Source: a virus (taxonomy: Duplodnaviria > Caudoviricetes). Taken from it: a DNA stretch of 43,441 nt. The notes under the pieces were generated by a model that was not told the DNA's origin, did not search any database, and saw nothing but the letters and a program-made list of their open reading frames with translations. The stretch covers positions 1-43,441 of the IMG/VR virus record IMGVR_UViG_3300047507_000013. One strand, 5' to 3'. Position numbers and translations under genes: made by a program. The first letter of the stretch is position 1. The number at the start of each line of letters is the position of its first letter. Positions 1 through 43,441 of this stretch are shown here, one piece after another.

Positions 1-127
1 GCTCCTGAGTGATTCTTGACATAAATATACCTCCTAAAAAAATTTTGGCTTTTCTTATTTTCCCAAACGCTCGATTTTCTTTTCGAGGGCATGGAGCTTT
101 TTTATCAATGCTAAAAGTTCGATATGA
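1..127. repeat. Terminal direct repeat, left copy (127 bp), indicating a circular/complete contig
   Basis: Bases 1-127 (gctcctgagtgattc...gttcgatatga) are identical to 43315-43441. The HTH gene and the 42920..43336 gene run continuously across the junction. Confidence 0.95.
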
Positions 128-348
128 CTGGGCTTCAATATTCCCAGATATTTGGCGACCGCGATGGCCGCTTCATCGGTTGGGTATTTGGTTCCTTTGA
201 TCCAATTATAAAAAGTCTGGCGAGAGATTTTCGTCTCCCTGGCCATGGTTGCTATTTCTATGCCTTTCTGGTGGAGCAATATTTTTAAATTTTTCCGCAT
301 AAGGCACTGTTTAATAAAAATTAATTCTTGGGTAGCTTTCTTTGTCAT
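55..348 (-). CDS. XRE/Cro-like helix-turn-helix transcriptional regulator
   Basis: LKILLHQKGIEIATMARETKISRQTFYNWIKGTKYP is a typical HTH_3 pattern. AGGAGG RBS. First gene after the promoter at 400-428. Confidence 0.85.
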   Translation of the reverse strand: MTKKATQELIFIKQCLMRKNLKILLHQKGIEIATMARETKISRQTFYNWIKGTKYPTDEAAIAVAKYLGILKPSHIELLALIKKLHALEKKIERLGK

Positions 349-364
349 TTGTCCTCCTGGGATG

Positions 365-385
365 ATGTCAACTTGCCTGTCAAAT
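365..385. promoter_or_regulatory. Candidate operator (TGTCAA direct repeat), copy 1
   Basis: ATGTCAACttgCCTGTCAAAT matches 3927-3947 at 18/21 positions. It lies between the promoter and the RBS of the HTH gene. Confidence 0.6.
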
Positions 386-399
386 CTGCCTTCAATCTC

Positions 400-428
400 A
401 TATTAAGGATCCTGCCTTGGCTTGTCAA
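400..428 (-). promoter_or_regulatory. Sigma70-type promoter for the HTH/recombination operon
   Basis: Minus strand TTGACA (428-423), 17 bp spacer, TAATAT (405-400). It lies immediately after a terminator. Confidence 0.75.
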
Positions 429-441
429 GCGGTTTTTTGCC

Positions 442-478
442 AAAAAAAAAGGCGGGAAAGATCTCTCTTCCCCGCCTT
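442..478 (-). terminator. Rho-independent terminator ending the early small-gene operon
   Basis: Minus strand GGCGGGGAAGAGAGATCTTTCCCGCC hairpin followed by T9, about 10 bp after the stop of 488..685. Confidence 0.85.
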
Positions 479-487
479 CAGGCCGGT

Positions 488-685
488 TCAATCGAGGGGT
501 CCCAGGGCGTCGATTTCGTCCTGGAGTTCTTTCATCCGGAGCCGCTCCGGAGAAAGACACGGCTTGAGTTTGGAATTTCCGTTTTTGATCTCCTCCTGTT
601 TTTTGACCTTCGCTTCTTTGAGCCTGGTCATGGCCTCCGGCGTCATCGGCCGGTACGGCCGGATCCGGCGCCGGCGGGATTTCAT
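488..685 (-). CDS. Small hypothetical protein with Arg-rich N-terminus
   Basis: 65 aa starting MKSRRRRIRPYRP. ATGA overlap with the upstream gene, followed by a terminator. Confidence 0.7.
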   Translation of the reverse strand: MKSRRRRIRPYRPMTPEAMTRLKEAKVKKQEEIKNGNSKLKPCLSPERLRMKELQDEIDALGPLD

Positions 686-1110
686 GGTTTCTCTCCCGGC
701 CTAGAATCTTTTTCCACGATTTCCGGCGTCATCTCCTGGAGCGTGGTTTTCTTTATTCGACTCCGGTTCGGGTGTTCCGGGCCTGAGATGCAAATCGTAG
801 CCAGGAGCTTTTTCTGGAGCCGCCGGATGGCATCCAGGGCCTGGGCTACGTTTCCGCCTTCGGCTTCGGCCTCGACTTCGATTTTCGCGTGGATCCTGGT
901 CTTCGACCGCGGTTCCTCTTCCCCGCGCATCTTGGCGATCTGCAGGGCGCCTTCGACCGTCCATTCCAATTCCGCCGTCATGAATCCCTTCTCGAAGCAG
1001 GGCCGGCAGCAAACCCGGAAGCCTTTGTGGGCCAGGGGCTCCATGTCCTTGTCCTTGGCGACGTGCTCGCAGATGACATAATCCTTCCGCCAATCATTCG
1101 GTTCTGCCAT
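682..1110 (-). CDS. Hypothetical protein with Cys/His metal-binding motifs
   Basis: 142 aa with CEH and CCRPC motifs. Overlaps both neighbours in the operon. Confidence 0.7.
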   Translation of the reverse strand: MAEPNDWRKDYVICEHVAKDKDMEPLAHKGFRVCCRPCFEKGFMTAELEWTVEGALQIAKMRGEEEPRSKTRIHAKIEVEAEAEGGNVAQALDAIRRLQKKLLATICISGPEHPNRSRIKKTTLQEMTPEIVEKDSRPGEKP

Positions 1111-1249
1111 CGGTCTTTTCCTTTGCCGCTTCGATTTCCCGGATCCGGGCCAGCTCTTGCTTTTCCCGCCAGGTCATCTTCGCGCTCTTTTGCCCGGCTG
1201 CGATCGCAGCCTCTTTTTTCAGCGCCTTTTTCAGGTGTCGGCTTTTCAT
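1094..1249 (-). CDS. Small basic helical hypothetical protein
   Basis: MKSRHLKKALKKEAAIAAG... fills the gap between its neighbours. Start trimmed from the ORF-track call at 1297. Confidence 0.55.
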   Translation of the reverse strand: MKSRHLKKALKKEAAIAAGQKSAKMTWREKQELARIREIEAAKEKTDGRTE

Positions 1250-1254
1250 CGGGT

Positions 1255-1638
1255 TCAATCCTTCCCAAAGAGCCAGGGCTGGGTCTTTGATTTCCAAATT
1301 TGGCAGCCGCCGAATTCGACTTTGATCCGCCGCGGGTCTTCGCCTTCCGGGATCTTCATCCCGGTTTTCTGCAGCAGATGCAACAGGCCGCAGGGTCCTT
1401 CGCCGCCGTAGCCGACTTCGAATCCGTCCGTTTCCAGAATGATCCGGCCGGCAGGATCCGCGGGATCCTGAAATAAAATCTGGGTGACCAGGCCGCAGAT
1501 TTCTTCGTCCGGTTTTTCACGGTGGACCGCAATGCCGAATGGCTGGGGCAGGCAAAGCTGCCCGATTTTCCTCTCGATAAATTCGGTCGAGAGGCGGGTG
1601 ATGCCTTGCGGCATCTTGTCCTTGATAATTCTATCCAT
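1255..1638 (-). CDS. Hypothetical protein (GYGGxGP motif, DUF6166-like)
   Basis: GFEVGYGGEGPCGL resembles the F-x-WGYGGSGP motif of phage DUF6166-type proteins. GGAGG RBS. Confidence 0.65.
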   Translation of the reverse strand: MDRIIKDKMPQGITRLSTEFIERKIGQLCLPQPFGIAVHREKPDEEICGLVTQILFQDPADPAGRIILETDGFEVGYGGEGPCGLLHLLQKTGMKIPEGEDPRRIKVEFGGCQIWKSKTQPWLFGKD

Positions 1639-1652
1639 GATGTACCTCCCGG

Positions 1653-1722
1653 GTCCCCGGCAGGCCCCATGGCCCCGTTTTTCTCCCTCAACGTTAAAGC
1701 TCGGGCAGGGCCTTTCGGCCCC
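1653..1722 (-). ncRNA. Conserved structured leader element, copy E
   Basis: GGGGCC-gaaa-GGCCCT GCCCGAGC tttaa CGTT-GAGGGAGAAA-AACG GGGCC-atgg-GGCCT GCCGGGGAC, then the RBS. Confidence 0.75.
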
Positions 1723-1726
1723 GGTT

Positions 1727-2092
1727 CTAAAGGAGGTTTTTGATCTGATTGACCGCGACTTCGGCGCTATCGTAGGCGTCGTAGCGCAGCATCATTTCCT
1801 TGTCGGCTTCCGTCAGGCTGTTGATGCCATCGGCGATCAAGAGAAGCCGGAGCGTCCGGATTGCAGCTCTCATATTTCGGACCGCCTTTTTAATCTGTCT
1901 GCGTTCCAGGTCGGTCAGCCGAATATTTTTCTCGGCCGCTTTGCTCATCCGGTAGGCATCTCTCCGGGCCGCCAATTCGCCTTCGTGGGCGGGGTCGTAT
2001 CCAGCCGCCTTCGCCCTGGCTTTCCGGTCCTTTGCTGCTTCTTTCGCTCTGGCCTCTTCGTGTCCGGCCGCCGCAAATGATGTCTTTCTCAT
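1727..2092 (-). CDS. Hypothetical basic alpha-helical protein
   Basis: 121 aa with AAGGAG RBS. Preceded by structured element D. Confidence 0.75.
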   Translation of the reverse strand: MRKTSFAAAGHEEARAKEAAKDRKARAKAAGYDPAHEGELAARRDAYRMSKAAEKNIRLTDLERRQIKKAVRNMRAAIRTLRLLLIADGINSLTEADKEMMLRYDAYDSAEVAVNQIKNLL

Positions 2093-2107
2093 CGTCTTTC
2101 TCCTTGC

Positions 2108-2193
2108 GTCCCCGGCGCCGGCGTAAACCGGCCCCCTTTTCTCGCTCAGGGGCTTTGGGCTCGGGCTCCCGGGGCGGTCCTTATTCCGCCCCG
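2108..2193 (-). ncRNA. Conserved structured leader element, copy D
   Basis: CGGGGCGG...CCGCCCCG hairpin, then GCCCGAGC ccaaag CCCCT-GAGCGAGAAA-AGGGG GCCGG-tttacg-CCGGC GCCGGGGAC. Confidence 0.75.
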
Positions 2194-2201
2194 CGTTTCG
2201 T

Positions 2202-2546
2202 TTAAACCTTGAATTCCTTGTAAGGACAATTGCCGATCCAGCCGCAACGTTCGCCGAGAAGCTTTTTCAAAAGCTCCAAAAGCGCCGCGGTATAGTCGTA
2301 GCAGGCGATCCCGTGTCCGCCGCCGTGCTCGAAGATCTCCGCCAGCGCGATCTCGCTGGCTTCATCCACGGTCATGGTTTTCCCGTGGATGGCGATCGTT
2401 GGCTTCTGGCCTTCTTTCCAAAGGGCGGCCAAGGGTAGGCCATCGCCCTTGGGATCGGCGATTCGCTGGGCAGCGATTTTAATAGCAGCCCTGCGCTTCT
2501 GTTCGCCCAGCATGACCTTGATCTGTTTCTTTTCGCTTTCGGTCAT
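2202..2546 (-). CDS. Hypothetical protein
   Basis: 114 aa with GAGGAG RBS. Preceded by structured element C. Confidence 0.75.
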   Translation of the reverse strand: MTESEKKQIKVMLGEQKRRAAIKIAAQRIADPKGDGLPLAALWKEGQKPTIAIHGKTMTVDEASEIALAEIFEHGGGHGIACYDYTAALLELLKKLLGERCGWIGNCPYKEFKV

Positions 2547-2562
2547 TCTTTTTCTCCTCTGC

Positions 2563-2637
2563 GTCCCCGGCAGGATCTTGCGGATCCCCGCTTTTCTCGC
2601 ACAGCGCTTTGGCTCGGGCTGGGGGCCTCCAGGCCCC
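2563..2637 (-). ncRNA. Conserved structured leader element, copy C
   Basis: GGGGCC-tgga-GGCCCC, then GCCCGAGC caaag CGCT-GTGCGAGAAA-AGCG GGGATC-cgcaa-GATCCT GCCGGGGAC. Confidence 0.75.
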
Positions 2638-2643
2638 GTTTGT

Positions 2644-2838
2644 TCAAATTGTCCACCAGATGCGTTCCCAGGTGTCTTTGTCGGCCAGCTCGATCTCTAA
2701 AACTTTTCCGTTCTGGTGATTCCAATCGGTGACTTCGTATTCTAGGGCATCGAGCTTCATTTTCGCTTCGATGTAGGCTTTGGCCGCTTTCAAAGCCTGG
2801 CGTTCGCGGCTTGTCGGTTTTCTTGGCATCGTCGTCAT
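2644..2838 (-). CDS. Small hypothetical protein
   Basis: MTTMPRKPTSRERQALKAAK... with ATGA coupling to the upstream gene. Confidence 0.65.
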   Translation of the reverse strand: MTTMPRKPTSRERQALKAAKAYIEAKMKLDALEYEVTDWNHQNGKVLEIELADKDTWERIWWTI

Positions 2839-3086
2839 TCCCAAATAACCCGGCCCAGGCCGGTCCGGCCCTTGACTAGGCCGGCGTCCCGAAGGACCTG
2901 CTCATGGGCCTTTCGGTTGGCCGTCGCCATCCGGGTCTTTTTCCGGGCTTTGCATTCCGGGCAATCCGGCCGACAAATCGTGTGATACTGGACCGCTTCC
3001 TGCCAGGCCGCGTAATCGCCGCCTTGCTCGAGCGGCTTCAATCCTGAAACCTGTTCGATGTGCTCCAGCCATTTTTCTCTTGTCAT
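2835..3086 (-). CDS. Small hypothetical protein, putative Zn-binding (HxxC..CxxC)
   Basis: HTICRPDCPEC motif and AGGAG RBS. Preceded by structured element B. Confidence 0.75.
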   Translation of the reverse strand: MTREKWLEHIEQVSGLKPLEQGGDYAAWQEAVQYHTICRPDCPECKARKKTRMATANRKAHEQVLRDAGLVKGRTGLGRVIWE

Positions 3087-3100
3087 GATTTTTCTCCTGC

Positions 3101-3177
3101 CTCCCCGGCATCGGCCTTTCGGTCGACCCCTTTTTCCGGCTCAAGGGCTCAGGCTCGGGCTAGGGCCTTTCGGCCCT
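3101..3177 (-). ncRNA. Conserved structured leader element, copy B
   Basis: AGGGCC-gaaa-GGCCCT, then GCCCGAGC ctgag CCCTT-GAGCCGGAAA-AAGGG GTCGACC-gaaa-GGCCGAT GCCGGGGAG. Confidence 0.75.
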
Positions 3178-3182
3178 TCCGG

Positions 3183-3434
3183 TTATTCGATCCGGTGGAT
3201 GATCTGAGATTCAATGCTCGAATTGACGCGCAGTCTGCCAGAATACCAGGCATTGATCGGCGTGATCTTCAGGTTCTGGGCGGGTTTCATTTCCATGATT
3301 CCGTTGTAATCGCTCGCCCTCATGGTGGGCCGGACGACTTCGTGCATCTCATTGATGCTGTACTCCTGGACCTCATGTCCGGCATCCGCTACCGGCGCTC
3401 CCGTGAAGCTGTGTACCAAAAATCTCTTTGCCAT
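3183..3434 (-). CDS. Hypothetical protein, first gene of the early operon
   Basis: MAKRFLVHSFTGAPV... with AGGAG RBS before the ATG at 3434 (trimmed from 3497). Confidence 0.7.
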   Translation of the reverse strand: MAKRFLVHSFTGAPVADAGHEVQEYSINEMHEVVRPTMRASDYNGIMEMKPAQNLKITPINAWYSGRLRVNSSIESQIIHRIE

Positions 3435-3486
3435 TTTTTTCTCCTGCTGGAGGAGGGCGGCGTTTCTCCATCCCTCCCCAGCGCGG

Positions 3487-3588
3487 GTCCCCGGCATCGG
3501 GCTGGCCGGCGGTATTTCTCATCGCCGTCCGGCTCGACCTCTTTTCTCCCTCAGAGTTAAGCTCGGGCTTGGGGGTTTTCCGTCCCCC
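3487..3588 (-). ncRNA. Conserved structured leader element, copy A
   Basis: GGGGG...CCCCC hairpin, then GCCCGAGC ttaa CTCT-GAGGGAGAAA-AGAG, a long variable hairpin, and GCCGGGGAC. An extra hairpin (3446-3482) precedes the RBS. Confidence 0.7.
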
Positions 3589-3904
3589 CTCGTTTTCTCT
3601 TTTGGCTTCGGCCGCCTCTTAGGCGTTTTCCCTTGGGCTTTACCGCGTCCGTTTTCTCGCTCCTCTGCTGGGGTCCCGGGCCTTCAGGGGCTGGGGGATC
3701 CCGATCCTTGGCAAGTTCGCGCTTCGGTCGGCGTCAGGCTTGTGGGCCTTGGCTTTTTTTTCTTGGCCTCTCAGGGCCGGGTCGGTCTTGGTATCCCGCT
3801 CTCTGCGTTTCCCGGTCGGGCCTTCAAAGATCTGTCCCGCCCTCTCCCGGGGGGCGGTCTGGCTCGGCCCCCCTCCCGGGGGGGCCTTGCTAATTGTCAC
3901 CCAT

Positions 3905-3933
3905 ATAATAAAACAAATCGAAACGAATGTCAA
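3905..3933 (-). promoter_or_regulatory. Strong sigma70-type early promoter
   Basis: Minus strand TTGACA (3933-3928), 17 bp spacer, TATTAT (3910-3905), within an AT-rich island. Confidence 0.85.
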
Positions 3934-3947
3934 CCCCCCTGTCAAAT
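3927..3947. promoter_or_regulatory. Candidate operator (TGTCAA direct repeat), copy 2
   Basis: ATGTCAACcccCCTGTCAAAT overlaps the -35 box and matches 365-385. Confidence 0.6.
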
Positions 3948-4015
3948 GGCAAAACGTCGACGATCGTCCAGGTTGCGTTATTTTGGGTTTTCCGGGGAAT
4001 TGTCCAGGACGGGTT

Positions 4016-4055
4016 AAAAGCCCGAAATAGGCCCTAAAGCGGCCCAAATCCGGGC
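4016..4055 (-). terminator. Probable terminator of the late structural operon
   Basis: Minus strand GCCCGGATTTGGGCC...GGCCTATTTCGGGC hairpin followed by TTTT, downstream of the last tail gene. Confidence 0.55.
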
Positions 4056-4137
4056 ATTTCCTGCCTTACTTTAGATTTCGGGCAGAATTATTTTTAATTT
4101 GGCGAAAGATTTTTTTCTTTTTCTTCGGCGCCCCGGC

Positions 4138-4527
4138 TTAAACCAGGAATCCGAAAACCGAAATCTCCCAGGTTTCTGTTGTGGCTGTTGAACCCACAGT
4201 GACATTGATGCCAAACACAAGCCCTGCAATATATCCCACCAGCATGGTCTTCACTGCAGCCTTATTTGTCCAGACATTGGTGATGCCCGTGGCTATCACC
4301 TGGGCAGCTGCAGCCAAATAATCCGTATAGGCTGCAGGCTGTCCAAAACCAGCAGTGGCTGCAGCACCAGCACCAGCTGCCCAGGCCGTCACCCTGATCA
4401 CGATCTCTGTGACGATCATTACCTTCCCGACCGGCACCGTGATCAGCGGCGTGGCCGCAACCGTCTTCGCGTTGATCCCGCCGACCTTGGCCAGCAGAGT
4501 AACAGCGTTTTCTTTTAAATCAGCCAT
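4138..4527 (-). CDS. Small tail-associated beta-rich protein
   Basis: MADLKENAVTLL..., Ala/Thr/Val-rich. GGAGG RBS. Last gene of the tail module. Confidence 0.65.
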   Translation of the reverse strand: MADLKENAVTLLAKVGGINAKTVAATPLITVPVGKVMIVTEIVIRVTAWAAGAGAAATAGFGQPAAYTDYLAAAAQVIATGITNVWTNKAAVKTMLVGYIAGLVFGINVTVGSTATTETWEISVFGFLV

Positions 4528-4538
4528 TTTTTCCTCCC

Positions 4539-5117
4539 TCAACCTAGAACAACATCGTTGTCGATGCAAATGATGTTATTATCAAGACAGATGATATTTA
4601 TTTTTCCGGCTGTGATCTTAAAATTTCCGGCTACTTCCAATTTTTCAGTCGGCAATATCGTCCCGATTCCTATATTACCATTATGTTTGATATAAAAACA
4701 CAAGGTCGTTCCATCATCGGTGCTGAAAATAATATTATTCTTTCCTCTTATCGCTATATCATCTGTAGACGATCCGACAATCCAATTTTCCGGCGCACCG
4801 ATGATGCCAAAAAGCATTTTCGAAACTCCGGCCAATAATAAAGAAAGGCCGCCGGTTCCGCCTCCCGTTTCAATCGTCAATACTTGCGAAGGATTTATTG
4901 TTCCGATTCCGACTCGGCCCGCCGCATTTTCTTTAATTATCCTCTGAAGTGCCGGGCCCATCATATAAAGTTCGTCATCATCGGAGTCCGAGAAAAGCAT
5001 TCCCGGCTGGGCATTGGTCGGAACAACTGCACCCCTCCAGTTATTTTTCATCCGCTCCCATTCCTGGAAACTAAAAAGGGACCCGTTGATCGGGTCATCG
5101 CCATCGATAAAGGCCAT
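4539..5117 (-). CDS. Tail fibre/spike-like protein
   Basis: Repeated G(R/N)(V/I)GIGT..P..L motifs (GRVGIGTINPSQVLTI, GNIGIGTILPTEKLEVAGN) typical of trimeric fibres. AGGAG RBS. Confidence 0.7.
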   Translation of the reverse strand: MAFIDGDDPINGSLFSFQEWERMKNNWRGAVVPTNAQPGMLFSDSDDDELYMMGPALQRIIKENAAGRVGIGTINPSQVLTIETGGGTGGLSLLLAGVSKMLFGIIGAPENWIVGSSTDDIAIRGKNNIIFSTDDGTTLCFYIKHNGNIGIGTILPTEKLEVAGNFKITAGKINIICLDNNIICIDNDVVLG

Positions 5118-5127
5118 TGAATTTCTC

Positions 5128-7869
5128 CTAAACCATATTTTCGTCGGCCGCTTTCTTGCCCGGTTCTCCGTCGGCAAAACGACCGGTTATTTCATCGCAA
5201 GCAAAAGCCCAGATCCTTTCCTCATCCGTCGCGTTCGCCCAATTCGCGGGCAGAACATTCTCATCCCCGCAGATTAAATACTGCCGGAGGATCCAGCTTA
5301 GGTCCTGGGCTTCGATCGATAATTTAGCGCCCAAAAGGTCCGCACTAAAACTTGTTACATAGTAATATCGGCCCTGCTCCCCAGCTCCGGTCCGGCTTAA
5401 TCCGAAAGGATCCTGAAGGCGAAAGTTCGTCAAAATGTCGATATCGTCGATCCAGGCCAGGGGCAAATCAAAAGTGATCTTCGGTTGGCCATATCCCCAT
5501 TTCAGCAGCTCCTCCTCAGCTCTTTTGGCCGCCCAGGCGGCGGAGGTCGTCCATTTAAAATCCATGAAATCCGGGGCTTCCAGCTCCTCCTCGAAGTCGG
5601 CAATGCTGGACGGACGAGTTGCATCGGCACCGCCCGCGTAAAGGTCGCTTGCTGGGTTGTGGGTCCAACGATACCGCGCCCGGTTTATCGCCGATTTCAG
5701 GTTGTGCTGAAAATCGGGCTGTCCGATAGTATCAATTTGGGCGAAAATAAAAAGGTTTGTGGCCAGGACCGAAAGGTCCTTTCGTTCAATGTAAAAACGG
5801 CCGCTTCGGTCAAAGGCGCTTTGGGATCCCATCGTGAATAAAAGTTCCTCGAGGATCGTTTCGCTTTCTCGCTCTCCTTGCAAAATCAGGAATCCACTTG
5901 TCCCTTCGCCGTCTGCCGTAAATTTAGCCGCTAGAATATCCAGAGAATCAAAATCAATAAAATCTCCCGGGACTTCGGCTAAGAAAGCCAGAAAAAATCC
6001 TAAAACATAAACCGGATTCTGAACATATCCGGCCGCACTATCCCAATCGGGAAAAGTATACCCTTTCGCGTTATAGGTAATCTTAGCATCCTTCATGTCA
6101 ACGGTAAAAGTTATATAGGTCCGACCACCGTCCCCGTAACTTATCGAATAAAGGACTGTGGATTGGAGGACGCCATCGCTGTAGACTTGATCGACGGAAA
6201 ATAATGATCCCCGGGCTGCTATATATTTATAAGCGGTCGTATCAATGCAAAAAGCCTCGACCGCTCCGCCCAGGCCCGTTTCGGTGTAACTGGCCAAGCC
6301 GAGGACGTCAGGCATCGGTTTGTTCAAAGCGTTTTTATGGGCGAGCGGATATTCGTCCGCCGTGATCCTGTAGAGAGGGACTTTTCTCTTAAAATACTTG
6401 GTGGTGATGTCCCGGAGCCGGACTTTAAAAGTGCTCCCGGGCCGATTGTAATCATCGACGATCAAAACTGAAGAGGCGGTTTTCCAGCTTTCCGGCCGGT
6501 CCGCCCAGCCACAATAAAATTCTACGATTTGGTTCTTTAAAAAATACTCGGCCAGGAGTTTTGAAAATTCCTTATCCGAGTTTGCCAACTCGACATCCAT
6601 ATCGCTGGAATTGAAAAGCCCGCCCTTATCTGAAATCGCCCGTGTAGTAGGACTCATCCCCAAGATCCGGCCATCATAAAAAATAGCCGGGGTAATCATA
6701 TCGATCGGTGAATAATAACGGTCGATCGCGCCGCCCCATTTTTTAAATCTCCATTTAGAGAAAACGGCCGGCCGCTTTTTCCCGGGTCCAGGGATTCCGG
6801 AAAAAAAGGTTATTCGATTCCCACGATAGAGCCGCCCGCTCACTTCCGCTCGCCAGTCTCCGGCATAGGCATACCCGGATCCGGGGACGCCGGGACCATC
6901 TTTCATCAAATATATTTGATAACTACCTAATGGAAGAGCGGGCATCTTTGCAGCGGGGACGGTGATTTGAGTATTCGAATCGACCGTGAAATCTCCGGCA
7001 AGGTTGGAGAGCGCATAGGTTCCTTGCCCTTGTAGCCCTTCAAAACGAATGTGATAAACCTCGTCATTCCATCCGGCCGCAGGATGTTCATTGAGCGGAT
7101 TATAGGTGTTGTCATCAAGCTCCGCATTGCCGTTGTGGAATCCAAGACCATAGAGTTTGACTTCGACTCCTCCAGCCGAGGGCATCGAATATCGAGAGAG
7201 AGAATTGCAAACGGGATTCAGATAGTAGAATCGCAGGCGCTTGGCTTGAATGTTAAAAAATAGTTCGTCTCCGGCCGGGGGCAGTACCCCCGTATAATTC
7301 ACAAACTCCAAGCAGAGGCCTTCGTTTTCAAATTCCCACTTATTCAACCACGTATCCGCGCCGGGGGCCGCTTTATAGCGGCAGCCGTAGATTCGGAAGG
7401 TCACCGGGTTATAAGGTTTGTCCCATTGGCCATTTGTTTGACATGAGTTTATCGCCTCGAACGGGACGCTCAAAAGATCACACCAATAATTTACACCGTC
7501 ATAAAAAATACCATCTGCTAAAGCCGAGTCCCAAACAGCGGGCGAGGCAGGATATCTTTGGGCGGCAAATAAAGTATGGCAATGAGTATTCGCTGGCCAT
7601 CCGGCTAGGGAATTCAGGACGCACAAAACGTCAATCTCATAGTCGATTAGCAGGTTCAAATTAACGGCATCGACCCCAAAATCATGAATCGGGCGCATGA
7701 GGGTTTTCCACCCCGTAAAAATCCCGCCTGCCGATTGCCCCAATCCGCAGCGCCCGTATTCGTATCGTCCTGCTTGCCAATGAATCCGGTCTTCCGAGTT
7801 GTCCAGGCTCTGATAGTTACAGGAGATGTGCTGAAATTGGATCCATTCCCGGTAAGGGATAGTCATCAT
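5128..7869 (-). CDS. Large tail tip / baseplate hub protein (N-terminal accessory and IPT/TIG-like region, C-terminal hub)
   Basis: 913 aa following the TMP and Dit genes. PSAGGVEVKLYGLGF...FTVDSNTQITV is IPT-like, and QNPVYVL...FDRSGRFYI is hub-like. Confidence 0.7.
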   Translation of the reverse strand: MMTIPYREWIQFQHISCNYQSLDNSEDRIHWQAGRYEYGRCGLGQSAGGIFTGWKTLMRPIHDFGVDAVNLNLLIDYEIDVLCVLNSLAGWPANTHCHTLFAAQRYPASPAVWDSALADGIFYDGVNYWCDLLSVPFEAINSCQTNGQWDKPYNPVTFRIYGCRYKAAPGADTWLNKWEFENEGLCLEFVNYTGVLPPAGDELFFNIQAKRLRFYYLNPVCNSLSRYSMPSAGGVEVKLYGLGFHNGNAELDDNTYNPLNEHPAAGWNDEVYHIRFEGLQGQGTYALSNLAGDFTVDSNTQITVPAAKMPALPLGSYQIYLMKDGPGVPGSGYAYAGDWRAEVSGRLYRGNRITFFSGIPGPGKKRPAVFSKWRFKKWGGAIDRYYSPIDMITPAIFYDGRILGMSPTTRAISDKGGLFNSSDMDVELANSDKEFSKLLAEYFLKNQIVEFYCGWADRPESWKTASSVLIVDDYNRPGSTFKVRLRDITTKYFKRKVPLYRITADEYPLAHKNALNKPMPDVLGLASYTETGLGGAVEAFCIDTTAYKYIAARGSLFSVDQVYSDGVLQSTVLYSISYGDGGRTYITFTVDMKDAKITYNAKGYTFPDWDSAAGYVQNPVYVLGFFLAFLAEVPGDFIDFDSLDILAAKFTADGEGTSGFLILQGERESETILEELLFTMGSQSAFDRSGRFYIERKDLSVLATNLFIFAQIDTIGQPDFQHNLKSAINRARYRWTHNPASDLYAGGADATRPSSIADFEEELEAPDFMDFKWTTSAAWAAKRAEEELLKWGYGQPKITFDLPLAWIDDIDILTNFRLQDPFGLSRTGAGEQGRYYYVTSFSADLLGAKLSIEAQDLSWILRQYLICGDENVLPANWANATDEERIWAFACDEITGRFADGEPGKKAADENMV

Positions 7870-8621
7870 ACCCCTCCCGGCCCGAAGTCTCTGTAGATCC
7901 GGAGATAGTCAAATTTAATCATGGAACCGGGATGGGTACTCCAATTCCGGACAAAAAGGCCGCAGTTATAGCTCCTCATGGACGAGTTCCACCAGTACCA
8001 GTCTACCCCGAGAGCGTTTTGATAGGTCGTCCAGGAGATTCCGTCCGAAGAATATTGAGCGCTGAATCGATATCCTCCATAAGTTCCGCCGCCGCTCGGT
8101 TGGCCGCTGACTCGGAATCTCATATAGATGGGGAATCCAATCGGGCCGCGATCGGCTCCGAAAGTTGTCATGTCGAAATATTGGCATCCGGCTCCCGTGC
8201 ATCCGAACATGATTGTTTCCGTTGCCGTAGAACCTTCCGCTTGTCCGACCCAAAGTCCGGCCTGTGTCAGCGTTGCGGGCATTATCGATCCCGCCGAGAT
8301 CTTCGTTTCCAAATAGTAGGGAAAGCCGGGATTTCCGAGGGAAATCTTGGGGGCGAGATCGGTTCCTGAAAGCCATCTGGCGTTGACTCCGGCCGTGATC
8401 GTGAAAACAAGGTCGGAGCCGGCCGGTTCCGTGATGGTTTTACCTACCGCGTTGTTGAGTTGTTTATACCAAAAATGGATATCGGCGTCGGAGAAATGGT
8501 CCATGAAAGCAAACTGTGTCGGGTCGGTGGCCGGGACCAGGTTCGCCCGGGCCTTCGTCAATCTCCAATTCAAATCAGAAATTTTGCCCCAAATCGCCTT
8601 GATTTCATCCCGGGTGTTCAT
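7866..8621 (-). CDS. Tail protein with concanavalin-A-like (lectin) beta-sandwich, candidate receptor-binding protein
   Basis: QAGLWV, FSAQYSSDGISWT, CGLFV and IKFDYLRI motifs. ATGA overlap start at 8621. Confidence 0.6.
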   Translation of the reverse strand: MNTRDEIKAIWGKISDLNWRLTKARANLVPATDPTQFAFMDHFSDADIHFWYKQLNNAVGKTITEPAGSDLVFTITAGVNARWLSGTDLAPKISLGNPGFPYYLETKISAGSIMPATLTQAGLWVGQAEGSTATETIMFGCTGAGCQYFDMTTFGADRGPIGFPIYMRFRVSGQPSGGGTYGGYRFSAQYSSDGISWTTYQNALGVDWYWWNSSMRSYNCGLFVRNWSTHPGSMIKFDYLRIYRDFGPGGV

Positions 8622-9388
8622 AAAAGTGTTATCCCCCGCGTCAACTCCCGGAGGGTCAGGTTCCATTCCCGGAGTTCGTGTTCGCCATAAATTGGCCGCT
8701 TGGCCGTGGGGCTGCCGACGACCTTAACAAAGAAAACGTGCGGGTATCGCGTATCCGGTACCAAAACAAAGCGTCCGGCTGCGCCGTAGGTGGCCGTTAA
8801 AAAAACCTCGATTTCGTCGACTACGGCCGGATCGTTGATATGCTTTAGCTGGAGCTTAAATTCTTTTTGCTCGGAAAAAAAGACGTCCCAATCCTGGCCG
8901 TAGACCGTCTGCTTTTCGTCGGTGTGGAATGTCTTTCCATCCTCGCGGCCGGGCTGGACAAAAGCCTGAGAAAATTGGTCAAGATCGCCCAGCCAAAGTT
9001 CGCCGATCCTGGGAATGAGTGGATTGGTCGGGTCATTTATGTAACTCCGCCAATATCGGTAGCTGGCCAGCGGCCTGAAATAAAAATCGTTCAGGCGCCA
9101 GGTCGGGCTCCAGCTCTGCAAGGGGGCCCCCGGGAATCCTGCATTGTTGGCCTCGATCGTAATCGTCGCCGCTTGCAGTAGGGTATGGTTAAAAATGGCG
9201 ATCATCTCGACGAGCGTTATGGCGCCCAGGTCGATGATGATTTCCTGGGCGAGCTTGCTGGTCCAATAAAAAGGCTTCGAAGGCCGATTGTTGTAAAGGT
9301 TCTCTTTTGGGTAGATCGTGTTTTCGGTCGAAACCGAGAGCAGGGTCGTGGCCGTTAAAAGATTTGTCGCTGAATAAAAAAATGGCAT
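8618..9388 (-). CDS. Distal tail (Dit)-like protein
   Basis: 256 aa directly after the tape measure gene. IIIDLG...YRYWR...IGELWLG N-terminal part and C-terminal WNLTLRE. Confidence 0.65.
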   Translation of the reverse strand: MPFFYSATNLLTATTLLSVSTENTIYPKENLYNNRPSKPFYWTSKLAQEIIIDLGAITLVEMIAIFNHTLLQAATITIEANNAGFPGAPLQSWSPTWRLNDFYFRPLASYRYWRSYINDPTNPLIPRIGELWLGDLDQFSQAFVQPGREDGKTFHTDEKQTVYGQDWDVFFSEQKEFKLQLKHINDPAVVDEIEVFLTATYGAAGRFVLVPDTRYPHVFFVKVVGSPTAKRPIYGEHELREWNLTLRELTRGITLL

Positions 9389-9389
9389 T

Positions 9390-12263
9390 TTAAACTCCCA
9401 GGGCTTCGGCGACCAGCCGCTTGCCTACATTCGTTTTTATCCATTCGACGATTTCGGGTCCTATCTTCGTCCGGACCGTCTCCCGGAAGGAATCCGCGTC
9501 GAGCGTGTTAACATTAAATTGAGCATTGAACATGACGGCCCCCCCGCCGCCGCCGCCTTGCCGGACGAGCTGCTGGAGCCCGGGCATCGGCAGCGTCACT
9601 TCCGGGATGCTGGGCGTGCCGTGAACAATGAGCATTTCGGTTTGTGTTGAAACGGCGCCGGCGGCCGCTCCGCGGAGCTTGCTCATTTGGCCGTCGATCG
9701 ACTGCAGGGCGCCCAGCATCGGCCCCAGAAAATCCTTAATGGCATAGAGGACGTTGACGGTTTCCCGGGTCGCCCATTCCATATTGAAGAAGAAATTATG
9801 CCAGGTATTAAAATAAGCATTCGGGAGGTTGATGATCCAATCGTGAAGCTCTTTCCCGTCCGCCCACATTAATTTTAGCCAATAAGTGACATCGGTCTGT
9901 TTGCCGCCGCCGCCGCCGAAAAGACTTTCTATGGCTTTGAATCCGGCAAAGATCGCGATCGCGATGGCCCCCACTATTAAAAGCGGGACGGCCGCCGCTG
10001 CCAGGATTGTGGCCGCCGCGGCTATGGCCGTGGCGATCGTCACCAGGGCCGTGGCCAGTCCAACGGCGATCGTGCCTATGGCCGTGGCGACCGCCGTGGC
10101 CAAGGTCGTTATAATCGTGGCGATCGTTGTGGCGATCGAGGCAAAGGTCGTACCTACGGTGCTCATGCTTGTTGCCGCGCTGGCCGCGGCTTCGCTCGTT
10201 TTCTTGACGACGATATCCTCCAGGAATCCTTTGACCCATTTCGTCGCCATCTCCCCGATCATCCTGAAAAAAGAGTCTTTAATGTCGCCCCAAATATTTT
10301 TAAAAAACTCCTTGAAATCGATGTCCAATTTAAAAAGCTTGCTGACGCTCCAGGTTTCTACGAATTTTGAAAAGGTGTTTCCGAATCCTTGGGCGATGTC
10401 ATTCCAAAGGCCGGCGAAAAGATCATCCGTATCCTTGACGACTTTTTTTGGGCCTTCGGTAAAATTAGAAAAATCCAAAGGCGGAAGGACCCAGCGCCCA
10501 GCCGATAGAAAGAACATTTTGAGTTTGAACATGTCATAATAAAATTGCCGGGCGGCATCGTCCGAGATTCCCAATTCCTTTGAAGCCCTTCCCAGCCATT
10601 CGCCCAGCGTCTCGATCGATGTCGCGTTGCTGGCCAGGACCTTGGGCATCTTGTCCCAGACGTCGTGCATGCTCCGGGAGGGCGGGAGGATCGTCTGCAG
10701 TTGGGTCCCCGTCTCCCACATTTTCTCGTTCAGTTTTTTATGGGCTTCCGTATATTCGATGACGCCGATCTTGCCGCTCTTGTATTGCTCTTCCAGGAAG
10801 GCGGCCGCCTTCCTGCAGAATTCATGGGCCTTGCCCATGTCCTCCTGGCTCTGGATCCCGACGCTGCTTAAGAATGAGGCCCATTCCTCTTGGGCCTTTT
10901 TGGCCGCCTCGAGCGCCTCTTTGTTTTTAATGACCTGGATGTTGTGCTCTTTGACCGCATCGTTCGCCGTGCCGTGAGCTTTGGCCAGGGCATCCAAACT
11001 CTCGGAGCCGGTCGTTCCGGTTTTCTTATAAACCTCGACCAGCAGATCCAGGGCCTCATGATAATTTTTCGCGTGTTTTCCGGTCAGTTCAAAAGCTTTG
11101 CCAATGGCTTCTTGCTGGGTTTTATAGGCGGCCGCATGACCGGATCCGTATTCGACGTTGTGCTCTTTGATAATTCCCAGGAGCTTAAAAGTCTTATCGA
11201 AAACTCCCTGCAGCGTTTTATCCAGGCCGGTCAATTCTCCGATGAGCCGTCCGATTTGCCAGCCGACGAAAGCCGCCCCCGCGGCCGCTCCTATTTTGAT
11301 CAGGACCCCCATGATCCCGCCGGCGCCGGCGACGGTCCTCACGGCCTCGAGGCCCTTGATAAATTGCGGAAGCATCAATAATGCCGTCCCCATCCCGAGA
11401 AGCATCGAGCCCAGGCCCAGGGCTGTTTCCATAATCGTCTTTGAAAGGGCCGGGTGCTCTTTCGCCCAATTCCGGATCCCCGCGGCGATGTCCGTCACTT
11501 TTTTCATAAAATCCGTGAACAAGGGCATAAGCTGTTCGCCGAGAGCTTTTGATGTAGCGCCCAGGGCGAGCTTCATTTCTTTTTGGGCTCTGATATAATC
11601 TACGGCCGATTGGATTCCATCTCTGGTCATAACCCCGCCCAGCTCCCGGGTCCTTTCCATTTGCTCTTTGATGGCTCCGGATCCGTCGTTTAAAACCGGG
11701 ATCATCGTCTTTCCGGATCGGCCCATGAGTTCCATGGCGGCGGCGACCTTGGCCGGTCCGTCCGGCATATCCTTGAATCGGTCGGCGATGATCATCAGGA
11801 CCTGGTCTGTGTCTTTCAGGCCGCCTTTTCCATCCGTAAGATCTTTGACCGAAATTCCGAGCAGGCCGAATTTATCCTGGGCCTGGACGGATCCTCCGAC
11901 CGCGTCGGCCATGTTCCGGCTCAAAATTCCGAGCCCGACCGACATCTCCTCGAGCGAGGATCCTCCGAGTTCGGCGGTCAGACGCAAGGAGGAAAGTTTC
12001 TCGATTCCGATCCCGACTCGCTGGGCCAGCTCTCCCATCTCATGCTCGGCATCCGCCGTCGAATTAGTGATTCCGACGACCGCGGCGACCATGGCGCCGC
12101 CGGTGATGGCCATCCTGGTTCCTAGCGTAGTGAAAGCCTGGTCTATGTTTTTGGCCGAATCGACGAGCTTCTTTTCGTCCCCCTTGACTCCCTCGACGGC
12201 CGCGTTCCATTCGCCCTTGTCCAGGACGAGCTTGGCCATGATGGCGCCGGCTAGAAAACTCAT
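9390..12263 (-). CDS. Tail tape measure protein
   Basis: 957 aa, Ala/Gly-rich and helical, with the KVAAAMELMGRSGKTMIPVL signature and hydrophobic segments. It follows the chaperone frameshift pair. Confidence 0.92.
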   Translation of the reverse strand: MSFLAGAIMAKLVLDKGEWNAAVEGVKGDEKKLVDSAKNIDQAFTTLGTRMAITGGAMVAAVVGITNSTADAEHEMGELAQRVGIGIEKLSSLRLTAELGGSSLEEMSVGLGILSRNMADAVGGSVQAQDKFGLLGISVKDLTDGKGGLKDTDQVLMIIADRFKDMPDGPAKVAAAMELMGRSGKTMIPVLNDGSGAIKEQMERTRELGGVMTRDGIQSAVDYIRAQKEMKLALGATSKALGEQLMPLFTDFMKKVTDIAAGIRNWAKEHPALSKTIMETALGLGSMLLGMGTALLMLPQFIKGLEAVRTVAGAGGIMGVLIKIGAAAGAAFVGWQIGRLIGELTGLDKTLQGVFDKTFKLLGIIKEHNVEYGSGHAAAYKTQQEAIGKAFELTGKHAKNYHEALDLLVEVYKKTGTTGSESLDALAKAHGTANDAVKEHNIQVIKNKEALEAAKKAQEEWASFLSSVGIQSQEDMGKAHEFCRKAAAFLEEQYKSGKIGVIEYTEAHKKLNEKMWETGTQLQTILPPSRSMHDVWDKMPKVLASNATSIETLGEWLGRASKELGISDDAARQFYYDMFKLKMFFLSAGRWVLPPLDFSNFTEGPKKVVKDTDDLFAGLWNDIAQGFGNTFSKFVETWSVSKLFKLDIDFKEFFKNIWGDIKDSFFRMIGEMATKWVKGFLEDIVVKKTSEAAASAATSMSTVGTTFASIATTIATIITTLATAVATAIGTIAVGLATALVTIATAIAAAATILAAAAVPLLIVGAIAIAIFAGFKAIESLFGGGGGKQTDVTYWLKLMWADGKELHDWIINLPNAYFNTWHNFFFNMEWATRETVNVLYAIKDFLGPMLGALQSIDGQMSKLRGAAAGAVSTQTEMLIVHGTPSIPEVTLPMPGLQQLVRQGGGGGGAVMFNAQFNVNTLDADSFRETVRTKIGPEIVEWIKTNVGKRLVAEALGV

Positions 12264-12527
12264 AGCATCTCCTCCTCTTGCTCAAGGAGTTTTATGGCCC
12301 ATTCGAGCTGCATGGCTTCCTCATTAAAGACGTCCCCCCCGGTCATACCGATTCCTATGGCAGAAATCTGTTCGAGACGTTCGCTGCGGCGTTTGATCTT
12401 CGCCCTCCGCAGCCAGAATTTAAAGTCTCTGTAATCCAGATTAAGCAGTTCCTCGTAACGGAAGAGGCCGGGGAAAGCCTCCGCTATGAGAGCGAAGGAC
12501 TGCCCCCAGCCCCGGATCCATTTTTTT
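12260..12527 (-). CDS. Tail assembly chaperone, frameshifted C-terminal (gpGT-like) part
   Basis: The -1 frame is open from the slippery site to the stop overlapping the TMP start (KWIRGWGQSFALIAEAFPGLFRYEELLNLDY...). It has no own RBS/ATG. Confidence 0.75.
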
Positions 12528-12894
12528 CTGCTTGCTCCGGAGAGACGGGCGGCTTGGGCTTCGCGTCCTCGGCCTCGGCCGGCATGACCTTGCCATAGTA
12601 TTTGTTCATGACGAATTCGCAAATCGCCCGGAGATCCAGGAAGTCGACTTTTTCGACCTCTTCCCGCGGGGCGCCGGTCATGATCTCGACCTGGTCATAG
12701 AGAATGAAAACTGATTCATAGGCCGGCTGCGAATCCGTGGGGCCTTTGATCTCTCTGAGCTTTTTCTCGTATTTCGAGATTTGCTCAAAGACCGCCTTGT
12801 TGATCCGGACCTGGTAGACGGTCCCGTTGATCTCGACCTCGACCGGGTTGTGCAGGGTCTTGGCCGTGTTGACGCTGATCCTGTTGCCTTCCAT
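12484..12894 (-). CDS. Tail assembly chaperone (gpG-like)
   Basis: 136 aa between the tail tube and TMP genes. VEVEINGTVYQV N-terminus and an in-frame slippery heptamer near the end. Confidence 0.8.
   Translation of the reverse strand: MEGNRISVNTAKTLHNPVEVEINGTVYQVRINKAVFEQISKYEKKLREIKGPTDSQPAYESVFILYDQVEIMTGAPREEVEKVDFLDLRAICEFVMNKYYGKVMPAEAEDAKPKPPVSPEQAEKNGSGAGGSPSLS
12520..12526 (-). other. Programmed -1 ribosomal frameshift slippery site A AAA AAT
   Basis: Minus strand GCA GAA AAA AAT GGA. A -1 slip enters the open frame leading to 12260. Confidence 0.75.
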
Positions 12895-12896
12895 TT

Positions 12897-13409
12897 TTAA
12901 ACGGTTCCAAAACTGCCGAATTCTCCGAAAGTCCCAGATTCCTGTGAAATAAAAACCTTGAATCCGATCAGGAAGACGCGTTGCGTCGTTCGATCGAAAT
13001 CAAGCGACCATTTCCTGTAAGGATAGGTCTTATAAAGAATCGTCCATTCGCTGGGGACGATGCTGACCACGTTGTCGCAAACCGGCTTGATGGCCAGCGC
13101 CCGGGCATGGGCGTACATATCGCAGCCGACCATGCTCCGCATCGAAAGAACGTTGCCGACCAGGACGCCGTTTAGAACCTGCTCGAGCTGGGTCAGCGTG
13201 GAGCGCGTCATAGGGATGTCGAGCTCGGCTTTCGAAGGCTCAAAAATCGCATCGACGACTCCCATGGCCTCCTCTTCGATATCGGAAATCGTGTCGGTCT
13301 GCTTAAGGGTAACCTTGCCCAGGAAAGGGGACAGGGTGATCATGTTCGATTCCCCATATCCCCATTCGACTTCGCAGGGACCCTTGTCTCCGCAATAAAG
13401 CTTAGGCAT
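12897..13409 (-). CDS. Major tail tube protein
   Basis: 170 aa, beta-rich, positioned between the tail terminator and the chaperone. Strong AAGGAGG RBS. Confidence 0.75.
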   Translation of the reverse strand: MPKLYCGDKGPCEVEWGYGESNMITLSPFLGKVTLKQTDTISDIEEEAMGVVDAIFEPSKAELDIPMTRSTLTQLEQVLNGVLVGNVLSMRSMVGCDMYAHARALAIKPVCDNVVSIVPSEWTILYKTYPYRKWSLDFDRTTQRVFLIGFKVFISQESGTFGEFGSFGTV

Positions 13410-13436
13410 TTGTCCTTCCTCCTTGGCTCCGGTCCG

Positions 13437-13862
13437 TTAGGGGATCGAAACCCTGAATAAGTAGTTTGTCGAAAATTCAAAAAGCCGCTTCTCGTCGGGG
13501 TTAAAAATCGGAGCCGGGTCCCCGATGGCGTCGATCGTCCAGGCATAATAATTTTTGCCCGAAATAAAAGCGGGCATATGCCAGCCGGTCGCCCCGTGGA
13601 GAATGGAGAAGATCTGTTCAGCGTCTTCTTGTGCTTCGCTGTATTCCGTATTCCGATTCCAAACCTGAATCGGTTTGTCTCTATAATCCGGAAGGTCGCC
13701 GACGAGCGCCGCCGGCGTCCTGGCTAAAATAACCATGGTCCGGTCCGGGACCAGGGCGCCCAGAATGTTTTTGACCGGGAGGCTGCCTACAAAGAAGTTT
13801 TCGCCGTGGATCCAGGGCAGGCCCGAATGACTCAGAATAAAAAGCGCCGCGTCCTGGAGCAT
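13437..13862 (-). CDS. Tail terminator / minor capsid-type tail completion protein
   Basis: 141 aa with IQVWNRNTEYSEAQEDAEQIFSILHG and DEKRLFEFSTNY motifs, in syntenic position. Confidence 0.7.
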   Translation of the reverse strand: MLQDAALFILSHSGLPWIHGENFFVGSLPVKNILGALVPDRTMVILARTPAALVGDLPDYRDKPIQVWNRNTEYSEAQEDAEQIFSILHGATGWHMPAFISGKNYYAWTIDAIGDPAPIFNPDEKRLFEFSTNYLFRVSIP

Positions 13863-14275
13863 TATCCGCCTCCCGCCTCTCGGATCGAAGCCGCGATGAT
13901 CTCTAAATATTTATCTTTGAACATGTAGATTTTGCTCTCCAGATATTTCGGCCCGGAGCCGGGCTCCGTCCAATTGATTTGTTTTTCTCCATAAGCCTCC
14001 AGGGGAATCATCTCATGAACGTAGCTCGCGTATTCGATGTTGAATCCGGCGCTGATATCAAATCCGCCGTCGGCCGTGTCTTCGATATCTATTTTCTTGC
14101 TTCCCTTTAGGTGGCCTTCTTTGAGCGGGGTCTTGGGCTCGACTTCGTCCGCATCCAGGAGGAGCTGGCTGGCCGCTTTGAAGGCGCCCTGCCGGCCGGC
14201 CTCCGGGATCTTATGCTTCACGATCTCCGCGAATTTCGCGTCAAAATCGGCCAGATAAAGCGTAAAGCCGCCCAT
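13862..14275 (-). CDS. HK97 gp10-like tail completion protein
   Basis: TPLKEGHLKGS, GFNIEYASYVHE and GPKYLE motifs. Start trimmed to the ATG at 14275. Confidence 0.8.
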   Translation of the reverse strand: MGGFTLYLADFDAKFAEIVKHKIPEAGRQGAFKAASQLLLDADEVEPKTPLKEGHLKGSKKIDIEDTADGGFDISAGFNIEYASYVHEMIPLEAYGEKQINWTEPGSGPKYLESKIYMFKDKYLEIIAASIREAGGG

Positions 14276-14580
14276 CAGAGAAATACCTCGAAAATCCCCC
14301 AGGAGAAATCCTTGGGCTGGCGGATGGCCCGGATCGGCCATTCCTGGCCCAGGACCGTGGCCCTCCAGGTGAAGTCCAGGGTGCCGCCCGGGTAATCCAG
14401 CCGTTTGATCAAAATCGAAAGTTCGCTCAAAACCTCTTCGCCTTTGAAGTCGACAATCTTCCGCCGCTTCCGGACGACTCGGCAGCGCAGGTTCAGCGTC
14501 GTGGTGCTCAGGACGTGGCCCCATTTATCGACCGTGTCGTGTTTGAAATCGATCTTGTCCGTCTGGTAGGCGCCGATCAT
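14275..14580 (-). CDS. Head closure (stopper) protein
   Basis: About 100 aa, beta-rich, with DKWG and IVDFKGEEVLS motifs, in syntenic position. Confidence 0.7.
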   Translation of the reverse strand: MIGAYQTDKIDFKHDTVDKWGHVLSTTTLNLRCRVVRKRRKIVDFKGEEVLSELSILIKRLDYPGGTLDFTWRATVLGQEWPIRAIRQPKDFSWGIFEVFL

Positions 14581-15488
14581 TGCCATCTCTCCTGGACCGC
14601 GATGGCCGTCCTCGAAGTCGGCGCGATCGAATGCTCGCAGTTCGGGTGGAGCGGCGGCTCATCCTCAGCCGTCAATACGGGATAATCCGGATCCGTTCCG
14701 GAAAGGCTATAAATATTTCCCTCGACCGGCTTGCAGATCTCCGAGCAGGGGTTTGAATGCCGGCTCATTTGGACCAGATCACAATCATATTCCTGGCTCA
14801 TGTTTTTCGTGGCTTCGGTCTGGCTCTCCCGGAGTCTGGTCCGGGCGACGAGCTCCGCGTAATAATTCAGCGTGAAATGCCGGCCGTTGACCACGATGAA
14901 TTGGCCGCCTTCCAGGTTATCTATCAGCCGGCCCTTGATCATTTTAGAAAGCCAGGTCCGGCTGTATCCTTCTGTGACCGCTTTGTCCGCCCAATTTTTG
15001 AAAACATCGGCCAGGTATTCCGGATCGTCAAAAGCTTGAATGGGCGCCGTCTCCGGGATCTGGGCGATGGCCAGGGATGTCGTTCTGGCCAGGTGGATGA
15101 TCGTATCGGCGGTCCGCTTGATCGTCGCGTTGGCGCGGTCCAAGTCCTTCAAAATAAGATCCTTGAATTCCGTCATCGCCCGGTCATGGCGCTGCCGATC
15201 GTAGCGGGAGCTCGAGCGGAATCCCAAAATCTCCAGCCGGATCCGGGCATGCAGGCCGCCGTGATTATAACTTTTGGGGATCTGGAGGGCCGTCCATTTT
15301 TGGGCGCCGCGGTTGAGCTCGGCCAGGATCCCCGTTATGCTTTTCATCGCCTTCATCACTTCGGTCTCTTTATAAGCTGAAACATCGATCCCTGTCAAAT
15401 CGTTTATGATGCTTTTTTTGGCGACTTGGTAAATCCGGACGAGTTCCTGCGTCGCGGCATCCGTTTTCCAGTCCGGTTGAAAAGCCAT
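14577..15488 (-). CDS. Minor head protein, MuF/SPP1 gp7 (phage minor capsid 2) family
   Basis: YYAELVART...DLVQMSRHSNPCSEICKPVEGNIYS...PPLHPNCEH signature. Confidence 0.85.
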   Translation of the reverse strand: MAFQPDWKTDAATQELVRIYQVAKKSIINDLTGIDVSAYKETEVMKAMKSITGILAELNRGAQKWTALQIPKSYNHGGLHARIRLEILGFRSSSRYDRQRHDRAMTEFKDLILKDLDRANATIKRTADTIIHLARTTSLAIAQIPETAPIQAFDDPEYLADVFKNWADKAVTEGYSRTWLSKMIKGRLIDNLEGGQFIVVNGRHFTLNYYAELVARTRLRESQTEATKNMSQEYDCDLVQMSRHSNPCSEICKPVEGNIYSLSGTDPDYPVLTAEDEPPLHPNCEHSIAPTSRTAIAVQERWQ

Positions 15489-15490
15489 TT

Positions 15491-16015
15491 TTAATAATCG
15501 TCTTCGTCGTTGAAAATATTGAAAGGGTCAAAATCCTTTGGGATCTTTTCCGTGGCATCCATGCCTTCCCGGCGATCGATGTTAAAAATCGCGATCGGCT
15601 TCGACGTCGACCAGGACTCGAGCAGGTCCTGGACCGGCGGCGGGATGGGTACCGCGTCCATCATTGATTCCAGATAATCCTCCTGGACGATCCCGGCCCT
15701 GATGACTCCCTGGGCCTGGATCCCCTTCCGGCGATCCTCATCGCCGTATAAAACATGGACGGCCAAATAAAAGGCCATCTCCGCTTGGGCTTTCTGCAGA
15801 ATCAAAAGCTGGGCAGCCGTGGCATGGGCATAATCCGGGAGGCTCCAATTCGGGCTGTAGAAAAGTCGGTTATAGGCATGCATCAGGGCCTTGATTTTAT
15901 AAAGGTCCGCCGAGGCCATGGGTCCCAGGTCATCCCAGGCTTCCGTTTCCAGCCGCTCGTTTAGAAAATAATCGTCCGCGGCGGCGATGTCGACAAACCA
16001 TCCGATCGGGCTCAT
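15491..16015 (-). CDS. Head-tail adaptor protein
   Basis: AADDYF...AWDDL...KALMHA...LQKAQAEMA...IPPPVQDLL pattern. Confidence 0.7.
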   Translation of the reverse strand: MSPIGWFVDIAAADDYFLNERLETEAWDDLGPMASADLYKIKALMHAYNRLFYSPNWSLPDYAHATAAQLLILQKAQAEMAFYLAVHVLYGDEDRRKGIQAQGVIRAGIVQEDYLESMMDAVPIPPPVQDLLESWSTSKPIAIFNIDRREGMDATEKIPKDFDPFNIFNDEDDY

Positions 16016-16016
16016 G

Positions 16017-16613
16017 TTATCCTCCCTTGATCTCCGGCTTTAATTTGATGAGCGTTTCGGGGACGCCGGCGTTATTGCCGACCAGGCCCTGGCTCTCCGT
16101 CCCGATGTAATCCCACCATAAAATTTTTCTGCTTAATTTCGAGGCGGTCTGGAGATAATAAAAATCCGATTCATAAATCGGCCGCAGCCATTCGTGCCGG
16201 GCCGCGAGATAAAGTTCTTTTCTTAAAATAATGTTTTGGCCGGCGATATATCCGAGCTCAATTCTCCGGGCCTTCCAGCGATCGTCCGGCGGACAAATCC
16301 AGCTTTCCCCGTACGCCATCCGGTGGATGATCATGTCCGGGTCCTGGTATTCCACGGCCGCTTTCAGGTCCTTGATAAAATCGGCGGTCCGCAGGCGGTC
16401 ATCGTCCGGAAGGGTCATAACGAAAAGCCCCTCGATTTGCGGCGCCGCTTCGGCAATCAGGCCCATGGCCGCTATTAAACCCTTCTCAATTGTGGGCCGA
16501 AGGAGAAGGTGCTGGACGTCATGGTCCGTCTGAAATAATACTGATTCTATATTTCTCTTTAGGCAATTCGGCCGGGCCGGGTGGACCTGTGTCAAGATCG
16601 TCAGAAATTTCAT
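16017..16613 (-). CDS. GT-A/GT2-like glycosyltransferase
   Basis: LTILTQVHPARPNCLKRNIESVLFQT N-terminus, FVMTLPDDD (DxD) and YESDFYY. Confidence 0.75.
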   Translation of the reverse strand: MKFLTILTQVHPARPNCLKRNIESVLFQTDHDVQHLLLRPTIEKGLIAAMGLIAEAAPQIEGLFVMTLPDDDRLRTADFIKDLKAAVEYQDPDMIIHRMAYGESWICPPDDRWKARRIELGYIAGQNIILRKELYLAARHEWLRPIYESDFYYLQTASKLSRKILWWDYIGTESQGLVGNNAGVPETLIKLKPEIKGG

Positions 16614-16616
16614 TCT

Positions 16617-17174
16617 TTAATCTGCCTTCATAATAAGTCCGATCCCCATCATCCAGCCCCGGATCATGCTGTCCTTTTTGAAAGCGACGAGTGGCCGCTT
16701 GTTGTTTTCCATGATGTCATTCCAAAAATGGAAGGCGCCTTGTTCGGCTTCGTCCTTTTTATAAATGTCGTGAAAGGCGATGATCCCGGTGACCAGCGGG
16801 TCGTATAAAAGATAATCCGTTTTGACGCTCTGGTAACTGTGATCTCCGTCGATGAAAAGAAGGTCGATGGCCCGGCCGGCCAGGTGCTCTTTCAAGGTCC
16901 TGACCGTTTCGGCGCTGTGAGAATCCCCGAGAATGTCTGGGTGAAATTTCGGCTCTATATCGATCCCGATGTATCGGGCGTTTAAAAATGCTTCATAAAA
17001 TCGGCGCTGGTATCCGTTCCAGATCCCGATCTCCACGACCAAGGGCTGGATGATGTCTCTCGCTTCAAAATAGGCGGAAGCGAATTCCAGGAAAAAGCGC
17101 CATTCGCTCATCTCCTGCCCAAATTGATTAGCTGGAAAAGAGGCCCATAAATTGTTGAATTTTTTAAGGTTCAT
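16617..17174 (-). CDS. Class I SAM-dependent methyltransferase (Methyltransf_24-like)
   Basis: VVEIGIWNG, IGIDI, IDLLFIDGDHSY and GIIAFHDI motifs. Confidence 0.88.
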   Translation of the reverse strand: MNLKKFNNLWASFPANQFGQEMSEWRFFLEFASAYFEARDIIQPLVVEIGIWNGYQRRFYEAFLNARYIGIDIEPKFHPDILGDSHSAETVRTLKEHLAGRAIDLLFIDGDHSYQSVKTDYLLYDPLVTGIIAFHDIYKKDEAEQGAFHFWNDIMENNKRPLVAFKKDSMIRGWMMGIGLIMKAD

Positions 17175-17881
17175 ACTCTCCCCCGGTTGTATTCCCAGCC
17201 GCCCTCGATCGGTGGAAGGCGTCTGGCCTTTCTCCTCGAGCTGGTGCCGGCCGCGTCATGGCGGATGAATTCCCGGGGCGCCCCGGTCCAGTTTAATCCC
17301 TTGCCGCTCGAATGACCGAGCCCCGGAAATTCCTTCAGGATTTTTCCTGAAAGCCCTTTTTTGAAAATATCCAGCATGGCCAGATAGCAGGGGGCGCCGT
17401 GATGGACATAAGGATGAAATTTTCTGTAATTCTCCAAATTGATCAATTGAAAATATGGATGAAGATAGGGCATCCATTGCCCGGGCGTGTTGTGTCCGGG
17501 CCAGCCCCATTCGAATCCGTCCCAGGCCGTCTTGTGCTCAATGTATCCGACGCCGTAGGTGTCCGGCTCCATCATCGCCAACATCGCTTCGACCGGGCTT
17601 TTCATCATCTCAATGTCCGAGTCGAAAATGAGGGCGTAGAGGGTTTTCATTTCAGCGATTCCCTTGACCAAGCCGCGGCCATGGCCGATGTTGTAGCCCA
17701 TTGAAAAAATCGTAGTGAATTCGCCGGCGAGCGTTCTAGCATAATTGTAGCAGGGGTCCCTGGGATCCGAGCCGTCGATGATGATGATCGGCATCTCCGG
17801 ATGAAATTTCCGGACCGAATTAAAGGCCCTGGCCAGCAGGTCCGCCGTGTTGTGGGTTACGGTCATGCCGGTGATGTTCAT
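17171..17881 (-). CDS. GT2-family glycosyltransferase
   Basis: VTHNTADLL...IIIIDGS...NIGHGRG...ALIFDSD (DxD). ATGA-coupled start at 17881. Confidence 0.82.
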   Translation of the reverse strand: MNITGMTVTHNTADLLARAFNSVRKFHPEMPIIIIDGSDPRDPCYNYARTLAGEFTTIFSMGYNIGHGRGLVKGIAEMKTLYALIFDSDIEMMKSPVEAMLAMMEPDTYGVGYIEHKTAWDGFEWGWPGHNTPGQWMPYLHPYFQLINLENYRKFHPYVHHGAPCYLAMLDIFKKGLSGKILKEFPGLGHSSGKGLNWTGAPREFIRHDAAGTSSRRKARRLPPIEGGWEYNRGRV

Positions 17882-18591
17882 GAAAATGCCTTCTCCAAAT
17901 TTAGCGAGCCGTTTAGAAAATCGAGGTAAATCTGAAAATCTCTTGGGATCCATTGCCGCAGGACGCGCCGGTCCGGGCTGTCCGTCTTCGGATAAATGGC
18001 CGCCTTGTGTCCGGCGCCGATCCCGGGCCGGCCCGGCAACCCTTTGATTCCCAAATAAAGCGGGTTGTCCTCATCGGAGAAAAGGAATCCCCGGGCTCCC
18101 GCCTTCCTCCAGATCCGCATGTCGAGATAGGTGTCGCCCGTGAGGAGCGCCTGGAATTCCGGCAAAAAGGAAATCTGAAATCCCGTCTCCGCCAGCGAGG
18201 CGTGGCTCCGGTTTTGAATCTGCATGAATTTTCCCGTGGGCAGGTGATAATATTTGCTTTGCAGGATCCCGGCGACCTGGTGGTGCTCTAAAACCGCGTC
18301 CAGGCATTCGGCATATCCGGGGGCATAGTATTCATCGTCCTCGATAACAATAATCCTGTCTCCCTTGATCAGCGGGACGGCTGCGGCCAGGTTCAAAATA
18401 AGCGTCGGCTTCGGTTCTCCCGGCTGGGGCTGCCGGCGCACGTATTCCATGGGGATCCGCGGCTTGAGCGGCGCTTGGCCGTCATCGATGACCAGCCATT
18501 GATCCGGCTTCCGGGTCTGGTTCCTCATCCAGAGCTGGCAAAGGTCAAAAGCCAGGGGCCGGTCTCCGGTGGGGGTTATGGCCGTCAACAT
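17878..18591 (-). CDS. GT2-like glycosyltransferase
   Basis: AITPTGDRP...QWLVIDDG...IIVIEDDEYYAPGY. GGAGG RBS before the ATG at 18591. Confidence 0.82.
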   Translation of the reverse strand: MLTAITPTGDRPLAFDLCQLWMRNQTRKPDQWLVIDDGQAPLKPRIPMEYVRRQPQPGEPKPTLILNLAAAVPLIKGDRIIVIEDDEYYAPGYAECLDAVLEHHQVAGILQSKYYHLPTGKFMQIQNRSHASLAETGFQISFLPEFQALLTGDTYLDMRIWRKAGARGFLFSDEDNPLYLGIKGLPGRPGIGAGHKAAIYPKTDSPDRRVLRQWIPRDFQIYLDFLNGSLNLEKAFS

Positions 18592-18727
18592 CCGTGCCTC
18601 CCGCCGGCTGGGCCGGCTTCCCCCCGCCCGGACCCGGCCTTTCCGCGATCGTATAGGCTCCCGGGCTCCCGGCCGTATCCGCTCCGATCGGCCGTCCTGG
18701 GGCATCCTGGTGCGATTTCTTTTCGGC

Positions 18728-18949
18728 TCATCGGACTCCTATCTGGTATCCGCATTTTATGCATCTTGCCGCTCTGTTAAAGCCGGCCTTGGCCAGCCAG
18801 CAGGGCGCCCGTTTTAAATACATCGGCGTCCCGTCTCTCGGACAAGCCTGGCCGGATAGAGGCAGCCCCAAATCTTCAACCTGCTGGGCCGGCGTCCGCT
18901 TTGGCAATTCCCGTTTCGGCAGCAGCTTCAGATTGCTTGTCGAAAGCAT
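18728..18949 (-). CDS. Small Zn-ribbon-like protein
   Basis: CPRDGTPM...C...RCIKCGY motifs. GAGGAGG RBS before the ATG at 18949. Confidence 0.6.
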   Translation of the reverse strand: MLSTSNLKLLPKRELPKRTPAQQVEDLGLPLSGQACPRDGTPMYLKRAPCWLAKAGFNRAARCIKCGYQIGVR

Positions 18950-19676
18950 CCAGGACCTCCTCCGCCGTTTTGAATTCAAAGCAGCGCAGGCCGCTTGTCG
19001 GGTTCAAATTTATGACCCGGATCCCCTTCGCCTGGAGCTGGGGCGCCAGGACCTCGAAGCCTCTCCGGAAGCTCTTGTTCGGCCGGCCGGAAAATTTGCC
19101 CGGGTAGCCGTTGTGAAAATGGGTCGGACCTTCGTCGTGCATGTCGAAGCCCAAAAGGTAGACCGGGTTGGCGGCGAGGCAAATGGCGAGCTGCAGGGCG
19201 CCGTATCCGGAATTGTTGGAGCTGTAGATCCCGGTCTTCAATCCGGCCGGGAATCCCACGAGGCCGGCGCTCCGGATGTAGTGGACGTCTTCGCCGAAGG
19301 GGCTGTTGAGTGCGTCTAGAAAAATCCGGGCTCCGGCGAAGGCCGAGAAACTCCCGGCTTTGTATTTCTGGCACCATTGATAAAAAGGAAAATCCATGGA
19401 AAACATCAAGTCTGCAAAGGGGGCGAATTCAAAGGCCCGATTGATGGCGATCGTCCGTCGGCCGCGGAGCCGCTCGAAATTGAATCCAGTCAGGCTGGGG
19501 CCGCCTCCAATGAGGAAGCAGGGCTGGCCGGCCCATTGCCCGTCGTGGAGGATCTCGCTGATGTGTTTCTTGGTTCCCCGTGCCAGGATCCAGGCCGCTT
19601 CCATTCCCTGTCTCCGGCTTCTCAAAATTTTGTTGACGTTATAATCGCGGGTCGTGATCGGCGGTCCGGCGTACAT
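18876..19676 (-). CDS. Maf/DUF115-like (MptE-like/sialyltransferase-like fold) putative glycosyltransferase
   Basis: CFLIGGGPSL, TIAINRA, NNSGYGALQLA, VYLLGFDM...HFH and VINLNP motifs. Confidence 0.78.
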   Translation of the reverse strand: MYAGPPITTRDYNVNKILRSRRQGMEAAWILARGTKKHISEILHDGQWAGQPCFLIGGGPSLTGFNFERLRGRRTIAINRAFEFAPFADLMFSMDFPFYQWCQKYKAGSFSAFAGARIFLDALNSPFGEDVHYIRSAGLVGFPAGLKTGIYSSNNSGYGALQLAICLAANPVYLLGFDMHDEGPTHFHNGYPGKFSGRPNKSFRRGFEVLAPQLQAKGIRVINLNPTSGLRCFEFKTAEEVLDAFDKQSEAAAETGIAKADAGPAG

Positions 19677-19692
19677 CGGATTCTCCTTTTGA

Positions 19693-19721
19693 AAGAGAGG
19701 CGGGGGAGGAAGCTCCCCCGC
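19693..19721 (-). terminator. Hairpin (probable leaky terminator) after the major capsid gene
   Basis: 9-bp stem GCGGGGGAG/CTCCCCCGC followed by an imperfect U-tract, CTCTCTTTC. Confidence 0.55.
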
Positions 19722-19753
19722 TCATGTCAAGAAGAACGCTCAGGCTGCTTTGC

Positions 19754-20839
19754 CTATTGGCTCATTCCCGAGGGGATCGTCGGATCGATGCATTCGATCT
19801 GGTCCATGTCCCCGCCGCATCCGCCGTAGCGCATCCATCCGGCTTGCGTGTCCGTATAGGACAAAATGTCGAAGTCGGAAAAGAGGCTCAGGTCCATCCG
19901 GTAGCCGGCCTTCATTTTGAATTTTGGAAGAACGACGTAGTACCGGTTCGTGTTGATTAACATTTGCGTGGTGATGTGCTGGAAATTGAAATTGATCTGC
20001 TTTTCGCTTCCGGCATAATGCTGGAGCGTGACGCTCAGGGCTTGCCGGATCCGGCTTTGGAGCTGCAGGGGCGTCAGGACGATTAGGGTCACGGTCTGGG
20101 GTGAAACCCCATAACCTTTTCCCTTGACGTTTTCGAGGATGGCGATGGCCGCGGCGTTGATGGCGTTCGCGTCCGCTCTGGCCAGGGCCGAGCAGTCTTG
20201 GCAATTGACCGCTTCGGTCGGCCAGCAGGCGCTTTTGGCCGCTCCCATCGCTTCGATCAGGGCATAAAAAACGGCCGCTCTGAATTGGTAGGCTTTGTTC
20301 CGGAATTCAATCGCGTTGTCCTCGATCGTCCACCAGTCGCCGTCATCAAAGAGCTGGCGGTGCCATCCGAGCGCGGCTCCGTAGAAATCAAAGTAGCATT
20401 CCTGCTTGCCTCCGCTCATTTGGTAGACGTCGATTTTTTCGCCCGGCTTGACCAGTTTAAAAGTCAGGCCGCTCTGGACATCGTGCATGGTGAAGCCGCT
20501 TCTCTTGCTGGCGCCGAAATCCCGGACGTCAAAAATCTGTTCATAACTATTGTCCCAGGCCGGGATGATATGGTACTTTTCGATGATCGGCAAAAGCGAG
20601 GCCGGAAAGTCGGCGGGGGTCGTGAACATTTGAGCCTTGGCGAGTCTGACGCCTTCGTTATAAATCTTTTTGGCGTCGACGAACGCCTGGATTTTAGCGA
20701 AGTCTAGGCTCCTGATTTTCGGGATGAAGGTATCCGGCACGGCCAGGAAATACTGCAGGGCTCCCCGCAGCATGTTCCTCTGCTCGGTGTCCTTGTGATC
20801 GAATTTCTCCCAATCAAGATTAAAAATTCTGCTTCTCAT
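19754..20839 (-). CDS. Major capsid protein (HK97-fold, inferred)
   Basis: 361 aa after the scaffold and decoration genes and followed by a terminator-like hairpin. YGAALGWHRQLFDDG resembles the G..I.R..I.DD capsid motif. Confidence 0.8.
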   Translation of the reverse strand: MRSRIFNLDWEKFDHKDTEQRNMLRGALQYFLAVPDTFIPKIRSLDFAKIQAFVDAKKIYNEGVRLAKAQMFTTPADFPASLLPIIEKYHIIPAWDNSYEQIFDVRDFGASKRSGFTMHDVQSGLTFKLVKPGEKIDVYQMSGGKQECYFDFYGAALGWHRQLFDDGDWWTIEDNAIEFRNKAYQFRAAVFYALIEAMGAAKSACWPTEAVNCQDCSALARADANAINAAAIAILENVKGKGYGVSPQTVTLIVLTPLQLQSRIRQALSVTLQHYAGSEKQINFNFQHITTQMLINTNRYYVVLPKFKMKAGYRMDLSLFSDFDILSYTDTQAGWMRYGGCGGDMDQIECIDPTIPSGMSQ

Positions 20840-20862
20840 TTTGTTCCTTCCTTCGTCCTCTT

Positions 20863-21291
20863 CTACTCGAGCAGGGTAGCTTTGTCGCCTTTGAAATCGA
20901 TCACGACATATTCGTCGTCATCGTCGGCGGCCTGGACGCAGATTCCGATCCAATAAAGGCCGGAAGCCCAGGGCTGGACGGGGTCGGCATAGACCCCGGA
21001 ATAACCGATCTTGTTTCCCACGGCAAAGGCCGTACCGGCGCCCGTGACTTTGGGGACCCTGATTTTTTCGGCATTATAAATGCCGACGCAGTCTTCCCCG
21101 ACATCAAGTTGCTGGGGAGAGCGCGGGTATCCCTGGGCGTCAAAAAGTATCTCGCCGAAAAAGGTTATGAAAACGGTTTCATTAATCAGAATCAGCAAGC
21201 CGTTCTGAACGCCGCCCGACTGCACGACGGGAAATTTGCTGCTGCACCATTTGCCCATCGGAGTGGCGGTTCTGAGATATTGAGGGCTCAT
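20863..21291 (-). CDS. Capsid cement/decoration protein (DUF2190-like)
   Basis: VPKVTGAGTAFAVGNKI...IGICVQAADDDDEYVVI pattern, in position just before the MCP gene. Confidence 0.75.
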   Translation of the reverse strand: MSPQYLRTATPMGKWCSSKFPVVQSGGVQNGLLILINETVFITFFGEILFDAQGYPRSPQQLDVGEDCVGIYNAEKIRVPKVTGAGTAFAVGNKIGYSGVYADPVQPWASGLYWIGICVQAADDDDEYVVIDFKGDKATLLE

Positions 21292-21333
21292 GCTTTTCTC
21301 CTTTGTTAAATTATGAGATCGTGGAGGCGTCCC

Positions 21334-22530
21334 TTATTTCGGAATCATCGGGTTCTGGGCCGGATCAAGATACTTGTCGGCGATCTCCCCGCCCTTGCTT
21401 TCCTCCGGCTCGGCGCCGGTCGCTTTGTCCTTTCCATCGCCGCCGGCTTTTTCGTCTTTCTTGCCGCCGGCCGCGGGGACGATCTTGATTCCAAAGAGTT
21501 CCGCCGTCGTTTTAAATTCATCTAGCTCTTTGTCTAAATGGACCTTAAATTCGGCTTCGATTTTTTCAGGCGCCGTGGCCTTGAATTTGTCGAGCCGAGG
21601 TTTGATGAATTTTTTCTGTTGGTCCGTGAGCTTTCGATCGGTGGCCTCTTTTTCGAAGAGCGCCGGGACCTTGGTTAAGACGAGCTCGCCGTCCTTGGCG
21701 GCGATCGTTTTGTTCGCCGTTTCGAGTTTTTCGGTCAGCTCTTTCTTTTCCTTGGCCCATGTTTCCTCGAGCCGTTTCTTGTCGGCAAATTCCGAGGAGC
21801 CGGCTCTCCGTTTTTCCGTTTCGATCATTCCCTTGACCGCGGGGTCCTCTGCCAGCGCATCGTTTCCAAAGAAATCCGAAGGCTTGACGCCTTTCGCCGT
21901 CCTGAAGAATTCCCGGACATCTTCAGCGGTTAATCCTTCCACGTTAGCTCCTTCCGCTTCGTGCGATTTTTTATTAGCGAAAGCCTGGACCTGGGCCAGC
22001 AACGTAGCGCCGGCGAAGCCCGGGCGATCGAATTCTGAATTGCCCAGCGCGATGGCCGTAACGTCCCGGACGTCGGCCGTGTAAATTTTGCGCAGGCGGT
22101 CTTCCTTGAAATTGATATCGGCCTCGATCGAGGCGACGTCGAGCGGCAGCCCCCGGAATTCCGGTTTGATGTAGGCGATCGCCACGACCGATAATCTGTC
22201 TTTGATCCAGCGCAGGCTCTTGCCCACGATCTCGCCGATCGGCGTCCGGCCCTCCAGGTCGTTCGTGGCCGCGTGTTCGTGAAAAATTTTTAGGCCGTGC
22301 TGGATCTTGTGATATAAATTCTCAATGGCCGATCTGAACCATCGCGCTACAACCGTGCCGGCGCCGACCACCTTGCCGGCGCTGTCGCCCTCATGGCCGA
22401 CGATGTAGGCCCTGAAAATCGGGCTCGGATCTTCGGCTTTGATCCGGTTGTATTCGGAGGCCGGGATGATCTTCAAGATCTCGTTGGCCGCCATGGCCTG
22501 GTACCGGGCGATGAATCGGACCTGGCTCAT
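21334..22530 (-). CDS. Prohead protease/scaffold fusion protein
   Basis: Globular N-terminus (IFHEH...PIGEIV...ASIEA...IALG..RPGF) with a charged coiled-coil C-terminus. Confidence 0.72.
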   Translation of the reverse strand: MSQVRFIARYQAMAANEILKIIPASEYNRIKAEDPSPIFRAYIVGHEGDSAGKVVGAGTVVARWFRSAIENLYHKIQHGLKIFHEHAATNDLEGRTPIGEIVGKSLRWIKDRLSVVAIAYIKPEFRGLPLDVASIEADINFKEDRLRKIYTADVRDVTAIALGNSEFDRPGFAGATLLAQVQAFANKKSHEAEGANVEGLTAEDVREFFRTAKGVKPSDFFGNDALAEDPAVKGMIETEKRRAGSSEFADKKRLEETWAKEKKELTEKLETANKTIAAKDGELVLTKVPALFEKEATDRKLTDQQKKFIKPRLDKFKATAPEKIEAEFKVHLDKELDEFKTTAELFGIKIVPAAGGKKDEKAGGDGKDKATGAEPEESKGGEIADKYLDPAQNPMIPK

Positions 22531-22835
22531 TTCTTGCCCTTCCCGGATTTTTCTTTAGGCGTAAAGCCTTGCCCCGGCTCCCCCTTCGGGGCGCCTTCCG
22601 CGAGTGTCTTAGCCGGGGGCTCTATCTTGGGTTTCGGCGTATCCAGGGCCGTCTCCCGGACGTTCCGGTGCGTGTCCATATAAGTCGATGGCTTGCGAGG
22701 CCCGAGCGGGGCCTGTTCTTTGGGCTGGATTTTGTTAGTCGTTGGCGGATCCCATTTTCCTTTTGCATCCCGCGGCTGGTGATCAACCGGCGGCTTCGGC
22801 TCCGGAACCTTGATTTTATTTGTGCTTATGATCAT
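22527..22835 (-). CDS. Pro/Lys-rich basic disordered protein in the head module
   Basis: 102 aa with an HQPRDAKGKW motif. ATGA overlap with the protease gene. Confidence 0.6.
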   Translation of the reverse strand: MIISTNKIKVPEPKPPVDHQPRDAKGKWDPPTTNKIQPKEQAPLGPRKPSTYMDTHRNVRETALDTPKPKIEPPAKTLAEGAPKGEPGQGFTPKEKSGKGKK

Positions 22836-22837
22836 GC

Positions 22838-23200
22838 CTATTTCTCCTCTTCAGCCTTTTGCGCCTCCAGGAATTCTTTTGTTAGCGCCTCTTCATTCGG
22901 CTGGGGAATGAGCGGATTTTCCGCGGGGTTTAAATAATCTTCCGGTTCCATGTGCTGGGTTTCTTTCGAGGCCGCTTCGAACGATCCCCCGGCATCCTTG
23001 CAATGAGCCCGGGCCGCCTCTTCTGTCCATTCGCTTTTCGGATAGCGATAAGCCTGGGCTTCAGAACCGCTTTTCCCGGCGCGTTTCCCTACAAGAATTC
23101 GGTAGTTTTTCCCTTTGTGATCTCGCGTTAAACTCCCGACGACTTTGACTTCATCGGGATTGGCGAGCCTACATGAATGTTCGTTAGGGAATGGACTCAT
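22838..23200 (-). CDS. Head-associated protein (PNEHxCRL...QAYRY..WT domain)
   Basis: 120 aa carrying YLNPAENPLIP, which matches the scaffold C-terminus. Confidence 0.75.
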   Translation of the reverse strand: MSPFPNEHSCRLANPDEVKVVGSLTRDHKGKNYRILVGKRAGKSGSEAQAYRYPKSEWTEEAARAHCKDAGGSFEAASKETQHMEPEDYLNPAENPLIPQPNEEALTKEFLEAQKAEEEK

Positions 23201-23246
23201 GGTAAAACCTCATCCAAGGCATCAGCTTCCTTCTTATGCCCTTGTT

Positions 23247-23633
23247 TTAATACCGATTCGGATCTTTGTCAAATGAAATTTTTGTCGCTATGGCGATTTG
23301 GCTGTCTGAAATTTTCTCTAAAATCTTGGTGTGGGCAGCTTCGTTATTGGCCAGGACCGCCAGGCATTCACAGAGCTTGTCCGTCTTTTGATCGATGCTG
23401 TCGATTTTCGTATTGGCCGCAATAGCCGAGCCCATGTGATTTTGGACCTGGGCCACGTATCCCGGGTTGAGGCCGTTTGTCTTTCCATTTCCTTTGCCTT
23501 TGAATTTCAAGGCCCAGGCCAGGACTCGGTCGATGATGAGCAGAGCGAAGATCCCGCCCACCCCGAGTTCGATGAAGTTTGAGCTCTTGGTCAGAGTTTT
23601 GACGGCCTCTGTGGCCTGCTGCAGGTCGATCAT
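23247..23633 (-). CDS. Single-TM membrane protein with coiled coil
   Basis: TM segment FIELGVGGIFALLIIDRVLAWAL. ATGA overlap with the portal stop. Confidence 0.7.
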   Translation of the reverse strand: MIDLQQATEAVKTLTKSSNFIELGVGGIFALLIIDRVLAWALKFKGKGNGKTNGLNPGYVAQVQNHMGSAIAANTKIDSIDQKTDKLCECLAVLANNEAAHTKILEKISDSQIAIATKISFDKDPNRY

Positions 23634-25045
23634 TGCGCTTCTCCTGTGGCCGAGACCGGGACCGAGCCAGGCTCGCCGGCCGGCGGCTGCTTTGTCTGTG
23701 TTTCCTTCGGCGTGAACGGGAAGGGTGCTCCCGTCGATTTCTTCGTGAGCACGGCGTCTTCCGATTTCCTGGCCATCTCCTCATCGACGTTGACGCCGGG
23801 GATCCGGCTCAGGAAAAGTTCGTCAGAAATTTTCCCGGATATCGCTGCCGGCAGGAAGACGTCTCTCAAATTCTGCCAGGTCTGGGCGCTAATGAAAGGA
23901 ATGTCCACGGTTATTTTGTCCGGATCCAGCCGCGTCGAGCGTTGTTCGGCTCCGGTTTCTTTATTAAAAATCTCCATGGCGTTAGCAATCATTTCCTGGT
24001 AGCCGCCCTTCCATGTTTGCCGCTCTTTGAGAGTCGCAGCAAATATTAACTCCAGGAAATTGTCGGCCGTCGCCCTATTTGAAAGAAGCTCCGGGAATCC
24101 CAGGAAATGGACCGGGACTCCCGTGGCGCCGCTGATGACCTTGGCCAGGACCGTGATCTCTTTGATCAACGAATCGACGCCGTCCATGCTCGGCTGGCCG
24201 TATTGAAATTCTCCGTTAGTGCAAAGGCCCTTTTTAATTTTCCAATTCAATTGATCCAGCAGCGCCTGGGCCTTCTGGGCGTCGTTAGCGTTTTCGAATT
24301 TGAACCAGGGCAGGGGCGCCGCAAATATCCGGTCGATCTCCCGTAGGTCCCTCAGCGCCTTGTCCAGATCATCGATCTTGGAAAGGCATTTCATGATCTT
24401 CGGCGCCGCGCTGTTCGGATCGTTGACTCGGCCGCCGAATTTTTTATAAATAAATTCCGGCGGACTCAGCGTGACGTCTTGCCCTTTTTCGTCTTTCCAG
24501 ATCACAGTTTTAATGTCTAAATAATCCTGGGGATTGGGCGTGACTTTATATTTCTTTGAGAGCCAGGAAACATAGCGGGCCGATACCATTTCGTCTTCTT
24601 TCTCCCAAAAAAGCCGGATCAGGATCTTGCCTTCGATCTCCGCCTCTTTGGCGAATTCCTGGATAACCTCTTTGTCCAGGTCGTTATATTCAAGGAAATT
24701 CTGGGCGAATTCAAGCTCCGCCGCCGCCTCTCCCTTTTTCTTTTCCGCGATTTTGACGCCTTCGGCAATGATGAAGGCCGCCCGAAGGTCGATGATGTTT
24801 CCGGTCTGGACGACTCCCCAATCGGCCGTACCGTTATATTTGTTGTTGATCTCCAGAACGGCCGAGTCGTAGGTCTGGTAATAATTCGACCGGTATTTTT
24901 TCATCTCTTCCCGGGCCGTTAAAATGTCCTGGGCCATTTGGGCCTGGACGATCTTGGCTCGCTGCAGGTCGATGATCAGCCGGTCAATCTGTTTCCGGTC
25001 CCGGCCGTGTTGACGGACGTCTTCAAAAAAAGTAGCTATACTCAT
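23630..25045 (-). CDS. Portal protein
   Basis: 471 aa directly after TerL, with the ISGATGVPVHFLG...NRATA portal motif. Confidence 0.85.
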   Translation of the reverse strand: MSIATFFEDVRQHGRDRKQIDRLIIDLQRAKIVQAQMAQDILTAREEMKKYRSNYYQTYDSAVLEINNKYNGTADWGVVQTGNIIDLRAAFIIAEGVKIAEKKKGEAAAELEFAQNFLEYNDLDKEVIQEFAKEAEIEGKILIRLFWEKEDEMVSARYVSWLSKKYKVTPNPQDYLDIKTVIWKDEKGQDVTLSPPEFIYKKFGGRVNDPNSAAPKIMKCLSKIDDLDKALRDLREIDRIFAAPLPWFKFENANDAQKAQALLDQLNWKIKKGLCTNGEFQYGQPSMDGVDSLIKEITVLAKVISGATGVPVHFLGFPELLSNRATADNFLELIFAATLKERQTWKGGYQEMIANAMEIFNKETGAEQRSTRLDPDKITVDIPFISAQTWQNLRDVFLPAAISGKISDELFLSRIPGVNVDEEMARKSEDAVLTKKSTGAPFPFTPKETQTKQPPAGEPGSVPVSATGEAQ

Positions 25046-25057
25046 GGATCCCCCCGC

Positions 25058-26287
25058 TTAATAAATATCTTCTTTGGTAACCCCGATGAAGGCTCCGCCC
25101 TCATTCGCTCCAAGGTGCGTGTAGAGGGCGTACCGTTTGGCATCGGGAGAATGGTCCCATAATTTTACAGGCTCGTCAAGAATATTTTCATTTTTATCTT
25201 TTCTCCACTTGTAGGCGCTCTCCTCTTTGATAAAGTTCGGGCTCTCATTCGTGGTCAGGACTTTAAATCGTTTGCAGAATTCGATCCCTGGGAGGACCGC
25301 GTTGTCTCCGGCGCAGACGTTGAAGCCGGCCCCGTTCAGCTCCTGGATCCGGCCCGGGTCCTCCGGGTCTGCGTAGATCGGCCGCCGGCGCTCATAGGGC
25401 GTCATTCGGAGCTTCATCAAATCGATGAGCTCCGGCGTGGTCAGGCGGGTCTGATAAATGATCTCCCGGATCATCGCCTGTCTTTCCTTGATCCCGATCT
25501 CGAGCAGCACGGTCGGGTTATTGAATCCGAAATCCAGCCCGTAGAAATATTCGTCCGCTTTGGGCAGCGTCGGCACCACGGCCGGGGCTCCATAAATCAG
25601 TTCTTTGAATTCCGCCCATTCGCCCAACCCATAAATTTTCCAATAGGCCATGTCCTGCTTTTCCAGGGCCTCGAGTTCCTTCACATAATCCGGATCCAGA
25701 AATGGGTTGTCTCTGTAGGTGCTGATGATCAGGTCGTATTTTTCCGTGGGCATTAATTTCGTCCGGACCCAGCCCGTGAAATCGGAGGGGTTGCAGCTCA
25801 GGAAAACCTGGTTGATATCGCCGGCGGCCTTGGCCGCGCTCATCCGGAGCTTCAGGATCCTGAAGTCTTCATAATTAAATTCATTCGCCTCTTCCATGTG
25901 GGCGTAATTGAATTCCTGGCTCTTGATCTTCTCCGGATCGTCGATCGACGTGAAGAGCCAGAGGCTTCCGTTATAAGGATTCCGGAGCGTATGCTCGCTC
26001 TTGTTGTGATCTAAAAATTGATAAACCTTCCGCTCCTGAAGCATGGTGATGGCCATCTCGTAGGTCGACATGCGCAGGGCCGGGAAGGTTTTTCTTGCCG
26101 TTAGGATCCGCTTCTTTTTTTCCGTTAAAAATCGGAAGGCCAGAAGCTGGGTGATCGAATAAGATTTGGAGCTTCGCGCTCCCCCGATGTTTAAAACAAG
26201 CGGCTGCCGGGAGGCAGCATTCTTGTAGAATATTTCCGTCGCCGGCCAGGTCTCACCGCTATCCTTTTTTTGGGCCGCTGGTTCCAT
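25058..26287 (-). CDS. terL: Terminase large subunit (PBSX-like)
   Basis: Walker A GGARSSKS, Walker B HMEEANE, motif III SCNP, and nuclease motifs GLDFG and DHSPDAKRYA. Confidence 0.95.
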   Translation of the reverse strand: MEPAAQKKDSGETWPATEIFYKNAASRQPLVLNIGGARSSKSYSITQLLAFRFLTEKKKRILTARKTFPALRMSTYEMAITMLQERKVYQFLDHNKSEHTLRNPYNGSLWLFTSIDDPEKIKSQEFNYAHMEEANEFNYEDFRILKLRMSAAKAAGDINQVFLSCNPSDFTGWVRTKLMPTEKYDLIISTYRDNPFLDPDYVKELEALEKQDMAYWKIYGLGEWAEFKELIYGAPAVVPTLPKADEYFYGLDFGFNNPTVLLEIGIKERQAMIREIIYQTRLTTPELIDLMKLRMTPYERRRPIYADPEDPGRIQELNGAGFNVCAGDNAVLPGIEFCKRFKVLTTNESPNFIKEESAYKWRKDKNENILDEPVKLWDHSPDAKRYALYTHLGANEGGAFIGVTKEDIY

Positions 26288-26696
26288 TGTCGGCCTTCGG
26301 CTTTTTCCATTCGTGCGGGACGATCGTCACCTTGATCGGGAATTCCCCGCCGGCCAGGGCGACGTCCGAGATGTCTTTCATCCCCAGCCAGTTCTTCGCC
26401 AGGAAAATCTGCAGCGCCGGGTTTCCCTTGTCCGCGTTCTCTTTCATTTTCTGAAGCAGGGAGACGTTTCTTGTAGCCTCCCCTTTTTTTATAGCGTCCG
26501 CAAAATCCGGCCGCTCTTCTTTCCACCTTGTTATGCTGTCTTCGGAGACGTGCCAGAACCAGGCCATTTGCCTATGGGGCAGGCCGATCTGGGCCAGGGC
26601 CTCCGCCTCTATGATGAATTTCTCCTGGAATTTCGAAGGCCGCCCGGGCTCCCCGTTTGTCTTCCCGTTCTTCTGAACGTGGTTAGGCTTGCTCAT
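26259..26696 (-). CDS. terS: Terminase small subunit
   Basis: GRPSKF...HTH...WKEERPDFADAIKKG...IFLAKN pattern, immediately upstream of TerL. Confidence 0.85.
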   Translation of the reverse strand: MSKPNHVQKNGKTNGEPGRPSKFQEKFIIEAEALAQIGLPHRQMAWFWHVSEDSITRWKEERPDFADAIKKGEATRNVSLLQKMKENADKGNPALQIFLAKNWLGMKDISDVALAGGEFPIKVTIVPHEWKKPKADNGTSGPKKG

Positions 26697-26881
26697 TTTT
26701 TTATTTTTTCGGGCGACGCGTGCTCATCACACCAGTCCGGCTTACGGGTTCTGTCTGTGGCCGATACCGAGCGCCGCCCGTCCTTTGTCATCAGTTCGTC
26801 CATTCCCCTGGCCATCGCAGCCGCGAAAGCGAGTCTATCCTCAGCAAATATTTGTCGGTTCGTTTTTTTCTTTCCGTTCAT
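26693..26881 (-). CDS. Small hypothetical protein
   Basis: 62 aa with ATGA overlaps at both ends. Confidence 0.55.
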   Translation of the reverse strand: MNGKKKTNRQIFAEDRLAFAAAMARGMDELMTKDGRRSVSATDRTRKPDWCDEHASPEKIKK

Positions 26882-27945
26882 TTTCTGTATCCTTTGATCG
26901 GCGTTAACCGCGTGAAATCGAAAATCCAGGGCCTCTCCGCGGCCAGGCCCTTCAGCCCCCCCGCCGCGGCGATCGCTTCCTGGATCCTGTTCAGGCTGGT
27001 CTTATATTTCAGCGCCAGGATGATCTCTCCGCCCCGCCAGTCGATCATGAATTGACGCCAGGCTTCAGGCCAAATATGGCGCAGGAATCTATATCCACTA
27101 TTTGTGTATTGCGATCCGCCGCCGCAGAAAACGCAGCCGATCGTCTGTGCTCCTAGCGCCCTGGCTGGGTGCCGGACGATCGGGTGCGCTTTTATGTAGG
27201 CGGCGATGTCGGCATCCGTCCAGCCGGTCAGCGGGTTACAAATCCAGAGCTTATCTCGCTCCTGAAAAAAAAGGCTCCCGTCCTTGATCGTCCTCATGCC
27301 GCGCAGGTTATCATCCGCCTGACCGCGTTTTCCTGTAAATTGAAGCGTGCAACCGAGGTTCCGCGCTACTGCCCGGGCCGGCCCAATCTTCATCGCCCTG
27401 CAGCATTCCGAAACGTTGAGCCTGAAGCCCAAGCCCGTGTGTCTTTGATTCCAGAATCGCGCCGCCGTCTTCCCCAGCATCGGCCAGCCGGTCTTCTCCC
27501 ATTGCTCGAGCGGCGTTTGCCGCGCCCTGGCGATCCGCAGGTCCAGCCCTTCATATCGTTTCTTGTAATAATGGTTTAGGGTGTCTCTTATGAATGTCTC
27601 GCTTCCCGGGTACTCCATTTGGGTGTCGGCCCAGATAATGGTGGGCGCATCGACGACCGTTTCTAAAACCAGATCTAGCAGCACCAGGCTGTCGTCGCCT
27701 CCGGAAAAGGCCAGGCAGGTCTTATCTTTTGGCTGCCAGCAGTCGACCTTCCGAATCATCTTCTCGGCTCGCTTGATTTTCGCCGTAAAGCCTTTCTCGC
27801 TCCAGCCGGGGGTCTCCGGCCCCAGCCATACCGGGATGATGATCGTCTCCTGCTCGCTTAAAATCGCCCGGACCAGGCCCTCCTGGATCTTCCATCCCGT
27901 CCTGTCCAGGACCGTCCTCTCGGCAATGTCCTTGAATTCTTTCAT
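26878..27945 (-). CDS. Phosphoadenosine phosphosulfate (PAPS) reductase-family protein
   Basis: PP-loop LAFSGGDDS, ECC..MK..P, G.R..D...R, NPLTGWTDADI and GCVFC. Start trimmed to the ATGA-coupled ATG at 27945. Confidence 0.85.
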   Translation of the reverse strand: MKEFKDIAERTVLDRTGWKIQEGLVRAILSEQETIIIPVWLGPETPGWSEKGFTAKIKRAEKMIRKVDCWQPKDKTCLAFSGGDDSLVLLDLVLETVVDAPTIIWADTQMEYPGSETFIRDTLNHYYKKRYEGLDLRIARARQTPLEQWEKTGWPMLGKTAARFWNQRHTGLGFRLNVSECCRAMKIGPARAVARNLGCTLQFTGKRGQADDNLRGMRTIKDGSLFFQERDKLWICNPLTGWTDADIAAYIKAHPIVRHPARALGAQTIGCVFCGGGSQYTNSGYRFLRHIWPEAWRQFMIDWRGGEIILALKYKTSLNRIQEAIAAAGGLKGLAAERPWIFDFTRLTPIKGYRK

Positions 27946-29237
27946 TCCTTTTTCCTTTTGGGGATCTGACAACGAGTCTTTGTCGCCCGGATCTGGGCCT
28001 CTGTCTGGCCGCCCAGCGCCGCGAATCGGCGGATCATGACGTCGACATAGGGCGGATCGATTTCCATCGTCCGGCAAATCCGCCCCTCCCGCTCCGCGGC
28101 GACCAGCGTCGATCCGGATCCTCCGAATGGATCCAGGACCGTCTCTCCCGGCCGGCTCGAATTCCTGATGGCTCGCTGGACCAGGGCCAGCGGTTTTCGC
28201 GTCGGGTGGAGCATCGTCGAGCTCCCCCGCCTGGCAATCTCCCAGACGTCCGCTTCGTCCCGGATGTCCAGGAAATAATGCTTCCCGCCCTTCCAGCCAT
28301 AAAGGATCGGCAGGGCCTGCTTTCGCTTCGAAGCCTGGGCCTTGAGCAGCATCTCATGCTTATGGTGGTAATCGCTCCAGCCGAGGCTCGAGGCGTTCTT
28401 GATCCAAATGATCGGCGTCGAGAAAGTCATCCCCGTGGCTTTGATGGCATAGATGAAAGCCGGGTAGGAGCTGTAGCCGCTGCAGATGTAAAAAACGCCG
28501 CCGGCCTTGGTATGGTCTTTCATCCGGGCCATGAAGGCCAGGCTGAATTCGATGAATCTCTCTTCGCTCACGTTGTCGCCGGCGATCGGGCCGTATTTCG
28601 TCCCTTCGTATTTGACGTTGTACGGCGGATCCGTGAAGACCAGGTCCGCTTTCTTGTCCCCCATCAGCGCTGCATAGGCCCATTCCTTTGTCGCGTCGCC
28701 ACAGAGGATCTTGTGTTTCCCGGCCAGGAAAAGATCGCCCGGCCGCGTCTCGGATTTCTTCTCCGCCGGCGGCACCATGTCTTCCCGGGTCTGGTCAAAA
28801 CGATTCGGGCCGAATTGGTTTAAAAGGTTGTCGATCGAAATGGGCTTGCCCAGCTCGATCTTGAAAAGTTCGGTCTTGATTTTATCCTTGGCTTCAAATA
28901 AAAGCTCCGCCAGGTTTTGATCATCCCAGCCGGCGATGTTGTCGTTGTCGGAGAGGGCGTACTTCAATTTCTCCGCGTCGGTTGGGGCCTTGACGATCGA
29001 AATGCCGGCGCTCAGGGCGCCCAGGTCCTGGAGCGCCCGGAGGCGCTGGTTCCCGCCCAGGACAATGTATTTCCCGCCTTCCCTGCAGCAGACCAGCCGC
29101 TTGTAGAGCCCGAGCTCGAGGATCTGGGCTTTGAGCCGCTCGAAGTCGGCTTTCTTGACCATGGTCTTCGGGTTTTTCTTCCAGCCGATGAGGTCATGCA
29201 GCGGGACGGTTTTTTCTTCGGCGGTTTTGATCTCCAT
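27942..29237 (-). CDS. ParB-N domain fused to a beta-class DNA (N6-A/N4-C) methyltransferase
   Basis: KNPK..VLGGNQRLRAL (ParB-like), then DLVFTDPPY, HPTRKP and VLDPFGGSGST. Confidence 0.92.
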   Translation of the reverse strand: MEIKTAEEKTVPLHDLIGWKKNPKTMVKKADFERLKAQILELGLYKRLVCCREGGKYIVLGGNQRLRALQDLGALSAGISIVKAPTDAEKLKYALSDNDNIAGWDDQNLAELLFEAKDKIKTELFKIELGKPISIDNLLNQFGPNRFDQTREDMVPPAEKKSETRPGDLFLAGKHKILCGDATKEWAYAALMGDKKADLVFTDPPYNVKYEGTKYGPIAGDNVSEERFIEFSLAFMARMKDHTKAGGVFYICSGYSSYPAFIYAIKATGMTFSTPIIWIKNASSLGWSDYHHKHEMLLKAQASKRKQALPILYGWKGGKHYFLDIRDEADVWEIARRGSSTMLHPTRKPLALVQRAIRNSSRPGETVLDPFGGSGSTLVAAEREGRICRTMEIDPPYVDVMIRRFAALGGQTEAQIRATKTRCQIPKRKKE

Positions 29238-29327
29238 TTTATTTCCTTGGGCGGCGGCCCTCCATATAATTTCAGGCAGCCGGTAAGTCCCCGCTGATCC
29301 AGGGGTCCCGAGCGCCGCCCTTTGTCA

Positions 29328-29474
29328 TCAATCCATAAGATCCGCGTCCTCGAATTCGTCTTCCTCCTCAATCAGATCGAGAGGAAAATTCGGATTATTC
29401 TTGGCTTTGATCAAATCCAATAAATCCATCAAATCTTTAATCTCGAGATTCGGGATCGGTCTGGGTATCCTCAT
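29328..29474 (-). CDS. Small protein with acidic C-terminus
   Basis: MRIPRPIPNLEIKDLMDLLDLI...EEEDEFEDADLMD with ATGA coupling. Confidence 0.5.
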   Translation of the reverse strand: MRIPRPIPNLEIKDLMDLLDLIKAKNNPNFPLDLIEEEDEFEDADLMD

Positions 29475-29881
29475 TTTTTCTTTTTGAGTTCGGCCCGGAG
29501 CCCCTCGATCGTCATTTTCTGTTCGACGTTTTCCCATTGGAGGAAATTGTAATAAAGAACATAGCCGGGCGTGACGATGAAATAGGATTTTTTGGGATCC
29601 TCTTTCGGCTCGAATGCCGGCAGCGCTCCCTCTACGATCTTGCCCACGATCCTGGCGCCTTCCATGGGCGGCGACGTCGCCGGCGGCTTGTATTGCGTGC
29701 AGGCCGCCTGCAGCAGCAGCGCCGCGGCCGCGGCTGTCAGGAAATGGCCGGCCTTCCGCGGCCGGCGCAGGGATCCCTTTTTAATGGATTTCCAGCCCTT
29801 AGCTAAAAAACTTATCAGAAAAAGCGTTGAGAGCAGGAATATCCATCTTCGCCAGGGCCTCTCTGAATTTGACGCGGTCAT
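29471..29881 (-). CDS. Lipoprotein, o-spanin (Rz1)-like
   Basis: Start embedded in the 3' end of the preceding gene. Hydrophobic segments, lipobox LQAAC and a Pro-rich linker. Located in the endolysin cassette. Confidence 0.55.
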   Translation of the reverse strand: MTASNSERPWRRWIFLLSTLFLISFLAKGWKSIKKGSLRRPRKAGHFLTAAAAALLLQAACTQYKPPATSPPMEGARIVGKIVEGALPAFEPKEDPKKSYFIVTPGYVLYYNFLQWENVEQKMTIEGLRAELKKKK

Positions 29882-30020
29882 TCTCTCTCTCTTTCCGGAG
29901 GGCCATAATCTCTTTGTCGATCTGGTCTGAAATCTCCGGCTTGATTGTTTTTAAAATTTCCAGAATCATCTCCGGGTTCAAAAACCCGAGCAGGCTTTTA
30001 AAGATTTGAGCCAATTCCAT
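29799..30020 (-). CDS. Small lysis-cassette protein, i-spanin (Rz)-like
   Basis: 73 aa with an amphipathic N-terminus and coiled coil. AGGAGG RBS. Overlaps the lipoprotein gene. Confidence 0.5.
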   Translation of the reverse strand: MELAQIFKSLLGFLNPEMILEILKTIKPEISDQIDKEIMALRKERENDRVKFREALAKMDIPALNAFSDKFFS

Positions 30021-30202
30021 CAAAGCGCCTCCTTTCTGTTCAACCTCATTGTCACTTTGAAACATGGCATCGTTCCCTTTTCTATGGGCGTCATATATGC
30101 CAAGGTTACAGATATAATTTTCCCATCTCTCAGATGCTGGCCTTTTTTATAAAATTGAGGGGTATATGTATAAAATATTTTTTTCTTTTTGAATGGCCAC
30201 AT
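30020..30202 (-). CDS. AT-rich 60-aa hypothetical protein (moron-like)
   Basis: MWPFKKKKIFY... with AGGAGG RBS. Bracketed by 16-bp direct repeats. Confidence 0.6.
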   Translation of the reverse strand: MWPFKKKKIFYTYTPQFYKKGQHLRDGKIISVTLAYMTPIEKGTMPCFKVTMRLNRKEAL

Positions 30203-30729
30203 CAAAGCGCCTCCTGTACTAAATTTAAAAAAGCCGTCAAATTGAAAAGCCGCCCCGGGCAATCCGTCTCGTTCAACGTATCGTGGCGATAAATTTTTCC
30301 AAGCGGGATCCCGGTGGTTCTCATCCAATAGGCCACGATCACAGCGCCGGTCTCGAGCTCCGCCGTCGACGGCGTCCGGAGATTGAAATCGCCGACGAAA
30401 CAAAGTCCCAGCGCCCGGGTGTTGTGCTTCAGGCAATGGGCGCCTTGTGCGTCCCAGGGTCGGCCCATCAGGATCTCATAACCATGCTCCAGGAGCTCGA
30501 TGCCGGCGTGATAGCCGATATCGATCCAGGGCGGCTTGAATTTTTTCCCTTCATGGGCGCCTAACCGCCGGCCATATTCCTGCTGGGTGACGATGATCCC
30601 GTCGACGGCCCAGCTTTTATGAAAGAGTCGGATCCCAGCCCATTGAAGCGTCGGCGCATCGAATTCGGCCGCGTGGTGGATGACGATCTCCGTAGGAATC
30701 AAGGAAAGATATTGAATCTTTTCCGCCAT
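30202..30729 (-). CDS. Endolysin, N-acetylmuramoyl-L-alanine amidase (Amidase_2)
   Basis: IVIHHA, WIDIGYH, GRPWDAQGAH, GLCFVGDF and RH....TDCPG motifs. Confidence 0.93.
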   Translation of the reverse strand: MAEKIQYLSLIPTEIVIHHAAEFDAPTLQWAGIRLFHKSWAVDGIIVTQQEYGRRLGAHEGKKFKPPWIDIGYHAGIELLEHGYEILMGRPWDAQGAHCLKHNTRALGLCFVGDFNLRTPSTAELETGAVIVAYWMRTTGIPLGKIYRHDTLNETDCPGRLFNLTAFLNLVQEAL

Positions 30730-30745
30730 TTTTTAGCCCTCCTCT

Positions 30746-30774
30746 TTCATACTCCGATCCCGGGCCTTTGTCAA
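30746..30774 (-). promoter_or_regulatory. Possible late/lysis promoter
   Basis: TTGACA, 17 bp spacer, TATGAA upstream of the endolysin RBS. The -10 box is imperfect. Confidence 0.45.
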
Positions 30775-30776
30775 TT

Positions 30777-31067
30777 TCACTTCGGAATTATCGGAAAGGG
30801 GACTTCCAGAATCTGGATGTCCTCTCCGGTTCGCTTCCGCAGCGCCTCTCGCTTGGCCTGGACTTTCTCCCAGGCTTCCTGGCTTACTTTTTGCATGTAG
30901 GCGATCTGATCGGTCCTTATGTAGACCTCTTCTCCAAAAATCGTTTTTGTGGCGATGACCGGATCCGTGAAGAGCTGGTGCGTCTCTTCTCCGATCGAGG
31001 CTTCGTAGGCGTTGTCCTCGCAGACGAGTTGCATTGCCGTGCCGGCAAATGAAAAAACCCAGGGCAT
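30777..31067 (-). CDS. Hypothetical protein
   Basis: 96 aa with AAGGAGG RBS. Confidence 0.7.
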   Translation of the reverse strand: MPWVFSFAGTAMQLVCEDNAYEASIGEETHQLFTDPVIATKTIFGEEVYIRTDQIAYMQKVSQEAWEKVQAKREALRKRTGEDIQILEVPFPIIPK

Positions 31068-31079
31068 GCTGTCCTCCTT

Positions 31080-31529
31080 TTAAAATTCGATCTCGGCCGC
31101 TCGCTTAAAAAGCGACATTGGGATCTCATAGATTTTCCTGATTCCGCGGTCCGTCAGGTCCGTTATGTATTTGCTTTCAAACGTGCTCAGAAGCGCCTGG
31201 TCTATCTCCGCGGCAAAAAGGCCATTGGTGAATCGAACGCAGAGAATGTACCGGAAACCGTTCTGGGCCGCTAAATAAATGACCCGGTCCAGATGCTCTT
31301 TTCCGGCCCGGAAATTTTCATAGGTTTTCTGGTTGCAATTGCGGTAGGCTAAATCGATGTAGGCGACGGTTTTAAAATCAAAAGGCCGGACGGCGATAAA
31401 ATTCGCCGGCCTGAATCTCCAAGGCGGAAAGAAAAGCTCAAGACCCCACATCTCCTGGAGGACCTTGACCATCATCGGATCGTCCTTCCGTCCCTTCCAG
31501 GGCTCTTGGTTTTTAAACATTTTTGTCAT
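31080..31529 (-). CDS. Hypothetical protein, possibly degenerate PD-(D/E)xK fold
   Basis: PANFIAVR...VAYIDLAYRN...ILCVRFTNG. The topology resembles restriction-like nucleases, but the catalytic residues are substituted. Confidence 0.55.
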   Translation of the reverse strand: MTKMFKNQEPWKGRKDDPMMVKVLQEMWGLELFFPPWRFRPANFIAVRPFDFKTVAYIDLAYRNCNQKTYENFRAGKEHLDRVIYLAAQNGFRYILCVRFTNGLFAAEIDQALLSTFESKYITDLTDRGIRKIYEIPMSLFKRAAEIEF

Positions 31530-31872
31530 CCAAAAAACTCAGACAATGAATGGCCTGTTTTTCCGTATAATAATTTGCCAATCCCAAAAGAAAACGGAGC
31601 CCCATCGCGGCCGTCTGGGCCGCCTCTTTTTTCATCTCATCCATTCCTTCGTGGCGCCCATAGAAAAAATCCAGGGCCGCTTTCTGCAGTTCCCCGGCTT
31701 CTTCCGCCACGATGGCGGCGCCGTGGATCGGATCCGTCGGCCATCCGGGGAATTTCTCTTCCGCCTTTTCTGCTTCATCAAAAAGAAGATCGATGAATTC
31801 GCGCAGCAAAGCCTGTTTGGCAGCCTGTCCAATCCATTTCCTGGCCGATCTCGTCGATTTGTTTTTGCCCAT
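31513..31872 (-). CDS. MazG-like all-alpha NTP pyrophosphohydrolase
   Basis: IVAEEAGEL...KEAAQTAAMGLRFL motif. Confidence 0.75.
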   Translation of the reverse strand: MGKNKSTRSARKWIGQAAKQALLREFIDLLFDEAEKAEEKFPGWPTDPIHGAAIVAEEAGELQKAALDFFYGRHEGMDEMKKEAAQTAAMGLRFLLGLANYYTEKQAIHCLSFLDDKNV

Positions 31873-32570
31873 TAGGTTTCCTCCAGAAGCCGGCCCAGGT
31901 TATTTTTCTTTTTTATCTGGATCCCGGCCTTCATGAGTTCCTTGATAAACATCCAGATCTTCTGGCCGCTGGGCTCCGGCAGCCGGCAGCCTTTCGAATC
32001 GGCGCCAATGTTGACGAATTCTGGCTGGATCTCTTCGATCCAACCCATGAGGATATCCAGGTCAAATTCCATGATCGGTTCGATCGTAATAAAAACTTTG
32101 TCCCTTCGATGCAGTTTTATTTTTAAAAGCGCCTCCGCCCTTTCCCGCGGCGCCGGCGCTTTTGAATATCTGTCCATGGGCCAGTTCGTCTCGATCGTCG
32201 TTCCGAATAGAGTCGATATTGGAAAATCGGCAGCGACCGAAAAATAACCGGCCGGATTTTTGCTTTGAAAAACATATCGATTGTTCGGCCAGTCCCGGCA
32301 ATGGTCCAGGATCCTCTTTATCCAGGGCGTCAAAATTCCCGGGCCGAAGATGTCATTCATGTGTTCGATGAAAATGGTTTTCTTTTCGCCATAGGCGATC
32401 TCGAGCTCGCGCTCGTTCAGCCGGGCTGGGCCTTCGTATTTGGGCGAGACGCCGTGCGGGTTCTGCTGGACGTAGCAGTAATTGCAGCAATGGCCGCAGC
32501 GGCCCTCGAGGTGGTTATGAACGTGCGTCGTCCAATCGTACATTTGTCCTTTAGATTTCTTTAAGGGCAT
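31872..32570 (-). CDS. DUF5131 (gp37/gp68) radical-SAM-like protein
   Basis: CGHCCNYCY (CxxxCxxC), MNDIF, QSKNP, GTTIE, ITIEPI and VNIGADS. Confidence 0.85.
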   Translation of the reverse strand: MPLKKSKGQMYDWTTHVHNHLEGRCGHCCNYCYVQQNPHGVSPKYEGPARLNERELEIAYGEKKTIFIEHMNDIFGPGILTPWIKRILDHCRDWPNNRYVFQSKNPAGYFSVAADFPISTLFGTTIETNWPMDRYSKAPAPRERAEALLKIKLHRRDKVFITIEPIMEFDLDILMGWIEEIQPEFVNIGADSKGCRLPEPSGQKIWMFIKELMKAGIQIKKKNNLGRLLEET

Positions 32571-33033
32571 ATTCCAAAATCCTTATAAGATGCGAAATGA
32601 AATTATCTTCAGAGAGCTTTCCTTTCATCTGGTTACAAACAAAACAACATGGAACCACGTTTTCTTTTATATATCCTCCTGTATTATCGATTCGATCGAG
32701 ACCATTCCTTTGAAAAATTGCTGATTGGCCACAATAAAAACAATCTTTTTTTATAAGTTCGTTAAATAATTCCTGAGAAATATCGAAAGCCAAACCTCTC
32801 TTCTTCGCACTTTGAATATATAAAACTCTCATTCTTTTTGATGATTTGCCGTAATATCGTCTTGCGCTTTTTTTACCATTCTCGCTGGTTGCCCATCTTA
32901 GTTTCCAGAAATTTATCTTATCTCTATTTTTTTGTCTCCATATTTTTTTCAGTTTTCTTAAATGATCCTTTTTCAAGGTCCTATATTTAATATCATAGAT
33001 TCGCTTTTTTTCGTGGCTCTCTTTGAGGCTCAT
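32551..33033 (-). CDS. HNH endonuclease (AT-rich)
   Basis: CFYCG...GLDRIDNTGGYIKENVVPCCFVCNQMKG. GC content is visibly lower than in the flanks. Confidence 0.85.
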   Translation of the reverse strand: MSLKESHEKKRIYDIKYRTLKKDHLRKLKKIWRQKNRDKINFWKLRWATSENGKKSARRYYGKSSKRMRVLYIQSAKKRGLAFDISQELFNELIKKDCFYCGQSAIFQRNGLDRIDNTGGYIKENVVPCCFVCNQMKGKLSEDNFISHLIRILEYALKEI

Positions 33034-33239
33034 CTTATTTCTTCTAGGAAGGCTTGAATATCGGCGAGACAATGCCGGTTCCAGACGCTTTCGCCACAGG
33101 GAAAAAATGCGTACTGGCGCCAGCGACCAAACCATTTAATCTCCCCGAGCTTCATGCCGCTCGCTTTGGCCAGGATGCTGTAGACATCGGTCCGCCGCAG
33201 CGTGGCGATCTTTAAAAATTCCAGGTATTTACTTTCCAT
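33030..33239 (-). CDS. Phage hypothetical protein
   Basis: LGEIKWFGRWRQYAFFP...CLADIQAFL motif. AGGAGG RBS. Confidence 0.75.
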   Translation of the reverse strand: MESKYLEFLKIATLRRTDVYSILAKASGMKLGEIKWFGRWRQYAFFPCGESVWNRHCLADIQAFLEEIR

Positions 33240-33255
33240 CCTTGCCTCCTGAGCG

Positions 33256-33545
33256 ATTTAAATAATGCGGCTCCCGAGTCGTCCCCGCCCGGGACCGGTG
33301 GGGCTCACTTGGTCCCGGTGCTCGGGAGCCGGATTAAATAACCGGGGCGCCCCCAGCCAGGCGTCACCCCGGGCTTCTCGATGGCTGGCTCGACCCGCAT
33401 TGAATAGGACCGGCTACCGCAATTTCCGCGCCTGCCGGGCCGGCCGGTTTAGCTCCCGGCTCTGGCACCATGCGGGATTTGGTTTTCTGGAGACTGCTGG
33501 GTCTTTCCGTCTTAACGCGTCCCAGCGCCTTTTCCGAGAATGCCT
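33256..33545 (-). ncRNA. Candidate structured intergenic RNA (four stem domains, two possible pseudoknots)
   Basis: Pairings 33268-78/33321-31, 33289-96/33311-18, 33342-47/33367-72, 33394-400/33470-76, 33434-39/33455-60 and 33496-501/33521-26. Confidence 0.55.
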
Positions 33546-33553
33546 TTCGTCTG

Positions 33554-33925
33554 CTAAAAGGCTTTATAAAGCCCGTTAGCCGCCAGTGCCGTCAAGGCTC
33601 CGTAGATCAGGAATGTGATAAAAATAAAAGGGTGAACGACGAAGGTGAAATAAGCGGCCGTGGCTGCAAAAGAAAGAATAATTGAAACCACGTAGCCGGA
33701 CCATTTGGGCCTGGTCTCTTCCTTCGGCCAGATCCAGCGTTTGACGAGTTCTGTCAGTCCGGTCAGCGTCAAGCCGCCCAGCGGAATGAAACTGAGCTTG
33801 GCCAGGGCCTCGAGGATCTTCGGGTCGATAGTGATCCCGGTTGTCGTTTGCGCGGCCGCGGCCAAGGGCAGCGCCAGCATGAATAGGAGCGTGAGGAAAG
33901 CGAGGGTCAGAATTTTTCTCTTCAT
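33554..33925 (-). CDS. Holin-like multi-pass membrane protein
   Basis: Signal-like N-terminus plus about 3 TM segments. LTELVK and GALTALAANGLY motifs resemble phage holins. Confidence 0.6.
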   Translation of the reverse strand: MKRKILTLAFLTLLFMLALPLAAAAQTTTGITIDPKILEALAKLSFIPLGGLTLTGLTELVKRWIWPKEETRPKWSGYVVSIILSFAATAAYFTFVVHPFIFITFLIYGALTALAANGLYKAF

Positions 33926-33940
33926 AAAAACCTCCTGTTT

Positions 33941-34159
33941 TTATTTTTTGTCGCCGGCCTTCTTTCCGTCCGGAAGGCTGGCAAGCATCTTCAGCGCTCT
34001 TGTTAGGTTAGTCGCCCGGCGCTCGAGATCTTTGATTTCCTCTTCTTTGTTTCTGATCCCTTTTTTGCAGGCTTCGATTCCTTCGATGATCAATTTCCGC
34101 TCGAGCGTCAGGGCGTTCATGATCTCATCCCGGTCCCCAAATAAATTTTTCTGAACCAT
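33941..34159 (-). CDS. Small coiled-coil hypothetical protein
   Basis: 72 aa with AAGGA RBS. Confidence 0.6.
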   Translation of the reverse strand: MVQKNLFGDRDEIMNALTLERKLIIEGIEACKKGIRNKEEEIKDLERRATNLTRALKMLASLPDGKKAGDKK

Positions 34160-34174
34160 CTTCGATTCCTTCTT

Positions 34175-34564
34175 TTATTTTTCTTTGTGAAAAATCTGTT
34201 GATGATAGGATTCATCCTGACAGATAACTAAATTTGATGGGTAATTTTTGTCTTTCTGGCCATCTATATGATGAACGATTTCTGTTTCCTTTAAATATCT
34301 TCCAAGAGCCTTTTCGGCAATAAGGCGATGTTCTCTAACGTAGCCATCACGATCGGCGTGCGGATGATTTTTAATCCATATCAATATATAACCATCTTTG
34401 TCCGTTCTCCGGCCGCCCCTCCATCTTCCATTTTTATTTCCGCTATTTTTCAGAGAGTGTTTTAAACAACATTCGGCATTCATTTTTTTGCCGAGCTTTG
34501 CCTTTCTCATTTTTTCGATGGATTCCGCTTTATGTTTTTTCCCCAGAAAAGAAGGAGGCAACAT
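34175..34564 (-). CDS. NUMOD3-HNH homing endonuclease
   Basis: FLGKKHKAESIEKMR (NUMOD3), then YVREHRLIAE...VHHIDGQKDKN..SNLVIC. AT-rich. Confidence 0.88.
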   Translation of the reverse strand: MLPPSFLGKKHKAESIEKMRKAKLGKKMNAECCLKHSLKNSGNKNGRWRGGRRTDKDGYILIWIKNHPHADRDGYVREHRLIAEKALGRYLKETEIVHHIDGQKDKNYPSNLVICQDESYHQQIFHKEK

Positions 34565-34568
34565 TAAA

Positions 34569-35141
34569 TCAATCCTGAATTCCGGGCCGTGCCATAGCCA
34601 TCTCTAGAGTAATGGGAATTATTAAAACTTCGGCCAGACCGGCTTCTTTCATGTCCAATCGACGGGCGATCCCTTCCGAGACATCAATAATTCTTCCTGG
34701 GATAAAAGGCCCGCGATCATTTATTGAAGCCATGGCTCGCCGCCCGTTGTCCAAATTGATGATCAGGACTTTGGTCCCAAAAGGAAGCCAGGGGTGGGCT
34801 GCCGTGGCCGCCTCTGAATCGTAAAGCTCGCCCGAGGCCGTCATCAGGCCATAAAATCCCGGGCCATACCACGAGGAATTCCCGCTCTGGGGTGGTCCAA
34901 AAAGGACCCGGAGGCTCTTCTCCAAATTGTCGACTTTCTGGACCAGGGCCTCATTCTGTCGCGTCAGGATCCCGATCCCGGTGGTGTTCTCTTCCGCCTG
35001 GCTGCGGATCTCCCGCAGATCCTCGAATTCGCGCCAGGTCGAAAGGCCGCCCCAAGCCGCGATCAAAATGATGATGATCAAAATCATCCAATGAAAATTC
35101 CGCGGCAGGAGTTCATAAACGATCGAATTTTTCTTTTTCAT
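34569..35141 (-). CDS. rlpA: RlpA-family lytic transglycosylase (DPBB) with N-terminal TM and coiled coil
   Basis: SWYGPGFYGLMTASGELYD...TAAHPWLPFGTKV...INDRGPF...RIIDVS. Start trimmed to the ATG at 35141 (GGAGAGG RBS). Confidence 0.9.
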   Translation of the reverse strand: MKKKNSIVYELLPRNFHWMILIIIILIAAWGGLSTWREFEDLREIRSQAEENTTGIGILTRQNEALVQKVDNLEKSLRVLFGPPQSGNSSWYGPGFYGLMTASGELYDSEAATAAHPWLPFGTKVLIINLDNGRRAMASINDRGPFIPGRIIDVSEGIARRLDMKEAGLAEVLIIPITLEMAMARPGIQD

Positions 35142-35154
35142 GTCCTCTCCTTTT

Positions 35155-36336
35155 TTAATGGATCGTTTCGTCGTAAGCCACCCGGAGCGCTTTCCGCTCT
35201 TCGCGTCCGAGCTCCACAGCGCCCAGGAGGTCCGGCCGTTGCTGGCCCGGGCCGTGCTGTTGAAAGCCGCTTGCAGATAAAAATTCCCAGCCGCGGCCGT
35301 GGGCCAGGTACCAGCTCTCGACGTCATGACCCTGGGCCGCCGTCGATCGTTGGCCGGGTCCCGTTGGCATCCATGGCCAGAAAAGCCCTTCCGCTTTCTT
35401 CTCTCCGTCTTCGCCGTCGTTCGATCCTGTGAGCCCGTATTCCATGAGCTTGAGCGTGCCGGGGCTTGTCGACCAGCCGCGGGGCCAGGGCGCATTGACC
35501 GTGTCCATCGATCCGACGCCGTGAAGGCTGGCCAGGCCCTTGCCTTCGAGGGCATTGACGAGAAGATCCGCGAAAGCTCCGCTGTCTTCAAAATAAATCA
35601 AAATATTCTCGTTCGGGATCCCGTGGGCCTTGAGCTGATTTATAAGTTTGGTGCTGAGGCCCGTATTCCCGTTTTCGTTGGCCGTCTCAAAAACGACGAA
35701 AGGAAGAAATGGCTTTGCCGAGTCGATGATCCAATCGATGTCGGCATCCGGGGCCGGGCCGCCGGCGCCATAAGGCTCGAGCGAAATGATAGATGTGATT
35801 TTGCGTTCGGCCATGAGCCGGATCCTGGATTGAAGGACGTCCCTGTATTCCGGGTCGACCGGCTTCCAAGATTCCCAAACTCCGGGGATCTCATCATAAA
35901 AATGCGAAAAGCCGCGGGTCATGGGGATCCCGTCCTCTGCCAGCGCATTGGCATAGGTCGTGCATCTCTCTTTCGTGAATTCGCCGTCCAGGTCCTTGCT
36001 GCAAAAGAATCCGAGCAAGGCGCCGTCCCAAGGAATGAATGCGTGCTTGTTCGGCCAGGGGATATCGCATTGCGGAATCGGCGGCTCGGGTTTTGTATGC
36101 TTGATGCAGATCTCCGTCGGCCTCTGCTCATCCTTATCGATGTATTGGGCTGGGTGCGTGGCCGGACAAAATTCGTTTGCGATCCTGGCTTCGGCCGCCG
36201 GCATATCCGGGAAGTCATTACAAACCGTGATCCAGATCTTCGGCGTCGGCGGCTTCGGCGGACAGGCCGGCGCCATGAAGATCAGGGCCATGATCAAAAG
36301 GATGAGCGCTTTTCTTTTTCCGAAGTTATAAAGCAT
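35155..36336 (-). CDS. Lipoprotein with Cys/His knuckle and clan GH-A-like TIM-barrel domain
   Basis: Signal peptide with lipobox-like MAPAC. C..CP..PTEIC.H motif. VVFETANE resembles the GH-A acid/base NE motif. Confidence 0.6.
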   Translation of the reverse strand: MLYNFGKRKALILLIMALIFMAPACPPKPPTPKIWITVCNDFPDMPAAEARIANEFCPATHPAQYIDKDEQRPTEICIKHTKPEPPIPQCDIPWPNKHAFIPWDGALLGFFCSKDLDGEFTKERCTTYANALAEDGIPMTRGFSHFYDEIPGVWESWKPVDPEYRDVLQSRIRLMAERKITSIISLEPYGAGGPAPDADIDWIIDSAKPFLPFVVFETANENGNTGLSTKLINQLKAHGIPNENILIYFEDSGAFADLLVNALEGKGLASLHGVGSMDTVNAPWPRGWSTSPGTLKLMEYGLTGSNDGEDGEKKAEGLFWPWMPTGPGQRSTAAQGHDVESWYLAHGRGWEFLSASGFQQHGPGQQRPDLLGAVELGREERKALRVAYDETIH

Positions 36337-36502
36337 GTTTTTGGGCCTCCTCCAAAATTCCTTTTATCTCTTTCATCACCTCGAATTCTTCTGGGAAATT
36401 ATAATTCGTCAGGCCGGCCTTCGTCCGGACCGCGATCGTCTCCTCCAATTCCTCGATCTCCCGGATGATCCATTTTATCGCTTTTGCATAATCTCTAGCC
36501 AT
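36326..36502 (-). CDS. Small hypothetical protein (58 aa, below the ORF-track cutoff)
   Basis: Manually translated MARDYAKAIKWIIREIEELEE...QKHAL. AGGAGGAG RBS. It exactly bridges the two neighbours. Confidence 0.65.
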   Translation of the reverse strand: MARDYAKAIKWIIREIEELEETIAVRTKAGLTNYNFPEEFEVMKEIKGILEEAQKHAL

Positions 36503-36758
36503 TAATTTTCTCCTCCTTTTCTTTGCATGGTTCCCCTTCCGCTATTTTTCCATGGATGTTTCCCTTCACGTTTTTGGCCCAGAAAGAAATCGTCACCAGC
36601 GGGTATGGTCCGCCTGTCTGCATCCGGCTCTCGATTTTGGCCCCGCAGATTCCCTCGATTTTCTTCCCGTCAATTTTTATAAAAAATTCGGGTTCGATCC
36701 CAATCTTGGAAGGAAAATTGATCTCGACAAAATGGAGCCTGTCGCTAAATTCGCCCAT
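36495..36758 (-). CDS. Hypothetical protein
   Basis: 87 aa, beta-rich, with GAGGAGG RBS. Confidence 0.65.
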   Translation of the reverse strand: MGEFSDRLHFVEINFPSKIGIEPEFFIKIDGKKIEGICGAKIESRMQTGGPYPLVTISFWAKNVKGNIHGKIAEGEPCKEKEEKING

Positions 36759-37203
36759 TCTCGACCTCCTCGATCTCTCCGTTCCTATAAATGGCTTTTA
36801 TTTTTTTGATCGGCCCTCTGCAAATGCGCGGCCTGGATCTAAATCGACTTTTCAAAATCTCGATTTCGGTCCTGGGATTCTTTCCATCCAGGTCCTGGCC
36901 GACCGTTAAATCTATCCAGCGGGGAGAATCGTCTTTGATCAAATTCATTTTTTTTATCGCATCGACTAGGACCGTCGCTCCGGAATAAAGCCGGTCTTTG
37001 TCCAGGAGCCGGCGCCGGAAAGACCAGATCCGGAGTTTCATTTTTTGGCCCGGCGGCTTTTCGGGCTTCTGTTTGCCTGTGTCGTTCAAGGCCGCGGCAA
37101 TCCACCATTCATAAGTCTCGATCATCTTTTTCCTGTCTCTATAATGGGTCCGCAGAATAACATTCCCGGAATGGATCGGCTCCTCGATCGTCAATTTTAT
37201 CAT
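36745..37203 (-). CDS. rusA: RusA-like Holliday junction resolvase
   Basis: SGN...RRRLLDKDRL...LVDAIKKMNLIKDDS...PRTEIEI pattern. Confidence 0.75.
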   Translation of the reverse strand: MIKLTIEEPIHSGNVILRTHYRDRKKMIETYEWWIAAALNDTGKQKPEKPPGQKMKLRIWSFRRRLLDKDRLYSGATVLVDAIKKMNLIKDDSPRWIDLTVGQDLDGKNPRTEIEILKSRFRSRPRICRGPIKKIKAIYRNGEIEEVENGRI

Positions 37204-37421
37204 TTTTTCTTTCCCGGCTTCCGGTCTAAAAATTTTCTCATGCCAGCGAAGAGCGGGGCCGCCGTGGGCATCCGGTATTTCATTCTCCGGTAGTGCCGGA
37301 TCTCAAAAGGACCGAAGTCCCAAGAATCAAAGACCGGTTTCGTCGGCAAATAAACAGAACGGCGAAATCGGAATGTTGAGAATCCCCACCAGTTCAATTG
37401 CCAGCGTCGGGCGATCTTCAT
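37200..37421 (-). CDS. Small hypothetical protein
   Basis: 73 aa, tightly coupled to its neighbours. Confidence 0.55.
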   Translation of the reverse strand: MKIARRWQLNWWGFSTFRFRRSVYLPTKPVFDSWDFGPFEIRHYRRMKYRMPTAAPLFAGMRKFLDRKPGKKK

Positions 37422-37658
37422 TTAATCCTCATCGATTTTCCAGTATTCCCTCGAAAATAAAGATATTTGAAAAAGGCGATCTGATTCGCTCAGGGCCGGC
37501 GATAAGGTCTTAACGAATTGGATCCGGGTCATTTTATATTTTTTCGCCCTCTCAATTTGCTCTTGCGGGATCCCTGGAAATATCATTTTGATTCTATCCA
37601 GGTTGTCCCTCGAGGGATCCGGCTCGCGTTTTTTAAAGTGAGGGGGAATATTGTTCAT
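37422..37658 (-). CDS. Small hypothetical protein after the replication initiator
   Basis: 78 aa overlapping the initiator 3' end. Confidence 0.55.
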   Translation of the reverse strand: MNNIPPHFKKREPDPSRDNLDRIKMIFPGIPQEQIERAKKYKMTRIQFVKTLSPALSESDRLFQISLFSREYWKIDED

Positions 37659-38346
37659 CGAGATATTCCTTCCATCGATTTTTGTTTAAGAATGTCGAAA
37701 GATATAATGGCTGTTGATCGAATCCCTTTTTTAATCTTTGGCTCTTTAAAAATGCTTCGTATCCATCGACCGCCTTTTCTAATTCCTCGATCGTATGTGT
37801 TTTTCGTTCCCGGCGATAATTGATAAATGCCTGGTCCTTGTCTTTCTTTACCGGCCAATCATCCCATAAGTCTTTGAATTCGGAGGCTATTTCTTCGTCA
37901 GATACACCACCCGCATAAGCGGTATTCTTATCTTTTCTCTTCTCTTCTATTCTCTTCTCTTCTATTCTTGTCGGGTTTTTTGTAAACGCGTTTACTGATT
38001 TGCCCTCTTTTTCGGGTTTTTTGTAAACAGCCTTCCTGGTAAATTGATCATAACTGGGTTGATAAAGTCCCCATTTTGTAATCGTCACGATCGTTTCAAT
38101 CAAATTTTTCTCGATCTCAATTCTTCCCGCCTTCAAACATTTATCTAGGGCCGATTTTATGATCTCTTTTGGAATCAATAATTGTTGGGCTAAAGCCTCT
38201 AATGTTGCAAATCGGAATTGGCCCTGTGGTTCCCGCATGGCTGCGAGGCAGACAAAATTAAGCCAGGCCGCTCGTTCGGCCGGTTCGAGATCCTGCTGGC
38301 ACGTAGAATGAAGCCAAATCTGCGGATACCATTTAATCCATTTCAT
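37633..38346 (-). CDS. Phage replication initiator / replisome organiser
   Basis: WIKWY...winged-helix N-terminus, ITKWGLYQ, EEKR linker, and C-terminal F..LW..WPVK.DK..A...LSTFLN..RW.EYL. Confidence 0.8.
   Translation of the reverse strand: MKWIKWYPQIWLHSTCQQDLEPAERAAWLNFVCLAAMREPQGQFRFATLEALAQQLLIPKEIIKSALDKCLKAGRIEIEKNLIETIVTITKWGLYQPSYDQFTRKAVYKKPEKEGKSVNAFTKNPTRIEEKRIEEKRKDKNTAYAGGVSDEEIASEFKDLWDDWPVKKDKDQAFINYRRERKTHTIEELEKAVDGYEAFLKSQRLKKGFDQQPLYLSTFLNKNRWKEYLDEQYSPSL
37931..38028. promoter_or_regulatory. Putative replication origin inside the initiator gene
   Basis: Two identical 17-bp repeats TCGGGTTTTTTGTAAAC (37971-87 and 38012-28), the palindrome GTAAACGCGTTTAC (37982-95), and an adjacent pyrimidine-rich tract (37931-69). 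Confidence 0.65.
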
Positions 38347-38557
38347 TGGGGAATTCCTTGTGATATTCCTTCAGCCAAATGTCCAAGGTTTTCTTTGTTA
38401 TAATCCCCGCGTTTTGCGTTCGAGAAAAATAAATTGAAAGCGCTTCCATCGTCAAAAGGGAAAGTGATTTCCCTAAAAGATCGGCCATTCTTTTCGTCCT
38501 GAAATATGGCCAGGGCAAAATCCTGACCGACAATACTTTTGTTCTTGATCTTTTCAA
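38333..38557 (-). CDS. Ribbon-helix-helix DNA-binding protein
   Basis: KVLSVRI...TKRMADLLGKSLSLLTMEAL. TTG start at 38557 after AGGAG. Confidence 0.6.
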   Translation of the reverse strand: MKRSRTKVLSVRILPWPYFRTKRMADLLGKSLSLLTMEALSIYFSRTQNAGIITKKTLDIWLKEYHKEFPNEMD

Positions 38558-38578
38558 TTTGGTTTTCTCCTTTTGCCT

Positions 38579-38607
38579 ATTTTGTAAACTCTGCGCTCGT
38601 TTGTCAA
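38579..38607 (-). promoter_or_regulatory. Possible promoter of the replication operon
   Basis: cgcTTGACA, 17 bp spacer, CAAAAT. Preceded by hairpin/U-tract terminator-like structures at about 38611-38700. Confidence 0.45.
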
Positions 38608-38707
38608 GCGAAAAAAGGCGCCGGGGTGGGAGCGTTCTTTCAAGGAGATGAATCATGAAAAAGAAAGGAGGGCCGCTCCTGCCTTGGCCTCCCGACGCCT
38701 TCGTTCT

Positions 38708-40372
38708 TCATTCTGTTTTCTTGTCCGCCAGGATCTCCGCCGGGACCCGGCCCACGAGCTGGGCTCCGGATTTGAGAATCAAATCGATGAGCTCGCCCTT
38801 CTTGAGCTTGCTGTGATCTCGGCGGTTGAGTTTCTTGTGCCAATAACTATTCGTGGCCGGCTGGCTGAAAATCTTGGTCTTCTTTCCAAAGACCAGGATC
38901 TCGGCCTTGGTTTTCTTCTGGAGATATTCCTTGTCGACCGCGTATTCCTTGGCCAGACTGATCCCCAGGAATTCCGCCAGCAACCGGCGATTCGTGGATC
39001 CGAAGCCTCCCCATTCCCCGACGTTCTGGCCATCCGTAAAGGCCGCCTCTATGGCCTTCGGGAAAATCGGCTTGATCTTTGCATAGGGAAGCCCCAGAAG
39101 CTGGCGCAGCGTCCTGTCCCTTACGCCATAATGATCGGGCCTTAATCCCAGGGCCTTCTGCAGGGCCTCCATGGCCGGTTGGCTGGCATGGGCCAGGCAC
39201 ATGAAAAGGAGCGTCTTCGTTTTTTCGTCATCGAGCTTCAGCGCCGCCAGCGCCGCGGGGACCCGCTTCCGGAAGAAAACATTCCGGAAATATTCGCCAT
39301 GCCAGCCGACCCGGGCGCCGCCTTTCTCTATGCCCTTGGCTTTCTGGTCCCTGGCCTTCACCCGGCCCTCGATCTCGAGTTTCTGGTAACAGGCCGGATC
39401 CAAGCAGGCTCGCTCGGTTTCGGCCTTTCCGTCAAAAGTCAGGATGGAGACGAAATTCGGGCAGGCGAAGCATTTTTTCCCGGGTTTCGGCGTCGACCAG
39501 TTATAAAAATTCTGGTAGCTGGAATGCTTGATCTGGTCTGAAAAACGGAAACCGGTTGTCCCGTATTGCGCATGATACTTGGTTCGTTTCCAATTCTCTC
39601 CCAACCATCGGGCCTGGTTCTCCATGAAGCATTTCGGGTTGAGACAGGAATGGGCGCCGCCGTCGAAATCAAAAAGATTTTTCTGGACCTGAGTGTTGTT
39701 TCCGCAGGCCGCGCAGCCGGTGATGTCGAAAAAGGCGGTTTTGAATCTGGGCGCCATTTCATCGATGGCGGTCCGGAGCTGGGAGACCGTTTCGAAGCGC
39801 CGGTAATCATGGGTCAGGACCCGGCCGGCAAATTCGGCCAGGATCTCCTTCTCCCGGATCCGGAGGAGCTGCTCGAGCATGCCATAAGCGAGCCGGCCCT
39901 TGTCCCAGGCTTCCAGGATCTTGGCCGGGAGGTCCAGGACCGCGACCCGCCGACGGATGTATTGTGGCCGGATCCCGGTCCGCTCGCCGAGCAGGACGGC
40001 GCCGGCTTCGCTGTGTTTGGCCAGGTAGGCTTTGAAACTCTCGGCCTCTTCTCGCTCCGTCAGGTCTTCGCGCTGCAGGTTTTCGATGATCATGAAATCA
40101 AAAGCCTCCCCATCGGAGAGGGGCCGGATGATGGCCGGGATCATCTTCAGGCCGGCTTCCCGAGCTGCCCTGTGGCGCCGTTCGCCGGCCACGATCTCAT
40201 AGGCGGTCTTCTTGCCCTTAACCGGCCGGATGATGATCGGCTCGATGACGCCTTTTTCCTTGATCGATTCCTTTAGCTCTTTCATTTTCGCTCCGCCGAA
40301 ATCCCGCCGCGGGTTTTGGGGATTCGGCCCAATGTTTCCGATCGGGATCTCCTCAAAAATTATTTTATCCAT
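38708..40372 (-). CDS. parB: ParB/RepB/Spo0J-family protein with long C-terminal extension
   Basis: NPQNPRRDF, GVIEPIIIR, EIVAGERRHRA and IENLQREDL, plus Cys clusters further C-terminal. Confidence 0.9.
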   Translation of the reverse strand: MDKIIFEEIPIGNIGPNPQNPRRDFGGAKMKELKESIKEKGVIEPIIIRPVKGKKTAYEIVAGERRHRAAREAGLKMIPAIIRPLSDGEAFDFMIIENLQREDLTEREEAESFKAYLAKHSEAGAVLLGERTGIRPQYIRRRVAVLDLPAKILEAWDKGRLAYGMLEQLLRIREKEILAEFAGRVLTHDYRRFETVSQLRTAIDEMAPRFKTAFFDITGCAACGNNTQVQKNLFDFDGGAHSCLNPKCFMENQARWLGENWKRTKYHAQYGTTGFRFSDQIKHSSYQNFYNWSTPKPGKKCFACPNFVSILTFDGKAETERACLDPACYQKLEIEGRVKARDQKAKGIEKGGARVGWHGEYFRNVFFRKRVPAALAALKLDDEKTKTLLFMCLAHASQPAMEALQKALGLRPDHYGVRDRTLRQLLGLPYAKIKPIFPKAIEAAFTDGQNVGEWGGFGSTNRRLLAEFLGISLAKEYAVDKEYLQKKTKAEILVFGKKTKIFSQPATNSYWHKKLNRRDHSKLKKGELIDLILKSGAQLVGRVPAEILADKKTE

Positions 40373-40658
40373 CAGTCCTCCTTAAATCCTGCCCAAGGCC
40401 GGCGATGATCTTCGCCGGCCCGGTCCGGATCTTTTCTTTTAATGCCTCGATTTCCTTCTCGAGCGCGGCCCGGATGTTCTCATTGCCGGTCTTGAGATTC
40501 AAGATCCAGATCTCCTGCTTTTGGATATAATCTTCATGGTGCTCGATCGTCTGGGCCTGTTCTTTAATCTTTTGCTCTAGCCCTTTGTAGCAAAATTCGC
40601 AGGCCGGCTCCTCGAAAGCCGAGGCACCGATCGGGGAGCCGCATCTTCTGCATTTCAT
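40365..40658 (-). CDS. Zn-finger plus coiled-coil protein
   Basis: MKCRRCG...CEFC followed by a coiled coil. AGGAGG RBS and ATGA overlap. Confidence 0.7.
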   Translation of the reverse strand: MKCRRCGSPIGASAFEEPACEFCYKGLEQKIKEQAQTIEHHEDYIQKQEIWILNLKTGNENIRAALEKEIEALKEKIRTGPAKIIAGLGQDLRRTDG

Positions 40659-41824
40659 CCGGTGCCTCCTTTTTTCTTCGGCCCGGTCCGCTTGATCGTC
40701 GTGACCATCGTTTTCTTCGGTTTTGTATAGGGTTCTTCGATGCCGTCGATCTGCATTTGTTCCGCTTCGGGGATCTTGCATTCTTTTCCGTTTCGGATTC
40801 CGGTTTTGATTTCGATGTCGAGGACCAGGCCATTCTTTCCATAATATCTGCCCGGGGTCTCTTCATCTCCGATGAGTTTTTCCTTGATCTCATCGAAATT
40901 CTGCTTTGCCTTTTTCGCCGCCTCCTGGAGTTCCAGGAAAAGCTCGAGCTCGACAGTCTCGCTGCGTTCAATCGGCGAGAATCCCGAGGCATGAAGGGGC
41001 CGGCAGACATGGTTAAATCCGCACATCCTGCAAGTGTCCTCCTCGTAGGGGATCGGCGCCGGCAGGGTCCCCGCTGCGACGTGGCGGTTGACTTCCGCCG
41101 CCCTTCCCGTGTCATGGTCCAGGAGATCCTGGTCCAGCATCATGGGCATGATCCGCGGCCGGTAGCCGAAGGTCTTTAAAATCAAAAGGCCTCCCGGGAG
41201 CTTATGGCCGGCGAAATAAAAATTGAGCTGGCTGGCGTGTTTCCTGATCCAGAATTTCGGATGATTCTTGACCTCCCAAATCGTCCGGGTCGTGGCCCAA
41301 TATATCGGGTTGATCGATTTGATCTCGACCGGCAGTTCCCGGATCCCGGAGAAAGTCTCCCTCCAGCGGTCCGGGGTTTCGATCATGCCGTCGATCTTTC
41401 CCGTGATCTTGAATTCCTCCAGGGTGACCCGGGCCTGGGCCTTCACGAGTGTAAAGCCAATCTCATCCAGGAGCGCCTTCGTCCGCTTCTCCTGGTCCTG
41501 GCCTTCCTTGACCCGCCATTCCCCGTCCAGGTCCATTCGCCGCTCTTCCTTCCATCGGGTCCGTTTTAAAACCAGGTTGAGCAGGCAGGGATGGCCGATC
41601 TCCGAGGCCCAATTCGAGGCGCTGTGATCCCAGGGCTCATGATCCTCATGAATCGCGGCGTCCATTTTGGCCCCGACTTCCGCGGCCAGCCGGCAAAGGG
41701 CGCCATAAAAGGCGACGCCGGATTTCGGTTTTTCCTGTGGGATCCCGGAGATTGCATCCAAAAGCCTTTTCTCCTGCTCCGCCATCTTCTGAATTATGGT
41801 GGGGGGGGATTCTTGGCCGCTCAT
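40655..41824 (-). CDS. Cas4-like / PD-(D/E)xK recombination exonuclease with Fe-S cysteines
   Basis: ASEIGHPC, GKIDG, VEIKS, QLNFY and CRMCGFNHVC motifs. Confidence 0.85.
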   Translation of the reverse strand: MSGQESPPTIIQKMAEQEKRLLDAISGIPQEKPKSGVAFYGALCRLAAEVGAKMDAAIHEDHEPWDHSASNWASEIGHPCLLNLVLKRTRWKEERRMDLDGEWRVKEGQDQEKRTKALLDEIGFTLVKAQARVTLEEFKITGKIDGMIETPDRWRETFSGIRELPVEIKSINPIYWATTRTIWEVKNHPKFWIRKHASQLNFYFAGHKLPGGLLILKTFGYRPRIMPMMLDQDLLDHDTGRAAEVNRHVAAGTLPAPIPYEEDTCRMCGFNHVCRPLHASGFSPIERSETVELELFLELQEAAKKAKQNFDEIKEKLIGDEETPGRYYGKNGLVLDIEIKTGIRNGKECKIPEAEQMQIDGIEEPYTKPKKTMVTTIKRTGPKKKGGTG

Positions 41825-42927
41825 TTTTTGTCGGTGCCTTTGAAGAGGGCCTGCTGTTCTTCATCTTCATCCGGCGTTTCGGTCTGGACTTCATCGGTCT
41901 TGGAAAATTCCGCTGCATCCTCGAGGGCCACTTTTTCTTCCGTTTCGTCAATCCCGGAAATCATGGCCGTTTTCTTTTCGATTTCCGTCCCTTCCATCCC
42001 TTTCTCCGCTTCTTGGAGCAACCGGCCGAGGTCGGACGGCGTGGTGTCGTGGCGATATCCCCAGACCGTGACCGTGGCTACCCAGCCCTGCTGTCCCTCT
42101 TTGGCGAAAACCCGGGCGACGCCGATGGCCGGATGGTCCTTCAGAATATTCCGGTCGACGATCGTCTGGGCGATCCGGTCTCCGAATCTCTGACGCTGCG
42201 TATGTTCCTCCATGCAGTCGATCGTCGCCTGGTCCTGATAATTGATCCAAAGGCCGAGAGGAGGTTGGGTCGGGAAAAATGCCCAGGCCCCTTCTTTCTT
42301 CGCCGGGGCCTGGTCCTTCGTGCCGTAGACCGCGCAATTCGGAAATTGCTTTTGATCCGTCGGGTGGCCGTCTTTCCAGATAACCCGCTTCATTTTGGCT
42401 TGGATGCTCTGGATGAAATAAGTATAGATGTTATAGAAAAGGGTTTTGTCCACGGCAACCAGAGTCCCGGCCGGCGAATAACCGATCCCGATTTTCCGAA
42501 GGTTGACCGCGGTAATGGCCTTGGTCTCCGGATCCCGCTCGATAAAAGGATTCGGCCGGTCCTTGCCGTCGACGATGACGGCCTGCGGAGTGAGGATCGA
42601 AATGCCGGCGACTTTATTGAGTTGGGTATAGCCGGCGCTCGAGATGATGAAATCCCGGCTACGATCTTGAATAGGGGCGCCTTCCGGCTCTTCGTCCTCG
42701 AATTTCTGGCCGCGCTTTTTCTTCCCGCCGGCCGGCAGGGTGTAGAGATGACCCATCTTCTCAAAGAGAGAAATGTCGGCCTTGATCGGCCGCATGATGG
42801 CGCCGGTCTTGTCTGCCCGGATGTAGACGGTTCCGAAATCGGCGGTCAGGGCGACGACCGATTTCTTTTCCGGTTTTTCGGACGCCTGCTTTTTGGGGGC
42901 CTCTTTCTCTTTGGGTTTCTCAGTCAC
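41821..42927 (-). CDS. Putative single-strand annealing protein (recombinase)
   Basis: Adjacent to the exonuclease. ISSAGYTQLNKVAGI and FGDRIAQTIVDRNILK motifs plus an acidic C-terminal tail resemble Rad52/RecT-type SSAPs. Confidence 0.5.
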   Translation of the reverse strand: MTEKPKEKEAPKKQASEKPEKKSVVALTADFGTVYIRADKTGAIMRPIKADISLFEKMGHLYTLPAGGKKKRGQKFEDEEPEGAPIQDRSRDFIISSAGYTQLNKVAGISILTPQAVIVDGKDRPNPFIERDPETKAITAVNLRKIGIGYSPAGTLVAVDKTLFYNIYTYFIQSIQAKMKRVIWKDGHPTDQKQFPNCAVYGTKDQAPAKKEGAWAFFPTQPPLGLWINYQDQATIDCMEEHTQRQRFGDRIAQTIVDRNILKDHPAIGVARVFAKEGQQGWVATVTVWGYRHDTTPSDLGRLLQEAEKGMEGTEIEKKTAMISGIDETEEKVALEDAAEFSKTDEVQTETPDEDEEQQALFKGTDKK

Positions 42928-43336
42928 GAGGATCCGCCCCCGATGTCGGCTCTTTCGTGGTGTCGATTGTGTGCTGTTCTACGGAATCCATCGGCTCCGC
43001 TTCTTTGGCGATTTCCTTCGCGGCCGCTTTGCTGAAAGGATCGCCCTTGGTCATGTTTTCCTGAACGCGCTTGATCGTTTCGGCCATCTCCGCGGCCGTC
43101 ATCGGCCGGCCGACGATGTCCAGGGCCTCGGCGCCGCTCAGAACGATCGCCCGGTACTCTTCGGGCTTGATTTCTTCCAAGGCTGCGATCTTGGCATTGA
43201 GCGCCGATTCGATCTTGCTGTAGAGTCCGCGGTTGCTGTAATCCGGCGATGTGGTGGTGGTGACCGATCCGTTTCCCTTGCTGAGGAGATTGGCGATTTG
43301 CGCTATCTCCCTCAGCTCCTGAGTGATTCTTGACAT
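42920..43336 (-). CDS. Hypothetical protein
   Basis: 138 aa with AGGAGG RBS. Follows the HTH gene across the circular junction. Confidence 0.7.
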   Translation of the reverse strand: MSRITQELREIAQIANLLSKGNGSVTTTTSPDYSNRGLYSKIESALNAKIAALEEIKPEEYRAIVLSGAEALDIVGRPMTAAEMAETIKRVQENMTKGDPFSKAAAKEIAKEAEPMDSVEQHTIDTTKEPTSGADPRD

Positions 43337-43441
43337 AAATATACCTCCTAAAAAAATTTTGGCTTTTCTTATTTTCCCAAACGCTCGATTTTCTTTTCGA
43401 GGGCATGGAGCTTTTTTATCAATGCTAAAAGTTCGATATGA
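43315..43441. repeat. Terminal direct repeat, right copy (127 bp)
   Basis: Identical to bases 1-127. Confidence 0.95.

Follow-up and report, generated by a model that had tools for sequence, protein, structure and literature searches.

Why should a phage fill gap after gap of its early operon with copies of one structured RNA, and what might that RNA do? The question is raised by the window analysed here, a 43,441-nt stretch of DNA from a Caudoviricetes virus. On its minus strand, all five non-coupled gaps of the 43.3-kb phage's early operon are filled by the same element, roughly 55-60 nt in size, giving five natural variants in one genome. The element is an uncatalogued, twister-like, pseudoknotted three-way-junction RNA. 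It is probably a self-cleaving ribozyme, with a predicted cut immediately after its upstream hairpin, P0. Two observations together point to a probable new self-cutting RNA: no catalogued family matches the element, and it occupies slots where relatives carry self-cutting RNAs.

Organization of the early operon

The operon and its elements are laid out as follows.

3905-3933, minus strand: early-operon sigma70-type promoter (TTGACA-17-TATTAT, 11/12 consensus matches), kept in the relative L002
3823-3833, minus strand: boxA-like site AGATCTTTGAA right after a hairpin, once per operon, identified by sequence match
3571-3588, minus strand: copy 1, upstream hairpin P0
3484-3568, minus strand: copy 1, core, a three-way junction with a 43-nt variable hairpin; loop 3543-3552; pseudoknot GGG/CCC with 3485-3487
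3446-3482, minus strand: additional hairpin lying after copy 1 and before the e1 Shine-Dalgarno (e1 start 3434); folding z -3.64; missing in L002
488-3434, minus strand: nine small early ORFs, e1-e9, with the five elements between them; no family assigned
3162-3177, minus strand: copy 2, upstream hairpin P0 with a GAAA loop
3098-3160, minus strand: copy 2, core; loop 3133-3142; pseudoknot GCC/GGC with 3099-3101; e2 start 3086
2622-2637, minus strand: copy 3, upstream hairpin P0
2560-2619, minus strand: copy 3, core; loop 2593-2602; pseudoknot GCG/CGC with 2561-2563; e4 start 2546
2170-2193, minus strand: copy 4, upstream hairpin P0
2105-2166, minus strand: copy 4, core; loop 2138-2147; pseudoknot GCG/CGC with 2106-2108; e5 start 2092
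1707-1722, minus strand: copy 5, upstream hairpin P0 with a GAAA loop
1650-1706, minus strand: copy 5, core; loop 1680-1689; pseudoknot GGG/CCC with 1651-1653
1255-1638, minus strand: gene e6, encoding 127 aa; in the related phage G008 the orthologue has a twister-P5 upstream in place of the element
448-479, minus strand: predicted operon-end intrinsic terminator

Besides the leader, the early-operon gaps measure 96, 5, 97, 109, 88, 5, -17 and -4 nt, with one copy per long gap. The element sits after the upstream stop codon and before the Shine-Dalgarno. Its two conserved strings start on the minus strand at 3568, 3160, 2619, 2166 and 1706 (GCCCGAGC) and at 3495, 3109, 2571, 2116 and 1661 (GCCGGGGA). 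A composite pattern finds five matches in the window and none in 100 dinucleotide shuffles, confirming the five minus-strand copies, one in every long gap, that an initial annotation had described. That annotation had also spoken of a 'host takeover' operon, a label that finds no backing in the window's early proteins, 0/9 of which match Pfam or PHROGs. Variants of copies 1 and 2 may be present in related sequencing runs; contigs from sequencing runs gave no information about where transcripts end.

A pseudoknotted three-way junction supported by covariation

The fold was derived from a structural alignment of 12 copies; as these come from only four phages, with slots partly common to the window and L002, the invariance reported here is overstated. 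At its centre is a 4-bp helix, CCCG/CGGG, invariant in 12/12 copies and extended by a bulged A and two more base pairs. A stem of 4-5 bp that covaries closes a 10-nt loop, and a separate variable hairpin completes the junction. A 3-bp pseudoknot links positions 3-5 of the loop to the trinucleotide that follows GCCGGGGA in 12/12 copies from the four phages. All 36 pseudoknot cells are paired, and two of the pairs show compensatory changes independent of each other; in copy L023a the pseudoknot is GGC/GCC, followed by A. Across all helices, 94.9% of cells are paired and two-sided changes occur at 10/18 pairs (0/500 shuffles), and compensatory changes fall in four helices, the pseudoknot and G-U pairs among them. 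Nine nucleotides are unpaired in the model yet invariant in 12/12 copies.

RNAalifold returns exactly the three-way junction that had been proposed, and the covariation upholds both the pairing described for the loop-closing stems and the claim of selection on RNA structure. The variable hairpin indeed opens with a G-U or G-C pair (GU, GU, GU, GC, GU). The element's limits needed correction at one end: the positions stand, but the element reaches 3 nt further 3' because the bases after GCCGGGGA pair with the loop. The initial annotation had overlooked the pseudoknot. Structural support comes from covariation, not from energy: single-sequence folding of the window copies is not significant (z +0.14 to -1.86), energies are no better than those of shuffles, and the three-way junction is the MFE structure in 3/5 window copies.

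The upstream hairpin is as regular a feature. In 11/12 copies the end of a perfect hairpin lies 0-3 nt ahead of the first G, against 0/21 of the relatives' known ribozymes; 3.9% of random positions have a perfect hairpin at that spacing. In alignments, the relatives' known ribozymes have a hairpin of their own at a distance of 1-2 nt upstream of the cut, so an equivalent cap would be provided by P0.

Distribution and exchange with known ribozymes

Searches place the element in few phages. A viral pattern scan gave 30 loci, three of them real (L002, L012 and L023), and four further viral scans (10, 11, 22 and 64 loci) returned the same three records only. Genome scans (43, 1 and 25 loci) yielded chance matches only, among them L236, which looks like coding sequence by eye, and 50,697 phage records gave no match. 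Model R1 turned up no further copies in 30 records that were related or candidates (the weak matches L010 and L274 fall within coding sequence), in 12 more records, in 13 loci, in 85 loci (top 33.6 bits, with broken pairs) or in 151 genomes from the class of a MAG with related capsids; these nulls do not establish absence elsewhere. A sequence-free descriptor run over 1.54 Mb recovered 11/12 copies and one spurious match. None of 119 loci from a loose metagenome pattern scan was real; as that scan covered 8/64 parts of the collection, the 12 copies may be a small part of the family. A description of the motif was not found in the literature, though an anonymous listing among candidates in the supplements of two 2026 preprints is possible; the motif strings are absent from one PMC10085705 supplement and from the searched supplements of PMC10690425.

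Related phages use known ribozymes at these positions. In G008, a twister-P5 scoring 56.4 bits (cut-off 37.6) precedes the e6 orthologue (41% identity, E 4e-27). A DUF932-like gene family, of which 1/6 members match the DUF932 model, has the element upstream in G003 and a twister-P5 upstream in four other phages: above cut-off in G013, G008 and G035, and below it in G002 (24.9 bits, E 8e-5). Nothing recognisable precedes this gene in G006 and G015. The six ribozyme-sized gaps of the G003 early operon hold four type II hammerheads (two above cut-off) and two elements, and G002 has a single element and one twister-like RNA in one operon, read across the record ends. Known ribozymes occur in 2/4 element-carrying records and in 5/31 other searched records, many of these being fragments. 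Hammerhead arrays of prophage polycistrons cleave in vitro in the work reported by Perreault et al. (2011, PMC3088659). This replacement by twister and hammerhead ribozymes favours the 'processing site' among the functions offered at the outset, most likely processing by self-cleavage.

Comparison with known RNA families

No Rfam family matches the element, so its novelty with respect to Rfam stands. The twister models likewise have no window match at cut-off and none at E<=10 over 1200-4200. RF03160 (type P1) matched 0/1 and 0/5 records at E<=10, RF03154 (type P3) matched 0/5, and RF02684 (type P5) matched none of the elements. The element can be read as a type P1 twister with P0 and P5. Twister has a 4-bp P2 and P4 around its junction and optional P3 and P5 (PMC5408937); here CCCG/CGGG corresponds to P2, the covarying 4-5-bp stem to P4, and the variable hairpin stands at the place of P5. 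The element also shares the T1 arrangement: a 10-nt loop starting with G, a 3-bp pseudoknot at positions 3-5 and a tail G-A-N-N-N. The Rfam twister-P5 consensus has a 10-nt L4 and a GAgGG strand, and twister-P5 occupies the same gene slots in relatives. The purine-purine flank of twister is present too, with a purine opposite loop position 2 in 12/12 copies, and loop position 6 is a purine as in twister.

The differences are as specific. The element lacks T2, the two G-C pairs between L2 and L4 of twister: loop positions 8-9 are A-A in 12/12 copies and the 5' GC pairs with the opposite strand. A T2 role for that GC was ruled out by the one copy with a compensatory CC/GG. The loop A-A is predicted to dock on the GC/GC pairs. 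Twister P1 is missing as well, its 5' flank being P0 and its 3' flank the Shine-Dalgarno, with no conserved pairing between them. Background on twisters has P1 as conserved but dispensable, activity as sensitive to T2 loss, and P0 as lowering cleavage in vitro. The loop ends R-G-A-A-A in the element and A-A-G-C-C in twister. The fold is twister-like, but the element fails twister membership.

Two mappings onto the twister active site were compared. Mapping B, the best helix fit, leaves the general-base G and next A invariant; its 5' strand reads N-G, where twister has N-A-A. The general-acid position varies (N is A in 8, U in 3 and C in 1 of 12 copies) and is followed by G, which counts against catalysis. 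Changes at this position in twister abolish or nearly abolish activity in the variants PMC11662667 describes. Mapping A, which takes the loop as L1, has G, A and A-A invariant but requires L4 to be opened and P2 to span 4 or 5 bp.

Among other ribozymes, the type II hammerhead arrays of prophages and phages (RF02276) share the setting. They are likewise repeated between small early genes in the order stop codon, element, Shine-Dalgarno, are interleaved with the element in G003, and have a hairpin right before the predicted cut. The element differs in its junction and its central-loop pseudoknot and has no CUGANGA/GAAAC core in hammerhead order; the window has no Rfam hammerhead match, and the CUGANGA/GAAA core is missing from the alignment. 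Twister-sister (RF02681) and pistol (RF02679) are also small phage-associated self-cleaving RNAs. Pistol too has a loop pseudoknot, of 6 bp and formed from the P1 loop; twister-sister has none. Each of these two models matched 0/4 carrier records at E<=1. Readings of the element as an HDV-like, hairpin, pistol, twister-sister or c-di-GMP RNA were set aside after an outline comparison of topologies, no model having matched.

Probable self-cleavage and its alternatives

If the element cleaves itself, the early operon's long message would be divided into mRNAs carrying one or two genes each. The likeliest cut is at the 5' edge, N^G behind P0, which would fall at 3569/3568, 3161/3160, 2620/2619, 2167/2166 and 1707/1706. 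A second candidate, GA^AA in the loop, would cut at 3545/3544, 3135/3134, 2595/2594, 2140/2139 and 1682/1681; in the folded products of this predicted cut, Shine-Dalgarno exposure is inconsistent (unpaired 0.25-0.97). About half of our confidence goes to the 5' edge, about a third to the loop and the remainder to sites elsewhere. Twister self-cleavage leaves a 2',3'-cyclic phosphate and a 5'-OH. By the proposed mechanism P0 would cap the 3' end of the upstream mRNA. The downstream mRNA would begin with a 5'-OH and keep the entire knot, which would cap its 5' end next to the ribosome-binding site. The self-cleaving reading is weakened by the missing T2, the closeness of the Shine-Dalgarno, the inhibition of twisters by P0 and folding energies like those of shuffles.

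The main rival, a minority reading on our weighing, is that the element is a non-catalytic shell derived from a twister. A host endonuclease or 5'-3' exonuclease would act near P0, and the knot would be an xrRNA-like barrier that stabilises the downstream mRNA. The hallmark of class 1 flavivirus xrRNAs is a 15-16-nt ring that encircles the 5' end and blocks exonucleases. The element shares with them a three-way junction and a loop-to-3'-tail pseudoknot near the 5' entry; it differs in helix order and in its bacterial phage intergenic context, and has no Rfam match. A barrier is suggested by the xrRNA plan as outlined in PMC8374639, a pseudoknot-latched three-way junction around the 5' entry, by the absence of the twister A-A dinucleotide and T2 in mapping B, and by the ribosome-binding site adjoining the knot. 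Yet such a barrier must coexist with autonomous ribozymes and replace them one for one in the same slots, and the dense invariant purines of loop and tail go beyond its obvious need.

Translational control, by a phage or host protein bound to the knot near the Shine-Dalgarno and co-regulating the five genes, appears improbable. It would suit the knot-to-Shine-Dalgarno distance of 0-4 nt in 9/12 copies (14-27 nt for the relatives' twisters) and the conserved GAAA-containing loop. However, the element stands single in G002 or among hammerheads in G003, with unrelated genes downstream, and the window's nine early proteins have no tblastn match in the G002 and G003 stretches examined. The Shine-Dalgarno also lies outside the pseudoknot, and the position of P0 right after the upstream stop codon is left unexplained.

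A ligand sensor, whether a riboswitch or a glmS-like cofactor-dependent ribozyme, is very unlikely, given that the downstream genes are unrelated and that in relatives these genes are preceded by ribozymes that need no ligand. A compact pseudoknotted junction by the ribosome-binding site with many invariant unpaired bases would fit a sensor, but no Rfam riboswitch matches (the best model, NiCo, reaches 19.2 bits against a cut-off of 64.5 and overlaps P0), and no conserved alternative pairing occludes the Shine-Dalgarno.

Repeated boxB/nut- or put-like antitermination sites, for which the GAAA-type loops and a long operon with GC hairpins might speak, can nearly be set aside. The leader already has one separate hairpin and boxA-like site, an arrangement also found in the leaders of the twister- or hammerhead-using relatives (G001, G003, G008, G009). 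The leader site AGATCTTTGAA matches the B. subtilis boxA consensus (PMC13753749) and, judged by sequence, likely functions in Nus antitermination. The coding strand between early genes has no terminator-like site beyond weak ones, and antitermination needs no pseudoknot at a ribosome-binding site. DNA-level recombination points between gene cassettes, with RNA structure incidental, are largely refuted as a primary role: L002 lacks e5 and one element, and its first-slot copy is nearer window copy 3 (85%) than copy 1 (60%), but identical stretches between copies span only 8-9 nt and compensatory changes in four helices are an RNA signature, so cassette exchange may be a side effect that leaves the covarying pseudoknot unexplained.

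Implications for phage ribozyme arrays

Self-cleavage by the element may amount to a new structural class of natural ribozyme, although we advance this more tentatively than self-cleavage itself. Such a class would have a twister-like scaffold without P1 and T2 and a different active site (N^G at the 5' edge or GA^AA in a P1-less loop), and would be interchangeable with twister and hammerhead in phage early transcripts. It is rare for a new class of small self-cleaving ribozyme to come to light, and earlier ones were found in like manner, as an unknown structured RNA in the position of a known ribozyme. If the element cleaves, either its architecture would be new among catalytic RNAs or it would be the first twister-like core from nature to lack P1 and T2; it would also be an example of how twister folds get rewired. 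If it does not, a knot that replaces ribozymes would imply that phages need a protected mRNA end more than they need the cut, an outcome that would bear on what phage ribozyme arrays are for.

A covarying, pseudoknotted RNA between the early genes

The element is a real, covarying and uncatalogued pseudoknotted RNA. Its composite pattern occurs five times in the window and in none of 100 shuffles. Occupancy of the early operon is as the initial annotation described: one element sits in the leader slot and one in each of the four long gaps, and the four coupled junctions hold none. Pattern scans yielded seven further copies in three viral records, namely four in G001 (locus L002), one in G002 (L012) and two in G003 (L023). 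The total is thus twelve copies from four phages, representing about eight independent slots, with the metagenome scan taking in 8 of 64 parts. The presumed novelty also held against Rfam, which gave no match at cut-off across the window and, at E<=10, four chance-level matches in 1200-4200.

RNAalifold on the 12-copy alignment returns the three-way junction originally proposed. A previously unnoticed pseudoknot joins loop positions 3-5 to the three bases 3′ of GCCGGGGA, as GGG/CCC (four copies), GCC/GGC (four), GCG/CGC (three) or GGC/GCC (one). All 36 pseudoknot cells are paired, against a mean of 67% in shuffles and 17-36% in slid registers; since the copies are related, such shuffle counts are not to be read as probabilities. 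With the pseudoknot included, 94.9% of 215 cells are paired and both sides have changed in 10 of 18 pairs, bearing out the earlier claim of selection for RNA structure; a model-fitted alignment gave similar pairing and both-side changes. The GC/GC pairs become CC/GG in one G003 copy. Single-copy folding energies were no better than those of shuffles. The core is pseudo-symmetric, with G-A-NNN-R on each pseudoknot strand. In 11 of the 12 copies, 0-3 nt separate the first G from the end of a perfect GC hairpin (P0) upstream of it, as against 3.9% of random positions, and in nine a Shine-Dalgarno sequence lies 0-4 nt 3′ of the knot.

Copy 1, the first in the operon, alone carries a long variable hairpin (3496-3538, minus strand) and an extra downstream hairpin (3446-3482, minus strand), both with GAGAAA in the loop and both absent from the corresponding slot of L002. 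The small early ORF e5 and one element are missing from L002 (window 1727-2193 versus L002 1560-1660). Copies look mosaic between slots, which fits occasional exchange between elements; from their sequences they appear to move between slots, probably as a side effect.

The phage and its early operon

The genome in the window is that of a tailed phage and is complete, at 43,314 bp with a 127-nt terminal overlap; family searches placed terminase, tape-measure and ParB-like genes in it. Sequencing runs containing at least half of the sampled window words were freshwater sediment metagenomes. Capsid relatives in the genome collection were found only on two contigs, both from one Aminicenantes MAG, a weak hint that Aminicenantes may be the host. 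None of the nine small ORFs of the early operon has a Pfam or PHROGs family.

Features of the early operon and its leader
Promoter 3933-3905 to terminator 479-448, minus strand: early operon
3823-3833, minus strand: boxA-like GATCTTTGAA-type site preceded by a hairpin, just 3′ of the early promoter and shared by five related phages
L002 3300; L279 16737; L280 9723; L292 5795: positions of the boxA-like site in relatives

The GATCTTTGAA-type site agrees with the Bacillus subtilis rrn boxA consensus (PMC13753749), which suggests that the phage may use host Nus antitermination. The non-coding leader of 310 nt (3590-3900, minus strand) has 88% identity to the L002 leader and contains several short hairpins; its folding energy is not better than that of shuffles (z -0.43). 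Long non-coding leaders occur in relatives as well.

Elsewhere in the window (about 15500-19700 and 26878-29237, minus strand) are an ORF block between head and tail genes, in which one ORF matches a sialyltransferase-like family, and also a DNA methyltransferase adjoining a PAPS-reductase-domain gene. In two relatives, G013 and G015, two genes lie immediately 5′ of the early promoter (L282 about 18400-19500; L285 700-2200), and by eye we tentatively read them as KDO-pathway enzyme-like.

Known ribozymes in the same slots of relatives

Related phages, traced by way of their capsid protein and of an early gene that they share, have known self-cleaving ribozymes in the same operon. Among 35 records searched, five contained twister-P5 (three above cut-off) and two contained type II hammerheads; 14 control genomes contained neither. 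G008 carries an orthologue (41% identity) of the gene that follows copy 5, and in front of this orthologue stands a twister-P5 scoring 56.4 bits. What stands in front of a DUF932-like gene varies: the element in G003, a twister in each of G013, G008 and G035, and a twister scoring below cut-off in G002; nothing recognisable was seen there in G006 or G015. The six ribozyme-sized gaps of G003 hold four hammerheads and two elements.

P0 is found in none of the 21 known ribozymes of relatives, whose own P1 or stem III sits 1-2 nt before the cut. With P0 before it, the element would have a hairpin ahead of the cut as they do, and this analogy points to a putative cut site at its 5′ edge.

Several other RNAs were seen along the way. 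Directly after the e2 orthologue of G009 (L279 17590-17703, plus strand) lies what by eye looks like a twister-P5 that has a long, inserted P1; it has no Rfam score at E<=0.5. Hammerhead and twister variants below cut-off occupy regular ribozyme slots (L292 3628-3699 and 4921-4991, minus strand; L288 872-935, plus strand; G042 61877-61930), one of them a hammerhead with an altered CUGA core. In another phage (L312 3880-4540, plus strand), two identical structured 95-nt intergenic repeats precede small genes and are not matched by R1, the covariance model of the element. Five viral contigs with chance pattern matches (L318, L330, L341, L353, L358) have in common a non-coding-looking sequence that is conserved and varies, with ends that may pair with each other.

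Relation to twister

Because its core is pseudo-symmetric, the element can be laid on twister in two ways. Mapping B makes it a type P1 twister with P0 and P5. CCCG/CGGG then serves as a 4-bp P2, and the 10-nt loop corresponds to L4, its positions 3-5 forming T1 as they do in the Rfam consensus; the 3′ strand of L1 is represented by the tail G-A-NNN. The 5′ strand is then N-G (N being A in eight, U in three and C in one of the 12 copies), and, unlike twister, the element has neither P1 nor T2. In mapping A the loop is the L1 of a P1-less twister, with G and A-A invariant; its drawbacks are that L4 must be open and that P2 is 4 bp long in some copies and 5 bp in others. Twister itself is reported to withstand the loss of P1 and to accept any base at -1, and to be intolerant of changes at A1 or A2 and harmed by T2 defects (PMC11662667, PMC5408937). 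Models of twister, twister-sister, pistol and hammerhead gave no score on the element. With P1, T2 and model scores missing, and N-A-A missing in mapping B, we do not file it as twister, although it probably functions as one does. The loop A-A might, as a guess, dock on the GC/GC pairs instead of T2.

Proposed function and significance

A single leader boxA-like site would sustain elongation of the early transcript, and each element would cut the nascent RNA. Upstream mRNAs would keep P0 as a cap, and downstream mRNAs would begin with a structured 5′-OH end adjoining the ribosome-binding site. We consider such cutting of the elongating transcript the likeliest account, and a reasonably probable one. 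The same kind of processing has been proposed for prophage hammerhead arrays, for which in vitro cleavage was shown (PMC3088659), and a 2019 review describes the purpose of such arrays as still open (PMC6765202). The main rival of self-cleavage, a twister-derived barrier without catalysis, is unlikely; less probable again are protein binding, ligand sensing, antitermination and DNA recombination.

The literature searches that we ran gave no description of the element. A study of 2023 that looked for new permutations of twister reports none in the text available to us (PMC10085705), and the element was not found in one supplement of that paper or in the searched part of those of PMC10690425. 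In the main text available to us, a 2026 preprint describing about 150 new classes of ribozyme does not mention phage or pseudoknot, and a 2026 intergenic atlas does not mention twister or phage. An arrangement of RNAs between early genes is known; the RNA itself is absent from Rfam. As a candidate new self-cleaving ribozyme, the element is strong and directly testable.
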